Source: a virus
Lineage: Duplodnaviria; Caudoviricetes
Direction: 5' to 3' (one strand)
Length of the DNA: 64,000 bases
Virus record (IMG/VR): IMGVR_UViG_3300030202_001345
Coordinates: 858-64,857 of that record
Below the pieces are notes generated by a model that made no database searches, was not told the origin of the DNA, and saw only the letters and a list, made by a program, of their open reading frames with translations. Position numbers and translations under genes: made by a program. Below, one piece after another: positions 1 through 64,000 of the stretch (position 1 is the first letter of the stretch; the number at the start of each line of letters is the position of its first letter).

Positions 1-125
1 TAATGTAAACAATTTTTACACTAATCAAAATCATGTTAAAGCTGTAGACAACTTAAGGAGAACTACCAACGCGACTAAAGATCAGTTGGCTAGAATGTTT
101 AATCAAATAAATCAATACGCATAGT

Positions 126-446
126 ATGGCAAGTATAATAGCAACTAGTATAGACCTTACTAAAATACCTAAAGATAAGATTATCAATGGTAAAAAAGGT
201 AAATACTTACCTATTACTATTACATTAAATGATGAATTAGATCAATTCGGAAACAATGGTCCAGTTGTAGTACAACAAACCAAAGAAGAAAGAGATGCTA
301 AATCAGACAAGGTTTACCTTGGTAATGTAAAAGTAGTATGGACAAATGATAACAATGTTGGTGTTGCTCCTAAACAGGAGTTTGCAGCAGCAGCCCCCGC
401 GGGTAAGCCGGGTGGTTCTAATGAACCAGATGACTTACCATTTTAG
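126..446 (+). CDS. Single-stranded DNA-binding protein (Bacteroidetes phage type)
   Basis: 106 aa; SIDLTKI/GKKGKY OB-like N-terminus; flexible tail ending in acidic DDLPF; lies just upstream of the primase-helicase. Confidence 0.7.
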   Translation: MASIIATSIDLTKIPKDKIINGKKGKYLPITITLNDELDQFGNNGPVVVQQTKEERDAKSDKVYLGNVKVVWTNDNNVGVAPKQEFAAAAPAGKPGGSNEPDDLPF

Positions 447-762
447 TTTAATTTTATGTTTGTTTGTTAGCTTAGTAGGACTTGGTCAGGAGGTTCAATG
501 GATTCCTCTTGATCAAGCCGAAAAGCTTAATCAACAAACCGGTAAACCAATAATTATTCTTGAAGAAAATCACGATAGAATAGTATATTTATATAACTTA
601 ATAAACAAAAACAAAGATTATATAAATGAACATTATTTACCTGTTAAGATTAAAACGTCATCCGAGGACGATAAAATAATAATTAAATCTCAAATTAAAA
701 TAACTATCATGGGCTATATGTCAGATAGAGGATTTAAAAAATCATTAGAAATAAATAAATAA
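430..762 (+). CDS. Secreted thioredoxin-fold-like protein lacking CxxC
   Basis: In-frame ATG at 430 gives a signal peptide MTYHFSLILCLFVSLVGLG followed by QEVQWIPLDQAEKLNQQTGKPIII, like Bacteroidetes thioredoxin-family N-termini. Confidence 0.45.
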   Translation: MTYHFSLILCLFVSLVGLGQEVQWIPLDQAEKLNQQTGKPIIILEENHDRIVYLYNLINKNKDYINEHYLPVKIKTSSEDDKIIIKSQIKITIMGYMSDRGFKKSLEINK

Positions 763-2481
763 ATGCAGACAACAGAGATCAATGGTTTTGTAATTGACGA
801 GTTCAATATACATAAGCTAGAAACTGGAAAAAAGCAGGGTACATGCCCTCTTTGTTCCCACGCTAGGAAGCCCAAGAATCAAAAGGCAAAATGTGCCTCT
901 TATGATTGGGAACGTGGTCTCGGTACTTGTCACAACTGTAACACATCATTTCAACTACATACATATCAAAGAAAAGGAGCTAGCGAAAGAGTTTACGCTA
1001 GACCTGATCAGCCAGATCCTGAATATCCGGAGCTAGCAGATGACAAAGTGTTGAAATGGTTTGAAACTAGAGGAATATCACCAGAGACCTTGCTTGACTG
1101 TCAAGTTACTCAAGGCTCTGAGTGGATGCCTCAGACCGGTAAAACCGAGAATACAATAAAGTTTCAATACTTTATGGGCGATCAACTTATTAATGTTAAA
1201 TACAGAGATGGTCGTAAGAATTTTAAATTATATAAAGGCGCTGAAAAAGTATTTTATAATATTAATAGTATTGTAGGATATGATAACTGTATTATAACAG
1301 AAGGCGAAATGGATGTATTAGCTTTTCACGAAGCTGGAGTTACAAACGTTGTATCGGTTCCTAATGGCGCAACACTTACTAATAATAATTTAGATTATTT
1401 AGATAATTGTATAGATTATTTTGAAGACAAAGAAAAAGTAATAATAGCGGTAGATAAAGATGAAGCCGGACAAATGCTACAGCAAGAATTAGTCCGTAGA
1501 CTAGGCGCTGAAGTTTGCTTTTTAGTTGACTTTGATGAGTGTAAAGACGCTAATGAATACCTACAGAAATATGGCAAAGAAAAATTACAAGAGTGTGTTA
1601 CCACAGCAAGACCGTACCCGCTTGAAAACGTCACAACGTTCAAAGATATCGAAAACGAAGTCACAGATTTCGTTAAACACGGTTTTAAACCTGGATTTCA
1701 AATTGGTCTTAAAAACTTTGATGATATTTTTTCAACGTACACCCGTCAGTTTATTACTGTTACTGGCATACCTAGTAGCGGTAAGTCTGATTTTGTTGAC
1801 CAAATGGTTGTAGGTTATAATCAAAACTATGGCTGGAAAACTGCTTTTGCATCTCCAGAAAATCAACCAACATATCTTCATGCTCATAAGCTTATGCGTA
1901 AAGTATGGGGCGATATGCCCGACGTTAATGACATAGGTAGCGCTAAATGGAAAGAGGTTGCTAACCATGTCAATGATAATTTTTATTTTATAGACATGGA
2001 TAAATACAGTTTAGAAGCAGTGCTTAGAAAAGGAGCAGAGCTTGTTAAACGTAAAGGTATTAAATGCCTTGTAATTGATCCTTACAATAAAGTAAGAGAT
2101 ACAAACGCAGCGTCAGACGATGTCAATAGATATACTATGGATTATTTGGCTAAAATAGAACAGTTTTGTAGAAAATATGATGTGTTAACTTTTATAGTAG
2201 CACACCCTACAAAAATGTATAAAGGCCAAGATGGCAAAATGGAAGAACCTAATATGTATAATATTAAAGGTGGTGGTGAATGGTATGATGCTAGTTATCA
2301 CGGGTTATTAGTACATAGAGATTATGAGGCTAAAAATACTAAAGTTAAGGTATTAAAAGTTAAATTTCAAAACCTTGGTGAAAACGGAGCTGAATGCTTC
2401 TTTACATGGGAGCCTAAGTCAGGTTCATTTGTACCACAAGTAAATACAGTATCAGATGACAGCGGCCTTCCGTGGGAATAA
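763..2481 (+). CDS. DNA primase-helicase (T7 gp4/Twinkle-like)
   Basis: N-terminal Zn ribbon CPLC..CHNC; TOPRIM motifs ITEGEMD and DKDEAG; SF4 helicase Walker A GIPSSGKS; LVIDPY; VAHP. Confidence 0.95.
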   Translation: MQTTEINGFVIDEFNIHKLETGKKQGTCPLCSHARKPKNQKAKCASYDWERGLGTCHNCNTSFQLHTYQRKGASERVYARPDQPDPEYPELADDKVLKWFETRGISPETLLDCQVTQGSEWMPQTGKTENTIKFQYFMGDQLINVKYRDGRKNFKLYKGAEKVFYNINSIVGYDNCIITEGEMDVLAFHEAGVTNVVSVPNGATLTNNNLDYLDNCIDYFEDKEKVIIAVDKDEAGQMLQQELVRRLGAEVCFLVDFDECKDANEYLQKYGKEKLQECVTTARPYPLENVTTFKDIENEVTDFVKHGFKPGFQIGLKNFDDIFSTYTRQFITVTGIPSSGKSDFVDQMVVGYNQNYGWKTAFASPENQPTYLHAHKLMRKVWGDMPDVNDIGSAKWKEVANHVNDNFYFIDMDKYSLEAVLRKGAELVKRKGIKCLVIDPYNKVRDTNAASDDVNRYTMDYLAKIEQFCRKYDVLTFIVAHPTKMYKGQDGKMEEPNMYNIKGGGEWYDASYHGLLVHRDYEAKNTKVKVLKVKFQNLGENGAECFFTWEPKSGSFVPQVNTVSDDSGLPWE

Positions 2482-2734
2482 ACAAAAAAGTACCATGGGT
2501 ACATATCAAAGAAGCAGTGAAGAAGATGAAGCTTTGTACTGGTGTATAGCTAACAACGTTTGTATATCTCCTAGACAAATTAAATGGGGTGAAGGCAAAT
2601 GGGTTTTAGATATTGAAACAGGTATATACCCTAACAGAAAATTATTAGGAACAAGTGAAGCTTTTGGTCCTGTAGAAATATGGCAAAAGCAATGTGAATA
2701 CGCTAAATATTATTATGACAAATACAAAAATTAA
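2456..2734 (+). CDS. Hypothetical protein
   Basis: ORF tightly packed in the replication operon; real start may be an internal ATG. Confidence 0.55.
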   Translation: MTAAFRGNKQKSTMGTYQRSSEEDEALYWCIANNVCISPRQIKWGEGKWVLDIETGIYPNRKLLGTSEAFGPVEIWQKQCEYAKYYYDKYKN

Positions 2735-3365
2735 TTTTAAAACAGCAAGTGAAGCTTTCGATTATTTTTATATTAAAATAAAAGATAAGGGTCAGGTTTT
2801 TCAAGACACTAAAGCTTTGTTTAATATTGGGTTTTATATACACAACCCTTCTGATAAACAGATAAAAGCAAGGTATAGAAAATGGAATAAAGATTATGCA
2901 GAAGCCGAATGGCAATGGTACTTATCAGGTGATCCTAACATTAAAAAGCTAGGCGAACTTTATGGTAGTATACCTCCTATATGGGAGCGTATGGCTAACA
3001 GTGATGGTAATGTAATGTCTAACTATGGTTGGCAATGGAATCGTAATGATCAAATACATTATGTCGTAGGTAAGTTAAGAGAAGATCCAGAAACTAGACA
3101 CGCGGCTATAAGTATATATGACGCCAAAGAATATGATCAATATAGAAACGACACACCGTGTACCTACGCGGTACAGTTTACAATACTAGACGGTATGTTA
3201 AACATGTCTGTCTATATGCGTTCTAATGATCTCTGGTACGGCTTCTGTAATGATCAATACCAATTTGCATCATTACAACAAATGGTTGCAGAAAGACTGG
3301 AAAGACCAGTTGGCTGGTATTACCACCACGCCCACAACCTACACTTATATAACAATAAATTATAA
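2715..3365 (+). CDS. Thymidylate synthase-fold enzyme, dCMP hydroxymethylase/methylase-like
   Basis: EWQWYLSG; catalytic DTPCT; MRSNDLWYGFCND, with Asp at the nucleotide-specificity position; HNLHLY. Confidence 0.85.
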   Translation: MTNTKINFKTASEAFDYFYIKIKDKGQVFQDTKALFNIGFYIHNPSDKQIKARYRKWNKDYAEAEWQWYLSGDPNIKKLGELYGSIPPIWERMANSDGNVMSNYGWQWNRNDQIHYVVGKLREDPETRHAAISIYDAKEYDQYRNDTPCTYAVQFTILDGMLNMSVYMRSNDLWYGFCNDQYQFASLQQMVAERLERPVGWYYHHAHNLHLYNNKL

Positions 3366-3367
3366 CT

Positions 3368-4144
3368 ATGTATTATTTATACCATATACCGGGTAAAAAG
3401 ATCGGTGTAACACGTAATCTTAATAACAGGGTTACTCTTATGCAAGGCTATAAGAAGGGTGAATATGAAGTTCTTGACCAGTCAGAAGATATAAATTATA
3501 TATCAGACAAGGAAATAGAACTTCAACAGTCTTATGGCTATAAAATAGATATGAAACCTTATAAAAAATTATTTAATAAAATGAAAATAAACGCAACAGA
3601 ACAGACCTCAACATTCCCTGTGCCCGTCAATAAGTTAAAAGGCAGACTAAGGGATAACATAGGTTTAACGTGGAAAACAGAGTTCGGCCAGTTTGAAATA
3701 ACAAAAGAGAACATCAAGTGGATTATGCACAATGTAAAAACATCTATGTTTAACAACGATAGATCTTATATTTATAATAAAGCTTTTTATGAAGCTTATT
3801 TTAATCCTAAAGACAATCCTAATAAATGCATATCTAATAATTCAGATTGTGAAAGATTTGATCTTATTAGAGAATGGGCACAAACTAGAGGATTATATGA
3901 TAAAGGTAATACTCATACTCAATATGTCAAGCTACAAGAAGAAGCTGGTGAACTAGCCAAAGCATTATTACAAAACGATTATGATGAAGTAAATGATGCG
4001 ATCGGTGATATGGTTGTTGTGTTAACAAATTTAGCACACCTACATGGAACAGAGATAGAGCATTGTATTGATGACGCATACAAAGTTATTAGCAAACGCA
4101 CAGGCAAAATGATTAACGGAACATTTGTGAAAGATGAAAATTAG
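3368..4144 (+). CDS. MazG-like NTP pyrophosphohydrolase with N-terminal GIY-YIG-like domain
   Basis: C-terminal KLQEEAGELA..DAIGDMVVVL MazG motif; N-terminal YYLYHI..KIGVT..L..R. Confidence 0.75.
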   Translation: MYYLYHIPGKKIGVTRNLNNRVTLMQGYKKGEYEVLDQSEDINYISDKEIELQQSYGYKIDMKPYKKLFNKMKINATEQTSTFPVPVNKLKGRLRDNIGLTWKTEFGQFEITKENIKWIMHNVKTSMFNNDRSYIYNKAFYEAYFNPKDNPNKCISNNSDCERFDLIREWAQTRGLYDKGNTHTQYVKLQEEAGELAKALLQNDYDEVNDAIGDMVVVLTNLAHLHGTEIEHCIDDAYKVISKRTGKMINGTFVKDEN

Positions 4145-4445
4145 AACTGAAGACAAGATAGTACAAGCTGTACTAAGGAAGATGGACGAACGTAGCTTAA
4201 TAGGTCAAAAGAAATATGGAGCTACAATGATGCAAGAGATTGAAGGTCAGGAAAAAGATCTTAATCGTTTTTTAATCGACGTACAAGAAGAACTAATGGA
4301 TGCGTTGTTATATATCGAAGCTGCTAAAAGATGTTTGACTGATGAGATAGAAGAAGCTATGTTAAATAGAATGAATATAATAGGTCAAAACGGTAATGAT
4401 GGTTTACATTACGATATACAAGTAAACGATGAAGAAGTTTTATAA
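4134..4445 (+). CDS. Small all-alpha NTP-PPase-like protein (nucleotide-modification associated)
   Basis: RSLIGQKKYG...VQEELMDALLY with an EExxD motif. Confidence 0.5.
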   Translation: MKIRTEDKIVQAVLRKMDERSLIGQKKYGATMMQEIEGQEKDLNRFLIDVQEELMDALLYIEAAKRCLTDEIEEAMLNRMNIIGQNGNDGLHYDIQVNDEEVL

Positions 4446-4884
4446 AAAGAAAAAACGAGGACCTGTACAGTCGAAAAAGATTATATATGATAATATAACT
4501 TTTGCATCAGGTTTAGAACGTTATATGTATATGGCTTTAAAAAAAGCTAAGATCAGAGCTTTGTATGAAGGAGAAACATTTGAGCTTCAAGAAGGTTTTG
4601 ATTTTCCATTTGAATCATTTGAGCGTTGTGGAAATGGTAAAGGTGATTATAAAAATAGAGGTAATAAAAAAATACTCAATATAAAATACACACCTGATTT
4701 TGTTGGTAAAGGTTTTATAATAGAAACTAAAGGCCGAGCAAATGAATCATTTCCACTTAGATGGAAAATGTTTAAAAAGCTATTAACAGAAAATAAAATA
4801 GCACCGTTAACTTTGTATAAACCACAAAATCAAAAAGAATGCGACGAAACAATAAGGTTAATCCTAAACTCGAGAAAGAGTTAG
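4429..4884 (+). CDS. Endonuclease I / Holliday junction resolvase (T7 gp3-like)
   Basis: FASGLE..YE..YTPDF..IETKG PD-(D/E)xK motif. Confidence 0.85.
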   Translation: MKKFYKKKKRGPVQSKKIIYDNITFASGLERYMYMALKKAKIRALYEGETFELQEGFDFPFESFERCGNGKGDYKNRGNKKILNIKYTPDFVGKGFIIETKGRANESFPLRWKMFKKLLTENKIAPLTLYKPQNQKECDETIRLILNSRKS

Positions 4885-5012
4885 CAAGACGTAAGTATGC
4901 TGAGCGTCAAATAGATACTTGGTGGAAATGGAGTTTTAATATTAGAGGAAAAGTATTGTATAAAGAATTAGTAGAAGTACAAAACAAATACGGAATAAAA
5001 ACACATGGCTAA
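4839..5012 (+). CDS. Hypothetical 57-aa protein
   Basis: Translated by hand as MRRNNKVNPKLEKELARRKY...; fills the gap and overlaps both neighbours. Confidence 0.5.
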   Translation: MRRNNKVNPKLEKELARRKYAERQIDTWWKWSFNIRGKVLYKELVEVQNKYGIKTHG

Positions 5013-5139
5013 AATAAATCTATTTACCTACAAAAAAGAAAAAAGAAAGAAAAGACCTGGAGTACATGCCAAGTCTAAAAATAGTAATTGTAAACAAAGT
5101 ATAAATTATGTCAAAAAATATAAAGGACAAGGACGTTAA
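5005..5139 (+). CDS. Small basic protein, 44 aa (C-terminal KKYKGQGR)
   Basis: MAKINLFTYKKEKRKKRPGVHAK...KKYKGQGR; resembles the YRGQG-type small phage proteins. Confidence 0.55.
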   Translation: MAKINLFTYKKEKRKKRPGVHAKSKNSNCKQSINYVKKYKGQGR

Positions 5140-5272
5140 AGATAACTGGTCTTTGTCAGTAGGATTTTACCCCGGCATATTGCTGGGCGGTAGAACTTAC
5201 GAAGAAGAAAAACAAGTAACACATGTTTTATATCTACCATTTGTAGATATAGCATTAGAAATATATAATTAG
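5108..5272 (+). CDS. Hypothetical 54-aa protein
   Basis: MSKNIKDKD...LYLPFVDIALEIYN; ends immediately before nrdB. Confidence 0.55.
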   Translation: MSKNIKDKDVKDNWSLSVGFYPGILLGGRTYEEEKQVTHVLYLPFVDIALEIYN

Positions 5273-5273
5273 T

Positions 5274-6272
5274 ATGGCTGCACCTATATTTACCCCAAGA
5301 ATACCTTATAAACCTTTTGAGTACCCTGAGTATTATACTGAGGGTTGGTTAAAGCAAGCTCAAGCATTTTGGCTGCACACTGAAATACCTATGTCTGGCG
5401 ACGTTAAAGACTGGAACGAAAAATTAACTGATGCAGAGAAAAACCTAGTAGGAAATATCCTGCTAGGCTTTGCTCAGACTGAATGCGCTGTGTCAGATTA
5501 TTGGACGCAGAAAGTAGTTGGTTGGTTTCCTAAGCATGAGATACAACAAATGGCTATGATGTTTGGATCTCAAGAAACAATACACGCGGTAGCTTATAGT
5601 TATTTAAATGAAACACTAGGGCTTGAAGATTTTTCAGCGTTCCTACATGAGCCAGCTACAGCGGCTAGATTTGATAACCTTGTAGCATATGAAGGCAATG
5701 ATCCAGTAGGCATAGGTAAATCACTAGCTACGTTTTCTGCTTTTGCAGAAGGAGTTAGTTTGTATTCTGCTTTTGCTGTACTATATAGTTTTCAACTACG
5801 TAATTTATTAAAAGGTATTGGCCAACAAATGAAATGGTCAGTAAGAGATGAAAGTCTACACAGTAAAATGGGCTGCCAACTGTTTAGACAAATGTGTTCA
5901 CAAATACCAGGGTTAAAAGAAGAATGTGAACCTCATATATTTGAAGCAGCCTTAACAATGCACAATGCTGAGATGACTTACATTAGTAAGATATTTGAGA
6001 TGGGTGATATAGAAGGAATTAAAAAATATGACTTGGTACAATTTATTAAAAAGAGGGTTGGAGATAAGCTTTCGGAACTTGGGTATAAAACTAAAAAATA
6101 CAAAAGCCACGACTGGACACCGGATAAAAGTTATGACCAAAAAGGAGTGGATGCTCTTTCTTGGTTTGATCATCTTACCGGGGGTCATACCCATACTGAT
6201 TTCTTTGCAATACGTTCGACTGATTACTCAAAGCCTAATGAAGGCGAGGACTTCGAAGACATGTGGGATTAA
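5274..6272 (+). CDS. nrdB: Ribonucleotide reductase class I beta subunit
   Basis: Di-metal ligands QTECAV, ETIH, EGVSLY, DESLH; radical Tyr in HAVAY; C-terminal TDFFAIRSTDY. Confidence 0.95.
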   Translation: MAAPIFTPRIPYKPFEYPEYYTEGWLKQAQAFWLHTEIPMSGDVKDWNEKLTDAEKNLVGNILLGFAQTECAVSDYWTQKVVGWFPKHEIQQMAMMFGSQETIHAVAYSYLNETLGLEDFSAFLHEPATAARFDNLVAYEGNDPVGIGKSLATFSAFAEGVSLYSAFAVLYSFQLRNLLKGIGQQMKWSVRDESLHSKMGCQLFRQMCSQIPGLKEECEPHIFEAALTMHNAEMTYISKIFEMGDIEGIKKYDLVQFIKKRVGDKLSELGYKTKKYKSHDWTPDKSYDQKGVDALSWFDHLTGGHTHTDFFAIRSTDYSKPNEGEDFEDMWD

Positions 6273-6310
6273 AGTAAATATAACTGAAGACGATATAAAT
6301 AAAGATTTAT

Positions 6311-6541
6311 ATGAAAGAGAATAAATTATTAGAAATGAAAAACAAGGTAGAAGCTTTAACAAATATTGCTCAACACCTTTTAACAGAAACAGCTCACATA
6401 AAAGAACTAGCAGTTGGTACTTTAGAGCTAATAAAAAATATGCCCGCCTATGACGAAGCAGTTAAAAAGCTTAAAGAACAAGTTACTAAGGATCCTAGTG
6501 AGAACAAGGAGACTGACGCCGATAGAGAAATTATCAAGTAG
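6311..6541 (+). CDS. Hypothetical coiled-coil protein
   Basis: 76-aa ORF in the operon. Confidence 0.55.
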   Translation: MKENKLLEMKNKVEALTNIAQHLLTETAHIKELAVGTLELIKNMPAYDEAVKKLKEQVTKDPSENKETDADREIIK

Positions 6542-6722
6542 AATAGGTTACTTTGGAGCTGGATGTTTACTTGCAGCTCACTGGACACTAGAACCTAAAT
6601 TATATATAGCAGGATTTGTTTGTGTATTAATTCAGGTAGCATCTCGTAAACAATGGAACTTAGTAGTACTAAACATTAATGGGTTAATAGCCTGGACAAA
6701 ACATTTAATTAGCAACTTATGA
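6450..6722 (+). CDS. Small multi-TM membrane protein
   Basis: Three hydrophobic stretches in the C-terminal ~60 aa; stop overlaps the nrdA start. Confidence 0.5.
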   Translation: MTKQLKSLKNKLLRILVRTRRLTPIEKLSSRIGYFGAGCLLAAHWTLEPKLYIAGFVCVLIQVASRKQWNLVVLNINGLIAWTKHLISNL

Positions 6723-8419
6723 ATTGGAATAACAATTGGATAAAAGATGTAGATTACCCTGCGTGGGGAGATACTGATGTATATAAAAAAACTATTACTG
6801 GAGGTTATTTATTAGAAGATGAAACTCCAGCTGACGCTTATAAACGTGTTTGTAAAACTGTAGCAAGAAGATTAAATCGTCCAGAGCTTTGTGATATATT
6901 TTATGAATACATTTGGAACGGTTGGTTGTGCTTAGCGTCTCCAGTTTTATCTAATACAGGTACTGATAGAGGTTTACCTATTAGTTGCTTTGGTATTGAC
7001 GTTGCTGATAGCATTCATGACATTGGTACTAAAAATTTAGAGATGATGCTACTCGCTAAACACGGCGGTGGAGTTGGTATCGGTATAAATCAAATAAGAC
7101 CCGCCGGAGCTAAAATAACAGGAAATGGAACAAGTGATGGCGTTGTGCCGTTTTGTAAAATATACGATTCAACAATACTTGCCACTAATCAAGGATCTGT
7201 CAGACGAGGAGCTGCATCAGTTAATATTAACATTGATCACCCCGATTTCGAAGAGTGGCTCGAGATACGTGAACCCAAAGGAGACATTAATAGACAATCA
7301 CTTAACCTGCACCAATGCGCTGTTGTCGGTGATAAGTTTATGCGAAAACTTGAACAAGGAGATGGACAAGCTAGAAAACGTTGGGGAAAATTACTTCAAA
7401 AGCGTAAAGCGACTGGAGAACCTTACATCTTATTTAAAGGGAATACAAATAAGAATAACCCCAGCGCATACAAAGATAACGGATTAAAAGTACATATGAC
7501 TAACATATGTTCTGAAATAGTTTTACACACAGATGAGTCACATAGTTTTGTATGTTGTTTGTCTTCTTTAAACTTAGCTAAATACGATGAGTGGAAAAAT
7601 ACAAATATTATTTATGACAGCATATGGTTCCTTGATGGAGTGCTTGAAGAGTTTATACAAAAAGCTAAAGGCAAAATTGGTTTTGCCAACTCAGTACGTT
7701 CCGCAGAAAAGGGTCGCGCCCTCGGGCTTGGTGTTCTTGGTTGGCATACCTATCTCCAGGAAAAAAGCATTGCTTTTGAAGGTTTACCAGCTCAGTTTGA
7801 AACTAGGAAAATATTTTCGCAAATTAAAATTGAAAGTGAAAGAGCTAGTATGGACCTTGCAGAGATATATGGAGAACCTTTATGGTGTGCTGGAACTGGT
7901 TTTCGTAATACCCACTTACGTGCTATTGCTCCTACTGTTAGCAACAGCAAACTTAGTGGAAACATCTCACCAGGCATTGAACCGTGGGCTGCAAATGTTT
8001 TCACGGAGCAATCTGCTAAAGGTACTTTCATACGTAAAAATCCTACACTTGAAAAATTATTGGAAGAAAAAGGATTAAATACAAGGTATGTATGGGATAA
8101 AATATTATCTGACGGAGGTTCAGTGCAAGATATAAAAGAGTTAGACGAAGAAACAAAAGAAGTTTTTAAAACGTTTAAAGAAATAAATCAACTAGAGTTA
8201 GTAAGACAAGCTGGTTTGCGACAACAATATATAGATCAATCTGTTAGTTTGAATCTAGCTTTTCCTAGTCAGTCATCACCTAAGTGGTTAAACAAAGTTC
8301 ATTTTGATGCTTGGAAGAAAGGTGTTAAAACTTTATACTATATGAGAACAGAGTCTGTACTACGTGGTGATATAGCTGATAAAGCAACTAGTGAAGATTG
8401 TGTTGCTTGTGACGGATAG
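6719..8419 (+). CDS. nrdA: Ribonucleotide reductase class I alpha subunit (no ATP cone)
   Basis: SPVLSN, ISCF, GGGVG, TNICSEI, CCLSSLN, APTVSNS, KTLYY; C-terminal CVACDG. Confidence 0.95.
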   Translation: MNWNNNWIKDVDYPAWGDTDVYKKTITGGYLLEDETPADAYKRVCKTVARRLNRPELCDIFYEYIWNGWLCLASPVLSNTGTDRGLPISCFGIDVADSIHDIGTKNLEMMLLAKHGGGVGIGINQIRPAGAKITGNGTSDGVVPFCKIYDSTILATNQGSVRRGAASVNINIDHPDFEEWLEIREPKGDINRQSLNLHQCAVVGDKFMRKLEQGDGQARKRWGKLLQKRKATGEPYILFKGNTNKNNPSAYKDNGLKVHMTNICSEIVLHTDESHSFVCCLSSLNLAKYDEWKNTNIIYDSIWFLDGVLEEFIQKAKGKIGFANSVRSAEKGRALGLGVLGWHTYLQEKSIAFEGLPAQFETRKIFSQIKIESERASMDLAEIYGEPLWCAGTGFRNTHLRAIAPTVSNSKLSGNISPGIEPWAANVFTEQSAKGTFIRKNPTLEKLLEEKGLNTRYVWDKILSDGGSVQDIKELDEETKEVFKTFKEINQLELVRQAGLRQQYIDQSVSLNLAFPSQSSPKWLNKVHFDAWKKGVKTLYYMRTESVLRGDIADKATSEDCVACDG

Positions 8420-8431
8420 ATAGTAATTATT

Positions 8432-8466
8432 AAAAAAGAAAAGGAGGCCTTGAGCCTCCTTTCTTA
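8432..8466. terminator. Bidirectional intrinsic terminator between the convergent arms
   Basis: aagaaaaggaggc-cttga-gcctccttttctt inverted repeat flanked by A/T tracts. Confidence 0.85.
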
Positions 8467-8496
8467 TATAGGAACTTTTGGGTATGGTACGCCCAT
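8464..8496 (-). CDS. Putative 10-aa microprotein MGVPYPKVPI
   Basis: ATG preceded by A-rich leader caacaataaa; last ORF before the terminator. Confidence 0.3.
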   Translation of the reverse strand: MGVPYPKVPI

Positions 8497-8525
8497 TTTA
8501 TTGTTGTTCCTTTTGTTTCCTCTGC

Positions 8526-8564
8526 TTAACAAAGACCGCAGTAGCCATTACATATTGGACACAT
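8526..8564 (-). CDS. Putative 12-aa Cys-rich microprotein MCPICNGYCGLC
   Basis: CxxC-x3-CxxC; A-rich leader aataaaataaat before the ATG. Confidence 0.45.
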   Translation of the reverse strand: MCPICNGYCGLC

Positions 8565-8648
8565 ATTTATTTTATTTATAGTTTTTAAACATTGATTTGT
8601 ATAGCAATTTGTTCCAAGCTTGCTTAAACTTGAAAATAAATTTTCTCA

Positions 8649-8810
8649 TTATTTCTTTTTTTCATTTTTTAATTGTATCCATTTAGTTACAGTATAACCT
8701 ATAGTTACAATAAGTAGTAATACTTTCAGTCCCATTTCTATATCTGTGAGTGTGGTTACGCCTAGTGTTGATCCGTTTATTAAGTAAAGTTTTAAGTTTT
8801 GTATATCCAT
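8649..8810 (-). CDS. Small membrane protein (holin-like), 53 aa
   Basis: MDIQNLKLYLING...GLKVLLLIVTIGYTVTKW..KKK; hydrophobic helix plus basic tail. Confidence 0.55.
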   Translation of the reverse strand: MDIQNLKLYLINGSTLGVTTLTDIEMGLKVLLLIVTIGYTVTKWIQLKNEKKK

Positions 8811-8821
8811 TGCCTGTTAAT

Positions 8822-11800
8822 TTATTCCCATTCGTCTATATTTAGAACTGATTCTTTTTTCTTTTTCTTTTTATTCCCTGTTGTATCTCTATCCATACCA
8901 AGTTCCCAGTCTTGATAACCCATAAGCATAGAGATTCTTTGCCACATTTCTACATCATCAAATAATGCTCCATCTATATTCTGAGCTTTTCTTAAGGCTC
9001 TGTCCATAGGCACGTTTGTGGTTGCAGATATTATATTTGCCAATGCCATATAAGCCTCGTTGTCTAAACTAAACTCCATGTCATTAAACGCTCCATACTC
9101 TGCGGATATAGCAGCGCTTCTTAATTTTCTTGCTTTTGAACCTATTGTAGGTGATACGTTTAACACTTCAAATATCGCCGCGTCATAAGCTTTCTTCCCG
9201 TCTTTTTCCTGTATTTGTTTTATTTTCATTAACGTGTTTTTAACCATAGATGCTGTAGCACCGTATAATCCCATACCTCTCAATAACGAGTCAGCCATAC
9301 CATTAGCAACTCTACCAGACTTAGCCATTAGCTTATCGTCTGTTTCATCATCGCCAAACGCAATACCAAACATAGCATTTTGTATAGCGTTAAACATAAG
9401 GTTTTGTATAAATCCATAGTAAACTATTTTAGAAGCGTTTGTTTTCCAATTACCTCTGCCGTTTACTAAATCTAAATAAGCTTTCTTTTGTATTCTCATG
9501 TACTGCATAGGTGTGTTAGCAAAAGCTAATATAACCCTACCTAGATCACTAGCTTGCTGTTGGCTTATTTTATCAGTTCTACTTGACTGTTGAGAGTTTT
9601 CAGCTATCTCTCTAAAATCTCTAAAAGCTCTTTCTTCTGCTACTTTTTCAGACAAACCTTTTTTCTTATAAGTGTTTAATCTGTTTCTATAAAACGTAGC
9701 ACCACCAGAAGCTATAGCAAAACTATCTGCATACCTAGTAAAAACAAAACCTTTATTTAACATATAGTTTATTAATCCTCTACCTCCACCGGACTCTGCT
9801 ATTTCTGATTCAGATATGTTTAACTTTAAACCATTACGTCTAGAGATTAAATAATCTGAGTTCATTAACTTTAAAAAGTCTTTAGAATATTGAGGCATGT
9901 TACCTAAAGCTTTACCAGCAGCCATAGGATTATTATCTGTCCAGTTAACAAAGTTAATAGATGATATTGTCTGCAACACAGCGGATCTAGTATTTAAGAA
10001 CATGATAGCACCTACTGAATTATTAATATAGTCAAGTACTTTGTTTTCTAAATTGTTTCTTGATTTTCTATTTCTACCAGTCTTCATTCTAGATATAGTA
10101 CCCTCTAAAGCATCTCTATAGCTTTTACCAAAAGCAGCTTGAAGTTTATTTAAATTAGCTTCACTAAATATTTGATTAACATTTTCTGTCCAACCATACT
10201 GCTCTAGATATTCAGATCTTTTTACATCTCTTAATAAATTTCTAGCATCTAAAGTTAAGTTACCACTAAGCCAATCAGCCTTAGGTGGAGACCAACCAGA
10301 GTTTTTAGTAGTTAATAACAATTGATCTGCAAACGCCTCGAGCTTAGGATTATCTTTAACTAATTTATTTAAGTCTCTTAAATCTGCTTTACTTAAACCA
10401 GGAACTTCTAATCCCATCTTAGTCCACATTCTAACTCTTACAGCTGTTTCGTTAGTGAAACCAGTGTCATTAGTCTTTTTAAGATTTTTAGGTACTACAC
10501 CTAAGCTTTTTTTCAAAGCTTTAATATCTTGCGCTAGCTTAACCTGATCTTTAGAAATCATTTCTTCTGCTTTAGCAAAAGGATCATTTAAATATTTCTT
10601 ATAAAACTCTTGTTGTTTTTCTCCAACCTTACCTTTACCTAATGTTTTATAAAGTAATCCCATAAAGTCTTCAGCACCAGGAGAAACTATGTAATCAAAC
10701 CTACCTTTTCCTCTGCCTACAACTTCAGCTTTTGCTCTACCAAATACTTTATCAGCACCGATGCCTGATTTATTTTGTATTATCTCGTTAAACGTTTTGT
10801 TTAGATCAACTTGTTGTAAAGCTAGTTGGACTTTGCTTTTTACGTCTATAACATCTAAAACAGATTTAACAGCTTTAACATTTTTTACAGCATCATCTAC
10901 AAAATAAAAATCATTATAACCTTTAGCAGCCTTATCTAATATCCAGTTTGACTTTGCTGTTGGGCTACCGTTTTCTAAACCAGTAATATTTTTAAGAGGT
11001 ATGTCAATACCTATTCCTTTTAAAAACTTATGAATAGCATTAGCTGACGCTTGAGGTCTTGCTGTTAACACAAACATGTTTTCATTACCAAATTTTCCTA
11101 TAGCTTTTTTAATTCTTGGAACTAGAGGACCGGGCTTCCCGTCAATTACTTTATTAAATTCAGAAAAATCGAATTTTGCTCCTTGAGCTTCTAAGGCTTC
11201 TGAACGCTTAGCAAATTCTGTAGCATTAAGTTTACCTTTCTTGCCATTAGGCAACGTGTAAAGTACGTTAGATTTAGATCTAGCTAATGTGTCATCAAAA
11301 TCGTATACACTTATACCCTTAGTTTCTTTTTTTAATCTTCTAGCTAAAGCTAAAGCCTTATCTCTATTAGACATGTTGTTTAGTAATTCAGATTTACTAA
11401 GATCAATTTGTGATAATGTGCCTGACTTTTTAGCTAAAGCTTTATCAGCTTCATATGACTGTTTAGTTTGTTTAGGATTTGCTAATTCATATTTAGCTAT
11501 TTCTACATTAGGCTTACTAGGTTCTAATGACAACCTACCCATAGCATCTTGCAGCTGTGGTACTTCTAATTTTCTAACTGATTGACCTAGCTTTTGTGCA
11601 TTTTGTTGCATTAGCTTGTCATAAAGAGTTTCTTTAAAACCACTTTCAACTGTTACGTAATCTTTTAATTGTTTTAAATCTAAAATCATACGAGATAAAC
11701 CAGCGGTATTAGTTGTGCCACCAAGCTTATCTATAACATCTAAATATTTTTTAAACGATATAACACCTTGATAATCGTTCATTATTTTTCTACCGTCTTT

Positions 11801-14800
11801 AGCCCACTTACCCTCTACAATAGCCTTAGCTTCTTGCATTGATTGTTCTAAAGAAGATTTTAAATGTTCAAGTTTCATTGTGCCTACACTACCTGTTTTT
11901 TTAACAGCCATAATAGGAACTAATTGTCTACCATAACCTTGTATAGTGCTGGAATTAGCCGCTGCTAAATCATATATAGTTCTTGCCCTTGCTTCAAACT
12001 CTGCTGGTGTTTTTGCATCATATAGATACTTTTGTTTAATGACGCCCATAGCATAATACACATCTGCCTTGTAAGCATTATCGCTTGCATTTATATATTT
12101 TTTAAGTGCGCTTAAGTCATTAGTATCAAAATACTTTTTTAAAGCATTTTTTTGTTGAGACTCAGTCATGAAATCTCCTGGTTTTATATTATCAAATACT
12201 TCACCTAAATATTTTTCACCAAGATTATCAATTATTCTTTTGTATTGGTTTTTACTAACAGGGCTTTCTGACATTAAATTACCATCTGTAGTTATTTTAG
12301 CACCATCAGGACCAACATTTCTACCAGTGCCTCTACTGCTACTACCAAACGATTGCAATAAAGTTTCTTTAGTTTTCAAAAAGTCTGGTAAATTTTTAGG
12401 ATAATATTTTGCTAAGTCTTCTATGTTTTTAAAGAAACCTTCTATTCTAGCTGTGTCAAATAAAGAAATATCACCTTGAGTGCTACGCATTGATTTGCCA
12501 GTTACTCCGTCTATAATGTTTTCTATCTTAACACCCTTTGGCGCACCACTAGCTTCAGCTATTTTCATATCAGCTTTAGGAGCTTTTTTAAATGTAGGTG
12601 CTTCTGTTTTACCACGAGCAGCCTCTGACTCAGACATTTTAATAGACTCAGTCTCTATGAACTTAGCAACATCTGGATATAATTTTCTAAATCCTTCTGG
12701 ATCTCTTGAGTAATTAGCAAAGGCTGTAAATACTTTTTCTATACTACTTAAAGTTTTTGGCTTGTTAGGCGCGTTTAAAATAACTTGAGCCATGCGTGGA
12801 TTTTTACCATCAGCCAAGTCTCTAATAACAGAATTAGATTCAGGTCCTGTACCTTGAGCTTCTCTAGCTACTTTGTTTTTTAATCCTCTAAAAACTAATT
12901 CAGTTAAACCTTTTATAGTTTGTACTTGTGCATCTCTATATAAAGCACCAGCTGGTTCTTTTAATATATCTTGTATATCTTTTATACTAAGATCTTTTCT
13001 TAATTCCCAGTTGCCACTATTGTTTTTTCTATATAATAATTTTTTAAGATTGTTTGGTACACCTGTTGCCTTGCCACCAGCTGTAAATCCTTCTGGTATT
13101 ATATTTAAAACAGCTTGCGCGTTTTTATTTAGATCCGATCTTAATTGTCTAAAACCTTCTATTGCAACTTTAGGTAAATTACGTTTTGGACTTGTAAACC
13201 ACTCAGCTAGTGGATTACCTTTTGAATCTACAATACCATATGTTTCAGCAAGTAACTTAGCTTCAGCTTCAGTTAAACGCAAAGACTTATAGGTTTCCTT
13301 AGACATGTCTCTATTACTTATATCCTTTTGCATTTCAGGTATAAGATCTTTTTGAACATCTATAGTTAAATCTAATTCTCTAGGATCTGTTTTCTTAACT
13401 CTAGGTTTTGGTTTAGGCGCGTCTAAGTTTTCAGCTTTAAAACCTCCAGTATCTGCAATACCCCTAATATTACTAATGTCTTCGTTAATACGCTTAGTCA
13501 TGTCTAACCCAGCTTCCTCGTATATTTCTTTTCTACGAGATTTAATTGTATTACCAAGGTATGTCATTACCTCTGTGCTACCGTCGTAGTTATCCAGCAT
13601 ACCAGTCTTTCTACCTTTTGCTACTCCTAAAAGTTGATATACTAAAACATCTGTTATAGCGCTTTGTTGTACGTCACCTAGCTTAGTACTAAAACCTAAA
13701 GCTTGATTTATTAAAGCTTGATTATCTTTAATTAAATCATAAATATCTTTACCGTAATCACCAGATTTGTTTTTAATATTTTCTGCTAATTCTCTATTAC
13801 GTTGTTGTTGAGTTTTTAAAAGCTCTTGACCAGCTTTATCTAAGTTTAATTTTTGTCCGGTTTGAGTGTTAATAAGATCGTATACTTTACCGCCTTTTTG
13901 TTTTTGTATTTTAATATCTTTAAAACGCTGTATCATACCAGGACTGTATTCACCAGATCCTACGCTTTGTCCATATCTACTTAAAAAATTTATTACTTTT
14001 TGTGGTGTGTTTAGATCTGGCAATAAGCCTTTCATTGGTGTGTCTCCAAGTGTTTTTTCTAAAGAACCATAAATATCTTGTACTATTTTTCCAAATACAT
14101 TATTAGTAACAATGCTTTCGTAGTTTTTAGGATCTCTTAATAAATCTACAACAGCAGCCGTATACTCTTCATTAAAACTATTTTTATCCTGTATTTTTTC
14201 GTATGCTTTTTCAACAGCACTTTTTAAACCTCCTTTTATATTTTTAATACCAAATTGCCAGTCTACACCGTTAAGTGTTTTAGATATGTTTCTTGCTAAA
14301 CTACCAGACAAGCCAACATCGTTTTTAAATTGTTGTCTCATCATTGTGTGAAATATCTCATGAGGCACTGTACCTGGAGTCATCTTGTTTACATTAACTC
14401 TAACCAAAGGTGGTTTGCTTCCTCTAAAAACAACTTCTGTTTTACCAGATTTATTTAATTTAAAATCAAAAGCAGGTTGATCTGACTTTGTAGCTTTTTT
14501 ATATTGTCTATTATACTTTTCAAACAAAGACTGAGTATCTGCCATTAAAATATCTTTGTTTAAATATCTCTCTCTGTTTTCTGATACCTTTATTTGTTTA
14601 CTTACTTCTTGATATAACTGTACCTTGTTTATGTATTGGCTATCATTTTTTTCAAGGTCACTTCTTTTGCCTTTACTTTCCATCTTCATAATGTCAATAA
14701 GTAATTCCATTTGAAGATTCTTTTTACCCTGCATTGTTAAAGCAAAATCTGCCTTACGAGACTTACCAGTTGCCATGTGGCTGAAACCAATTAAACTAAA

Positions 14801-17431
14801 TTGTATTGTTTCCATTAAAGCATGCTTAGCCCAGTCAGACATGTTACCATATTTTTCTTCGACAAATGTTTGCATGTCAGTTTGGCCTAACATAGATTGA
14901 ACCATTGCTTCTAAAGGCGCAGCAGTTTGAGCACCGGCAGCACCACCAAGTCCAGAGTAAAAACCTTTTTCTATAAAAGGATTAAAAACAGCGTACTCTC
15001 CTTTAAATATATTTGTTGGCAATACTTTTCTCATAGCAGCACCACCCAATACAAATCCAAAACCAGCACCAACCGGCATGTCAACACCAAACAAAGGATC
15101 CAACGCTGCCATTTTAGCTTCTTCTTGTAAACCTAATATACCTAAAGCTTGCAGCTTTTGAAAAGCACTACCACTTACCTGTGTTAAACCTTTTGATTTA
15201 GAATAAGCATCAACAGTCATTTTAGCTCTTCTCGCCCTAGCCGCAACAACTGCTTGTGATAAAGGTGTTACGCTATTTTTACCTGTTTTAGCTAAATACG
15301 TAACGTTTTTTAATTTACTTAAATATCTTCCTGTTCCTAAAAAATTTCCAGTACCACCTGTTAAATAAGTAACAGCAGCAAGTTCAGCAATCATAGGGAC
15401 AAAACCTCCCATACCGCGTACTAGTTCTTCTCCAAAACCTACTTCAAAAGCTTCTTCTTGTTCTGTGGTAAGCTCTATTGGTTTTTCACCTTCTTCTAAC
15501 GTAGAATTAATATTACTAATTAAGTCTTGAGTTCGGTTTAATACGTCTCTGGTAGTTTCTATTTCAATAGCCTCACCTCCGAAAGTAGGTAAAGCCTCAC
15601 CAAGACCTTCTACAAAATTCATTATCATGTTTCCGTTTAGCGCTAAATCATTTGCGCTTAGAGAACCTGGATCTACATTTAATAAATATAATTCTTTCCA
15701 GGCTTCACGTTGTACTTCTAATCTTTTTTGTGTTTCTTTAAAGTTAGCAACAGTTGCGTTTAAACCTCTAGCGTCTGGAGCACCTTCAATTCCTGATATT
15801 TCTTTTAAATCTTTTATTTCTTTATCAGCGCTATAGCCACCATAAAATTGATTGTAACCTTTTAATGAACCTAACCAGGGGTCAATACCTCTTGACAGCT
15901 TCATCATGTCTTTCATCTTAACACCTCTAACAACATAAAAATCTCCTCCAGTACCACTAGCTTCTAGGTTTGGTTTATAACCATACTGTTTTAATTTTTC
16001 TAATTGCTTTGAGAAACTTACTCTTATATCAAATTTAATATCGTTTATATCTTTTTTAAACTCTCCGTACTCCATGTTAAACACATTGTACTTGGATTTA
16101 ACAGTAGCAAAATCATTGTTCTTCATTATTTCTTGAAGATTTACTTTTGCTATATTATACTTATCGGTTAAGTCTTCTTCATCTCTTACTATTATACCAC
16201 CCTCTTCACCAACCGGTACTATTCTTCTTCTACCTGTTTCTAGATCAAATAAAAATTTAGTATTTTTACCAAATATTTCTTTCATCAATAGATCTCTTCT
16301 TGCTTCTAGTTTTTTGATTTCATTAACAGTGCCTCCATACTCTCCGTAACCTAAGTTTTGAAAGTTTTCATTAAGAGTTATTTCCTTGTTTATAAGTGAG
16401 GCATTTATACTTGCTAGTTCTTTTTCTTTAGGATTTACAATTTCTTGTATTTGTTGAATTTTTAAATTTTGTAAAGCTAGTGAGCTGTTTTCGTTCTCTA
16501 GTAATGGTAAGTATTGTTGCTCATAAACTCTATCAAAATTATCTTTTACTTCGTTTAATTGAATATCTTCTATTATGCTATTTACTTTTTTAGTTATTTG
16601 ATATTCAGGTAAATAACCACCATTATCTTTATATAATTGTGAAACGTTTTTTCTAACATATTTTTGAAAGTCAGCAGATTTAGATCCTTTCATTATACTA
16701 TTTATAGGCATATAAGAATCAACACTAAGATCTTCTTCATCTAAAAAATCTATTTTCAATTGAGGTATGTTAGTTAAAACTTCTTCTTCAAAAACTTCCA
16801 CGTTTTGATTAAATTGTTTTTGAGCCTCTGAATCAAAATTTAATTTTAAAAATTCGTTTATTTGCCCTTCACCAGTGTGAGTAGGTTTGTCTATTAAACC
16901 TACCGCTTGACCTAACCTTAATGCTAAACCGGTAGCATTAATACCACCACCTGGGGGTGATGGCCCTTCATAATACTCTGGGTTTAAAGCTACTTCTATT
17001 TTGTTTCCATTTAAAGCTTCTATACCAATTCTACTAGAACCTCTTTTTGTAAAGCTAAATCCTCCATTTTCTCCACCATACAATGTATTATACGCATTGA
17101 CTAAGTCCTGCGTATCTTGTGATTTAAAATCTGGAATTTCAATTATATCAGTATATTTTCTATCTTCAGGTATAACAACCTCTGTTTTACTAGGTGTTAC
17201 AACTTCCCACTCATCAATATTTAATTCCGATGAAGAGTTTTCCGAATCTGATTCCATATTCTCGGATGCTACCGGGGTTATTGGTGTTACAGTCGCATCC
17301 TCTGCCACAACACCTTCTGCTTTTTTTGAGTAACCTAGGTTAGCTGCTTCAGTTTCCCAATCGTCACCAAACATATCTTTTAAAGATTGTACAGTTACCT
17401 CGTTACCATCTCCATCTATGTATATTTCCAT
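8822..17431 (-). CDS. Giant multidomain virion/ejection (polyvalent) protein, 2869 aa
   Basis: Last in the ejection-protein block; zincin HEIFH..EE (~14350); sigma-region-2-like segment (~13500-13760); HAD phosphatase motifs DFDDT/LTAR/K/FVDD (~10830-11320); hydrophobic helical C-terminus. Confidence 0.75.
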   Translation of the reverse strand: MEIYIDGDGNEVTVQSLKDMFGDDWETEAANLGYSKKAEGVVAEDATVTPITPVASENMESDSENSSSELNIDEWEVVTPSKTEVVIPEDRKYTDIIEIPDFKSQDTQDLVNAYNTLYGGENGGFSFTKRGSSRIGIEALNGNKIEVALNPEYYEGPSPPGGGINATGLALRLGQAVGLIDKPTHTGEGQINEFLKLNFDSEAQKQFNQNVEVFEEEVLTNIPQLKIDFLDEEDLSVDSYMPINSIMKGSKSADFQKYVRKNVSQLYKDNGGYLPEYQITKKVNSIIEDIQLNEVKDNFDRVYEQQYLPLLENENSSLALQNLKIQQIQEIVNPKEKELASINASLINKEITLNENFQNLGYGEYGGTVNEIKKLEARRDLLMKEIFGKNTKFLFDLETGRRRIVPVGEEGGIIVRDEEDLTDKYNIAKVNLQEIMKNNDFATVKSKYNVFNMEYGEFKKDINDIKFDIRVSFSKQLEKLKQYGYKPNLEASGTGGDFYVVRGVKMKDMMKLSRGIDPWLGSLKGYNQFYGGYSADKEIKDLKEISGIEGAPDARGLNATVANFKETQKRLEVQREAWKELYLLNVDPGSLSANDLALNGNMIMNFVEGLGEALPTFGGEAIEIETTRDVLNRTQDLISNINSTLEEGEKPIELTTEQEEAFEVGFGEELVRGMGGFVPMIAELAAVTYLTGGTGNFLGTGRYLSKLKNVTYLAKTGKNSVTPLSQAVVAARARRAKMTVDAYSKSKGLTQVSGSAFQKLQALGILGLQEEAKMAALDPLFGVDMPVGAGFGFVLGGAAMRKVLPTNIFKGEYAVFNPFIEKGFYSGLGGAAGAQTAAPLEAMVQSMLGQTDMQTFVEEKYGNMSDWAKHALMETIQFSLIGFSHMATGKSRKADFALTMQGKKNLQMELLIDIMKMESKGKRSDLEKNDSQYINKVQLYQEVSKQIKVSENRERYLNKDILMADTQSLFEKYNRQYKKATKSDQPAFDFKLNKSGKTEVVFRGSKPPLVRVNVNKMTPGTVPHEIFHTMMRQQFKNDVGLSGSLARNISKTLNGVDWQFGIKNIKGGLKSAVEKAYEKIQDKNSFNEEYTAAVVDLLRDPKNYESIVTNNVFGKIVQDIYGSLEKTLGDTPMKGLLPDLNTPQKVINFLSRYGQSVGSGEYSPGMIQRFKDIKIQKQKGGKVYDLINTQTGQKLNLDKAGQELLKTQQQRNRELAENIKNKSGDYGKDIYDLIKDNQALINQALGFSTKLGDVQQSAITDVLVYQLLGVAKGRKTGMLDNYDGSTEVMTYLGNTIKSRRKEIYEEAGLDMTKRINEDISNIRGIADTGGFKAENLDAPKPKPRVKKTDPRELDLTIDVQKDLIPEMQKDISNRDMSKETYKSLRLTEAEAKLLAETYGIVDSKGNPLAEWFTSPKRNLPKVAIEGFRQLRSDLNKNAQAVLNIIPEGFTAGGKATGVPNNLKKLLYRKNNSGNWELRKDLSIKDIQDILKEPAGALYRDAQVQTIKGLTELVFRGLKNKVAREAQGTGPESNSVIRDLADGKNPRMAQVILNAPNKPKTLSSIEKVFTAFANYSRDPEGFRKLYPDVAKFIETESIKMSESEAARGKTEAPTFKKAPKADMKIAEASGAPKGVKIENIIDGVTGKSMRSTQGDISLFDTARIEGFFKNIEDLAKYYPKNLPDFLKTKETLLQSFGSSSRGTGRNVGPDGAKITTDGNLMSESPVSKNQYKRIIDNLGEKYLGEVFDNIKPGDFMTESQQKNALKKYFDTNDLSALKKYINASDNAYKADVYYAMGVIKQKYLYDAKTPAEFEARARTIYDLAAANSSTIQGYGRQLVPIMAVKKTGSVGTMKLEHLKSSLEQSMQEAKAIVEGKWAKDGRKIMNDYQGVISFKKYLDVIDKLGGTTNTAGLSRMILDLKQLKDYVTVESGFKETLYDKLMQQNAQKLGQSVRKLEVPQLQDAMGRLSLEPSKPNVEIAKYELANPKQTKQSYEADKALAKKSGTLSQIDLSKSELLNNMSNRDKALALARRLKKETKGISVYDFDDTLARSKSNVLYTLPNGKKGKLNATEFAKRSEALEAQGAKFDFSEFNKVIDGKPGPLVPRIKKAIGKFGNENMFVLTARPQASANAIHKFLKGIGIDIPLKNITGLENGSPTAKSNWILDKAAKGYNDFYFVDDAVKNVKAVKSVLDVIDVKSKVQLALQQVDLNKTFNEIIQNKSGIGADKVFGRAKAEVVGRGKGRFDYIVSPGAEDFMGLLYKTLGKGKVGEKQQEFYKKYLNDPFAKAEEMISKDQVKLAQDIKALKKSLGVVPKNLKKTNDTGFTNETAVRVRMWTKMGLEVPGLSKADLRDLNKLVKDNPKLEAFADQLLLTTKNSGWSPPKADWLSGNLTLDARNLLRDVKRSEYLEQYGWTENVNQIFSEANLNKLQAAFGKSYRDALEGTISRMKTGRNRKSRNNLENKVLDYINNSVGAIMFLNTRSAVLQTISSINFVNWTDNNPMAAGKALGNMPQYSKDFLKLMNSDYLISRRNGLKLNISESEIAESGGGRGLINYMLNKGFVFTRYADSFAIASGGATFYRNRLNTYKKKGLSEKVAEERAFRDFREIAENSQQSSRTDKISQQQASDLGRVILAFANTPMQYMRIQKKAYLDLVNGRGNWKTNASKIVYYGFIQNLMFNAIQNAMFGIAFGDDETDDKLMAKSGRVANGMADSLLRGMGLYGATASMVKNTLMKIKQIQEKDGKKAYDAAIFEVLNVSPTIGSKARKLRSAAISAEYGAFNDMEFSLDNEAYMALANIISATTNVPMDRALRKAQNIDGALFDDVEMWQRISMLMGYQDWELGMDRDTTGNKKKKKKESVLNIDEWE

Positions 17432-17437
17432 ATTATA

Positions 17438-19354
17438 TTATTTAAGTAATGTTTTTTGTATAAACTTTGAAATTATTTTTTTATCTCCTTTACTTAATGG
17501 TATATTAAATTGCTCTGAAAAATACTCACCATTTTTCATAACAGGTAGTTTAACTGTTATTTTGTTTCCAAAAAAAGGATCATCATTTATAATATCTACT
17601 CCAGGTACTTTTTCTTTTAACTCTGCAAATGTTATCTGTTCACCTTTATATCTAAGAGGAAGATCATCTATATTATCAACTGCATCGTCTGTTTGAGCCA
17701 TTGTTATATAATTAACTATATCATTAGCTGCTGTAGAGTTTGTTGATGCGGCTGGCACATACTCACCTGGTTTTAAATTATATTGTTCGGGTAGTTTTAA
17801 CAATCTACGTAATTTACTAGCACCCTCACTATATAAATCACCAGCTGGAATTGTAAACACACCGTACTCAGCTGCTTTTCCTGATGATGTTTGACCGCCA
17901 CCAATTGTATACTTATCCGAAGATCCAGCAAGTCTTTCTATTGTTATACCGTTAATTAAATCTAAAGTATCTAAGTTACCATCTACAATGGCCCTGTTAA
18001 ATTGAATAGATAAAGCTTCTTGTGCTTTAGACGCGTCGCTTCCTTTATTACCAGAACCTTTAGACATAGCTGCTACGTTTATTTTAGATGTATAATATCT
18101 ATTGTTACCATCTTCATCTTTGTCTATTTTAAGCCCAGTTGTTTCGATGGTTTGATCTACTAACACTCTACTTAAAATTTCTTCTTGTGCGTTAACAAAA
18201 GTTATTGGAACACCTTTTGAATCTACCCTACCTTTCATACCAAATGGATTATAGTTAGGGCTTTTTTCATCGTTGTTATAAACACCCTCTACCATAGTCA
18301 CAAAGTCTTTGTATTCGTTAGGAAAAATATTACCTTTAATATTGTTGTTCATTTTTAAATTTACTTCGTAGAAGTTTTTAATTGCATTGTATCCCATACC
18401 CGCAACACCACTAATTTCCCCCACAGCAGCTGCATTCATTTGAGATAGCGGAACTTCTAGATCGTAATATGTTCTTATGTCTTGCTTGGTACCTGTTTTT
18501 GTTTTACCGTCGGCGGAGTATACACTACCTATATCAATACTTATATCGTCTCCATCAACATATTTAGGATCTAATATACCTTTAGCTGTTAATAGATTAA
18601 AACCATCAGGACCAGGCCCTAACTTTTTAGAAAACTCTTGAAATACTTGAGGCACTTCTTGTATAAAATCATTGTCTTCGCTGTCGTCTAATTCCATCCA
18701 CTTCTTTGCAGATATAGTACGCGCAGGCATAACATCTCCATTTCCGTTTTTACCACTTACTACAAGTTTTAAATCATTATCTGTTTCATCATATTTTAAA
18801 CTTATATTAGATCCTGGAATTTTACCAGCCATTACATTTATAAGCCATTGATTTTGCTCCTGTGAATAATTATCAGTTCCAAATACAGCAATTTGAGATC
18901 CTAAAGTATCTTTTTTTTCGTTCCAATAAGCAGTTATATCAGACCAACTAGAAGCAAAACCTTGTGTTAGGTTTAGTAGGTTTTGATAATCAGCTATAAC
19001 TTTTTTTGCTTCACCTCTTTTTTTATTATCACTAAAATCTGTCATAAGATACAACTGAGCTTGAGAAGCTACATCTATTCTATCTCTTAATATACCTGTT
19101 ACTTCGTTATCTAATGTAGGGTTTTCAGTTATTTTACCCAACTCATCAGCCCTTTTCAAAGAAAGCATGTCAACTTTATACTGCATTTCCTGCATTCTAT
19201 TTATGTTGGCTTGTCTTTCTTTTTCTTTTTGTCGCTTAAGAATATCTTGCCTTTGTCTTTCCTTTTGATACAAAGCTTCAGTTCTGCTTTGCGCTTCAAA
19301 GTATTTATTTATTGGGCTTCCACCCTGTGGTCCTGCTGGATTTTCGTAACTCAT
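17438..19354 (-). CDS. Putative internal virion/ejection protein
   Basis: 638 aa; charged coiled N-terminus; position in the podovirus core-protein block. Confidence 0.55.
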   Translation of the reverse strand: MSYENPAGPQGGSPINKYFEAQSRTEALYQKERQRQDILKRQKEKERQANINRMQEMQYKVDMLSLKRADELGKITENPTLDNEVTGILRDRIDVASQAQLYLMTDFSDNKKRGEAKKVIADYQNLLNLTQGFASSWSDITAYWNEKKDTLGSQIAVFGTDNYSQEQNQWLINVMAGKIPGSNISLKYDETDNDLKLVVSGKNGNGDVMPARTISAKKWMELDDSEDNDFIQEVPQVFQEFSKKLGPGPDGFNLLTAKGILDPKYVDGDDISIDIGSVYSADGKTKTGTKQDIRTYYDLEVPLSQMNAAAVGEISGVAGMGYNAIKNFYEVNLKMNNNIKGNIFPNEYKDFVTMVEGVYNNDEKSPNYNPFGMKGRVDSKGVPITFVNAQEEILSRVLVDQTIETTGLKIDKDEDGNNRYYTSKINVAAMSKGSGNKGSDASKAQEALSIQFNRAIVDGNLDTLDLINGITIERLAGSSDKYTIGGGQTSSGKAAEYGVFTIPAGDLYSEGASKLRRLLKLPEQYNLKPGEYVPAASTNSTAANDIVNYITMAQTDDAVDNIDDLPLRYKGEQITFAELKEKVPGVDIINDDPFFGNKITVKLPVMKNGEYFSEQFNIPLSKGDKKIISKFIQKTLLK

Positions 19355-19364
19355 ATTTTTATTT

Positions 19365-20057
19365 TTATACTATACCTGCTACCGCTCCAAATAGATTACC
19401 TGTTGCGGATTCTCTAGCAGCTCTAGCGTCTCTACCTTCTTGATAAGCTCTATCAGATAAACCTGCAACCCTATTCATCTTGGCAACTTCACGTTGTTCT
19501 GTGGCATTAAACATAAATGCTTTACCTTGAGCATCTGCGGCTTGAACTCTTTGGCCTTCAGATATTTGTATACCTTGTAGTCTTTGTTGTTCAGACATTT
19601 TCATTTGTTGCATTTGTGATTCACCTTGTGCTCTAAGTTTTTCATTAGCAGCTTCTTGTGACTCAATACTAGCTGATACACCTTTTTTAGCTTTTAGTGC
19701 TGCTTGAGCTAAAGCTGTTGCTCCACCGGCACTAGCACCTGTAGATCTTATAGTGTCTAATGTGTTAGCTAAAGAAATATCTGCCTCTTCAGCTTGCATT
19801 TCTGCTGCTTGTGTTGCAACACCTAAGCTTGCGTATGGATTAGAAATCATACCGCTTAAATCTGTTGCTAAACCAGACAGGTCAGTAGTGCTAGCATATG
19901 GGTTTACCACAGGTTGCCTACTGTTCTCCAGTCTTTGTAACTGGGCTTCTCTACGTCTTTGCTCACGTGCGGCACGTCTTTGAGCTCTTCTAGCTCTTCT
20001 ACCAGCGCCTATTGCACCAATGCCTTTTACGATTCCTGAGGCTACACTGCTTCCCAT
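19365..20057 (-). CDS. Putative ejection (pilot/cargo) protein
   Basis: Gly/Ala-rich termini and Ala/Gln-rich helical core typical of T7 gp14/P22 gp7-like proteins. Confidence 0.6.
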   Translation of the reverse strand: MGSSVASGIVKGIGAIGAGRRARRAQRRAAREQRRREAQLQRLENSRQPVVNPYASTTDLSGLATDLSGMISNPYASLGVATQAAEMQAEEADISLANTLDTIRSTGASAGGATALAQAALKAKKGVSASIESQEAANEKLRAQGESQMQQMKMSEQQRLQGIQISEGQRVQAADAQGKAFMFNATEQREVAKMNRVAGLSDRAYQEGRDARAARESATGNLFGAVAGIV

Positions 20058-20060
20058 ATT

Positions 20061-20459
20061 TTATGCGTATTTATATATTATTGAATGTTTTTCTTCTAAG
20101 ACCTCGTAGTCTAAGCTTTTTACCTTGCTTACAATACCAGGTTCTGCTGATGTTGCCCAAACAAATTTACAGCCAACTTTAATAGCATGTTTAACCATGT
20201 AATCTATTAACTTTGTTATTAATTCGTTTCTATCTTTTTCTCTATATTTTATGTTTGATACAACAAAATCTATATAAGCTATTCTAGCATTTGTAAAATA
20301 CAAATAACCAGCTGCTACGTTAACACCATCTTTTGATACTATATATCCACCTGTACTATCGTGTGGTAAATAATCTGGATCAGGTATTGGTATTTCCCAA
20401 TCAAGCCACCATTGACTTATCTCGTCAAAGTTTGACTCTTCTATTCTTTTTATTTTCAT
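20061..20459 (-). CDS. GNAT-family acetyltransferase
   Basis: VAAGYLY..AYIDFVVSN..LIDYM..GCKFVW GNAT pattern; position like T7 gp13. Confidence 0.6.
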   Translation of the reverse strand: MKIKRIEESNFDEISQWWLDWEIPIPDPDYLPHDSTGGYIVSKDGVNVAAGYLYFTNARIAYIDFVVSNIKYREKDRNELITKLIDYMVKHAIKVGCKFVWATSAEPGIVSKVKSLDYEVLEEKHSIIYKYA

Positions 20460-20470
20460 ATAATTAAATT

Positions 20471-22042
20471 TTAATAAGCAGACTCTACATAGTTTGAAGA
20501 GACTGCGAATAATTCTTTTACGCCTCCAACATCTGTAGATGAATCTGTTTGAACTGTTACAGTACAGTAGTAACCTTTTATACCAGTCATGTCTGCACCA
20601 AAAACAATTTCACCCTCAGACGGTTGTGTATCGTTGACTAAGTTAGCATAGTATTTATTTTCTTTTCTATCAAACCCCGCGTACTCTCTTGGTAATGCTG
20701 GGTTAACTGTTCCAAAAACACTAAGATAATCTAAGCGATCTACAGCTTGTCCGTCCGCTGGATTTATTACGTATTCACCTTCGTAAAAACTACTAACTGC
20801 TGGAACGTAAACCGGTGGATTACCAACACCATCAAAGTATTTAACGTAAATATTATTAAACTCATCTGGTCCAGTAGCATCGCTTTGAAAAGCATAAACT
20901 TCCCAACCATTACTTCCTTCGTAATTAACTGTTTTAAAGTTTTTAGATAAACTAACTTTAGGGTTAAATATAAATGTTATTAGCGAGTCATACTGTCTGC
21001 CATAAAAATTAGCTCTTTGACCTTGGTTGTGTTGCCATAAAGTAGGCGCAGCATCTTTATAGTTACCACCACTTTGCTGTTCTTGCTCATAACCAATAGA
21101 ATAAAAATTACCTTTTAAACTAAACATTTCAATAGGTCTATAACTAAACCTACTAGTCCAACCTAAAACAGTTTCGTCAAAAGCTAATGTTTGATATCTA
21201 GGTGGATCATTAAGTAGGCCAGGAGTAGGGTTGCTATATTCTTGTAATGATATTACATACTGCTTTTGATACATATCCCAGCCGCCGAAAACTTTTCCTA
21301 GTTTAGCGTTGCTAAAGTTAACACTACCTAGATTATCTCTAAAATAATCAAACATACCATAGTTAGATATCTCTGTTATACCATCTCTTGATAATCTTAG
21401 CACGGCGTTTCTATCCATATCCGCAAAGTACTTTCTATAACCATAGACAGCAAAGCTTTCTGGATTTCTACTAATACCATAATTACCAGCATAAGGAACT
21501 ATTTGACCTATAACTAAATTAAGTTGACTAACAGGAACGCCACCACCCTCTGCAGTATATATAGCATCTTTATCTATTAAAGCTCTACTAACTTTATTTT
21601 CTTGAAATATAATTAAGTTAGTATCTTCTGCATATAGTTTTTGTATACTACCATTTGCTGGATCAGCTGCTTTGGTAATTTCTTCTCCAACACTAAATAC
21701 GTTTGTATCGTTAATACCTGTTCTGGAATTATATATACCAGAATAAATCATAGCATTACCCCTAATAGCCCCAAGAGGTTCGTTTTCAACTAAATAAGCT
21801 TTTACACCTAGAGAAACAGATGTGTTATTATAACCGCCTCTAATTCTAGATTCTTCAATAGCCCAATCATAACCGTCTGAACCTATAGTACTAATTCTAG
21901 GGTATCCACCTAAAACCTGTGGTATACCTCTTGAACCGTCCCATACAGGCTCTGTTGGCTGTGTTGGTTGACTATTTTCATAATCATTAACTTTCTTTAA
22001 TAAGAAGGTATTAAAATATTTTACTTCTATTATCGCAGGCAT
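20471..22042 (-). CDS. Tail stabilisation/nozzle protein, C-terminal-type part
   Basis: GSIQKL..YAGNYGISRNPESFAVYG..YFAD..RNAVLRLSRDGITEIS beta-propeller-like motifs seen in crAss-like stabilisation proteins. Confidence 0.7.
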   Translation of the reverse strand: MPAIIEVKYFNTFLLKKVNDYENSQPTQPTEPVWDGSRGIPQVLGGYPRISTIGSDGYDWAIEESRIRGGYNNTSVSLGVKAYLVENEPLGAIRGNAMIYSGIYNSRTGINDTNVFSVGEEITKAADPANGSIQKLYAEDTNLIIFQENKVSRALIDKDAIYTAEGGGVPVSQLNLVIGQIVPYAGNYGISRNPESFAVYGYRKYFADMDRNAVLRLSRDGITEISNYGMFDYFRDNLGSVNFSNAKLGKVFGGWDMYQKQYVISLQEYSNPTPGLLNDPPRYQTLAFDETVLGWTSRFSYRPIEMFSLKGNFYSIGYEQEQQSGGNYKDAAPTLWQHNQGQRANFYGRQYDSLITFIFNPKVSLSKNFKTVNYEGSNGWEVYAFQSDATGPDEFNNIYVKYFDGVGNPPVYVPAVSSFYEGEYVINPADGQAVDRLDYLSVFGTVNPALPREYAGFDRKENKYYANLVNDTQPSEGEIVFGADMTGIKGYYCTVTVQTDSSTDVGGVKELFAVSSNYVESAY

Positions 22043-22046
22043 ATTA

Positions 22047-22076
22047 TTATAATTACTTGTTTTTCACTGTTTTAAC
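22047..22076 (-). promoter_or_regulatory. Putative class-2 (late) promoter GTTAAA-N14-GTAAT
   Basis: Matches the motif at 47711, 54127 and 63031. Confidence 0.5.
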
Positions 22077-25000
22077 TAGTTTAACGCTGTCAACGGTTGT
22101 TGAGTACCAGCCGTGACAGCACCATTTGCACTCACCTCCATTTTCCAAGATCTTAATTCTTGATTAGCAGAATTGCCACTACCAGGTCCATTTGTAAAAC
22201 CTTTGGCCCCAGCAAACTCAAATGGATAGTTATTAGCACCGCTGGTATTCCAATTACCAGCCTCTTCATAGTTAGTACCACCACTTCCAACTGTTCTTAC
22301 ATTTATTGTACCTGATGAACCAAATGTTTTTGGTATTGTTAAATCAGTGTCCGTGTAAAGCTGTGTAATATATCTAAACAATGGTTCTTTAGCATATACA
22401 ACCTGAGTTCCTGCGTTTGGTATTACATTTGGGTTTGTACTAGGGAAACTTACTCTATATTTAAACGCTCTTTGATTTCCAAAGTCGTAATAAAAATCAC
22501 CAAATGTAATTTGAAAACCATTTCCAGCTAAACTAAAACCACTTGATTGATTTACCTGGCTACCACAAAGCTGAGTATTACACGGCCAGTTATTATTATT
22601 CATGTTGTATGTTGCTATTCTATAATCACCTGGCGTGTCGAATGCAAATGTTCTTGACGCGTAACAAGACACAACCTGTGAAGTGCTACTACTTTGTTGA
22701 GGTACTCTTGTTTGCCACCTTCCAAAACCATTTATGTTACTACCGCCACTCGAACTAGTTGCTAAATATAATTGACCAAACTGCCATTCTGAAGTTAGAT
22801 TTGTTGAATGCCTCCACTCACCTTGAGAGTAATTAAGGGTTGAGCTACCTGGGCTTAAGTTACCTGTGTAATCACCATTTAAATCTGTTGCTGCAACCCA
22901 TTGAGTGCCACCTACAGGTTTGTAATCTATATTAAAACTACCAAAACTATACATGAAGCCACTATTACCACCTGGTCCGCCCACTCCCTGATCATCGTTT
23001 CCAAATCCACCATCGTTACTAGATCCACAAAAAGTATTTTGATTGTTTGACACTAAAGTAATATTTATAAAAGCTGTACCATCTACTATACCTGGTTGAT
23101 TTACAAAACCTGTAGCAGAAGATCCACCAGCCATTCTAAAAACACTGTGATTATATGCTGAATTAGTTGTACCACAAGTAACAACATTTTCGTTACAATC
23201 TGCACATTTTTCTAAACTTGTAAAACCTTGAGCGCTACCCGCTGGAGAACCTGGAAAACCAACAGTGGCTGCTGGCGGTATCGCCTGAAAACCTTGGTCT
23301 GCAAGACCCATTTGACTAAAAGCTGTTGCTGAACTCATTGAGTCAGCAAAAAATATTGTAGCAGCTTCACCAACACTAAAATTACCAAATAAATTTCCTG
23401 TAAAAGAACCTGTTAAAGGTGTTTCTCCAAATATAACTTGAAAAGTTGATGTATCTACAACTCCATTAGAATCAGTTAATGTAACTGTTAAATCATAAGC
23501 ACCTATTGCTGTTCCGTCTTGTGTTAATCTACCATATCTTTTTCCTGTGGTTTGATCTTGATAGTTTACTATATCAAACGGACTGTTAGGCGTAGCTTGA
23601 CCACCAACCTGTACGCTAGTAATATTCCAAGTTAAATCATGCTCATACATTAAATCACCCTGTATTTGCTGTGTTTGGTTATTTATGTTTGAGCCATTGT
23701 ATCCTATGAAATCATACATAGGTGGCCGGTTAGGAAGTTGGTTTGTTGGGCCTTGACCTTCTTGAAAAGAATAATTTCGTGTTGTAAAAGGATTTGCTAT
23801 TAAAGAAGAAACATTTGTTAATTGATTATTACTAACTGTAAATGATGAAGGTGTTGCTCCTGGAACAGGTACACCTGTGGCGTCTGCTTCTATAATACTA
23901 AAACTAAACTGATACGTATTAGCTACGTCGTTAGGTGAAAAACCATCTTTGTAAAAATACTGTCCTTTAGTTGCTATATAATAACTATCATAAGAATAAG
24001 GTTGATTACCTGTGCTACCATCTAGCATTATTTGTCCTTCTGAAACTTTAACTAATTGAAAGTAGTTAGTAACATCATTACCTACACCATCAACAACACT
24101 AAAAATATCATTACCAGCAGCGTCAGTCGCTATAGCTGTATAAGTTATTGGTGTGCCACCAGAATCTTCTGGAGCAAAATTACCATTAGCGTTGGCAGAT
24201 GATATACCTACAAACTTAGTTTGTATACCACTGTTAGGATTACCGAAAGCACCACCAACAACTGTTACTAAGTATGCGTTGCCATCATCAACAACACTAG
24301 TTACTGTGGGTGAACCAGTTGTATTTCCTACAGGTACTGTATTTAATATCCTGTCTTCATTTCCTTGCCAAACATTTTTTGGAAATCTTGCAGTTCTATT
24401 TGCAGAACCTTGTACTCTAGAAGCAAATACCCCTAAAGCTTGTAAGCCTGGGTAAAGATTTATAGGTATGGTATTAACGCCTGATGCATCTACAAAAGGA
24501 GCACCAGTAGCTTCACTATAATTTAAGCTTGCGCTTTCTTCTAAAAAGAAGTTATAGTTGTCTAAGCCAGCCGCGATACTTGTGTTGTTTTCTACAACAA
24601 AATTTAAATCACTAATTAAACCTGATGTAGTAGTTTCATAATATATGTCTAATCTAGATATATTAGGTTCTGTCTCATATATAGCTAGTTGAGGCGTCAT
24701 ATTGGTATTTAAACTTGATGACGATATAACACCTATGTTAATAGGATCGTTAACACCCCTTGTTGTGGTAATTCTAGCTATTAAAGGTTTTGTGTCTATT
24801 TGATATAGATTGTCTTGACCAGTAGTACTTAAAGTATCAAACACCATATTTGAATCCGCTGTTGTTGCTATATTACTTACAATATGAGCAAATACACCTG
24901 GGTAAAACTGAGTGTTAGCAGTTGCTGGGGTAACAGCAGTTTGACCTTGTTGAGTGACTGGTAGGTTTGTAACTCTACCAAATAATCTTACGGAACTTCT

Positions 25001-27106
25001 AAATTGTTTTTGTTCTGGTCCTACCTCTGATAAATCTCTTGGTACTTTATTTATATTATCATTTATTAATACAACATTGGCTGTATAATTTTCTTCACCT
25101 GTTGGGAATGGAGCTAAGTCAGTTGGAGGAGGAGTTGCTGATGTCTGCTCAGGATAACCATTTAATATACCAGGTAAATATACATTATAATACTCTTGTT
25201 CATTTTGTTTTACTACAATTTTATAAGAATACCAACCTAATGGATTATAATCAGGACTTTGTTTGTTACCGTTATAAACACCAGGATAAAAATTACCAGA
25301 AGTTAAAACCGGTGCTGTAGGTATTATATTGTTTACATTAATTTTTAAAGAATCACCTGGCCACACTGAGGCAACCTCATCTCCTTGAGGTGGATTTGGA
25401 TTTCTATATGGTACATAAACAGTAGATAAACCAGCAGCAGAATCTGTACCATCATTAGATAGTATTGTTGTTGATGATCTACCATATCTATCTGATAAAA
25501 CAAACCCAACTTGATAGTTTCTATTTTGCTTTAAAGAATGATTAGGATATTCTACATAACTTGTTTTCCATTGCACTGGATAGTTAGTACCGTCTATAAT
25601 GTCTTCAATGTCAAAATCTTGTTTCTCAGAAACATTAACATTATAATCTATTGAGGCGGGTGGTGAATGCTTTGTTTGAAAGTTACTGTAAACTATTCTA
25701 TTACTTATAACTTCTTGACCAAAGGCTTTTACAGGTATTTTATCGTAAACCCTAACTATTTCGTTTGACGGTAGTGTTTGAAAAGGTTTTGTAGAATTGT
25801 AGTCATAAGTAAATACTGTGGTTGCGTCAGCAACAGCAGCAACTCTTGTAGCTTCTATAGTATCAACAACTTGTATTGCTTGTGTATCAGATTCTTTAAA
25901 TAATATTTGAAGATTTTTTATTTTAAAATTATTTATAAGATCTTGACCTATTGATGGTAGTGGAACTTTTAAGGTTATTTGATTAACTTTGTTTTCCATA
26001 AAATCAACAACTGTACTTCTATAAGCTTGTTCTTGATCTTCGTTTACACTAGTGTCTGGATCATCAAACTCTGTTTCATTTAAGAAATAACCATCTTGTT
26101 TTGGTATAAAAGCCTCTTGTGTGTAAGGAGCCATTAATGAATACGTGTTATCTTCAAACTGAAATCTATAGCTAAACCTTACAAACTTGTCTGTTAAAAA
26201 ATCCGGATCACCTTGGAAATCAATATTGAAATAAGGGTTTTTATTAAATGTAACAATTTCAGACACGAACCACTCTGCGTTTTGGTTATCCGTAATTATA
26301 GACCATAATTGTGTACCTGGTGGTGAAGGATTTTGTTCTATTATTTGAACTATAGTTGTTACTACACCTTGATCACTAGCCCACTCTACTTGATCACCCA
26401 CAACTGGATTACCTATAACAGCTGATCCGCTAACATCAAATGAAACACCCGTGGTATCAGCCACTGGCGTAAGCTCACCTCCACCGCCTGGGTAAAATTC
26501 GCTAACAACATCTTTCATTGTTGTTTCATAAGGAACCGCGGCTGACGGCGCTAGCGCGCTAGACTGCCAAAGATCAATAGGTTGATAAGGATTATAAGAA
26601 GCAACACTAACTTGATCTTCATTAAAATAATAATTATCTGGTTTTGTAACGTCTATACGTCTAGGTTGATTTCTGTTGTCTGTAAAAAACAATAAATTTT
26701 CTAATAAGTTTACACCTATTACAGGGTATAATGTTGAAAAATTAAGAAACTCATCTTGTACATGTAAAGTTAATTGATTACTTCCACTACCTGTATTTAC
26801 GCTTACTATAGCATGGTTTGCATTTGGATTATATGCTTCACCATTATTGCTAGTCATGAAGAAAAATATAGTATTAGTATCTTCTGAAACAAAAGTTCCT
26901 ATGCAAGTTACGTCATCATCAAGACTTTGCCAAAAATCTACTAAAGCAGTATTACCTATAACATTTTCTAAAGCTCCAACATCTGAAGATTCTGACCTAC
27001 TAATAGCTACATTAATAGCGTCTCTATACTCGCCGCTAGGTAGCAATCGATCGTCTAAGTCTTTATTCATCTTAGACTTTATAAAAGCATTTTTAACTTC
27101 AGCCAT
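22076..27106 (-). CDS. Tail stabilisation/nozzle protein, N-terminal-type part with long C-terminal extension
   Basis: MNKDLDDRLLPSGEYRDAIN start; LFFTDNRNQPRRI; FSYRFQFED; NRIVYSNF; SLKQNRNYQVG. Confidence 0.7.
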   Translation of the reverse strand: MAEVKNAFIKSKMNKDLDDRLLPSGEYRDAINVAISRSESSDVGALENVIGNTALVDFWQSLDDDVTCIGTFVSEDTNTIFFFMTSNNGEAYNPNANHAIVSVNTGSGSNQLTLHVQDEFLNFSTLYPVIGVNLLENLLFFTDNRNQPRRIDVTKPDNYYFNEDQVSVASYNPYQPIDLWQSSALAPSAAVPYETTMKDVVSEFYPGGGGELTPVADTTGVSFDVSGSAVIGNPVVGDQVEWASDQGVVTTIVQIIEQNPSPPGTQLWSIITDNQNAEWFVSEIVTFNKNPYFNIDFQGDPDFLTDKFVRFSYRFQFEDNTYSLMAPYTQEAFIPKQDGYFLNETEFDDPDTSVNEDQEQAYRSTVVDFMENKVNQITLKVPLPSIGQDLINNFKIKNLQILFKESDTQAIQVVDTIEATRVAAVADATTVFTYDYNSTKPFQTLPSNEIVRVYDKIPVKAFGQEVISNRIVYSNFQTKHSPPASIDYNVNVSEKQDFDIEDIIDGTNYPVQWKTSYVEYPNHSLKQNRNYQVGFVLSDRYGRSSTTILSNDGTDSAAGLSTVYVPYRNPNPPQGDEVASVWPGDSLKINVNNIIPTAPVLTSGNFYPGVYNGNKQSPDYNPLGWYSYKIVVKQNEQEYYNVYLPGILNGYPEQTSATPPPTDLAPFPTGEENYTANVVLINDNINKVPRDLSEVGPEQKQFRSSVRLFGRVTNLPVTQQGQTAVTPATANTQFYPGVFAHIVSNIATTADSNMVFDTLSTTGQDNLYQIDTKPLIARITTTRGVNDPINIGVISSSSLNTNMTPQLAIYETEPNISRLDIYYETTTSGLISDLNFVVENNTSIAAGLDNYNFFLEESASLNYSEATGAPFVDASGVNTIPINLYPGLQALGVFASRVQGSANRTARFPKNVWQGNEDRILNTVPVGNTTGSPTVTSVVDDGNAYLVTVVGGAFGNPNSGIQTKFVGISSANANGNFAPEDSGGTPITYTAIATDAAGNDIFSVVDGVGNDVTNYFQLVKVSEGQIMLDGSTGNQPYSYDSYYIATKGQYFYKDGFSPNDVANTYQFSFSIIEADATGVPVPGATPSSFTVSNNQLTNVSSLIANPFTTRNYSFQEGQGPTNQLPNRPPMYDFIGYNGSNINNQTQQIQGDLMYEHDLTWNITSVQVGGQATPNSPFDIVNYQDQTTGKRYGRLTQDGTAIGAYDLTVTLTDSNGVVDTSTFQVIFGETPLTGSFTGNLFGNFSVGEAATIFFADSMSSATAFSQMGLADQGFQAIPPAATVGFPGSPAGSAQGFTSLEKCADCNENVVTCGTTNSAYNHSVFRMAGGSSATGFVNQPGIVDGTAFINITLVSNNQNTFCGSSNDGGFGNDDQGVGGPGGNSGFMYSFGSFNIDYKPVGGTQWVAATDLNGDYTGNLSPGSSTLNYSQGEWRHSTNLTSEWQFGQLYLATSSSGGSNINGFGRWQTRVPQQSSSTSQVVSCYASRTFAFDTPGDYRIATYNMNNNNWPCNTQLCGSQVNQSSGFSLAGNGFQITFGDFYYDFGNQRAFKYRVSFPSTNPNVIPNAGTQVVYAKEPLFRYITQLYTDTDLTIPKTFGSSGTINVRTVGSGGTNYEEAGNWNTSGANNYPFEFAGAKGFTNGPGSGNSANQELRSWKMEVSANGAVTAGTQQPLTALN

Positions 27107-27112
27107 TTAATT

Positions 27113-28624
27113 CTAGTGTTTTATCCATTTAGATTTACCACGCATAACTTGTACTATCTCGTCAAGTTTAATATTTGATAATCTTATTTTAGCATTTCTT
27201 AATTTAGCATATCTATCTTTTTTAAACCTCATAACCACGTACTCTGGTTGATTGGCTCTTGTTGATAGTATTGAATATAATATTGCCGAGTACATAGCAT
27301 CTTCCGCTAGCTTAGGAACTTTAGTATCTAAGTCGTAAGCTAAGCCATCTGATATGTATTCTAGTATTATTATTTTATCTCTAAGGTTTGCAGAAAAACT
27401 TATTTTACCCTCTCTTTCATTCATGTTAAACCAACCGTTGTAGTTAGCGTATTGAGGATCCATACCATAAAGCTCGCCATAACCCGCGTATAATCCAAAA
27501 CCCCAATCCCCAAACTGTAAAAGATAACCTAACCAGGTTTCGTCTACTAATTGGTTAAAATATCTATAAGCATTTGTACCCCATCTTTCTTCTACTATAG
27601 ATGTTCCAGAAATATTAGCATCGTAAACATCTTGTATAGGAACACCTTTGCCATCTTGTAAAGGCATTCTATAAGGACTTTGAGTTAAGTTGTTTGACGG
27701 ATATATAGGGTGTTTTACACCTTGACTATCATACCAACCCATACTAACATAGTTAACATAATCTTGAGGTAGTATAACGCTTAGGTTGTGAGGTATTGTA
27801 AGCTCTTGGCTTTTAATACTTTTTAATGTATCATAACTAAACTCTTGCATAGCTCGTTTAGCAAAGAATATTAGATCAGTTCTTTTTACACTAGGTATTA
27901 ATTTACCCGCGCCAACATAAGCAACTAAAAAATTATTTATAATATCTTTTAATTTTACATAAGCATAACTACCATAATTTTCCTCAACAACATCTCCAAA
28001 CGCTTTATCATTTAATGTGGTGCCATACTTGCCTCCATCTAATTTTTTTAATTGTACTACAATATATGAGTTTTCATCAAAATTAGTAAAATACTCAAAC
28101 GTGGTAACACTGCCCCCACCACCATAAAGTAATGTACCATATATCAATTCTATCCATGAAACAGTATACTCATTAGTAGCGGCATCGTAAGTTACATTAC
28201 TTAGTCTAGCAAATCTTACACCTGCAGAACCTGGTGTCCACACAACTTGCGATCCTTCAGCTTCAAACTTCATACCAATTTTAGGTATTATTCCACCTGC
28301 TGGAACCGTAAACACGGCTTGCGCAGCACCTGGAGGAGACGCAGAAGTATCTGTGGTAGAACCTGTACCTAAAAAGCTTATTGTATTTCCGACTACTCTA
28401 AACTGATTGTTTGTGGAATTTTGCTCTTCATAACTACCTGGTAAACCAGTAATACTATTGTATATTTTAAAGTTGTTTTGATTATAGTTTTGATTACTAG
28501 GATCATCACTTAAAAATTTTAACTTAGTATCAAATGTTGTAGTAAATTCAAATTGATCAATAACAGTCTGAAATGATTGAGCTCCTTCGTAATATTGCCT
28601 ATTGTTTTCTTGTATTAATGCCAT
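27113..28624 (-). CDS. Tail ring/adaptor protein
   Basis: LPQDYVNYVS...LEYISDGL...AKLRNAKIRLSN pattern of Bacteroidetes podovirus ring proteins. Confidence 0.6.
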   Translation of the reverse strand: MALIQENNRQYYEGAQSFQTVIDQFEFTTTFDTKLKFLSDDPSNQNYNQNNFKIYNSITGLPGSYEEQNSTNNQFRVVGNTISFLGTGSTTDTSASPPGAAQAVFTVPAGGIIPKIGMKFEAEGSQVVWTPGSAGVRFARLSNVTYDAATNEYTVSWIELIYGTLLYGGGGSVTTFEYFTNFDENSYIVVQLKKLDGGKYGTTLNDKAFGDVVEENYGSYAYVKLKDIINNFLVAYVGAGKLIPSVKRTDLIFFAKRAMQEFSYDTLKSIKSQELTIPHNLSVILPQDYVNYVSMGWYDSQGVKHPIYPSNNLTQSPYRMPLQDGKGVPIQDVYDANISGTSIVEERWGTNAYRYFNQLVDETWLGYLLQFGDWGFGLYAGYGELYGMDPQYANYNGWFNMNEREGKISFSANLRDKIIILEYISDGLAYDLDTKVPKLAEDAMYSAILYSILSTRANQPEYVVMRFKKDRYAKLRNAKIRLSNIKLDEIVQVMRGKSKWIKH

Positions 28625-28628
28625 TTAG

Positions 28629-29393
28629 TTAACTTTTTGCGTTTGCTTCATCTTGCATTACTTGCTGTGTAGCTACTTGTATTATTTGTGGATCTTTTAC
28701 AATTACACCAGCGTAAGCTAATATTCTTAATATTAAGCTTGTTTGTTCAGATTGGTGAAGTTCAAATTGTATAGAACCAGATGGTGGATTTGCCGATGAA
28801 TCATATTGCTCACTGTCGTAAACATATTGACCCCTGCTACCTACTGTAAAACCCCACAGTGGTGGTATAGGTTTTCTAACAAAATCTATACTAATTACAT
28901 TACTTGTATTAATGTTGTTTGGTGATACATACAACTTTTCACCTTCATATAAGTATACAGGAAAATCATCTGTAGCAGTTAAAAAAGGAGAACTTTGTGA
29001 GTTGTAAAAATCAGTTCTATTAACTCTTTCTAATTCTTTAACTTCACCAAAAGGATTGGTGTATGTAACTAAACCTAGTCTATAGAATTCAACGACTTGG
29101 CCTAAACTATTTGTTATAGTTTGTGGTATTGTAAAGTAATTAGAAGTGTAGGAAAGTGTAGCGGAGTTTTTAAATATAGATAATTTTTCATCTATATTCA
29201 TTTGCCTATCAGCGTAGTCTACATCCGCTTGAGGTACACGTAACTGTTGATTTAAGTCTTCAAAGTATTGCTCAAAGATTTGCAATTGTACTTGATCTGC
29301 CACGCTGTTAAATTCTTGTGGCGTCATATAACCACGTTGTTCTTTATTTAGAATTAACAACACGGTTGAGTATACAGTGTTTACGTTTACCAT
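28629..29393 (-). CDS. Tail ring/tubular protein
   Basis: ILNKEQRGYMTPQEFN motif; position downstream of MCP. Confidence 0.6.
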   Translation of the reverse strand: MVNVNTVYSTVLLILNKEQRGYMTPQEFNSVADQVQLQIFEQYFEDLNQQLRVPQADVDYADRQMNIDEKLSIFKNSATLSYTSNYFTIPQTITNSLGQVVEFYRLGLVTYTNPFGEVKELERVNRTDFYNSQSSPFLTATDDFPVYLYEGEKLYVSPNNINTSNVISIDFVRKPIPPLWGFTVGSRGQYVYDSEQYDSSANPPSGSIQFELHQSEQTSLILRILAYAGVIVKDPQIIQVATQQVMQDEANAKS

Positions 29394-29415
29394 TTTATAT
29401 TTTTAAGTTAATATA

Positions 29416-29435
29416 AAGGCGGCCGAAACCGCCTT
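29416..29435 (-). terminator. GC-rich hairpin (terminator or processing site)
   Basis: aaggcgg-ccgaaa-ccgcctt in an intergenic gap. Confidence 0.55.
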
Positions 29436-29451
29436 ATATTAAGATTACATG

Positions 29452-30225
29452 TTATTTAAACTTTTTCTCTATTGATTTGTAAACTTCAACTCCGTCATCG
29501 GTTTTAAAGAATGCAGCCATAGCAGAATAAGGATTTTCATCATATGGTATTGTCATTAATTTTTTGCCATTACTAGCCCAATTAAAAGTTCTTTGATCTT
29601 GTGATAAAGAAATTATTTTAGCCTCTGTTGCTTTTATAGCAAAGTTTCTAAGTTCAATATTCTCATCATTAGCAAGGTCTAAAAACAATTTAGGATTTCT
29701 TTTAGCATAAATAATTATATCTCTTTTTAACTCTTTTGAAGTTAATTTAGATACTTTATTACCAAACTCAACTCTTAATATTGCTTCAGCTAGATCTATA
29801 TCCATGTTAGCAGCAGCGTTTAAAGCTTCTATTTCTACCGCCATGTAATCTAGTGCGTCTTCAGCGTCAGCAACTGTGTTGACTTCTGCATATTTTTTAC
29901 CCAATAGAGGGTGATATAGTGAAAGTAATTTTTGTAATGATTGATACTGTTTTGGAACGTGTAACGAACCTTTTTTAAACATAATATGTCCTAATGTAGC
30001 TTCACCTTTTTGTTCATCTACAAATGGACTAGAATGATTAGTAGCGTATCTTAATTCTCTTACTCCACCTAATTCTTCATCAAACCAAGTTAAAGGGTAT
30101 CTTTTACCATGTCTTGATGGAATAGTTAATGTTAAAGGATTATACTTACCTAAAACATAATAGTGTCTGTCTTTAATCTCCCAACCTTTTTCTAGTTGTG
30201 AAGATACTTTTTTTTCTTTTGTCAT
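29452..30225 (-). CDS. Conserved hypothetical structural-module protein
   Basis: 257-aa ORF directly after MCP. Confidence 0.6.
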   Translation of the reverse strand: MTKEKKVSSQLEKGWEIKDRHYYVLGKYNPLTLTIPSRHGKRYPLTWFDEELGGVRELRYATNHSSPFVDEQKGEATLGHIMFKKGSLHVPKQYQSLQKLLSLYHPLLGKKYAEVNTVADAEDALDYMAVEIEALNAAANMDIDLAEAILRVEFGNKVSKLTSKELKRDIIIYAKRNPKLFLDLANDENIELRNFAIKATEAKIISLSQDQRTFNWASNGKKLMTIPYDENPYSAMAAFFKTDDGVEVYKSIEKKFK

Positions 30226-30254
30226 AATATAATATAATATAAAAGTTAAAAATA

Positions 30255-30304
30255 AGGGTCAGGGCACCCGTTGAGCATTAAGCTTTTTGGTGCCCGTGTA
30301 CCTT
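30255..30304 (-). terminator. Long bulged hairpin downstream of MCP
   Basis: aagg..gggcacc..agc/gct..ggtgccc..cctt nested complementarity. Confidence 0.5.
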
Positions 30305-30313
30305 ATATAAATA

Positions 30314-31822
30314 TTAGATGCCTTTGAATAAAACAAAGTTGTTAGCAGCTTGCACACATAAACATCTTTCAGATAGGAAGTTTACTTCCATCGCATCAAG
30401 ATCAGATGTGAACGCTCCACCAACGGAACCTGTTAACCAAGACTTCATTCGTCTGTCGTCAGCTTGTGATGCTCTATATCTCACGTGTAGGAATGGTCGT
30501 CTAATGTTTGTACCTAAAATTTGGTCATAAACAGTAGATGTTCCAGCCGGTACTAATACACCGTCAATAGAACTTACACCGTATCCAACAACTGGAGCAG
30601 TCTCAATCGCACCTCTTGTAGAAGCGTCGTTTAAGTATTTCCAGTCTGTTTTATAGAAATCATAAGAACCTCGTCTAAAACCAGAGAATCCTAAGTTAAG
30701 TGCCATTTGCTCAGAGTTTTCAAATAAACCATAAGCAGTACCACCTTCGCCTCCAGCAGAAATACCAGCAAGCATGTCATCAAAAGATAATGCAGTTTCT
30801 CTGTTTAAGAAAAGCATGTTCTCTTCAATAGCACCTTGAGTATCTAAGTTTCTAAGAATAGAATCGAAAGAATCTAACTGAGAAACACCTCCAACAGGAG
30901 CAGCGTTAAACCCAACGTTAATGTTACCTCTATCTTCGATAGCAGCAAATAAACCTTGAGTACCTTTGAATCCAGCAGCAGCAGCAGATCCAGCAGGAGC
31001 ACCCGCAGCATCAGCTAACTCACCTTCAACAACAGACATTTCTAGATAATCTTCAAATCTAAGTCTTGTTTCAGACTCAGCTTTTAAATACCATAAATAT
31101 CCTGATGTTCCATCTTCAGTAGCTACTTCAACCCAACCGATCTGAGCAGTGTCAGAACCAGATACAACATATTTGTTTCTGATAATAATTGGTGAATTAG
31201 AAAACTGAGTAAATGATGGTGTTATACTTTGATAACCATTAACAGCACCTGCACCAGCAGTGTTGTTAGCGATAGAGCTTCCTTTTCCATACTCAGAACC
31301 TGAAACAAATATTTTAATATTTGTAGTTGCTAAGTTAGAAAGATCAGCCGCACCGTATACAGCTACAGTTAACGCACCAGTTGCAGTGTTACTTGCAGTA
31401 ACAACACCTTTAGCTTCTTGTCCAGTCTCGTCCATCATAACGATAGTTTGATTTGGAGATATAACGTTAGCTACAAAATCTTTAGGATCAGCTGGAGCTA
31501 GGTCTACAGGAATTGTTATTGTGTTTACTTGGTCGTTATCACAACCTTCGTAACCGATGTGTAATCTGTTTTGTTCTGACCAGATAACTTGGTCTGATGT
31601 CATTGGCATTTCAGCGCCTACCATTCTTAGGAAACCAGATAACGTTCGGTTACCGTATCTCTCTACTTCTTGTTCGTAGATTTCGGGTAGATATTGCTGA
31701 GCAAATGAATCAGAATCACCTGGATTTGCGCCTCCGTTAAACGACAAATAGTTAGAATCTAGTATTTGTTGTTTCTGAGACGGCTTGATTGTCCCGAATA
31801 ACGGGCTTACATTTTGACTCAT
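30314..31822 (-). CDS. Major capsid protein
   Basis: 502 aa after scaffold and portal; EVERYGNRT, WSEQNRLH, GTQGLFAAI, GFSGFRRGSYDFYKTDWKYLND, EVNFLSERCL. Confidence 0.85.
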   Translation of the reverse strand: MSQNVSPLFGTIKPSQKQQILDSNYLSFNGGANPGDSDSFAQQYLPEIYEQEVERYGNRTLSGFLRMVGAEMPMTSDQVIWSEQNRLHIGYEGCDNDQVNTITIPVDLAPADPKDFVANVISPNQTIVMMDETGQEAKGVVTASNTATGALTVAVYGAADLSNLATTNIKIFVSGSEYGKGSSIANNTAGAGAVNGYQSITPSFTQFSNSPIIIRNKYVVSGSDTAQIGWVEVATEDGTSGYLWYLKAESETRLRFEDYLEMSVVEGELADAAGAPAGSAAAAGFKGTQGLFAAIEDRGNINVGFNAAPVGGVSQLDSFDSILRNLDTQGAIEENMLFLNRETALSFDDMLAGISAGGEGGTAYGLFENSEQMALNLGFSGFRRGSYDFYKTDWKYLNDASTRGAIETAPVVGYGVSSIDGVLVPAGTSTVYDQILGTNIRRPFLHVRYRASQADDRRMKSWLTGSVGGAFTSDLDAMEVNFLSERCLCVQAANNFVLFKGI

Positions 31823-31827
31823 AATTA

Positions 31828-33027
31828 TTAATTTTTAATTGTTACTTTTTTGATTTTTAATTTTGAAGAATCAATACCACTTAGTGCTTTTACTTTTATT
31901 CCATTAACAAAAACCTCTCCACTCGCAGTTTTACGAGGCTCTTGGTCTATGTTCTTGGATTTAGCCATCATATCTCTTACAGCATCGGCTTTACCTTGCT
32001 CATAGAAATGACTTGCTATAGTATCAGCATTTTCCGCAGCGTATATAGCTTTGTGATAACCAGCCACATCTACCACGTTACCCTCTTTATCGAGAAACTT
32101 CTCAATAGTGTTGGCAACATTAGACTGTCTATCTGCAACAGCATTAGGGTTTTTAATATTATATCTAAATATTTTTTGGCCTAGTTTGAAATCAAAACCT
32201 TTGAATTCTGCGCCAAATAGATTTTTAGTACTGTGTTTAAAATCTTCATGTTGTCGGTTTGCTATATCTTTTTCTTCATTATAGCGGCTGAAAAAGTCCA
32301 TTGCTTTTTGTTGCTCTTGAGTAACGCCCGGTCTCAACTTGATCTCGTCGTAATATTTACTCTTTGCATTTTCTAAAAAGCCTTGTGCTTTTGCAACTTC
32401 TTCTTTAAACGCAATTTTTTTCTTGCGAATTTCTTTTGGTTCATCAACCTCTTCGTCATAATCAAAGTCTTCTAATAAAAGACTTACATCTTCATGATCT
32501 AAATGAGGTTTAGTTTGTTTATAATACTCTCTTATTAAAGCTGTATTATCAACACTAGAGTAGTCAGCATTTAATCTAACATAATCCTCTATATTACCAC
32601 CAGTATCCTCCATAAAGGAAACTAGTTTTTCAATATTTTCTGGTAAAGCTTTGCCTGCTACTTGATTATCTCTTATAGCTTCTTTTACTTCTTGCTCTAC
32701 TTTTTTTGTTTCTTCTTGTACCTGCTCCTCTGTTACTTCTTGGATAGGAAGCTCAACATTCGAGCTGGGCTCTTGTACTTGTTCTTCCACTTCAGGTATA
32801 TCTCTGGTTTGTTTATCTTCAACCAGTTCATCTGTTTTAGGCTCTGAAACGGCATTGTTTTCTTTTTTAATTTCAACTTTTGTAACCTCAGGAACAACTT
32901 CACCTTGAGCTTCTGGAGCTGTGTTAGGTATATCTACTTTAGTTACGTTATTAATTTTACCTAAGTTTTTAGGTTTTTTAGGTGTTTTAATTTTAAATTC
33001 ACCTTCTTGTTTTACTTGTTCTGACAT
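31828..33027 (-). CDS. Capsid scaffolding protein
   Basis: Acidic low-complexity N-terminus; HFYEQGKADA motif; lies between portal and MCP. Confidence 0.7.
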   Translation of the reverse strand: MSEQVKQEGEFKIKTPKKPKNLGKINNVTKVDIPNTAPEAQGEVVPEVTKVEIKKENNAVSEPKTDELVEDKQTRDIPEVEEQVQEPSSNVELPIQEVTEEQVQEETKKVEQEVKEAIRDNQVAGKALPENIEKLVSFMEDTGGNIEDYVRLNADYSSVDNTALIREYYKQTKPHLDHEDVSLLLEDFDYDEEVDEPKEIRKKKIAFKEEVAKAQGFLENAKSKYYDEIKLRPGVTQEQQKAMDFFSRYNEEKDIANRQHEDFKHSTKNLFGAEFKGFDFKLGQKIFRYNIKNPNAVADRQSNVANTIEKFLDKEGNVVDVAGYHKAIYAAENADTIASHFYEQGKADAVRDMMAKSKNIDQEPRKTASGEVFVNGIKVKALSGIDSSKLKIKKVTIKN

Positions 33028-33054
33028 AATATAATATAATAGTTAATAAATAAT

Positions 33055-35475
33055 TTATTGCGGCTCAAATTGTTCTAAGCCAAAGCCATCTAGATTATCA
33101 AATCCAGCTGACTCAAAGTTTGTAGGTAGCGTATCATTTTTTCTTTGATCAATCATTTGTGATTGTTGCGAACCTACTATTTTTACTCTTTTATCTTTAC
33201 GATCTTCTATTTCTTTTTCTTTAGTTTTAGCAGCTTGCATTTGAGCTTGAGCTAATTGTATATTGTAATTAAACTCTTCAGCCATTAAAAGCTTTTTAAT
33301 TTCAGCTTCTGTTTGCATGCGTTGTATTTCAAACTGAGATTTAGCTTGCTCTATTTGAACTTTAGATTCAGTTAAAGCTTGTTGTTTTTGCATTTCAGCT
33401 AAAGAAGCTGCCTCTGATGTTTCAGCATTAGCCTTAGCTTGAGCTTGTATATTCATCATTTGAGCTTGTTGATCTCTTTCTCTTTTCTTTTTCTGAGCTA
33501 TTTTTAATTTAGCATTAGCTAATTTAAGGTTTTTAATTGCTCTTAAATCTATAGCGTCAGATAAATCTATGCTTTGTTGTTGTAAAGCCATTTGAATGTT
33601 TTGCTCTAGCATAGCTTTTTCCTCTTCATCTGGTTCTAATTCTAAATATATACCAAACTCCATTAACTGTCTTTCCATTAACTCACCAAGAGTAGCTGTA
33701 TTAAACATAGATATTGAATCAACTAAAGCTTGTCTTGTTAAAGGAAAAGCTAATGCATCTGCTGCTCGCAGCGCTATGTTTTCACAATTACGTAAGGTTA
33801 AATATAAACAGGATTGTAGAATATGTCTTGTGGCTGTATTACTGTTAGCGGCTGCTAATTTTTGTAAACCAACCAACGATCCTATTTCAGGAGTACTAGC
33901 ATCTCTAGCCTCATTTAGCCCCGTCACATCTCTGATCATTTGTAAATAATACTGATAAGTTTGTATTAAGCTAGCTATTTTAGCATTACCACTACTTGTT
34001 TGTAGTTCTTGAATAGGTACCTTACCTCTGTTAGGATCACCCTCTTGTGTTAAACTTCTACCAACAATACTACCAGTCTGGAAGTACATGTTTAAAGCTT
34101 CTTGCGGGTTATAGTTTGTTCCATTACCTAGATCAACCTCTGCTAAACCATCAACATCTACAAAAACACCATCTGGTACCATACGTGATAACACTTGTTG
34201 TAATTTTAAATGTGTTATTTGTATCATATCAGCAAAGGCTGTAATACGACTAACTGTGGATTCTATTCTACCCTTATACATACGAGGAGCACATATGTTA
34301 TAGTTCATGTTTACTTTAGCTATATTACTCATTGGTCGAGTCATATTTTTTGCTAACTCCCATCTAAGCATTTTATTCATGCCTAGTATTTTTGCTCCTG
34401 AATACAAAACTTCTATTGACCTAGACGCTCTTTCAAAGTTATCATTTTTAGGAGGATTAAAAGTATCTGGTTTTTCTAATGCTTTTTCTAAACCATTTTC
34501 AGATCTTTTAATTTTAAAAACTTGATCTTGATATGTTTTATATTCAAAATATAAAATGTTTACAGTATTGTTATTATCATACTGACCATAGTAATTATTT
34601 CTAAAATTAGAATTACCAGGAAATTTTTCTATTTCTTTTAAATCTTCAGGCGTTAAATAAGAATATTGTTTTTTAAGTTCTTCTAAACTTATTTGTTTAA
34701 CTTCACCTACATAATATATATCCTCAAAATTAGGATCTTCAGTGTAAGAATAAACTAAGTTAGCAGGATCAACATACTCAACACCAATACCGTTAGCTAA
34801 ATTAAAACTAGTCTTACTACAACCTATACCTAATACAACTAAATCTTGAAGTAATCTTCTTTTAGTTAACTGGTATCTATTTCTTTGTAACACATTTTCT
34901 ATTAACTCTTCTTCTGCTATTTCTACAGATTGTTTATAGGTTAATTGCATGTGCAGATCAATCTCTTCTTGAGATTCAGGTAAAGAATCAGGATCTGTTA
35001 TTGTATAAAAATCTAAACCTGTTTTTTCTTTTGTTTCATTTAATAAATCTTTACCATACATATCACGCATTAAACCAGCTGCGTAATTTGTTCTTTGCTT
35101 TACAGACTCAGGGTCTTGAGCAAAAGCTTTTATATCATAAACTTTTGATGACATACCATTTACTAGTATATCAACAAACTTAGGTATAATAGGCACTGGC
35201 TTCCAATCAAGATTTAAATAGCTTAAGTCACCATTTATTGATAACTCATCTTTATATTTTTGTACTGACTGCTCTCCTCTAGCATATAATCTTAAAGAAT
35301 TAAAATACTGCCAGTTGTTTCCAAACCTGCCAGCTGCTCCAAGACCTCTATCACCAGCCCACCATTCACCTTCTATAGCCCTAGCAACTGCTAATCCATA
35401 TTCCATTGTGCTTTTCTCTTCATCTGGTACCACCTGACTAGGGAAAGAACTATTTGGATTTGTATATATATTCAT
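33055..35475 (-). CDS. Portal protein
   Basis: 806 aa after TerL; LRLYARGEQ, LDWKPVPIIPKFVD, IRDVTGLNEARD; Q-rich C-terminal barrel. Confidence 0.9.
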   Translation of the reverse strand: MNIYTNPNSSFPSQVVPDEEKSTMEYGLAVARAIEGEWWAGDRGLGAAGRFGNNWQYFNSLRLYARGEQSVQKYKDELSINGDLSYLNLDWKPVPIIPKFVDILVNGMSSKVYDIKAFAQDPESVKQRTNYAAGLMRDMYGKDLLNETKEKTGLDFYTITDPDSLPESQEEIDLHMQLTYKQSVEIAEEELIENVLQRNRYQLTKRRLLQDLVVLGIGCSKTSFNLANGIGVEYVDPANLVYSYTEDPNFEDIYYVGEVKQISLEELKKQYSYLTPEDLKEIEKFPGNSNFRNNYYGQYDNNNTVNILYFEYKTYQDQVFKIKRSENGLEKALEKPDTFNPPKNDNFERASRSIEVLYSGAKILGMNKMLRWELAKNMTRPMSNIAKVNMNYNICAPRMYKGRIESTVSRITAFADMIQITHLKLQQVLSRMVPDGVFVDVDGLAEVDLGNGTNYNPQEALNMYFQTGSIVGRSLTQEGDPNRGKVPIQELQTSSGNAKIASLIQTYQYYLQMIRDVTGLNEARDASTPEIGSLVGLQKLAAANSNTATRHILQSCLYLTLRNCENIALRAADALAFPLTRQALVDSISMFNTATLGELMERQLMEFGIYLELEPDEEEKAMLEQNIQMALQQQSIDLSDAIDLRAIKNLKLANAKLKIAQKKKRERDQQAQMMNIQAQAKANAETSEAASLAEMQKQQALTESKVQIEQAKSQFEIQRMQTEAEIKKLLMAEEFNYNIQLAQAQMQAAKTKEKEIEDRKDKRVKIVGSQQSQMIDQRKNDTLPTNFESAGFDNLDGFGLEQFEPQ

Positions 35476-37680
35476 TTACTTAATTATTTTTGACATATGT
35501 CCTTTATTATTATATTTTTTAAATCCTAAAGGACTTGATTGTACAACACGTTCTGATATTGGTCTATATCTATGTTTGTTACACGCCATTAACGCTAAAC
35601 CAGAGCTAATTGATGCATCATGTTTTGTTCTATTATTTATATTAAATCTAGCCCAGTCGTTTAATGTTCTTTGAAAATACATATTACCGTAACCTTGACT
35701 TAATAAACCCACGTGTTGTTCTATATATGTTTCTATAGCTGCTGCGTGAGCTTGCTTCATGTCTTCACTAGAGTTAGGTATACCACCTATTTCTCTTTCA
35801 GTAACTGATAACTTTAATTTATCAGGTCTATTCATACTAAAACCTCTATAACCTCTTCTTTTAAAATGATATAATAATCTAGGTTTATTGTTTTCTGCTA
35901 GTATTGGCATGCCATAAAAAATACAAGCCATTAATACATCTTCAAAAAATATTTCAGCTGTTTGAGGTCTAGCTATATACTCTAAAAAAAATTGATTTGG
36001 AGGCGCATCCTCCATACTAAACTTGGTTAAACCATGTAAAGCTCCATTGGATCCTCTTCTATCTACGGTTCCTGATATGTCATAACTATCACAACCAAAA
36101 GCACCTATGTGTTCGTTTCCAGGATATTTTAATCCTTTTTTTAATGCTACATTATTTTGTAGATGTAACGGTGGAACCCAACTAATTAAAAACCTACCGT
36201 CATTGTTTGGGTAAAAAATAACTCTTGTGTCTTGAGTTCCGTTTTCCCAACGAAAAGAACCTTTTGTTATTATGTTTGTATTTCTAATATCTTCATTGTA
36301 ATCAACTTGTTGATATATCTTAGTTAGATTAAATAAAGATGATTTTGCTTCATCTCTAAAAGCGTGTTGCTCAGTTCTTGGGAATTGTCTATAAAATTCA
36401 TTTAAAGCCTCTTGGTCTCCTTTTAATCCATCAACTTCATTTTGCCAATAATTTATTACACCTAAATTTATTTTATTCCCATGCGGCCCAATAGTTTCTT
36501 TTTTTGGATCTTCGAATACAGGTACGCCATAAGAATCAATGTATCCTTCGTAGTTCCATTCCATAGGTATGAACAAACTATATAATCCTGAGCGAGTCTG
36601 TCCATTGGCGTTTCTTTTTGTAACATCTGAGTCATAGTAAAGTTTTTTAAAGTTTTCTCCACCTTTGTCTAGCGCGTTGCTAGTTGATCCCATCATGCAT
36701 TTACCTACTACTCTACTACCTAATCTTAATGTTGTTTTCGTAACACGCCAGTTGTTGAGGATGTTGTTTGGCCTTTCCCACTTACCGGATTCGTCGTGAA
36801 CGAGGAGTTTAAGCTTCTCTCCATCATAGGAGTTGTCGCCGGTATTTTTCCAATCGATAGTGGTATCGAGTCCTGCAAGATCGGTCTTGGTCTCGTTGTT
36901 GTCGAGTTTCCTTCTTGTGAACTTGGATGCTGGTACCCTGTAGGCAAGCTCGGTCTTGGGACGGTCCATACCGTCCTGTATCGGTTTGAAAAAGAACGGG
37001 TAATTGACCGATATTGGGACGACTTTATCAGTGAACATTGTTTTTGCATCGGGCCCAGATTTGGACAATATTCCGTACCGTGAGTCGGAATTAATAGTTG
37101 CAAGATTAACCACTTCTCCTGAGGCCATAAACGAAAATCCTGATCTACGATTTTTAAGATAGCACATTCCATAACTTCTGGCGTCTGCTTTACAAGCTTC
37201 CCAGAAAATGTAGAATAATCTATTTGCTTCCCTAAAATCTGGTTTCCCAACATCAATCTTGGACCACTGCAGGTACATATAGTGAGTACCAGTAAGGTAA
37301 GTAGCCACATCTTTATTATAGAACCAAAAGCCCTGTTCTCTTCTAATAAATTCTTTATCAATGTAATCATACCAGTCTTCTTTAAATTCTATAGGATAAG
37401 TATCCCAGTCAAATCTTGTTTTTATTTTTTTTAACTCTTCAGGTATAATTGATCTACTCCACGTATTGTTATCAAATTTAACTACATCACTTTGTTTTGG
37501 TAACGCAATTTTTAAATTTTGTATTTCATACACATCACCAATCTCACCACTTTTACTTATAACTATAACATCGTGTTCTTCGTTATAACCATATTTCCAT
37601 TTTTTACCTCTATTTAGTTTTTTTAAAACATGAGGTTTAATGTGATCTTCTAGTACTTTATATAAATCTTGCTTATACAT
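35476..37680 (-). CDS. terL: Terminase large subunit
   Basis: LKNRRSGFS Walker A; LVHDESGKW Walker B; GSTSN; FGCDSYD nuclease; HDASISSG. Confidence 0.95.
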   Translation of the reverse strand: MYKQDLYKVLEDHIKPHVLKKLNRGKKWKYGYNEEHDVIVISKSGEIGDVYEIQNLKIALPKQSDVVKFDNNTWSRSIIPEELKKIKTRFDWDTYPIEFKEDWYDYIDKEFIRREQGFWFYNKDVATYLTGTHYMYLQWSKIDVGKPDFREANRLFYIFWEACKADARSYGMCYLKNRRSGFSFMASGEVVNLATINSDSRYGILSKSGPDAKTMFTDKVVPISVNYPFFFKPIQDGMDRPKTELAYRVPASKFTRRKLDNNETKTDLAGLDTTIDWKNTGDNSYDGEKLKLLVHDESGKWERPNNILNNWRVTKTTLRLGSRVVGKCMMGSTSNALDKGGENFKKLYYDSDVTKRNANGQTRSGLYSLFIPMEWNYEGYIDSYGVPVFEDPKKETIGPHGNKINLGVINYWQNEVDGLKGDQEALNEFYRQFPRTEQHAFRDEAKSSLFNLTKIYQQVDYNEDIRNTNIITKGSFRWENGTQDTRVIFYPNNDGRFLISWVPPLHLQNNVALKKGLKYPGNEHIGAFGCDSYDISGTVDRRGSNGALHGLTKFSMEDAPPNQFFLEYIARPQTAEIFFEDVLMACIFYGMPILAENNKPRLLYHFKRRGYRGFSMNRPDKLKLSVTEREIGGIPNSSEDMKQAHAAAIETYIEQHVGLLSQGYGNMYFQRTLNDWARFNINNRTKHDASISSGLALMACNKHRYRPISERVVQSSPLGFKKYNNKGHMSKIIK

Positions 37681-37952
37681 TACGTAGATCTTCCTTCTGC
37701 AAACCCTTTAAAACTTCTTTCTTTAGTTTTTTTAGGTTTTTCATTTAATAAATTTTCTTCTTCTTGTATGCGTTGTAGTATTTCAAACGCATCAAATATA
37801 GCTAACTTTTTTGTAGCTGCTGCGTTTTTTAAACGATCAGCTGATATGTCATCGTCTGAATCTACAATAGGTTCTTTAGCAACCTTAATTAACTCATCAA
37901 CTGCTTTTTGCCCAGCTTGGATTATACTCTTCTTCGTTTCCTTTATATTCAT
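37680..37952 (-). CDS. Putative terminase small subunit
   Basis: 90-aa helical protein abutting terL; RLKNAAATKKLAIFDAFEIL. Confidence 0.45.
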   Translation of the reverse strand: MNIKETKKSIIQAGQKAVDELIKVAKEPIVDSDDDISADRLKNAAATKKLAIFDAFEILQRIQEEENLLNEKPKKTKERSFKGFAEGRST

Positions 37953-38502
37953 ATTTAATTAAAATGTCATCAACGTCTAAACAATATAATCGTTGATTAT
38001 TTATTATAAACTCAAATTCACGATTGTTAGGAAAGCCAACAAGATCTCCCTCGTTTATTCCCTGCACTTCTAAGAGCTTATTACCGTGTTTAAGTATACC
38101 AACATTCTTTTGCTCTTTTTCAAGCGTTAGATTGTTATTATTTTTAATAGGCATAACGAAACATCTAGTACCAAACGAGTGCCATTTAACAACACGTTTA
38201 TAAAGATATATTTGATCGGGTTGACAAAAAAACATATCCTCTTTAAATTTCTTACTACTGTCTACAGCTTCACCTTTAACATTATAGTATCTTCTAAAAA
38301 CATTGTGATGTATAATAACCTCATCTCCCTCTTCTATAACAGTATTGTAAGCTGTTGGTACATTCATAACAACTGCTTTTCTATTTATAAACTTAAACTT
38401 TTCTATACTACTATTTAGTATTAAGTCTTTGTCTTCTACTTTTATAGAATTATCATATCGATCACCTATCGGTTTAACGATAAAATTCCAAACACTTTTC
38501 AT
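37897..38502 (-). CDS. Tandem GroES-like protein
   Basis: Two GroES-like repeats (IEEGDEVIIHHN; INEGDLVGF..FIINNQRLY). Confidence 0.55.
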   Translation of the reverse strand: MKSVWNFIVKPIGDRYDNSIKVEDKDLILNSSIEKFKFINRKAVVMNVPTAYNTVIEEGDEVIIHHNVFRRYYNVKGEAVDSSKKFKEDMFFCQPDQIYLYKRVVKWHSFGTRCFVMPIKNNNNLTLEKEQKNVGILKHGNKLLEVQGINEGDLVGFPNNREFEFIINNQRLYCLDVDDILIKYEYKGNEEEYNPSWAKSS

Positions 38503-38738
38503 TAATATTGTAAATCATACTCAACAGATATAGCCATGTTAGAATTAAATTTTTTCCACGGTAATATTTCGTTGTTCTTTTTTATAAAAATGTTATAAGC
38601 GTTTTCTTCGTCTTTAATTATATCACTTATGATATGGTTTCCATAAACCTCTTGACCAACCGAGTAATGCATCGCATTGTCTTTGTATTCAGAACCTATG
38701 CTGATTTTTCTTATTTTAGATTCCACTTTCTTTTTCAA
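38502..38738 (-). CDS. Hypothetical protein
   Basis: IRKISIG..AMHYSVGQ; overlapping operon. Confidence 0.6.
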   Translation of the reverse strand: MKKKVESKIRKISIGSEYKDNAMHYSVGQEVYGNHIISDIIKDEENAYNIFIKKNNEILPWKKFNSNMAISVEYDLQY

Positions 38739-38958
38739 TTGGTGTGTAGGTACCGTTTGTTAAATCGATATTTACTGATCCATACTCTGCTTCTAATTCT
38801 TTTTTAGTTTCCTCTACAGCTTCATTTAAATTACCAAGCTTGTGAAGCATAGCGTGTTTTTGAGATGCTACACCACCTATTTGAATAAGTAGTTCTTTTA
38901 TTTCCTCTTGTTGTTTTACAACTTTTTCTAATTGTGCTTTTTTTATTTTTTTTGCCAT
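38716..38958 (-). CDS. Small coiled-coil protein
   Basis: ELEAEYGSVNIDLTNG C-terminal motif. Confidence 0.6.
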   Translation of the reverse strand: MAKKIKKAQLEKVVKQQEEIKELLIQIGGVASQKHAMLHKLGNLNEAVEETKKELEAEYGSVNIDLTNGTYTPIEKESGI

Positions 38959-38983
38959 TGTATTAAATTTAATTGATTATCTA

Positions 38984-39442
38984 CTATTTATTATTACTTA
39001 TACTTTTAAATTTTTCCGCTCCACGTGAACCAAAATAGGCTACATAAACAGTTACTAAAAGTGTTTTGAGTAAATCTACCCAACTTTTTTCTACACTAAA
39101 ACCCCATTCAAAACTATCTAATATTATAAACAATACCATAGATACTGTTAAAAATATAAGTGACATAGGTCTAGTGTTTTTACTTAACCATGAATCTGAT
39201 TTCATATCGCTAACCCAGCGTTTTGAAACCTCTTCCATCTCAACCATATCAAGCTCTAACAGCTTCATGGCTTTTTCTTTATCTTCTGGTGGTAACTCTG
39301 GATCGTTGTTTATTAAGTTTTTAACCACGCCTAACAAACCTTTATCTGGCATCACATCTCCTATGGCTTGTACAAGACCTGATTTACCTAATAAAAATTG
39401 TCCGACTTTAGTGTCTTTAAACTTTTTTCTTTTATCACTCAT
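38984..39442 (-). CDS. Holin-like membrane protein (3TM-holin type)
   Basis: SDSWLSKNTRP followed by two TM helices and AYFGSRGAEK. Confidence 0.65.
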   Translation of the reverse strand: MSDKRKKFKDTKVGQFLLGKSGLVQAIGDVMPDKGLLGVVKNLINNDPELPPEDKEKAMKLLELDMVEMEEVSKRWVSDMKSDSWLSKNTRPMSLIFLTVSMVLFIILDSFEWGFSVEKSWVDLLKTLLVTVYVAYFGSRGAEKFKSISNNK

Positions 39443-39639
39443 TACATTTTCTTTTCAATAACATACTTTGCGCCTGGAAATGTATAATCATAACCAGGAT
39501 ACATAACCTTAGTATATCCTCTATCATCAGTACCAAGCACTTTAAACTCAACACCTTTCATAGTAATATTACCTCCGGGAATAACGTTATATGGTTTGTT
39601 AACATCGGGACTATCTTTTTTATAACCCTTTAAACTCAT
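39442..39639 (-). CDS. Hypothetical protein
   Basis: ITMKGV..GTDD.G..KVMYPG.DY.FPG conserved-looking module. Confidence 0.6.
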   Translation of the reverse strand: MSLKGYKKDSPDVNKPYNVIPGGNITMKGVEFKVLGTDDRGYTKVMYPGYDYTFPGAKYVIEKKM

Positions 39640-39640
39640 A

Positions 39641-40954
39641 TTAATCGCATGGAGGACATGGAGGACAATTACCTTTACGCACGTTTCTCGCTGTCTTTTT
39701 GTCTTTTATTTTCTTTTTTGTTTTATCAACAAAATTACCTATAATTTTACCAATTTTAGGTAGTTTAACTTTCGCATCTACATCAGCATCAACACTAACA
39801 TTAACACCTCTTTTTTTCTTTTTAGTAAGATCATCAGATGATGAACTAGATAATGTTTCTGTCGATGAAGGTGTAACTTTTGTTTCATCATTAGTCATAT
39901 AACTTAGTGTGCCCGCAAAAGACTTGTTGTTTTGACCTGCTATATTTTCTTTTGGTTTGTTAAAACCTGAGCAACCTTCTGCATTAGGATTTTTTTCACA
40001 CCTAGATTTTTCTTTTTTATAGTATTCGTACGTTTCACCACCTATTTCATGAGCTTTTGGACCACCAGAACTTGCAGGTTTTTCGTAGTCATCTTGACTT
40101 ACGTTAGTTCTTGTACCACTACCATAATCAACAGTTACATTTTCTTCACTCCTATTTATAGGATTTGGATTTGATGCTTGCATAACTTTAGCCATACCAC
40201 TTCCTTCAGAAGATGCTAAAGCCATAATATTGCTTTTCATTTGGTAACCCATACCACTATTCATACCTACTTTAGCTTCAACTTTTCTAAAACCTGAGTT
40301 AATAAGATCTTGGTTTCTTTTGTTAAATACATCTTCGTTTTCAAACGTTTCTGTTTTTTCAACACCTGGTATAACTTCTGATTTTTCTGGAGTAACTGTA
40401 GTTATTTTACTAATTGTTTTTCTAGCAACTGGTTTTACTACTTCAGTTCTTTTTCCTGCAGTAACATCAATATCGGCGTCAACTTTAATTCCAGGTCCTT
40501 TAGGATTTTTAGCGTCTGCATAAGCAACCGCGTCATTACCTCTAATTCTTCTTTTCTTTTTATCGCCAACCGCAATACCGTGTTCTTGACTAGTTGTTAC
40601 GGTTTGACCTCTATACTGGCCATGCCCATCCATCATAGTAGAAGATGTAAACCCTCCGTCAGCTAATTTGTTAGCAGCGTCTTTCATAGCTTTTCTACCA
40701 CCGCTATAAAGATTTTTAACATTGTTACCAGCCGCAACATTATTAACACCGTCAATACCTCCAGCTATAACCTGCCCATCTTTTATTAATACGCTACCAG
40801 TTCCTTTTAATCCTTTTCGTATTTCTTTTTTAGCTTTAAAATACTTTTTTTCTCTTTGTCTTTGCTCTTTGTTTCCAAATATTGATCGAGCAAAATTACT
40901 TAATTGTTTAGGTCCTTCACCTTCGTGAGGAAGACCCTTCATTGTAAATGCCAT
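39641..40954 (-). CDS. Basic hypothetical protein (starts MAFTMKG, ends CPPCPPCD)
   Basis: Likely start at the internal ATG 40954 with an A-rich leader. Confidence 0.6.
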   Translation of the reverse strand: MAFTMKGLPHEGEGPKQLSNFARSIFGNKEQRQREKKYFKAKKEIRKGLKGTGSVLIKDGQVIAGGIDGVNNVAAGNNVKNLYSGGRKAMKDAANKLADGGFTSSTMMDGHGQYRGQTVTTSQEHGIAVGDKKKRRIRGNDAVAYADAKNPKGPGIKVDADIDVTAGKRTEVVKPVARKTISKITTVTPEKSEVIPGVEKTETFENEDVFNKRNQDLINSGFRKVEAKVGMNSGMGYQMKSNIMALASSEGSGMAKVMQASNPNPINRSEENVTVDYGSGTRTNVSQDDYEKPASSGGPKAHEIGGETYEYYKKEKSRCEKNPNAEGCSGFNKPKENIAGQNNKSFAGTLSYMTNDETKVTPSSTETLSSSSSDDLTKKKKRGVNVSVDADVDAKVKLPKIGKIIGNFVDKTKKKIKDKKTARNVRKGNCPPCPPCD

Positions 40955-40964
40955 AGTTTTAATT

Positions 40965-41315
40965 TTATACGTTATATTTATTGTCTTTAAATTTCGTGCC
41001 AGACAGCTGATAAGCTTGCGCTTCATAGCCTAGTTGTTTTGGATCACCTGACAAAGCTCTGGCGCTGTGTTTTGGTATTGTCTCACCTTTCCAATAAATA
41101 TTTTGATCGTCATAATCTAATTCACCGGATTTCATTTGAGCGACGTGGACACTCTCGTGCCCCTCAACTTCTTTATGAAACTTTGGATCTAGCTTGTCAT
41201 TAAGTATAATCACCTGATTTTTAAGTGATTCACCTAAAACCCCTGGACCTAAATCACGTTGATAAACGGGAGTTATATCCGACTCGTATGGTGGGTTATT
41301 TAGTTTAAATGCCAT
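40965..41315 (-). CDS. Small zincin-like metallopeptidase
   Basis: HESVH (HExxH) with downstream YEAQAY third ligand. Confidence 0.6.
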   Translation of the reverse strand: MAFKLNNPPYESDITPVYQRDLGPGVLGESLKNQVIILNDKLDPKFHKEVEGHESVHVAQMKSGELDYDDQNIYWKGETIPKHSARALSGDPKQLGYEAQAYQLSGTKFKDNKYNV

Positions 41316-41316
41316 G

Positions 41317-41475
41317 CTATTTTCTTTTAAATGGTATCATTCTATTTAAAGCTTGTTTTCTACTCTCACAACCACAAGGAATACCAAGTCCTTCTGATAA
41401 CATATTAACAGCAGCCTTAATACCTGTTGGTCTGGTTATTTTATTTTCTATAAAATCTCCTAAACCTTTGTCCAT
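41317..41475 (-). CDS. Small protein (KGLGD..TGIK..CGC..R..LN type), 52 aa
   Basis: Translated by hand as MDKGLGDFIENKITRPTGIKAAVNMLSEGLGIPCGCESRKQALNR. Confidence 0.6.
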   Translation of the reverse strand: MDKGLGDFIENKITRPTGIKAAVNMLSEGLGIPCGCESRKQALNRMIPFKRK

Positions 41476-41756
41476 TACGCTCCTTTTTTATCAGGGTTTT
41501 GATCTGAAACAATAGGCATGTCGTTAAAATATCTATTACTTGACATGTGTTTAGATATTTGACAACCACCCATCATGTTAACTCCCTTGCTATACATTCC
41601 AGCTGCTTCTGCTTTTTTACTCATAGCACCACTTATAAGTGTAGGTAGTACCTTAGCAGCAATAGCTCCTAATATTTTTGGCGCTCCAGGTTCACTTTTT
41701 TGGTGAGCTGGCCCGCAATGTTGTATGTGGCCTTTGCCACTTTTATCGTGTCCCAT
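41475..41756 (-). CDS. Small hypothetical protein
   Basis: 93-aa ORF; amphipathic ILGAIAAKVLPTLISG segment. Confidence 0.55.
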   Translation of the reverse strand: MGHDKSGKGHIQHCGPAHQKSEPGAPKILGAIAAKVLPTLISGAMSKKAEAAGMYSKGVNMMGGCQISKHMSSNRYFNDMPIVSDQNPDKKGA

Positions 41757-41767
41757 AATTTTAATTT

Positions 41768-42043
41768 TTAATGATGTTTTTTATCGTACTTTAAATCTCC
41801 AGCTAGTTTTGAAATATGTTTTTCATCAGCTGTCATTTTTTCATCGCTATGTCCATGATGATCATCATATAAAACATCTCTTTTAAGATAGTCCATATGA
41901 GCAGCATCATCTCTTTCAGCGGCTGCAACATTACAATCAGTTACATGTGTATGTCCGTGTTGATCGTATTTTGCGTAGTGTGGGTGATTACCCGTATATT
42001 TTCCATAGTGACCTTTTTCATGATCACAACAACCTTTTCCCAT
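41768..42043 (-). CDS. His/Asp-rich small protein
   Basis: 14 His and 3 Cys in 91 aa. Confidence 0.6.
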   Translation of the reverse strand: MGKGCCDHEKGHYGKYTGNHPHYAKYDQHGHTHVTDCNVAAAERDDAAHMDYLKRDVLYDDHHGHSDEKMTADEKHISKLAGDLKYDKKHH

Positions 42044-42053
42044 AATTATTAAT

Positions 42054-42410
42054 TTAGTTTGTTAATTTTGAAGCAGCTTTTTTTCCTATATTTTTAGCGG
42101 CTAATTTAGCATATGCTTTTGATAAAACCTTATAAGCGCCTTTACCACCTATTAAATCTATAGCACCGCCTCCTTGATTCATCATTGGATTACTTGGCCC
42201 AGTTATATTGTGAACAAACCTTTTGCCTAATGTACTAAAAAAACCTCCTACACCTCCACCTTCTTCAAACTGAGGAGTGTTAGCTACATGTTCTTTATAC
42301 GCTGACAGTCCTGGCATTTCAAAAATAACTTCCGTAGGTTTAACTTCAACACTACTGTTAGCAGAATCTCCAGACGAGTACATAACAGGTCCTTTCATTT
42401 TAAAAGCCAT
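42054..42410 (-). CDS. Small hypothetical protein (starts MAFKMKG)
   Basis: 118-aa ORF in the operon. Confidence 0.55.
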   Translation of the reverse strand: MAFKMKGPVMYSSGDSANSSVEVKPTEVIFEMPGLSAYKEHVANTPQFEEGGGVGGFFSTLGKRFVHNITGPSNPMMNQGGGAIDLIGGKGAYKVLSKAYAKLAAKNIGKKAASKLTN

Positions 42411-42544
42411 TACTTCTTTTTCTTAATTGGTTTACAATCAGGCACACGTCTATCACCTTTCTTTTTAAAAGTAGCTTTACCGTTTACTATATGAGTATAA
42501 CCAGTCCAGCAAGGAGTTTTTTTCTTTTTAATTTTATTAGCCAT
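42410..42544 (-). CDS. Small basic protein (PCWxGY..VPxC type), 44 aa
   Basis: MANKIKKKKTPCWTGYTHIVNGKATFKKKGDRRVPDCKPIKKKK; start/stop overlaps on both sides. Confidence 0.6.
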   Translation of the reverse strand: MANKIKKKKTPCWTGYTHIVNGKATFKKKGDRRVPDCKPIKKKK

Positions 42545-42837
42545 TACTTCTTTTTCTTTTTTACAACTTTACCATTATCATCGTACTCTAAAAACGGAGG
42601 TAATTTCTTTTTACCTTTTTCTTTACCATCCGACTTTTGCTTAGGTCCACCTTTAGATTTACAACCAAAATTATTAGCATAGTTAGCCATTTCAACTACA
42701 GATTTACTATAGTCATCTTTATTAGCCATGACCGCACTAGCGGCTGAACAGGTGTCTTTACCTTTCATATTCTTTTTCACCCACGCGGTGAACTTACCTT
42801 TATTTTTATCTTTTATTTCTGGGAATTGATTTGCCAT
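42544..42837 (-). CDS. Small basic protein
   Basis: IKDKNKGKFTAW...ANYANNF. Confidence 0.55.
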   Translation of the reverse strand: MANQFPEIKDKNKGKFTAWVKKNMKGKDTCSAASAVMANKDDYSKSVVEMANYANNFGCKSKGGPKQKSDGKEKGKKKLPPFLEYDDNGKVVKKKKK

Positions 42838-42840
42838 GAT

Positions 42841-43107
42841 TTACCATTTTACTTTGTTAGCCCAATATGCTGCACTAAATACTCCTTTAGCAATATTCTT
42901 AGCGTGTCTAGCTTTAAAGCTTTTACGTCTTGCTTTTGACTTAGCGTCTTTCTTTTTACCAGCAGTGCTTACACCTTGCTGGCCAAATCTAATTATCTTC
43001 TCTTTACCACCTTTACAAGCCTTAACTATATGAGACTTTGTTTTGTGGCCGGATGTTTTCTTGGGCTTATTACATGCCAGATCTGATTTCTTAAATTTGT
43101 TTGCCAT
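42841..43107 (-). CDS. Small basic protein (KIIRFGQQG..RKSFKARH..YWA type)
   Basis: Likely start MANKFKK at 43107. Confidence 0.6.
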   Translation of the reverse strand: MANKFKKSDLACNKPKKTSGHKTKSHIVKACKGGKEKIIRFGQQGVSTAGKKKDAKSKARRKSFKARHAKNIAKGVFSAAYWANKVKW

Positions 43108-43108
43108 T

Positions 43109-43534
43109 TTATAAATTACAATATTCAGCTTGAACATCAAAGCAAGGACAGGATTTAGCCGCAAACTCGTTGTGACCATGTATCGTTGCTTTTGGATGTA
43201 GCTTTTTTAATATTCTTAATAGTTCTAATAGCGTTGCTATTTGTTCAGATGTTCTAGTGTCTTTAGCTATCCACTTACCATTAGAACCTCTTTCAGCCTC
43301 AACACCACCAATATAGCAAATACCTATACTGCCTTTATTGTGGCCTTTTACGTGAGCACCTGTTTCTGTTATAGGTCTACCATATTCTATCATACCGTCT
43401 AAACCTATTACATAATGGTAACCAATACCTCGCCACCCTCTGGCTTTGTGCCATTCATCTATTGTAGCTGCAGATATTTCTTTACCTTCTTGTGTAGCAG
43501 AGCAATGTATAATGATTTTGTTTACATCTCTCAT
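43109..43534 (-). CDS. N-acetylmuramoyl-L-alanine amidase (T7-lysozyme-like endolysin)
   Basis: IIIHCSAT, GWRGIGYHYVI, GAHVKGHN, GICYIGG, HGHNEF..KSCP. Confidence 0.93.
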   Translation of the reverse strand: MRDVNKIIIHCSATQEGKEISAATIDEWHKARGWRGIGYHYVIGLDGMIEYGRPITETGAHVKGHNKGSIGICYIGGVEAERGSNGKWIAKDTRTSEQIATLLELLRILKKLHPKATIHGHNEFAAKSCPCFDVQAEYCNL

Positions 43535-43749
43535 TAACCCATCTTAGCGATAGTAGTAATAGGTCCAGCTATATACTTACTAGGGTATTTAGATACTTGC
43601 ATACCTGTTATACCTGCACTCCAACCTGGAGCGTGTAATCTACCGTGCTGGTCTAGTGGTCCGTCCCATATATAAGATTCACCTACTATACCTACTTTTC
43701 CTTTACCGTGCATTTCTGCGTGTGGATCGTTTTTATAATGATTTGCCAT
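43534..43749 (-). CDS. Hypothetical protein
   Basis: 71-aa ORF in the operon. Confidence 0.5.
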   Translation of the reverse strand: MANHYKNDPHAEMHGKGKVGIVGESYIWDGPLDQHGRLHAPGWSAGITGMQVSKYPSKYIAGPITTIAKMG

Positions 43750-43760
43750 AATTTTAATTT

Positions 43761-44567
43761 TTATTTATAAAATAATTTGCTTGCTAACTCTGATATTGAT
43801 CTTGTTTTAAATAATTCTCCTGCAGCATTTTTATTCATTATGTCTTGCATTCCTGGAGATACATCAAACGTATTGTTAGCAGCTTTAGCAGCGGTTTTTG
43901 GCACTGGGCCTGACAACGCGCTTTTAACAACGTCTTTTCTTTTTTGTGTTGCTAAACCAGTTCTATCTTCTTTTTTCAAATGACCTTGATTTGTTTTAGC
44001 AGCTTTGTAATCTTGAAGAGCACTAAATTTTTTATACCTTTTTTCTAATCTAGCAACCTGCGCATGACGACCTTGACTTTTAGCTTTGTCAATTTTACTC
44101 TCAAAACTTTGATCTGTTCTTTTACCTAGCAAAGCACCTGGTTTAAATAATTTAGCTGCTTGATCAAACAATCCTTTTTCCTCACCTTGGTCTTGCTTAG
44201 AGTTGTCCATTCCGCTAGGTGTAAAGTAATCAACACTAGGAGTTGATGATCCGCCCGTTGCCGTGCTGTTTACAGGTGAAACACCAGCATAGTTACTAGG
44301 CATTACGCTAACTGGTGCAACAGTGTTAGTTAAAGACGGTTTGCTAGTTTGCCTTGGCATTGCCACTTGTTGATATTGGCTAGAGTCGGTTTGTTTTAAT
44401 TCAACCGGTGCAACCATCATTGCGCCTTGTGGATTTCCATATATAGAATCTGCTGTTCCTTGAGCACCAGCACTAAAATTATTATTATCTGCGCCTAAGC
44501 TATAAGGATCTGCCTCCATACTCGTTTGCCTGAAGCCTTTCTTTTTTAAGTTACATTTATGTGGCAT
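43761..44567 (-). CDS. Low-complexity hypothetical protein
   Basis: 268-aa ORF. Confidence 0.55.
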   Translation of the reverse strand: MPHKCNLKKKGFRQTSMEADPYSLGADNNNFSAGAQGTADSIYGNPQGAMMVAPVELKQTDSSQYQQVAMPRQTSKPSLTNTVAPVSVMPSNYAGVSPVNSTATGGSSTPSVDYFTPSGMDNSKQDQGEEKGLFDQAAKLFKPGALLGKRTDQSFESKIDKAKSQGRHAQVARLEKRYKKFSALQDYKAAKTNQGHLKKEDRTGLATQKRKDVVKSALSGPVPKTAAKAANNTFDVSPGMQDIMNKNAAGELFKTRSISELASKLFYK

Positions 44568-44569
44568 AG

Positions 44570-45088
44570 TTATCTTTTTATTGAGTTGTTTCTTTGTTCT
44601 TCTGTACCGTAAATAGATTGCATAGTAAGTCCAGCTTGCGGGCCAAAAGTGCTAAACGATGGTCTTTTGTATGCTCGATGTTGTCCAGGCATACCTGTGT
44701 TAACTGGAGCTGTTGCTTCTGGTAGTGGTGCTGGATTAGGCGGAGGTGTTATACCTTCAGCCACAGCGTCTTCGCTGCCACCGCCTTGTAATTCCTGTAT
44801 ATCAGCTTCTATGTTAGAAACTCTTTCACCTAATCCACTAATATTGTCATTAACACCTTGCATACCTTGAGTTTGTTGCAAGGCTTTTCTTTTATTAATT
44901 TCATTTGTAAACAATGAGCTCAATTTTCTACCAGCCCCTCTGCTTAAAAGCGAATTGTTCATACCACTTAAACCATCAACATGGCCTTGGAGTTGGTCCA
45001 TAGAAAGACTAGTTAAGTCTCTACTAGCTTTTCTAGCTCGCGAAAAATTGACTACGCTGCCTGCAAGGCTACCACTTCCTGATCCCAT
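44570..45088 (-). CDS. Hypothetical protein with coiled coil and Pro-rich linker
   Basis: 172-aa ORF. Confidence 0.55.
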   Translation of the reverse strand: MGSGSGSLAGSVVNFSRARKASRDLTSLSMDQLQGHVDGLSGMNNSLLSRGAGRKLSSLFTNEINKRKALQQTQGMQGVNDNISGLGERVSNIEADIQELQGGGSEDAVAEGITPPPNPAPLPEATAPVNTGMPGQHRAYKRPSFSTFGPQAGLTMQSIYGTEEQRNNSIKR

Positions 45089-45091
45089 AGT

Positions 45092-45538
45092 TTATCTGTT
45101 TTTATCTTTATTTACGTTATATATAGATGTTATCATAACCTTGTCTATATATCTTTTACCTTTCATTATAGGGTTTCTTTTTTCACTTGTAGGTATATCC
45201 TCTAACCCAAGCATAATACGGTACACTCTTTTAATTAACTGCTTACACTTAAATGAAACTTTATAAATGTTGTATTTCTGAGTTGTTCGATTATTATGTC
45301 TAAAGACTTTTATCCAATCATCATTCAGCAACTTGTTCCAGCGTCTATTGTTCCAGCTAAAAGAGTATGTACCTATTTCAAAATCATGCCTGGTGAACAT
45401 GTCTAAACAATCGAGATATATCAAGAGTTCAAACTCTGCATCTGTTAAATTATAACTTTTGCACGCCCACTTTCGTATTATTCTATAATGTTTTAATAAA
45501 TTTAATTCTTTTAAATTATCCGGCTCTAATCTTCTCAT
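45092..45538 (-). CDS. Putative winged-helix (MarR-like) protein
   Basis: YNLTDAEFELLIYL..KLLNDDWIKV..YKVS pattern. Confidence 0.45.
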   Translation of the reverse strand: MRRLEPDNLKELNLLKHYRIIRKWACKSYNLTDAEFELLIYLDCLDMFTRHDFEIGTYSFSWNNRRWNKLLNDDWIKVFRHNNRTTQKYNIYKVSFKCKQLIKRVYRIMLGLEDIPTSEKRNPIMKGKRYIDKVMITSIYNVNKDKNR

Positions 45539-45801
45539 ATCACAATCACTACATCAGTATCTTTTACAATGCAATAATTTTCTCCATTTATATCTATTTT
45601 GTGATTAGCGCTTTTATCGTAGAATATTTCATCATTTTCTTTAATACCACAAACCACATCTCCTACACTTATAACTAAACCTTTATGGTATCTTATATCT
45701 ACCCTTTGTTGTTTAGCTAAAAGCAAACCACCTTTAGTTTTTTCTGTACCTTGTTTTTCTGGTTGTATTAAAATGTTTCTACCTATTGCTTTCATCTCCA
45801 A
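45535..45801 (-). CDS. groES: Co-chaperonin GroES
   Basis: KAIGRNILI, TKGGLLL mobile loop, GLVISVG, VKDTDVV. Confidence 0.9.
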   Translation of the reverse strand: MEMKAIGRNILIQPEKQGTEKTKGGLLLAKQQRVDIRYHKGLVISVGDVVCGIKENDEIFYDKSANHKIDINGENYCIVKDTDVVIVI

Positions 45802-47332
45802 TTCTTAAATTGTTAATTACACAATCTGTAGATAATATGGTAGTTGCAACTGATGCAGCGTTTTTTAAAGCGCTTTTAGTTACAAGCAAAGGATCTACTA
45901 TACCTTCGTTTATCATATTTACTTCATCACCGGTTATTACATTTATACCTGTGCCATTACCTTTTGGCTTATTGTAGTCAACTAAACCAGCGTTTTCTAA
46001 TATAGTAGTAAAGGGATATGTTAAAGCTTTTAATAAAGCCATATGCCCTTCTGATTTTTTTACTACAAAAAGAGAAGCGTCATATAAAGCAACACCACCT
46101 CCTGCAACTATACCTTCTTTAACAGCTGCTTTTGTAGCACAAATAGCATCTTCTATTCTATCACTTTTTTCTTTTAACTCTACTTCTGAGTTGGCTCCAA
46201 CTTTGACAACAGCCACTTTAGCGGAGAGACGAGCAAGGCGTTTTTCCAACTGAATGATTTCACCTGGGCTACCAGCTTCTTCCAATTGTTTTTTAACTTC
46301 TTTAACCAGCTCTTGAACCTCGCTATTAGATGTATCAACTTGTATAATAGTCTCGTTATCATTTGTACTGCTTTTTATACATTGTCCTAAATGCTCTTGT
46401 TGTATAATAGTTAAATCATCACCTAGCTCTTCATTTATAACCGTAGCTCCAGTTAATATTGAAAGATCACTAAGTGTGTCTTTTTTATTAATACCATAAG
46501 TAGGAGCATTAACAACGTTAATTTTTATATTTCCTTTTACTTTATTCATTGCAAGCGCTGAAACTACTGGTGGTTCTAAATCACCTATAATAAGTAGTGG
46601 CTTGTTATTTTTTATTACAAACTCTAAAACACTTTGTATTTGTCTAATAGTGTTTACTGGTGATTCAATAATTAACACCCAAGGGTTTTCTAACTCAGCA
46701 ACTCTTTTTTCTTTACTAGTAATAAAGTTATCATTTACAAGGCCTTTACCATACTGAACACCATCTACAATTTCTACGCTAGTTTCATTGTGTGTAGTTG
46801 GTTCCATTATAACAACTCCTGTTTCATTTACAGCTTTAAAAGCTTTACCTATTATTTTACCTAACTTTATATCGTTGTTAGTTGATATTGTAGCAACTTG
46901 ATCAATAATATCTCCAGATACTTTTATAGCGTTATCTTCTAAATATTCTATAACTTGATCAACAGCATCGTTAATACCTTCTTTTATTTCTCTTACACTA
47001 GCTTGTTTTTTACTAGCTTCGTGTAATATAGCGTGCGCTAGCACTGTTGCTGTTGTTGTTCCATCACCTGCTTCTTGCACTGTTTGTTTAGCAGCTTGCT
47101 TTAGCAGTGTAGCACCCATGTTTTCTACAGGGTCTAATAAAACAATAGACTCTGCAACAGTTACACCGTCTTTTGTTATAATAGGTTTTCCGTTTTGATT
47201 CTCCAGTATAACACACTGGCCGCTAGCCCCAAGAGTGGAGCTAACAGCTTTAGTGAGTTTATCTATACCGTTGAATATCTTTTCCTTGGCTTGATCACCA
47301 AAGTTAAGATTTTTTACAATCTTATCTGACAT
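45779..47332 (-). CDS. groEL: Chaperonin GroEL
   Basis: ITKDGVTVA, AGDGTTTATVLA, EDAICATKAAVKEGIVAGGG, GIVDP..VTKSAL. Confidence 0.97.
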   Translation of the reverse strand: MSDKIVKNLNFGDQAKEKIFNGIDKLTKAVSSTLGASGQCVILENQNGKPIITKDGVTVAESIVLLDPVENMGATLLKQAAKQTVQEAGDGTTTATVLAHAILHEASKKQASVREIKEGINDAVDQVIEYLEDNAIKVSGDIIDQVATISTNNDIKLGKIIGKAFKAVNETGVVIMEPTTHNETSVEIVDGVQYGKGLVNDNFITSKEKRVAELENPWVLIIESPVNTIRQIQSVLEFVIKNNKPLLIIGDLEPPVVSALAMNKVKGNIKINVVNAPTYGINKKDTLSDLSILTGATVINEELGDDLTIIQQEHLGQCIKSSTNDNETIIQVDTSNSEVQELVKEVKKQLEEAGSPGEIIQLEKRLARLSAKVAVVKVGANSEVELKEKSDRIEDAICATKAAVKEGIVAGGGVALYDASLFVVKKSEGHMALLKALTYPFTTILENAGLVDYNKPKGNGTGINVITGDEVNMINEGIVDPLLVTKSALKNAASVATTILSTDCVINNLRIGDESNR

Positions 47333-47358
47333 AATTTAATTAGATTTTATTTAATTTA

Positions 47359-47649
47359 CTATTCAAAGGTTTTAACTACTTTAGGTCCTTTTATAAAGTC
47401 GAGTTTTTTAGTATAATGCTCTATGCTACCGTCTATAGCAGCTTCAGCACTTTCTAATGTTTCTCGTCTTGTAACATCAATCCAAGTATCTTCTAAATCT
47501 TTATACTCAGTTTGATAAAACCCATTAGGTAGTTGAACAATTCTCCAATTCTTTTTTTCGACAAGGTGTTTCCAAAAGTCTTTGGTTTCCTCGGATACCT
47601 GTGGGTTGGAGTTACCCCAGGTATTGGTCTTATAATAAAAATAAGTCAT
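47359..47649 (-). CDS. Hypothetical protein
   Basis: NWRIVQLPNGFYQTE; first gene after the promoter at 47711. Confidence 0.6.
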   Translation of the reverse strand: MTYFYYKTNTWGNSNPQVSEETKDFWKHLVEKKNWRIVQLPNGFYQTEYKDLEDTWIDVTRRETLESAEAAIDGSIEHYTKKLDFIKGPKVVKTFE

Positions 47650-47705
47650 CGGTTTTGGTTTTTAATTAAACTTTGGTTATGCGCTCTAACCGAGCAGGTA
47701 TACTC

Positions 47706-47735
47706 TTATCATCACTTGTTTTAAAGTATTTTTAC
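47706..47735 (-). promoter_or_regulatory. Putative class-2 promoter GTAAAA-N14-GTGAT
   Basis: Intergenic; matches three other copies. Confidence 0.5.
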
Positions 47736-47736
47736 T

Positions 47737-49653
47737 TTACGACACTCTTATTTTAAGATCACCGTTATTATGATACAACCCAAATAATGGTACTCCGCCG
47801 GCGTTAGCTGCTGAATCACTTGAATAGTTGTTATATTTACCTACGCTAGGCATGATTATGTGTCCTTCGTCGTTTGTACCAGTTCTGTTTGTTATTATTA
47901 AAGCATCTCTTCTATTACCACTAGTTGTAGAAGCACCTACTATTAAAGCACACTGTAAACCACTTTTTGAGTATTGACTGTTTGTGTAATCATTATTTTC
48001 TCCTAGTATAACACAATCATCTCCAGTACCTGTATTGAAACTGGTAGATTGAACTAAGTTTTTACCTATTAGTATTTTTTGATTTTTTTGAGAAGTGTTA
48101 TTAAAACCTATTAATATTGTTTTATTAGTAAGTGTTGGTCCACTAGTTCCGGGTATACCAGTTACATTTCCGTTACCTATTGAAAAGTTGTTACCAGTAT
48201 TACTACCATATACACTATTACTAGAACCTACAATAAAGTTTAAAGTTCCTCTATTAGTATTTCCTCTACCAGCTATTAAGCATATTTGAGATGTACTACC
48301 TGTAGTACTTGTGGTATTTGCGTTATTGTTAGATCCGCTAATAATTGAATTGTTATTACTACCAGAGTGATTATTACCTACATATAAACTATTACTTCCT
48401 CCACCAGACATAGCTGTTCCTACTAATCCTACCGCCGAAGAACCGCTGTTTATTGTTATGTTGTTTCCAATAGCAAAACAACCTTTAGTGCTATCAAAAT
48501 TTGAAGTATGATTATTACCTATTATAAGTAGTTCTTTTCCTCGTATGGGAGAATATGTAATAGCACCACCGCCAGACACCTCGTCACCGTTGGCTCTACC
48601 TACAATTATACTATCTATTGTATCTACATAGTTTGCATTACCCGCGACTATTGATGAATCAAAAACAGAAACATTAGGAGTGCCTTCATTTGTAAAAGAT
48701 CCATCACCAATAACTCTATTGTTAGATCCAACCACCAAACCTCTATCCGCACCTGAATAAACATAGTTATTATAACCACCAACAATCATACTTTCTATAG
48801 CTCCTTTTGAGTTTGGCCTCATTTGATTGTTTCTACCTACTATGAATGACGACTTAGTGTTGTTAGTAGAATCAGTGGTACCTTGACTACTATTATTCCA
48901 GCCAAACATAGCTGTACCATAATAGTTTATATTATTTGAACTAGAGTTGTTTTTTATCTCGTTGTTAAAACCACCAACTAAGGCGTTACTACCACTTTCT
49001 ATTTCATTGTTAGCTCCAAATACAGAACTATTATTACCACTAATTTTTAAACCAGATCCAGCTACTAAAACATTTGTAGCGTTACCAGTTGTTTGATTGT
49101 TTATACCGCTATAGGTACTTCTAATTACGCTATGATTAATACTGTGATTTTGACCAACCACAGCTGAATTTATTATAGCCCCAGGTGATGTTAGTGTATT
49201 CGTAGTGCCAACTAATATAGATGAAACGTTGCTACCATCAACTTCGTTACCTTGACCTACAACTAACATTTTATCACCTGTGAGCGTATTGTTAAAACCT
49301 ACTATACCTAGGTTTGAAGAACCGGAATCACCTATATTGTTTTCTGATCCAATAGAGAATGAAGATCCAAAGAAAGAAGTACTGTAAGTATTTATTACTG
49401 TATCAGCAACTGGCTCATAAGGCCATACTTCTAACCTTGGTGTTATTCTTGTTATATAGTGATTGTTTTGTGGTAGTATTTTTACACCTTCAACTACACC
49501 AGAATAACCAGTTGCATTAGCAAAACCACCTATCGTTATAAGATTATCATCTACCTCACCTTTAAACGTATAAGTAGATAGGGTACTATTTTGTTCTGGA
49601 TACACTAACAGTGATCCGTAAACATTTGAATTGTTTAATAATCCTATTGCCAT
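47737..49653 (-). CDS. Tail fibre/receptor-binding protein with YadA-like GxxN beta-roll repeats
   Basis: Dozens of (S/A)xxxGxxN repeats; C-terminal DSAANAGGVPLFGLY module. Confidence 0.7.
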   Translation of the reverse strand: MAIGLLNNSNVYGSLLVYPEQNSTLSTYTFKGEVDDNLITIGGFANATGYSGVVEGVKILPQNNHYITRITPRLEVWPYEPVADTVINTYSTSFFGSSFSIGSENNIGDSGSSNLGIVGFNNTLTGDKMLVVGQGNEVDGSNVSSILVGTTNTLTSPGAIINSAVVGQNHSINHSVIRSTYSGINNQTTGNATNVLVAGSGLKISGNNSSVFGANNEIESGSNALVGGFNNEIKNNSSSNNINYYGTAMFGWNNSSQGTTDSTNNTKSSFIVGRNNQMRPNSKGAIESMIVGGYNNYVYSGADRGLVVGSNNRVIGDGSFTNEGTPNVSVFDSSIVAGNANYVDTIDSIIVGRANGDEVSGGGAITYSPIRGKELLIIGNNHTSNFDSTKGCFAIGNNITINSGSSAVGLVGTAMSGGGSNSLYVGNNHSGSNNNSIISGSNNNANTTSTTGSTSQICLIAGRGNTNRGTLNFIVGSSNSVYGSNTGNNFSIGNGNVTGIPGTSGPTLTNKTILIGFNNTSQKNQKILIGKNLVQSTSFNTGTGDDCVILGENNDYTNSQYSKSGLQCALIVGASTTSGNRRDALIITNRTGTNDEGHIIMPSVGKYNNYSSDSAANAGGVPLFGLYHNNGDLKIRVS

Positions 49654-49669
49654 ATAATTAAATTAGTTT

Positions 49670-51370
49670 TTAACCAACTTTAGTAAGCAAAGCTATATAA
49701 TCTCCAGCACCTGGTGCGGATGGTAAGTCGGTGAAATTAACTGTTATAAACTCGTTAGATCTTGTAACAGATGGATAAACAGTTGCTCCACCATTACTTT
49801 CTTTTTGTATAACTTCAATTTTAACATCTACAGCATCAACGTTCGAACCAAATAAAGCATTATCACTAACATCTATTTGCCAACCTGTTGTTCCTGTTGG
49901 GGCTCCACTTTGATTACCAATACCATCATTACTTGCATCTAAACCTACTTTAGCACCTTCAGCTCCTGGACTAGGAGTAACCCAAGTACCATCACCGCGT
50001 AAAAATGTAGCAGCAGAACCACCTGATGGTACGTAACCTACATTTGTAGTTCCAGCATATTCAAATACATTTAGTGTTACAGATCCTGTTGCGCCAGTAT
50101 TGGTTGTAATTGCTTCACCTGTAGAGGCTGTTCCGTCAGCAGAGTTTATATCAGTAACACCTTCATCAGACTGAACAATCGACCAGTTAGTTGCACTTGA
50201 AGCGTTTGCGGCAGCTGCAGTTACACCTATAATAGAATCCCCAATATCTAGTGTATCACCAGAACAGTAGAAAGAACCACCAGCAGTTGCAACTACATAG
50301 TAATCTCCAACAGCAACCGCAACTCTTGTTCCTCCGCCGCCTGGACATGTATATAAATTAGAACCAGAATTGCCTCCTGAAAGTATAGCACCTGTATCAG
50401 CTCTAAATGTTCCTTTAAAAGTTAAGCCACCAGATATTAAACCATCAACATATTGCTTAGATGTAGCATGCGTAGTAGCTGTAGGAACTAAAGGTATATT
50501 AACTTCGTTATCAAAAGTAACGTCAGTAGCTTTGTTTACGTACTCATCATCTGAAAGTTCAACAAGTACCGCACCCATTGTTTTTAATTGGATTATCTCT
50601 ACGGTATCACCTCCAGTAGTATCTCCAATTAATAGGTTTTGACCATTACTAAAATCAAATGTTACATCACCGTTGGTTGTAATTTTACCACCTCCAATTG
50701 AAAAGTTACCTGTTATACTAACATTAGTTCCGTCGTCAGTCATTGTGGAATTACCTATTGTAGTTCCATTTCCAGTAAATTTAGCCATTTTGTCAGCAGT
50801 ACCACTACCACCTATACCTGAGGCAGTATAAGCTGGAACAATCCACTCGTTGTCTTTACTTAAAAACTGAACAGTTGCTCCTGCAGAGCCACTAGTGTCT
50901 ACTGCGGAAAGATCTATAGTACCAACACTTACGTTACCTGTTGCTGAACTATTTTCTGTACCAGCTGATATATATGTACCATTAGTATTACTAAATGTTT
51001 CTACTATATTAGTAGGTACTGATGGTATTGTTGGGAAAGCTGTTATATTTCCTTCACCATTTACATAATCAGTATCAGCTCCTTCAAAACTAAAAGCTAT
51101 AGTACCACTACTTGTTATAGGTGAATTTGATATTGATATCGCATCACCATCAATAGAAGTGCCAACACTTGTTACCCCGCCGCCTACTTCAACCCAAGCT
51201 CCGTTTCCTCCTGCGTCTATAGTATATACCTTTACGACATCGTCGGTATCATGGTAGTATAATCTACCTTCTTGTAGGTCAGTGGTTGGATCTGTCCCAA
51301 GATTTTGTAGTCTAAAGTTTAACGATTCGTTGTTGTTAAACTGTAGAGTGTTTAAAAAATTTATTGCCAT
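49670..51370 (-). CDS. Tail fibre protein
   Basis: Gly/Thr-rich; HATSKQYVD, GLTFKGT, TFLRGDGTW fibre motifs. Confidence 0.7.
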   Translation of the reverse strand: MAINFLNTLQFNNNESLNFRLQNLGTDPTTDLQEGRLYYHDTDDVVKVYTIDAGGNGAWVEVGGGVTSVGTSIDGDAISISNSPITSSGTIAFSFEGADTDYVNGEGNITAFPTIPSVPTNIVETFSNTNGTYISAGTENSSATGNVSVGTIDLSAVDTSGSAGATVQFLSKDNEWIVPAYTASGIGGSGTADKMAKFTGNGTTIGNSTMTDDGTNVSITGNFSIGGGKITTNGDVTFDFSNGQNLLIGDTTGGDTVEIIQLKTMGAVLVELSDDEYVNKATDVTFDNEVNIPLVPTATTHATSKQYVDGLISGGLTFKGTFRADTGAILSGGNSGSNLYTCPGGGGTRVAVAVGDYYVVATAGGSFYCSGDTLDIGDSIIGVTAAAANASSATNWSIVQSDEGVTDINSADGTASTGEAITTNTGATGSVTLNVFEYAGTTNVGYVPSGGSAATFLRGDGTWVTPSPGAEGAKVGLDASNDGIGNQSGAPTGTTGWQIDVSDNALFGSNVDAVDVKIEVIQKESNGGATVYPSVTRSNEFITVNFTDLPSAPGAGDYIALLTKVG

Positions 51371-51376
51371 TGTTTT

Positions 51377-52063
51377 TTAGTTTAAATATGCTTTTCCTGA
51401 AAATGCAGCAGAAAAAGTCAGTGTTAATTCATTTTCGTTATTGTATGTTATTCCACCCTCTACAGTAGAGTTGGCACTATCTACGACAGTAACCGAAGGA
51501 AATTTTTCTAAATCATGAGTTATAACCCATGTCGATGCTGGTAATCCTTGTTCGTAAACAAACGTCTTATCACCACTACCGCTTTGTTCTGGTTCTTTAG
51601 CTATACTATAGTATTGCAAAAATTGCAAACCACCGTTACCACTTACAAACGTTAAGTTCATAAGGTAATTACCAGATACAGTCTCTAATATTAAAGAGTT
51701 AAAAGTAAAAACACCAAATTGTCCTAAGTTGTTTCTATTTTGTATAAATATTTCATCGCCTACCAACGACTGTAAATATGGTAAAGCGTTAGAGCTATTT
51801 TTCATTATTGGCGTTATCATTAACTCTGTTATGTTTTGAAACAAAGTATTGTTACCACCAAATGAAGGAAAATATATAGAACTTCTTTCAGGTATTCCCT
51901 CGCTATCTGAAGTTTTAAATTGCCAGCTTACATTAGAATCCTTTACAACACTACTAATAGCGTTGATAGAAAAATTCTTAGTCTGGCCTGTTTGTACATC
52001 AGTACCGATTATAATGTCTGAACCATCAGGTACGCCTATTTGGTACGATGAAATTTTTGCCAT
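51377..52063 (-). CDS. Tail fibre adaptor/structural protein
   Basis: MAKISSY N-terminus; WVITHDLEKFPSVTVVD..FSGKAYLN C-terminus. Confidence 0.6.
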   Translation of the reverse strand: MAKISSYQIGVPDGSDIIIGTDVQTGQTKNFSINAISSVVKDSNVSWQFKTSDSEGIPERSSIYFPSFGGNNTLFQNITELMITPIMKNSSNALPYLQSLVGDEIFIQNRNNLGQFGVFTFNSLILETVSGNYLMNLTFVSGNGGLQFLQYYSIAKEPEQSGSGDKTFVYEQGLPASTWVITHDLEKFPSVTVVDSANSTVEGGITYNNENELTLTFSAAFSGKAYLN

Positions 52064-52073
52064 GTTCTATTTT

Positions 52074-54074
52074 TTATACTGGGTCAACATCAAGAGTTCC
52101 GCTGTTGTTTACTGATACTATATATTCAGTTCCATCTGGAGACGTTAACACAAGTCCATTTCCTGCTTGTTCTATTCTTACATCTCCTTTTGTTACTTTT
52201 ATATCATTAGATGAGAGACCGTCAGCTGTTAATACAAGATTAGCGTCACTTACTATTAAATCCTTGCTATCATCTACAGTGTCTATTTTTAAATTGCTAG
52301 AGGTATCTTGATACACACTCCAGTTATAACCTCCGAGAGACGTAAGAGAATTAAATTTAATTTCATCAGTAATTAATTCACTTCGCTGCAAATCATTTCC
52401 TACTGTTACAGTAAGAGTTGCACCACCAACATCAAGTGATACTGAATCACCTGCGGTGTAGTCTGAGCCTGGGTCAACAACACTAAATGTATCAATACCT
52501 GAACCGCTAGTTATTTCATCTACTAATATAGTTAAACCAGATCCACTACCTGTAGACGCGGTTGTAGTATAAACATCACCTTCATTATATCCACTACCAG
52601 CATTTACTACTTGAAGCGCTATGTTTTCTGATTGTTGAATTCTAATAAAACCACCACTGTTATATAAACCTCCATATGGTATACCAGATTGCAACGCTAC
52701 TTCATCATCGTTAAAATCAAATGTTGGAACCGTAGGTAGTATTACTCTAGGTACTTGTCTTACAGCATTTTTAAAAACCCCGCCCTCTGTTATCATCAAC
52801 GCGTTTGCGATATCGCTATTATTACTTCCTGTGGCAACTACAAATTTTGTTCTACCTAATCCAGTCGGATTATTTTGAGACGGATATACGCTTGCATCGT
52901 TTCTATAACCTAAAGTCATACATTCAGTTGTGGCAGTTAAATCTCCACCAATATTAAAATTGTTTCGATGCGCTATATTATCGCCTCCTAAATTTGCTAT
53001 ATTATATCCAAAAGTAAATGAATTTGTTTCTGTATGTTTTAAATCGTTGTCATGTCCTACAACAAAGCTTAGTCCACCGCTTGGAGGAGCCGCGCTTCCA
53101 TCTTGAGTAGTAAGTGAGTTAGCTGAACCAATTATTATAGAGTTATTAAGACCAGCTGTACTAGCCCCAATATCATAACCCATTACATTGTTTAATCCAA
53201 TTACATGAGAGTTAGTGGAATATTTTAATACGTTACCAGATCCTACAACTGCTGAGTTGACGGATGCCTTTGTGGTGTTACCTCCACCAAAAGATACTGA
53301 TCTATCTGAATTATCAGTGATTTGATTGTTTTCACCTACGGTTAAACAATGATCAGATCCTGATATTATATCATTACTTCCTGCACCTATTATTGCTGAT
53401 GTTTCACTTACTACTGGATTAGCAGGGTTATTAGAAATTATTAATCCTTTTCTAAAAGAAACTACACCTTCAACGTCTAATCCAAAATTTGCATTAGCAG
53501 CTTTGTTTATACCTACGTGTTTACTGCTTGGGTCTATAGTTATTCCATTAGAATTTTCTATAATTTGAGAATCACCTATAACACCTTGACCACCTGCTGT
53601 CCATTTTACAATATTATTTGTAGTACCAGTTCCTGAAACAGTACCAGATGGTGCATCCGGCATAGTAAACGTTTCAATATTTACACCAGAAACATGACCG
53701 CTTGCATCTGTTGACACTGAATTGATTACATCAAAGTCATCACCAAACTGTAAGTCTGTTTGACCGCTTGTGTTTGTTCTTCCTACTACGCTGTGATTGA
53801 TTACTACGTTCTGACCTAGGTCTGGGTTAATTTCTGTGTTAATTAATAAACCACCGCTAAAATTAAGGGCTTGTGAGATTAAGTCTACGCTGCCCGTGGT
53901 CCCGCTGTTTGAAGAAATGTCTAATGTGTTAGCTGGTTGCTGCCCTTGAAAGTATGCAGAAAGCTTAGTTAACGTCACGGATTTTGTAGCGTTATTGTCT
54001 GAAATATCGCTTATTGGCATTAAGTCTCCTGCTGCCAAAGTTCCTATCTCAGGGTATGAATAAATTATTGCCAT
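52074..54074 (-). CDS. Tail fibre protein
   Basis: MAIIYSYP N-terminus; GxxN repeats; C-terminal LTSPDGT..VSVNNSG. Confidence 0.7.
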   Translation of the reverse strand: MAIIYSYPEIGTLAAGDLMPISDISDNNATKSVTLTKLSAYFQGQQPANTLDISSNSGTTGSVDLISQALNFSGGLLINTEINPDLGQNVVINHSVVGRTNTSGQTDLQFGDDFDVINSVSTDASGHVSGVNIETFTMPDAPSGTVSGTGTTNNIVKWTAGGQGVIGDSQIIENSNGITIDPSSKHVGINKAANANFGLDVEGVVSFRKGLIISNNPANPVVSETSAIIGAGSNDIISGSDHCLTVGENNQITDNSDRSVSFGGGNTTKASVNSAVVGSGNVLKYSTNSHVIGLNNVMGYDIGASTAGLNNSIIIGSANSLTTQDGSAAPPSGGLSFVVGHDNDLKHTETNSFTFGYNIANLGGDNIAHRNNFNIGGDLTATTECMTLGYRNDASVYPSQNNPTGLGRTKFVVATGSNNSDIANALMITEGGVFKNAVRQVPRVILPTVPTFDFNDDEVALQSGIPYGGLYNSGGFIRIQQSENIALQVVNAGSGYNEGDVYTTTASTGSGSGLTILVDEITSGSGIDTFSVVDPGSDYTAGDSVSLDVGGATLTVTVGNDLQRSELITDEIKFNSLTSLGGYNWSVYQDTSSNLKIDTVDDSKDLIVSDANLVLTADGLSSNDIKVTKGDVRIEQAGNGLVLTSPDGTEYIVSVNNSGTLDVDPV

Positions 54075-54121
54075 GTTTGTTTTTTTAGTTGTTATGTTTT
54101 ACATGTGCGTACCATAGTTAT

Positions 54122-54151
54122 ATATACTCACAGGTTTTGAAGCGAATTTAC
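54122..54151 (-). promoter_or_regulatory. Putative class-2 promoter GTAAAT-N14-GTGAG heading the late arm
   Basis: Upstream of the first late gene; matches the other copies. Confidence 0.5.
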
Positions 54152-54180
54152 ACTAATAATCGTATATTACAGACGTATAG

Positions 54181-54223
54181 TGACAAAAGCCTATTACTTA
54201 TATATACTATATAGCTACTGTCA
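54181..54223. promoter_or_regulatory. 43-bp operator-like element TGACA-N33-TGTCA, copy 1
   Basis: Inverted copy at 61625-61667 shares GCCTATTACT and TATACTAT. Confidence 0.6.
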
Positions 54224-54438
54224 TATAAAATTGTTATGTATAGAGAGGTATAGTGTAGCACCTCACCTTTTTATCTGTAATCCTTATTTAAAATTCGTTT
54301 TACTTTTGCGGGTTCGCCTTGTTTTCCACGTTTCGATGCGTATATACTCGTTTTATCGCGTATTTGCCCCCGCCTTTATGACTTTTCCTACGGGACTATG
54401 ACAATCTGTCACATGACATAATGACATACTAGTATATT

Positions 54439-54468
54439 ACAGACATATTACTACAATAAATGGATAAT
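54439..54468 (+). promoter_or_regulatory. Early promoter copy 1, ACAGACA-N15-TGGATAAT
   Basis: Seven copies with invariant 15-nt spacer. Confidence 0.75.
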
Positions 54469-54551
54469 ATATATGTAATCAATTAGATAATGAGAGTCAA
54501 AGCGGAATACATACTAACTAAAATAAATAAGTAAACAAAACTACACTCATC

Positions 54552-54581
54552 ACAGACAAAATATAACACTAATTGGATAAT
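54552..54581 (+). promoter_or_regulatory. Early promoter copy 2
   Basis: ACAGACA-N15-TGGATAAT. Confidence 0.8.
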
Positions 54582-54610
54582 AATATAAATACTAATAAAT
54601 AATAAATATC

Positions 54611-54841
54611 ATGAGTAAATTAAATTCTAAAAGATTCGTCGTAAGACAATCACTAATCGGTAAAAACCAAGTAATCAATGTTGAATTCAAAAGCGGAAAG
54701 ACTTTCACTTACAATCACGATAAAGTGTATGAGCTAATGAAAGATAACTTATCAAAGTTAAACTGCTGGGAAAAGTATAAGTCTTACACTTCAAGTACTT
54801 CAATTCCAAGAGTATTACAAGGTGAAGTAGAAGTATTGTAA
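54611..54841 (+). CDS. First early hypothetical protein
   Basis: 76 aa; A-rich leader; downstream of two promoters. Confidence 0.65.
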   Translation: MSKLNSKRFVVRQSLIGKNQVINVEFKSGKTFTYNHDKVYELMKDNLSKLNCWEKYKSYTSSTSIPRVLQGEVEVL

Positions 54842-54860
54842 CAAGTATTTCTACTAACTA

Positions 54861-54903
54861 AGTGGCGCGTTGAGCTGTGTAGCATCACCACTATAAATAA
54901 CGT
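54861..54903 (+). ncRNA. Putative H-type pseudoknot element
   Basis: AGTGG/CCACT stem; loop GCGTT can pair with downstream AACGT after ATAAAT. Confidence 0.3.
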
Positions 54904-54918
54904 TGAACAGAGCAATAT

Positions 54919-55022
54919 GGGTAACTACATGGACAGTAGCGTATCATACAATGGCTGCAAGCTGGCTTCGGTTGGCAGTGTAAGTTGTGTACGGCGTAGA
55001 GGTTCGAATCCTCTCTTATCCA
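54919..55022 (+). ncRNA. tRNA-like / tmRNA-TLD-like RNA 1
   Basis: Acceptor GGGTAAC/CTTATCC-A (G3-U70); T-arm AGAGG-TTCGAAT-CCTCT; long cUUCGg-capped hairpin in place of an anticodon arm. Confidence 0.6.
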
Positions 55023-55044
55023 CTAATAATAAATAAATATAACT

Positions 55045-55251
55045 ATGTCAAATTTCAAATTCAGAGGATTTATTCCTGCAGTAACTAAATACGTAAAATC
55101 AAAACCACTAGCAGAATTAGTGGCGGAAGTAATAGCTTTCGGAGTACTAATGCCATTAGCTGTTGGCGGAATAACTTTCTTCGTCTTTATGATGATAACA
55201 GGTCAAGTAGATTATTCAGCGATGGATATTAACTGTGGAATATGCTACTAA
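55045..55251 (+). CDS. Small membrane protein
   Basis: Long hydrophobic segment; C-terminal CGIC. Confidence 0.55.
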   Translation: MSNFKFRGFIPAVTKYVKSKPLAELVAEVIAFGVLMPLAVGGITFFVFMMITGQVDYSAMDINCGICY

Positions 55252-55358
55252 TGAGAAGTTATTACAGTAAACTACAACAGAGATTTATAGCTCGTGAAGA
55301 ATACTTTGACGAGCTACTCTTTGGAACTCTCAATGATGAGAACTATGACAAGCCAATC

Positions 55359-55388
55359 ACAAACAAATTCAGTAAAAAACTGGATAAT
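55359..55388 (+). promoter_or_regulatory. Early promoter copy 3
   Basis: ACAAACA-N15-TGGATAAT. Confidence 0.8.
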
Positions 55389-55547
55389 AATATAAACTAA
55401 TTAATAACTTTTAAAACCTAATAATCATGGGACATCAAAATACTTACTTACTAAAAATCTCTTTCAGAGTATACAAAAAACATTTTAACTCACTAACTCC
55501 TGAAGAAAAAAGTAATGTATGGGATATATACTATGACTTCTACTAAT

Positions 55548-55841
55548 ATGAGTGCAATAAAAACATTTACACACAGAGGCGTTGACTATGATTATCATGA
55601 GTGGACAACTTGGAACGGCAAACCTGCAAGTGGTTATACTATAACTAACCATCCAACGTTTGCAATAACTAGTCCACGAGTGCAACAACTGTCAACTCAA
55701 ACTAAAGAACAAGCTATCGCTAAGATAGATGATTACTTCGACAGAGAAGATCACTACAAAGAAATGGCTAAACTTCACGACGCTGGGTGTCAAGCGTATT
55801 ACGATTCTAAGACTAGATGGGATAATTTTACAGGCGATTAA
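55548..55841 (+). CDS. Early hypothetical protein
   Basis: Likely start MSAIKTF. Confidence 0.55.
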   Translation: MSAIKTFTHRGVDYDYHEWTTWNGKPASGYTITNHPTFAITSPRVQQLSTQTKEQAIAKIDDYFDREDHYKEMAKLHDAGCQAYYDSKTRWDNFTGD

Positions 55842-56080
55842 CATTAAATAATTAACTATGCAATTTATACTAACATGCCCTAACGGCAAAGTGATCGATA
55901 TGTCTCACTACATTTCTCAACAAATGGAAGGTGAGTTAACTAGACAAGATGTACTTAACAGAATAGAATTCTATAAATCAACTAATACAAAATAACTATG
56001 GAAGATTGGATAAATATGTACAAGACGGGTGAAATAACACTCGAAACTTTACTCGAACTACTTGGTGGTTACGTATAATC

Positions 56081-56110
56081 ACAGACAGAATAATAAATCT
56101 ATTGGATAAT
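56081..56110 (+). promoter_or_regulatory. Early promoter copy 4
   Basis: ACAGACA-N15-TGGATAAT. Confidence 0.8.
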
Positions 56111-56125
56111 AATATAAATTTAATT

Positions 56126-56314
56126 ATGCAAAACACATTCAAACAAGTTAACAAAACTACTATCAAACTAAATAATACTACCTACAAAGGTTACAACGTA
56201 GGCGATCTACCTCCTTCGTTCGGCTTTAAATACAAAGACGACAAACAAGGTAAATACCAATGGTTTAACTACAACGGTTTAACTTACATAGAAAAAACAT
56301 TATTACCATGGTAG
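56126..56314 (+). CDS. Early hypothetical protein
   Basis: ATG at 56126 just after the promoter. Confidence 0.55.
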   Translation: MQNTFKQVNKTTIKLNNTTYKGYNVGDLPPSFGFKYKDDKQGKYQWFNYNGLTYIEKTLLPW

Positions 56315-56559
56315 TTACTAATATGAAAGAATTATGTGCTTATGCAGATAATAAGCGCAAACAAGCAGCCAAAGAGCACAGGCTTAAAAACGCTCATGAA
56401 GGTTATTGTAGTGGACTTACCTCTGCCGAGTACAACCGAGTACGAATCAGTGGCAAGAAATCTTATGGAGCCAAGGCACGTAAGTTCACCCATAACCGTA
56501 TGTGGAAACATCAATCAAGATATTCAGTTAAACAATTAATAGAAATAGTAAAAAAATGA
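56308..56559 (+). CDS. Early hypothetical basic protein
   Basis: 83-aa ORF in an overlapping operon. Confidence 0.55.
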   Translation: MVVTNMKELCAYADNKRKQAAKEHRLKNAHEGYCSGLTSAEYNRVRISGKKSYGAKARKFTHNRMWKHQSRYSVKQLIEIVKK

Positions 56560-56822
56560 GCGATACAGTAACTAAATGGCATGAAATGCAAGATGAAAAC
56601 AAAGAAATAATAACAGCAGACGAGTCAGCAAAGTATATATTTTTACTAGATTTTAATGACGGTAAAGTATATAGATATGACATAAGCGTGTTATGTACAG
56701 ATGAAAACTGGTGGAATCCTGATACAGAGTCTTGTGAAGCGTTTTTATATGGAGCAGGTCACAAATTAGGTGACTGTGAATGGATGGTAACTAACAATAA
56801 AGGAATAGAATTTGGAAACTAA
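56556..56822 (+). CDS. Early hypothetical acidic protein
   Basis: 88-aa ORF with ATGA overlap. Confidence 0.55.
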   Translation: MSDTVTKWHEMQDENKEIITADESAKYIFLLDFNDGKVYRYDISVLCTDENWWNPDTESCEAFLYGAGHKLGDCEWMVTNNKGIEFGN

Positions 56823-56988
56823 TGAGTAAAATGAAAGAACTAGATTTGATTGCACAAGGTGTAGCAGATCACATGAAAGAAATCATTGAAGACAGTGTTG
56901 ATTGGCAACTAGCTGACCAACCACTTGACGGTGATGACTATCAAGAAATGAAAGAGTATGTAATAAATGTTGCACTTAATAAATTATT

Positions 56989-57018
56989 ACAAACAAAATA
57001 AATTATCTTTTGGATAAT
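56989..57018 (+). promoter_or_regulatory. Early promoter copy 5
   Basis: ACAAACA-N15-TGGATAAT. Confidence 0.8.
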
Positions 57019-57035
57019 AATATAAACAAAAAAAT

Positions 57036-57224
57036 ATGTATTGTAAATGCGGCACAGAAGTGCACCCTGTAAGATTAAAGCTAGGCTACAAAACTTGTAT
57101 GCCTTGCTCAACAACTCAAACGTACTCTTATGTACCTATCATCGAGCACAAAACAGGTAATACAATACAAATAGTTAGCCAAGAAGTAAGTGCATCAGTG
57201 CACAAAGCTTGGCGTAGAAAATAG
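57036..57224 (+). CDS. C4 zinc-finger protein (DksA/TraR-finger-like)
   Basis: CKCGTEVHPVRLKLGYKTCMPC resembles CxxCG.xI..xRL....xxCxxC. Confidence 0.55.
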   Translation: MYCKCGTEVHPVRLKLGYKTCMPCSTTQTYSYVPIIEHKTGNTIQIVSQEVSASVHKAWRRK

Positions 57225-57244
57225 CGCTAATTCGATACGGCGCG

Positions 57245-57426
57245 AGGCGGCGGCATACTGGTCACGTTAGTTGAAGGGTAAGGCGGATAAAGCTTATAGG
57301 CGATTACCGGAGCGATCACTAAGTGAAGCTCGACCGTGGTGCGTTATAAGTAGCTATAACTTCAGCAAAACAGAAAGAGCGGATAAATGACAATACTAGT
57401 TAACTACCAGTCCGTAACTGCTGCCT
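57245..57426 (+). ncRNA. Putative ~180-nt structured ncRNA of unknown class
   Basis: GC-rich intergenic; closing stem AGGCGGCGG/CTGCTGCCT; ACTGGT/ACCAGT; GTTGAAG/CTTCAGC; internal hairpins GAGC..TCAC-TAA-GTGA..GCTC and GTTATA/TATAAC. Confidence 0.6.
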
Positions 57427-57429
57427 TAT

Positions 57430-57528
57430 GGGCGTGAAATGGTTAGAAGCTAAGAACAGTAACGCACGGCGAAAGCTATGAGCAAACAACTGTGACGCTT
57501 AACGCAGGTTCGATTCCTGCCACGTCCA
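57430..57528 (+). ncRNA. tmRNA-TLD-like RNA 2 (mini-tmRNA without mRNA domain)
   Basis: Acceptor GGGCGTG/CACGTCC-A (G3-U70, A73); unstemmed D-loop AAATGGTTAG; AAGC/GCTT and ACAGT/ACTGT stems with a GAAA loop; T-arm GCAGG-TTCGATT-CCTGC. Confidence 0.7.
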
Positions 57529-57548
57529 CTAAATTAAATATAACAACT

Positions 57549-57929
57549 ATGACTAAATATGAATTAGAACAAAGGTATCTCGAAGCAGACTTTGTTTGGA
57601 ATATGCTAACTAAGTATGGCATACAAGAAATTACTACAATGCGACAAGCTAAAAATGATACAAGAGCTTTTAGAATGCCTACAGGTCAAATAATAGCGTC
57701 ATACAAATCAGGTATGGTACGTAGATGTGACAGTAGCGATAGAATATGGCAACTAAATCCTAAGTACAAAACTAAAACTAGATGGGTGTTTCTAACAGAA
57801 AATGGCTTAGAAACTAAAGAATATGAAACGTGGGCTAGAGCCGCTATATATTCTAGACTAGCTAGGTTAAACTTTATACTACAATACTACTTAAGAAATT
57901 ACAAACAAAATAATAAATCTATTGGATAA
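57549..57929 (+). CDS. Early hypothetical protein
   Basis: Real start at ATG 57549; the upstream extension in the ORF track overlaps the ncRNA. Confidence 0.6.
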   Translation: MTKYELEQRYLEADFVWNMLTKYGIQEITTMRQAKNDTRAFRMPTGQIIASYKSGMVRRCDSSDRIWQLNPKYKTKTRWVFLTENGLETKEYETWARAAIYSRLARLNFILQYYLRNYKQNNKSIG

Positions 57930-57930
57930 T
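57901..57930 (+). promoter_or_regulatory. Early promoter copy 6
   Basis: ACAAACA-N15-TGGATAAT; ATG only 5 nt downstream. Confidence 0.8.
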
Positions 57931-57935
57931 AATAT

Positions 57936-58172
57936 ATGAAAAAACCAAAAACCGTCTACGACAACTTATTGCCCGACGTTAAAAAAGCTTTGCAAACTAG
58001 TGCTAGAAAGTACAGTGCTGCAAAAAGATTAAAATATACATTAATGTCAAAGTTAATGTGGTATGAACTAACCATCAACGATATTAGAGATTTGATTAGC
58101 TACAGCGAACTAAATAGCTGGGAATTAGAAGCTTACTCTTTTATGTACGGTGATAAAATTATGAAAAAATGA
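57936..58172 (+). CDS. Early hypothetical protein
   Basis: 78-aa ORF. Confidence 0.55.
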   Translation: MKKPKTVYDNLLPDVKKALQTSARKYSAAKRLKYTLMSKLMWYELTINDIRDLISYSELNSWELEAYSFMYGDKIMKK

Positions 58173-58612
58173 ATAAAAAAATTATTACTGACGATATAAT
58201 CGACGAAAGATTGGAAGCGCGTGGTGTAGAAATTGATCTTGACCATGATAAAGCTTTAGAAAAAATACAAGATCATTATGAGTTTAGACTAGTAAGTGAT
58301 TGGAATGGCACACCTGACTACAGTATATACACTGAAACCACAGCAGATGGTTACGAAGTATGGGTTGCTACAAGCGGTGATGGTAGAAATGTATGTATAA
58401 ATGAGGATGTACACTACTATGAAAACGACTTATCAGAGAAACTAGTTGAAGCTATGACTGATTACAACGAGTTAATCTATGTAGATGATCTTGAATCTTA
58501 TTATGTTCAGGACGCGGTTACAGAAGCATATGAGTCATACTATAACGACATGAAGCAAGAAGTTGAAAACGAATTAATAGAAGAAGGATATGAACACGAA
58601 AAGTCAAATTAA
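58169..58612 (+). CDS. Highly acidic early protein
   Basis: 147 aa, very D/E-rich. Confidence 0.6.
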   Translation: MNKKIITDDIIDERLEARGVEIDLDHDKALEKIQDHYEFRLVSDWNGTPDYSIYTETTADGYEVWVATSGDGRNVCINEDVHYYENDLSEKLVEAMTDYNELIYVDDLESYYVQDAVTEAYESYYNDMKQEVENELIEEGYEHEKSN

Positions 58613-58853
58613 GCCTAAGTGGTTTAAAGGTAGTTGGTACACCGAGGGTGATACAGTTACAAATCCCTTTAGTGGCGAGTCATATCCACTAACAGGGCCA
58701 GAGTTAAGTATATACGACTTTATACAAGGTATGAACTTTGTGTTCGCCGCAACACCAAGAAATGTAAATGAACAACAGTTAAAAGATTTTCATAAAGCTT
58801 TAAACTGGTTCAGAAAACATAATATAAAAGCATACATGGTCTTATTAGACTAA
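58590..58853 (+). CDS. Hypothetical protein
   Basis: VTNPFSGE..LSIYDFI..AYMVLLD. Confidence 0.6.
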   Translation: MNTKSQIKPKWFKGSWYTEGDTVTNPFSGESYPLTGPELSIYDFIQGMNFVFAATPRNVNEQQLKDFHKALNWFRKHNIKAYMVLLD

Positions 58854-58858
58854 AAAAT

Positions 58859-58932
58859 TGCGCTGTGGAGCAGTTGGTCAGCTCGCTAGGCTCATAACCT
58901 AGAGGTCGCAGGTTCGAATCCTGCTGGCGCAC
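58859..58932 (+). tRNA. tRNA-Met (CAT), initiator-like body
   Basis: Cloverleaf: TGCGCTG/TGGCGCA, D-stem GAGC/GCTC, CTAGG-CTCATAA-CCTAG, GCAGG-TTCGAAT-CCTGC; no encoded CCA. Confidence 0.9.
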
Positions 58933-58934
58933 CT

Positions 58935-59135
58935 ATGAAATTTATAAAATATACAATAGTATGGATAAGTCAAAATCTAGCTATCCCATTTTGGGTAGTT
59001 GGACATATACACTTGTCCATACACTCGTTTCATGATCTATACGAGCTTCTTGCTAGTATAGGCATGAACTTAATAGTATTAACCGGCTTTATTATAGATT
59101 ATAAAGCACAAAACACAAATAAAAATGGCAACTAG
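58935..59135 (+). CDS. Small two-TM membrane protein
   Basis: Hydrophobic with His cluster GHIHLSIH. Confidence 0.55.
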   Translation: MKFIKYTIVWISQNLAIPFWVVGHIHLSIHSFHDLYELLASIGMNLIVLTGFIIDYKAQNTNKNGN

Positions 59136-59583
59136 AAACTTAACAATGGTCGTAGATAGACGACACGCTGAGGAATCAGACCTTGGTTTTGCAGATAATC
59201 CCTCTGTATTTAATGACAAAAGCTATGTAAATATGTATTTACATCACGATGGTTATCCTGAATGGCAAGGTGTACAAATAGCAAATTGGCTACAAACTAA
59301 TCCTAGTCAAGATGGTAGCAGATTAGCCGCTAAATTAGTTCATGATATGTACTATGACAGCTGCTACTTATACTCTGATCTATTACACATAGACCATCAA
59401 TATACTTATATTATATGGTCAGGCAAAAAAGACAGATGGGTAAGCTGTTGGGACAACTACAATAGCTATAACGTGTTTGTTTTAAAACCAGAAAAAATTA
59501 TATCTAAATATATGGACGATATGGAATACACTGATTTTGCTAACGGAAATACAAGGTATGATAAAATTACAGACATAATATAA
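59125..59583 (+). CDS. Conserved phage hypothetical protein (MATR..YxHxDGYP type)
   Basis: MATRN...MYLHHDGYPEWQG. Confidence 0.6.
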   Translation: MATRNLTMVVDRRHAEESDLGFADNPSVFNDKSYVNMYLHHDGYPEWQGVQIANWLQTNPSQDGSRLAAKLVHDMYYDSCYLYSDLLHIDHQYTYIIWSGKKDRWVSCWDNYNSYNVFVLKPEKIISKYMDDMEYTDFANGNTRYDKITDII

Positions 59584-59598
59584 ATGAATTTGGATAAT
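59569..59598 (+). promoter_or_regulatory. Early promoter copy 7
   Basis: ACAGACA-N15-TGGATAAT. Confidence 0.75.
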
Positions 59599-59607
59599 AA
59601 TAATGAA

Positions 59608-59856
59608 ATGTTTGATTTAAGCAAGTTTGATGATTATATAGATCAGTTAACTGAGTTAGTATTTGCTCGTATTATAGATAAATACGGTGACATTTACCCA
59701 TTAAACTTTACAACAAATCAAGAAGAAATATTAGTAAGTGAATTAGCTAGACTACAAACACAGCTAGCTATGCTAGAAGATAGACAAGAGTACGAAAAAT
59801 GTGCTATTGTTAAAATGAGAATAACTAAAATTGAATTAAAATTAAAAAACCTATGA
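59608..59856 (+). CDS. Protein with UVR-like C-terminal hairpin
   Basis: EDRQEYEKCAIVK resembles the UvrB/C motif; start moved downstream of the promoter. Confidence 0.5.
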   Translation: MFDLSKFDDYIDQLTELVFARIIDKYGDIYPLNFTTNQEEILVSELARLQTQLAMLEDRQEYEKCAIVKMRITKIELKLKNL

Positions 59857-60683
59857 TAAAACCTATGCTTGCACACAAGTATGATGACAGTAGAGTTGAC
59901 TGGTCTAAACCTGTGTACATACAACCAAAGCTAGACGGTGTTCGATGTGTGTTTACTAAAGACGGCGCATACTCACGTACTAGTAAAGAATTTAAAAATC
60001 TAGCTCATATTGAAGCAGAATTAATACCGTTTTTCAAAGAACGACCAGATTTTGTACTTGATGGTGAGTTATATAATCACAACTTAAAAAATGATTTCGA
60101 AAAGATTATATCATTAGTTCGTAAGCAAAAACCTACAGCAGATGATAGACTAGAAGCTAGAAGATTAGTACAGTTTCATATTTACGATTATATAGATGGC
60201 CGCTACAATAGCTACAAAACTCGTATGCAAAGCCTAGCAACATCAGATCTATATAGTCCAAGTATACAATACGTGCCTGCAAAGCTAGTTGATAGTTATA
60301 ATTATGCTAGAGAATTACATCAAGAGTTTCTTGATCAAGGTTACGAAGGTTCTATCATAAGACTAGATGGCTTATACAAGCACGGTAGGTCTTACGATCT
60401 AATGAAATTTAAAGACTTCAGCGATACTGAAGCAACCATCATAGGTTATGAATTAGGTAAGGGTAAGAGACAAGGCACGCTCGGAAAGTTCATTATGTTA
60501 GATGACGAAGGTATACAGTTCGGTTGTCCGCCGGGCAAAGGTTATACCTACAAGGATTTAGCTAATATGTTACTGAAAGTTAATGACTACATAGGTCAGC
60601 GTGCTACCTTTACTTATTTTCAACGAACTAAAGCAGGTTCATACAGACACCCGCTATTCAAATGTATTAGAAATTATGAGTAA
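59853..60683 (+). CDS. ATP-dependent DNA ligase
   Basis: KPMLA, QPKLDGVR, LDGELY, YEGSIIR, LMKFK, YRHP. Confidence 0.95.
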   Translation: MIKPMLAHKYDDSRVDWSKPVYIQPKLDGVRCVFTKDGAYSRTSKEFKNLAHIEAELIPFFKERPDFVLDGELYNHNLKNDFEKIISLVRKQKPTADDRLEARRLVQFHIYDYIDGRYNSYKTRMQSLATSDLYSPSIQYVPAKLVDSYNYARELHQEFLDQGYEGSIIRLDGLYKHGRSYDLMKFKDFSDTEATIIGYELGKGKRQGTLGKFIMLDDEGIQFGCPPGKGYTYKDLANMLLKVNDYIGQRATFTYFQRTKAGSYRHPLFKCIRNYE

Positions 60684-60782
60684 AGTAATATGGAAATTAT
60701 ATAATGATAACATGATAAGTGAAGAGGTAGCTCATATCTTATTAGATGCTCATTACAATAGATTACAAAATAAAAGATATAA

Positions 60783-60947
60783 ATGAAAAAACTATGGAGA
60801 CACTGGGCAAGAGCTCTTGGTGAAAAAGTAGGGGAAAGTAACAAGGATGCAGATAAAGTAGCATTTTTTAGAACTTTAATTATATTACAGGCTATAATTG
60901 CTAACGCTTTTATTGTATGGAATATACTAAAACGATGGAATGAATGA
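60783..60947 (+). CDS. Small membrane protein (WxxWxxALGEK type), 54 aa
   Basis: Translated by hand as MKKLWRHWARALGEK..DADKVAFFRTLIIL. Confidence 0.55.
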   Translation: MKKLWRHWARALGEKVGESNKDADKVAFFRTLIILQAIIANAFIVWNILKRWNE

Positions 60948-61408
60948 ATATATTTTATTTACATAAGGATCCTGTAAAAGCTGCAGAGATGCAATACAAT
61001 AAGCATGTGGTTAAAATGATCTTAGAATCAGCCCAAATGCTTTGTACAGCACATAGATACTATGGTAATGAAGACGTGCCTTATAAAACAGCACATCTAA
61101 ACCATCCGTCAACTATATGGTGTAGACAAAACAGTAGACAATACGTGTGGTTATATAATCATATGATTGCTTTAGGTGAGGAGTATACAAAACGTTATGG
61201 TAAAGAGCATTTAACAATAACTAAATGCAAAATACCATTAATGTTCTTACCTCCTTTAATACCTTGTAATCAAGATTTTAATGAACCACCACAAGCTATG
61301 CCAGACGAGTATAAAGTCGAAGGTGATAGTATAACGGCTTATTGGAACTATTATATTGGTGACAAAAGCCATATAGCTAATATTAAAAAAGAAAAAATAT
61401 ATGAGTAA
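60944..61408 (+). CDS. Pyrimidine-dimer DNA glycosylase-like protein (DenV superfamily)
   Basis: MNIFYL..KHVVKMILESAQMLCTAH..HLNHPSTIW..EYTKRYGKEH..PQAMPDEYK. Confidence 0.75.
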   Translation: MNIFYLHKDPVKAAEMQYNKHVVKMILESAQMLCTAHRYYGNEDVPYKTAHLNHPSTIWCRQNSRQYVWLYNHMIALGEEYTKRYGKEHLTITKCKIPLMFLPPLIPCNQDFNEPPQAMPDEYKVEGDSITAYWNYYIGDKSHIANIKKEKIYE

Positions 61409-61443
61409 AAAACTAGTACAACACTTAATTAAAACAAATTTTT

Positions 61444-61647
61444 ATGGAATTGCTGATAAAATTAAAAAGGCGCAAAAGAAAAATACAACACGTAGAGTTT
61501 CTAAGAACGCAAATAAATAATCTACATAATCAGATAGTAATAGATACCATAAATGGTATTGATGCTTCTAATAAGGCTATATTAATTAAAAAGTATAATA
61601 GAAGATTAAATATAATAGAGGGCATGACAAATGCCTTAATAGTATAA
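61444..61647 (+). CDS. Hypothetical basic protein
   Basis: 67-aa ORF. Confidence 0.4.
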   Translation: MELLIKLKRRKRKIQHVEFLRTQINNLHNQIVIDTINGIDASNKAILIKKYNRRLNIIEGMTNALIV

Positions 61648-61667
61648 ATAGTAATAGGCTAATGTCA
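61625..61667. promoter_or_regulatory. 43-bp operator-like element, copy 2 (inverted), covering the HTH gene start
   Basis: Reverse complement aligns with 54181-54223. Confidence 0.6.
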
Positions 61668-62279
61668 CAAGATAGAAAAATGAAATGGTTAAATGATAGG
61701 AGGATAATATATCGTTATGACGGTATAGATCAACCTGACATTGAAACCAAACAGTATAAATACTATGAAAATGGTACATACAGCTGCTATCACTTGTTTA
61801 ATACTAAAGCAAAGATCACAACATACAAATCACTGAAATGGCATTTACTTGTATTGTTTTATCTAAATGAAGATAATGAATATAGTTCAAGCCCTTTCTT
61901 TGAGCATTTAGCTAGATTTATAGCTAAAAAAGATAATGGCTTTGTAACATTTTTTATAAGTGAAAAAGCTTTAAATGATATGATCATAGATGTATATCAA
62001 CATGGTGGTGATGCGCCTAAGAACAAGCTACGTAAAGTTATATTTAAACCGTACAATATGCTAACGCTTAATCAAAAGCTTAGTATTGTAGGTAAACTAA
62101 TTGGTAGACGTAGTATTTGTAAAGAAACAATTTACCAAGCTATGATTGACATATCAGAACATCGAAAGATTACAATGCGATGGCTTGCTGAGGTACTCGG
62201 TGTATCACAGAGAACAGTATACCGTCACATGTGTGATGAATTAAAACTCGCAAAACAAGAAATGAATGAGGAAATATAA
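61662..62279 (+). CDS. DNA-binding protein with C-terminal HTH (candidate origin-binding protein/regulator)
   Basis: ITMRWLAEVLGVSQRTVYRHM helix-turn-helix. Confidence 0.65.
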   Translation: MSQDRKMKWLNDRRIIYRYDGIDQPDIETKQYKYYENGTYSCYHLFNTKAKITTYKSLKWHLLVLFYLNEDNEYSSSPFFEHLARFIAKKDNGFVTFFISEKALNDMIIDVYQHGGDAPKNKLRKVIFKPYNMLTLNQKLSIVGKLIGRRSICKETIYQAMIDISEHRKITMRWLAEVLGVSQRTVYRHMCDELKLAKQEMNEEI

Positions 62280-63021
62280 TATACAAAACTATATTAGGTA
62301 TAAAGAAGATTTAAAATCTACAATGCCTAAAGAAAAATTTTATGATTATTACACCCGTGATGAAATGATAGTAAAGTTTATGCCATTGGTAGAAAACTTA
62401 GCTAGAAAATTTTCAACCGGAGATCAAGCTTCAGGTATACTTAGTATACTAGATTTATTGCAAATAGGCAACGAAGCTTTAACAAGAGCCGTAGATAAAC
62501 TAGAGTGGGACAAATTAACTGACTCTGAAGATATTGAAAAAACTCTTAAATCATTTTTTAGTAAACGTATCAAAGGTGCTATTCGTAGACGAATTGATAG
62601 ACATAGAGGTAATATGCGTATACCAGAACACAAGATGAATGAGATACGTAAAAACCCTAAAGATAAAAAAATGGTTGAAATGTTTTTTAATAGTATATTT
62701 TTATCTATTGATGCTCAACCATTGAATGAGGAAGGTGAATCTATGGTTCAACAACTTCCTGATAAGTCAGAACCTTACAATGTTGCTTTTTTAAATATAT
62801 ACTTAAAAAGTTTATTAAAGAAACATTTAAACGAAGTACAATATGAAGTACTAAGATTAAGCTATGGTTTAGACTGTGATAAGCACTCAGCTAAAGAAAT
62901 TGCAGCAAAATTACATATCAATGGAACAAGCAATTATGTGCGTGTTTCAGAGCTAAAAAAAGATGCTATAAATAAGCTGATTGAAAATGTCGATCACTCG
63001 CAAGTGCTTGACTATCTGTAA
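62266..63021 (+). CDS. Phage sigma70-family sigma factor
   Basis: Region 2 LVENLARKF..DLLQIGNEALTRAVDK..RIKGAI; MRIPEH; region 4 VLRLSYGL..SAKEIA..RVSELKKDAINKL. Confidence 0.88.
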   Translation: MRKYNIQNYIRYKEDLKSTMPKEKFYDYYTRDEMIVKFMPLVENLARKFSTGDQASGILSILDLLQIGNEALTRAVDKLEWDKLTDSEDIEKTLKSFFSKRIKGAIRRRIDRHRGNMRIPEHKMNEIRKNPKDKKMVEMFFNSIFLSIDAQPLNEEGESMVQQLPDKSEPYNVAFLNIYLKSLLKKHLNEVQYEVLRLSYGLDCDKHSAKEIAAKLHINGTSNYVRVSELKKDAINKLIENVDHSQVLDYL

Positions 63022-63030
63022 GTTATAAAT

Positions 63031-63060
63031 GTAAAACAATATATTTATGTGTAATTATAT
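63031..63060 (+). promoter_or_regulatory. Putative class-2 promoter GTAAAA-N14-GTAAT
   Basis: Directly after the sigma gene, heading the recombination genes. Confidence 0.5.
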
Positions 63061-63083
63061 AAGTATACCAAATACCTAGAATT

Positions 63084-63632
63084 ATGAATATAAACGAAAA
63101 ACTAACTGTCATTCAGACAAAGTTTAAATCTAAGAAATCTAGATTTAATTCATTCGGCAAATATTACTTTCGCAGTGCCGAAGACATTCTCGAAGCTATT
63201 AAACCCTTTGAAAAGGAGTTAGGTGTGTATGTTACAATTGGTGAAAAACTACTTGAAACAAGCCCTATGCCTATCATTGAGACAACAGCAACTATTTGTG
63301 ATGGTGAACATACTATTAATGCTACGGCTATAGTAGGTGTTGATCTGAATCAAAAAGGTATGCAAGTGCCTCAACAATTTGGAACAGCTTCAAGTTATGG
63401 AAAAAAATATGCGTTAGGAAATTTGTTCTTAATAGACGACACACAAGATAGTGACGCTACAAATGAACACGGTAAAAAGAAATTTACGCCAAAAAAACCA
63501 ACTTTAACCTCTAAAACAGATCCAGCTTATGAAAAAGCGGTTCAGTACGTAACAGCAGGTGGTAAAGTATCAGCTATAAAAGCTAAATATGCTCTATCTA
63601 AAGAAATAGAAGGAGCATTAACAACACTATAA
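63084..63632 (+). CDS. ERF-family single-strand annealing protein
   Basis: NSFGKYYFRSAEDILEAIKP..Q.FGTASSYGKKYALGNLFLIDD..DSD. Confidence 0.85.
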   Translation: MNINEKLTVIQTKFKSKKSRFNSFGKYYFRSAEDILEAIKPFEKELGVYVTIGEKLLETSPMPIIETTATICDGEHTINATAIVGVDLNQKGMQVPQQFGTASSYGKKYALGNLFLIDDTQDSDATNEHGKKKFTPKKPTLTSKTDPAYEKAVQYVTAGGKVSAIKAKYALSKEIEGALTTL

Positions 63633-63633
63633 T

Positions 63634-64000
63634 ATGAACAAAGAAAAAGCAATTGAAAAGCTACGTGATGACGAGCATTACTACGGACCTTTCGGTAAGA
63701 AATATCTAAGTAATTCTGACATCGGTACTTTGCTTACAAATCCTTTAGCTTTAGGAAAGCAGCAAGCAGCGCGACCTGCTTTTCTAGTTGGCGGATATTT
63801 TCACACAGCTATACTAGAGCCTGACAAGCTTAGTAAGTTTAAGATAATACAAAGTACAACTAGAAATACTAAAGCATACAAAGAGATGTCTGGTGGTGAA
63901 CTATGCTTGTTACAGCATGAAGTAGATGCTATAGAGTTAATGACAGATAAAATGTTAGCTAACAATATATGCAAAGGTTTAATACGTGATAGTAATACAG
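63634..64000 (+). CDS. Exonuclease VIII/RecE-like PD-(D/E)xK nuclease (5' part, truncated by window end)
   Basis: MNKEK..YY..YLSNSDI..AFLVGGYFHTAILEPDK. Confidence 0.65.
   Translation, partial: MNKEKAIEKLRDDEHYYGPFGKKYLSNSDIGTLLTNPLALGKQQAARPAFLVGGYFHTAILEPDKLSKFKIIQSTTRNTKAYKEMSGGELCLLQHEVDAIELMTDKMLANNICKGLIRDSNT

What the first reader, a model, noticed from the sequence alone, without database searches (positions are those of the whole stretch)
57430..57528. Mini-tmRNA: an alanyl tRNA-like domain with no anticodon and no mRNA/tag domain
Seen: a 99-nt element with acceptor GGGCGTG/CACGTCC, G3-U70 wobble, A73, a canonical T-arm, an unstemmed D-loop with GG, and a short 3-nt linker (AAC) before the T-stem. 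A ~50-nt GAAA-capped hairpin sits where tmRNA opens into its ~250-nt pseudoknot/ORF loop. Known: this layout matches the tmRNA tRNA-like domain, which AlaRS charges and SmpB binds. Inference: an early-expressed phage TLD-only RNA could sponge SmpB or EF-Tu, interfere with or replace trans-translation so phage proteins are not tagged, or act as an anticodon-less decoy against tRNA-targeting defences.
Basis: partly seen in the sequence, partly recalled or inferred. Interest (0 to 1): 0.88.

Follow-up and report, generated by a model that had tools for sequence, protein, structure and literature searches.

The report
Phage tag-less mini-tmRNA gene
A marine flavobacterial phage carries a real 99-base gene for just the tRNA-like end of the bacterial ribosome-rescue RNA (tmRNA) with no coding part, a kind reported once before in a mycobacteriophage but here conserved at one fixed locus across a large group of uncultured phages.

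Summary
Observation confirmed and the structural reading supported. Window 57430-57528 (+) has a 7-bp acceptor stem with G3·U70 and A73, an unstemmed GG loop, a 54-nt hairpin, an AAC linker and a canonical T-arm. Rfam's tmRNA model matches both ends, with 55 nt replacing 326 positions, at 34.3 bits, below the cut-off of 47. At the same locus in related phage contigs, 77-80-nt orthologues score 59-65 bits, above it.

In 80 loci chosen only by the neighbouring 62-aa gene, 57 carry the element. G3·U70 is kept in 47 of 48 distinct copies while pair 4:69 switches C-G, G-C and A-U. The hairpin's closing helix covaries. No shared tag frame. No SmpB or tyrosine integrase in the phage.

It is a tag-less, TLD-only tmRNA derivative. 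Cultured flavobacterial phages carry a full tmRNA (phi40:1) and a permuted one (Panino). The kind is known from mycobacteriophage DS6A and organelles (PMC4131195, PMC11915505). This scan also noted similar minis in other phages.

Function is inferred: probably alanylated and SmpB-bound, competing with host tmRNA. Unexplained: inserts are exchangeable modules, also found outside the element.

The parts
57430..57436 (+). Acceptor stem, 5' strand GGGCGTG (G3 of the G3·U70 wobble at 57432)
   Evidence: Sequence. Pairs with 57521-57527. Matched to tmRNA model positions 1-7. G1-C72 and G2-C71 are invariant and G3·U70 is kept in 47 of 48 distinct ORF-anchored copies.
57437..57446 (+). D-loop analogue AAATGGTTAG: no D stem, GG at 57441-57442
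   Evidence: Sequence. Aligned to the unpaired tmRNA model stretch 'GAucuGGaUUCG'. The 17-mer 57430-57446 is identical in 35 of 70 related loci.
57447..57500 (+). Insert hairpin in the place of tmRNA helix P2 plus the pseudoknot/ORF body. Closing helix AAGC (57447-57450) with GCTT (57497-57500), middle stem ACAGT (57456-57460) with ACTGT (57489-57493), tip GGC-GAAA-GCT (57468-57477)
   Evidence: Fold. All 5 pairs of the family closing helix show changes on both sides. This particular insert was found in only 1 of 70 related loci, L015. Its base motif AAGCTAAG...GACGCTT is shared with L021 and L032, which have different tips.
57501..57503 (+). Linker AAC between the insert helix and the T stem. 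Bacteroidota tmRNAs have GGAC at this place
   Evidence: Sequence. Compared with 27 bacterial tmRNAs, all with ...TGGAC before the T stem.
57504..57520 (+). T-arm GCAGG-TTCGATT-CCTGC
   Evidence: Sequence. Matched to the tmRNA model T-arm. 3 of its 5 pairs show compensatory changes across the family.
57521..57528 (+). Acceptor stem 3' strand CACGTCC (U70 at 57525) and discriminator A73 (57528). CCA is not encoded; the trailer is CTAA
   Evidence: Sequence. Most tmRNA genes of 27 Bacteroidota genomes also lack an encoded CCA.
57036..57224 (+). Conserved 62-aa Cys-rich ORF (CxC...CxxC) that anchors the locus: ORF, then an RNA-module spacer, then the mini-tmRNA
   Evidence: Translation. Relatives are encoded in 169 viral stretches. 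57 of the 80 fetched have the element just downstream on the same strand. No Pfam family.
57245..57426 (+). Structured spacer RNA abutting the element's 5' end. In other contigs it is built from modules that can also sit inside the mini-tmRNA
   Evidence: Metatranscriptome contigs cover 57243-57408, with depth up to 368 in run X16. Module sharing is shown. No Rfam match.

Best explanation
Window 57430-57528 is a functional phage gene for a tag-less, TLD-only derivative of tmRNA. It keeps the acceptor stem with the alanine identity set (G3·U70, A73), a D-loop analogue and the T-arm. Everything else in tmRNA is replaced by a hairpin.

Shown here: its anatomy, its homology to tmRNA, its conservation at a fixed locus under purifying selection, and the absence of a tag frame.

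Inferred:
1. It is transcribed within the + strand small-gene operon.
2. It is cut out by the host's tRNA-maturing enzymes (RNase P at the 5' end, 3' trimming plus CCA addition).
3. It is charged with alanine by host AlaRS and bound by host SmpB.
4. It then competes with the host's own tmRNA for SmpB, EF-Tu and stalled ribosomes. Stalled ribosomes are either not rescued by the host system, or they receive one alanine without the degradation tag. Either way the host's ssrA tagging is blunted during infection.

My odds: about 0.9 that it is a genuine TLD-only tmRNA-derived gene. About 0.4 that interference with, or tag-less replacement of, trans-translation is its main job.
For: Homology to tmRNA:
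- The Rfam tmRNA model aligns both ends of the element, with 55 nt standing in for 326 model positions, at 34.3 bits.
- Orthologues of 77-80 nt at the same locus score 65.0, 64.7, 63.9 and 59.0 bits against a cut-off of 47. They carry the bacterial-type 5' ...UUGAC motif.

Fixed locus:
- 57 of 80 loci picked only by the upstream 62-aa ORF carry the element downstream on the same strand.
- Of the 23 without it, 9 have under 600 nt of downstream sequence.

Alanine identity:
- Among 48 distinct copies, G1-C72 and G2-C71 are invariant.
- G3·U70 is present in 47 of 48 and A73 in 47 of 48.
- Pair 4:69 is C-G in 32, G-C in 13 and A-U in 3.
- A wobble pair kept while its neighbour is swapped by compensation points to selection on the wobble itself.

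Purifying selection:
- The flanking ORF is only 69-92% identical in nucleotides across 43 loci, whereas the TLD ends are identical. Those loci were found through the 3' end, so the ORF-anchored set is the fairer test.
- The closing helix has compensatory changes at 5 of 5 pairs.
- Overall pairing is 93-95%, against 74-83% in shuffles (0 of 500 reach it) and 32-55% when the partners are slid.
- There are 50 distinct closing stems in 66 RNAs.

Lineage context:
- Cellulophaga phage phi40:1 has a full-length tmRNA, at 87.6 bits and called by ARAGORN.
- Maribacter phage Panino has a permuted tmRNA, at 62.2 bits against a cut-off of 47. Its acceptor GGGGGTG/CACCTCC is the same as in one mini type.

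Not a bacterial gene copy:
- The exact 3' 22-mer occurs in only 6 contigs of 3 metagenome-assembled genomes among the species-representative genomes.
- Those genomes have their own, different full-length tmRNA.
Against: - The window's own copy is below Rfam's cut-off. Two ordinary tRNAs, whose anticodons I read by eye as alanine, reach 27.6-28.4 bits with the same model, so the margin for this copy alone is modest.
- The junction motifs seen in 27 of 27 Bacteroidota tmRNAs (5' TTGAC, 3' GGAC) are altered here to 5' TTAGAAGC and 3' TTAAC. From recall, these positions matter for SmpB binding. SmpB binding is therefore not assured.
- Other tRNA-like minis in related contigs lack G3·U70 or A73: AGGCGTG/CACGCCT-T, AGTCACA/TGTGACT, and 40-nt forms. 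Alanylation cannot explain the whole wider family.
- Under a pure SmpB-decoy model the insert should be free to shrink. Instead many copies carry 60-110-nt structured, conserved modules, which are also found outside the element.
- RNA evidence is weak. In four metatranscriptome runs, contig depth over the element is 0-5, against up to 368 just upstream. Contigs cannot show RNA ends, and DNA carry-over is not excluded.
- No alanylation, SmpB-binding or expression experiment exists for this family.
Confidence: 0.45

Rival explanations
1. RNA-processing punctuation. The element is mainly a cleavage signal. Its acceptor/T-arm/elbow shape recruits host RNase P and 3' tRNA-processing enzymes to cut the long early transcript. 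This would release the upstream structured RNA and give the downstream mRNA a short leader. Alanylation and SmpB would be irrelevant.
For: - It sits between same-strand ORFs, 205 nt after the stop of ORF 57036-57224 and 20 nt before the ATG at 57549. It directly abuts a structured spacer RNA.
- Related contigs hold many other tRNA-like minis with varied acceptor sequences, some without G3·U70 and some only 40 nt long. These look like bare minihelix substrates.
- In several contigs the element lies close to a genuine tRNA-Met.
- A 107-nt metatranscriptome contig bridges the upstream RNA into the 5' end of a relative's element, as a precursor would.
Against: - RNase P and 3' processing do not need a G·U at 3:70 or an A at 73 (general knowledge). 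Yet each is kept in 47 of 48 distinct copies while 4:69 is exchanged.
- The orthologues keep tmRNA-specific loop and junction sequence well enough to pass Rfam's tmRNA cut-off.
- Processing and a tmRNA-like role are not exclusive.
Confidence: 0.25
2. Scaffold for exchangeable RNA cargo. The conserved tRNA-like body serves mainly as a stable, correctly processed chassis, and possibly one delivered to ribosomes or SmpB. It displays interchangeable structured RNA modules, and the modules are the active parts.
For: - The body is near-invariant while inserts range from about 25 to 110 nt and fall into many unrelated families.
- Contigs with almost identical upstream sequence carry unrelated inserts, and the same insert occurs behind different upstream sequences.
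- Modules are nested. The same base carries different tips, for example the window against L021 and L032, or L019 against L023.
- 39 of 85 inserts of 25 nt or more have a match of at least 20 nt at 88% or better outside any element, mostly in the ORF-to-element spacer of other contigs. One 94-nt module matches at 97.9%.
- A loop motif GTGAGGGATCGTTATGAACT recurs, closed by different stems.
Against: - 68-70-nt members with a minimal hairpin exist and are themselves conserved, so cargo is dispensable.
- No module matches an Rfam family at gathering score in the 14 of the 70 related loci then held that fitted one call (117,766 bases; a first try with 20 sources exceeded the size limit).
- No target or partner was identified.
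- Frequent recombination at a conserved repeat could shuffle neutral sequence.
Confidence: 0.15
3. Decoy against host defences or toxins that act on tRNA acceptor ends or on tmRNA. An abundant anticodon-less look-alike would soak them up.
For: There is only indirect support. The element is phage-specific. It lies in an arm of small unknown ORFs, none of the 8 tested having a Pfam family. The family diversifies quickly.
Against: No defence system with this specificity was identified here. An anticodon-less RNA cannot decoy anticodon nucleases. The strict conservation of the body argues for interaction with conserved housekeeping partners rather than an arms race at the body itself.
Confidence: 0.08
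4. A decaying tRNA, a deleted ssrA pseudogene, or an attachment-site remnant without function.
For: The window copy is below Rfam's tmRNA cut-off. Its fold is not better than shuffles.
Against: - It is conserved at a fixed locus in 57 of 80 ORF-anchored loci.
- The body is identical where the neighbouring gene is 69-92% identical.
- Helices are maintained by compensatory change.
- No Phage_integrase (PF00589) match in the phage.
- Both halves of the acceptor stem are present, which an attachment-site remnant would not need.
Confidence: 0.02

Closest known systems
TLD-only (CDS-less) tmRNA of mycobacteriophage DS6A (tmRNA Website entry; Mao et al. 2009, cited in PMC4131195 and PMC11915505; the 2009 paper itself was not seen)
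   Same: Phage-borne. [quoted passage not shown] The same proposed action: inhibition of host tmRNA, perhaps by titrating SmpB.
   Different: - Host phylum and phage lineage are unrelated: Bacteroidota podophages against an actinophage.
- No sequence comparison with DS6A was made here.
- The present family sits at a fixed locus after a conserved 62-aa ORF. It has at least four acceptor variants and a second paralogue in the same genome. It also carries hypervariable, modular inserts that recur outside the element.
CDS-less tmRNAs of jakobid mitochondria and of Mallomonadaceae plastids (PMC11915505, passages read)
   Same: Reduction of tmRNA to its tRNA-like part. Presumed to work with SmpB without adding a tag.
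   Different: Those are organellar genes that serve the organelle's own ribosomes, with a matching SmpB. Here a virus encodes the RNA, no SmpB is found in the phage, and the host has its own complete tmRNA.
Full-length phage tmRNAs of flavobacterial phages: Cellulophaga phage phi40:1 / Calle (standard form; Calle's tmRNA is listed in PMC8776804) and Maribacter phage Panino (permuted form)
   Same: Same broad phage-host world. The acceptor GGGGGTG/CACCTCC of Panino equals that of one mini type. The 3' trailer CCA-CTAA is the same.
   Different: They keep an mRNA-like part: phi40:1 is 362 nt at 87.6 bits with an ARAGORN-called tag, and Panino matches RF04321 at 62.2 bits. The window's phage has only the TLD.
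tRNA-like processing signals
   Same: Acceptor/T-arm mimic placed between cistrons on one transcript.
   Different: Such signals need no alanine identity. Here G3·U70 and A73 are conserved.

Membership tests
tmRNA (Rfam RF00023), tRNA-like domain | 7-bp acceptor stem with G3·U70 and discriminator A73 (alanine identity) | tested here: met
   Sequence at 57430-57436 and 57521-57528. G3·U70 is kept in 47 of 48 and A73 in 47 of 48 distinct ORF-anchored copies.
tmRNA (Rfam RF00023), tRNA-like domain | T-arm with a GGUUCGAnUCC-type loop, plus a D-loop analogue without a D stem and no anticodon arm | tested here: met
   Alignment to the model. ARAGORN and the Rfam tRNA model at gathering score call no tRNA here.
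tmRNA (Rfam RF00023), tRNA-like domain | Score at or above the curated gathering score (47 bits) | tested here: not met
   The window copy scores 34.3 bits. Four syntenic orthologues score 59.0-65.0 bits and two score 31.7-36.6. Membership of the window copy therefore rests on orthology, not on its own score.
tmRNA (Rfam RF00023), tRNA-like domain | Conserved junction motifs 5' (U)UGAC and 3' GGAC next to the T stem | tested here: not met
   Present in 27 of 27 Bacteroidota tmRNAs, in phi40:1 and in Panino. The window copy has TTAGAAGC and TTAAC instead. GGGGGTG-type orthologues have TTGAC and GGAAG. Many type-1 relatives have TAGAC and TAAC.
tmRNA, canonical (whole molecule) | mRNA-like domain with resume codon, tag reading frame and stop, plus pseudoknots | tested here: not met
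   Only 55 nt lie between the two TLD halves. No reading frame or tag-like ending is shared in three-frame translations of 66 members (read by eye). ARAGORN calls no tmRNA. So it is not a canonical tmRNA.
TLD-only / CDS-less tmRNA (DS6A type) | tmRNA-derived tRNA-like domain alone, without a tag, as a conserved gene | tested here: met
TLD-only / CDS-less tmRNA (DS6A type) | Alanylation, SmpB binding, and inhibition of host trans-translation | not testable with these tools
   No experiment was possible. The phage encodes no SmpB, so it would depend on the host's.
Canonical tRNA (Rfam RF00005) | Cloverleaf with D stem and anticodon arm | tested here: not met
   No ARAGORN call. No RF00005 match at gathering score. 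At the E-value threshold the best match of the clan at this place is the tmRNA model. The segment after the GG loop varies freely, with no conserved D-stem partner.
tRNA-like RNA-processing signal | Cleavage by RNase P or 3' tRNA-processing enzymes at its borders within a polycistronic transcript | not testable with these tools
   The intercistronic position on the same strand is met. Contig-level RNA data cannot show ends.

The most novel reading that the evidence does not exclude
The conserved alanine-accepting tmRNA-like body is a chassis on which these phages mount interchangeable structured RNA modules. The same modules are shuffled between the inside of the mini-tmRNA and the spacer RNA just upstream. 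The locus would then be a recombining 'RNA cassette array'. The tRNA-like body would give the cargo tRNA-type processing and stability, and perhaps SmpB/EF-Tu-mediated access to ribosomes.
Probability: 0.15. Interest if true: 0.8.

Novelty: new variant of a known kind. Interest (0 to 1): 0.55.

Why it matters
Phage genes for a tag-less tmRNA stub have been mentioned in print for a single mycobacteriophage. The papers I found also give only one functional observation, inhibition of tmRNA in E. coli. The 2025 tmRNA database screened RefSeq viruses only.

Here the same kind of RNA is a fixed-locus, strongly conserved gene in a large group of marine flavobacterial podophages. The anchor gene is found in 169 viral stretches.

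Related phages carry the full, permuted and stub forms of the same RNA. That makes a natural series for asking what phages gain from touching the host's ribosome-rescue system. Possible answers are blocking it, replacing it without the degradation tag, or only borrowing its tRNA-like shape.

Standard annotation (ARAGORN, Rfam at gathering score) misses the window's copy. Such genes are therefore probably under-counted in phage genomes.

Tried and rejected
Readings and searches that led nowhere:
- Hidden tag ORF in the insert. Three-frame translations of 66 members show no shared frame or hydrophobic ending. Rejected.
- Two-piece or permuted tmRNA with the upstream RNA as coding piece. The two acceptor halves are in standard order and the insert is closed by its own hairpin. 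The same upstream class goes with different inserts. Rejected for this locus.
- Copy of the host's ssrA ends, or an attachment site. Among the species-representative genomes, the exact 3' 22-mer is found only in 6 contigs of 3 metagenome-assembled genomes. Bacteroidota tmRNAs have different ends. No PF00589 match. Rejected.
- Search for a cultured phage with the element. BLAST of the window copy and of a 78-nt orthologue against 50,697 phage records gave no match covering 80% of the query. The tmRNA model found no stub in any of the 5 cultured relatives searched: a full-length tmRNA in phi40:1, no match in 2 records, and only T-loop-sized fragments of 17-18 nt in the other 2.
- Pfam on the anchor ORF and 7 neighbours: no family. 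My recalled likeness of the 62-aa ORF to TraR/DksA-type zinc fingers is unsupported.
- Sigma-70-type promoter and terminator scan of 54000-60000: 36 promoter-like sites against 27.0 ± 5.1 expected, and 3 terminator-like sites against 2.4. This is not informative.

RNA runs:
- Parts of the stretch without cover prove nothing.
- Depth over the element is 0-5 in four metatranscriptome runs.
- The habitat labels of the small-share RNA runs are not used as evidence.

Supplements are closed. The supplementary tables of PMC11915505 (taxonomic breakdown of the database) could list further viral CDS-less entries that I could not see.
Full report
WHERE THE WINDOW COMES FROM. The window is bases 858-64857 of a 64,857-bp virus record that CheckV rates complete. 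Its large terminase is 62% identical to that of an uncultured podovirus. It is 44% identical to Flavobacterium 'elemo' phages, 37% to Cellulophaga phages and 32% to a Tenacibaculum phage. The host is therefore very probably a member of the Flavobacteriaceae. The element lies on the + strand in an arm of small + strand ORFs (54.1-64 kb), opposite the large - strand genes.

THE OBSERVATION.
- Acceptor GGGCGTG (57430-57436) pairs with CACGTCC (57521-57527), including G3·U70.
- A73 is at 57528.
- The unstemmed loop AAATGGTTAG is at 57437-57446.
- A 54-nt insert follows, then the linker AAC at 57501-57503.
- The T-arm GCAGG-TTCGATT-CCTGC is at 57504-57520.

The insert folds into an imperfect hairpin with a GGC-GAAA-GCU tip. 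Taken alone the evidence is thin. The fold is not better than shuffles (z = -1.61; 15 of 200 fold as well). ARAGORN and Rfam at gathering score report nothing here. With permissive thresholds the Rfam tmRNA model aligns both ends end to end, with 55 nt in place of 326 model positions. The score is 34.3 bits against a cut-off of 47. Two ordinary tRNAs in bacterial genomes, whose anticodons I read by eye as alanine, reach 27.6-28.4 bits with the same model. That score alone would therefore not settle the matter.

THE FAMILY. An exact-pattern scan of IMG/VR found 22 stretches with the 5' 17-mer plus T-loop and 64 stretches with the 3' 23-mer. In all of them the tRNA-like body is almost invariant. 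The middle ranges from about 25 to 110 nt and falls into many unrelated sequence families. The helix that closes the insert is present throughout:
- 58 of 66 distinct RNAs have at least 5 consecutive pairs there, against 32% of shuffled controls.
- There are 50 different stem sequences.
- On a MAFFT alignment of 68 sequences, all 5 pairs of this helix show changes on both sides.
- In that alignment 93.1% of cells are paired, against 82.6% in shuffles (0 of 500 reach it) and 32-52% when partners are slid.

These loci were ascertained through the body's own sequence, so its invariance there is partly circular.

AN UNBIASED SAMPLE. The 62-aa Cys-rich ORF just upstream (57036-57224) is conserved in 43 of those 70 loci at 69-92% nucleotide identity. 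I used its protein to fetch loci independently of the RNA. This found 169 viral stretches that encode a relative, and the best 80 were kept.
- A covariance model built from the first alignment finds the element downstream on the same strand in 57 of the 80.
- Of the other 23, 9 have under 600 nt of downstream sequence. Fourteen show a T-loop motif that belongs to other tRNA-like RNAs or true tRNAs.
- The 57 matches make 48 distinct sequences with four main acceptor stems: GGGCGTG/CACGTCC (30), GGGGGTG/CACCTCC (13), GGGAGTG/CACTTCC (3) and GGACGTG/CACGTCC (1). One further copy has T instead of A at 73.
- G1-C72 and G2-C71 never vary, and G3·U70 is kept in 47 of 48. Pair 4:69 is C-G (32), G-C (13) or A-U (3). 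Three T-stem pairs also change by compensation. That alignment was fitted to the model, which favours pairing counts.

A wobble pair that is retained while its neighbour is swapped three ways is what selection for the alanine identity element predicts.

LINK TO tmRNA. The GGGGGTG-type orthologues are 77-80 nt long. They read GGGGGUGA(c/u)uUGGUaUUGAC...GGAAG-T-arm-CACCUCCA. They score 65.0, 64.7, 63.9 and 59.0 bits with the Rfam tmRNA model, above its cut-off, with 11-13 nt in place of about 305 positions. Two other types score 36.6 and 31.7 bits. So the locus holds a graded series, from stubs that Rfam itself accepts as tmRNA to the more derived type in the window.

Cultured relatives add two more forms:
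- Cellulophaga phage phi40:1 has a 362-nt standard tmRNA, at 87.6 bits and called by ARAGORN with a 22-residue tag. The record does not annotate it. Bartlau et al. list one tmRNA for the Calle phages (PMC8776804, passages read).
- Maribacter phage Panino has a circularly permuted tmRNA, matching RF04321 at 62.2 bits against a cut-off of 47. Its acceptor is the same GGGGGTG/CACCTCC.

Bacterial genomes do not hold the window's type. The exact 3' 22-mer occurs in only 6 contigs of 3 metagenome-assembled genomes, and those genomes have their own, different full-length tmRNA. In 27 Bacteroidota tmRNAs the ends read GGGGCUGAC(c/u)GGUUUUGACAGC...UGGAC-T-arm-CAGCUCCA. Most of these genes also lack an encoded CCA, like the phage element.

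WHAT IT IS NOT.
- Not a canonical tRNA: it has no D stem and no anticodon arm.
- Not a canonical tmRNA: no frame or tag is shared in three-frame translations of 66 members (read by eye), and the window's genome has no other tmRNA-model match.
- Not an attachment-site remnant or pseudogene, given conservation, compensatory change and the absence of a PF00589 integrase.

The phage encodes no SmpB.

HOW IT MOST LIKELY WORKS. Shown: the anatomy, the homology, the selection on the alanine identity pair, and the lack of a tag. Everything beyond that is inferred. The RNA is probably matured like a tRNA, receives CCA, is alanylated by host AlaRS and binds host SmpB. Without a resume codon it can at most donate one alanine to a stalled chain, or simply occupy SmpB, EF-Tu and ribosomes. 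Either would blunt the host's ssrA tagging.

[quoted passage not shown] I did not see the original 2009 paper.

Against this reading:
- The window type has lost the GAC/GGAC junction found in 27 of 27 bacterial tmRNAs.
- Related contigs carry other tRNA-like minis without G3·U70, including 40-nt forms made of only acceptor, GG loop and T-arm.
- Many inserts are long and structured rather than minimal.

The main rival is a plain RNase P / 3'-processing signal that punctuates the early transcript. The two roles could coexist.

RNA DATA. The best DNA holders of the stretch are runs labelled marine metagenome, 5 of which may be the source. Six metatranscriptome runs held 10-16% of the sampled words, and I laid four of them. 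Their contigs cover the upstream ORF and the spacer RNA at 57243-57408, with depth up to 368 in X16. Depth over the element itself is only 0-5.

Two contigs in X16 carry the 5' or 3' end of the element joined to a relative's different insert. One 107-nt contig runs from the spacer RNA into the element. This is compatible with transcription of a precursor. However, contigs cannot show RNA ends, and DNA carry-over is not excluded.

UNEXPLAINED: MODULAR INSERTS.
- Contigs with nearly identical upstream sequence carry unrelated inserts, and one insert occurs behind four different upstream classes.
- Inserts are nested, with the same base and different tips.
- Among 133 element instances (91 distinct), 39 of 85 inserts of 25 nt or more have a match of at least 20 nt at 88% or better outside any element. 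Most of these lie in the ORF-to-element spacer of other contigs, and one 94-nt module matches at 97.9%.
- No module matches an Rfam family at gathering score in the 14 loci searched.

This suggests a recombining array of RNA modules around a conserved tRNA-like body. I have no tested function for it.

NOVELTY AND VERDICT. The kind is known: TLD-only or CDS-less tmRNA in phage DS6A, jakobid mitochondria and Mallomonadaceae plastids. The 2025 database paper screened RefSeq viruses and names only DS6A among phages. My literature searches found no description of this flavobacterial-phage family. Subscription journals and supplements were not covered.

Earlier notes of this scan report similar TLD-only minis in other phages, so within the scan this is a recurring kind. 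What is new here is:
- the size and fixed synteny of the family;
- the clean evidence for selection on G3·U70;
- the series of full, permuted and stub forms in related phages;
- the modular inserts.

I rate it a new variant of a known kind, of moderate interest.

Noticed in passing
window 54919-55022 (+): There is a second tmRNA-TLD-like RNA in the same genome. Its acceptor is GGGTAAC/CTTATCC, with G3·U70, A73 and a C7·C66 mismatch. The loop is TACATGGACAG and the T-arm AGAGG-TTCGAAT-CCTCT. The family model scores it at 36.5 bits. Relatives in L020, L029 and L027 have the T stem GTGGG/CCCAC, which is compensatory. Unlike type 1, its 60-nt hairpin is conserved.
   Followed up: partly
window 57245-57426 (+), and the ORF-to-element spacers of L121-L200: The spacer between the 62-aa ORF and the mini-tmRNA is a string of stem-closed RNA modules. 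The modules differ between contigs and are exchanged with the inside of the mini-tmRNA. Metatranscriptome contigs cover 57243-57408, with depth up to 368 in one run. It matches no Rfam family.
   Followed up: partly
L004:~8700-8905, L015, L028, L041, L070 (upstream of their mini-tmRNAs): A larger RNA of about 200 nt is built as ...GTAAATAGCTAGACGAGTAGCTTAATTAGG, variable hairpin, ACACATAAGTGAATTGCTAGCGGGAACTAGGTCAGG, variable hairpin, AGGCTACCGACGGGTA. It ends in a T-arm TGAGG-TTCGAAT-CCTCA followed by CTAGTTAC, only 4-5 nt before the mini-tmRNA. This looks like another tRNA-like-ended RNA of unknown function.
   Followed up: no
L048:7474-7513(-), L069:150-189(-), L069:3672-3741(-), L014:5952-6033(-), L063:12695-12788(-), L016:2376-2466(-): Further tRNA-like minis occur in related contigs. 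They include 40-nt forms made only of a 6-bp acceptor, an AATGGTTAA loop and a T-arm. Others have acceptors AGGCGTG/CACG(T/C)CT-T, AGTCACA/TGTGACT-A or AGACAT/ATGTCT-A, which lack the alanine wobble. Nearly all are followed by CTA, mostly CTAA or CTAC.
   Followed up: partly
L201 (Maribacter phage Panino, PP540027.1 ~27590-27800): Panino's tmRNA is circularly permuted. The T-arm and 3' acceptor strand come first, and the 5' strand GGGGGTGATTGGATTTGAC follows about 35 nt later. It matches RF04321 at 62.2 bits. The tmRNA feature annotated in the record (27557-27889) overlaps tRNA-Asp and tRNA-Thr, so it seems misplaced.
   Followed up: yes
L087 (Cellulophaga phage phi40:1, KC821612.1 26803-27164, - strand): This record holds a full-length standard tmRNA, at 87.6 bits and with an ARAGORN tag AQIEANMEAVNAILNLEVAVGV*. 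It is not annotated in the record, and a small 'hypothetical protein' CDS is annotated across it on the other strand. The predicted tag does not end like the host-type ...YALAA.
   Followed up: partly
window 57036-57224 (+): A 62-aa Cys-rich ORF (MYCKCG...CMPCS, that is CxC...CxxC) is 77-98% identical in protein across the 80 loci fetched, out of 169 matching viral stretches. It is always placed just before the RNA modules and the mini-tmRNA. It has no Pfam family.
   Followed up: partly
window 54440, 54553, 56082, 59570 (+): A repeated promoter-like CAGACA-N17-GATAAT occurs in the + strand small-gene arm. The two copies at 54439 and 54552 share a 31-nt pattern, with 0 matches expected by chance.
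   Followed up: partly
L031:2634-2802(-), L045:81-285(+): An extra copy of the 5' acceptor strand (GGGCGTGAAGCA...) followed by a module lies directly upstream of a complete mini-tmRNA. It looks as if a tandem copy had lost its 3' half, which would be a footprint of recombination between copies.
   Followed up: no
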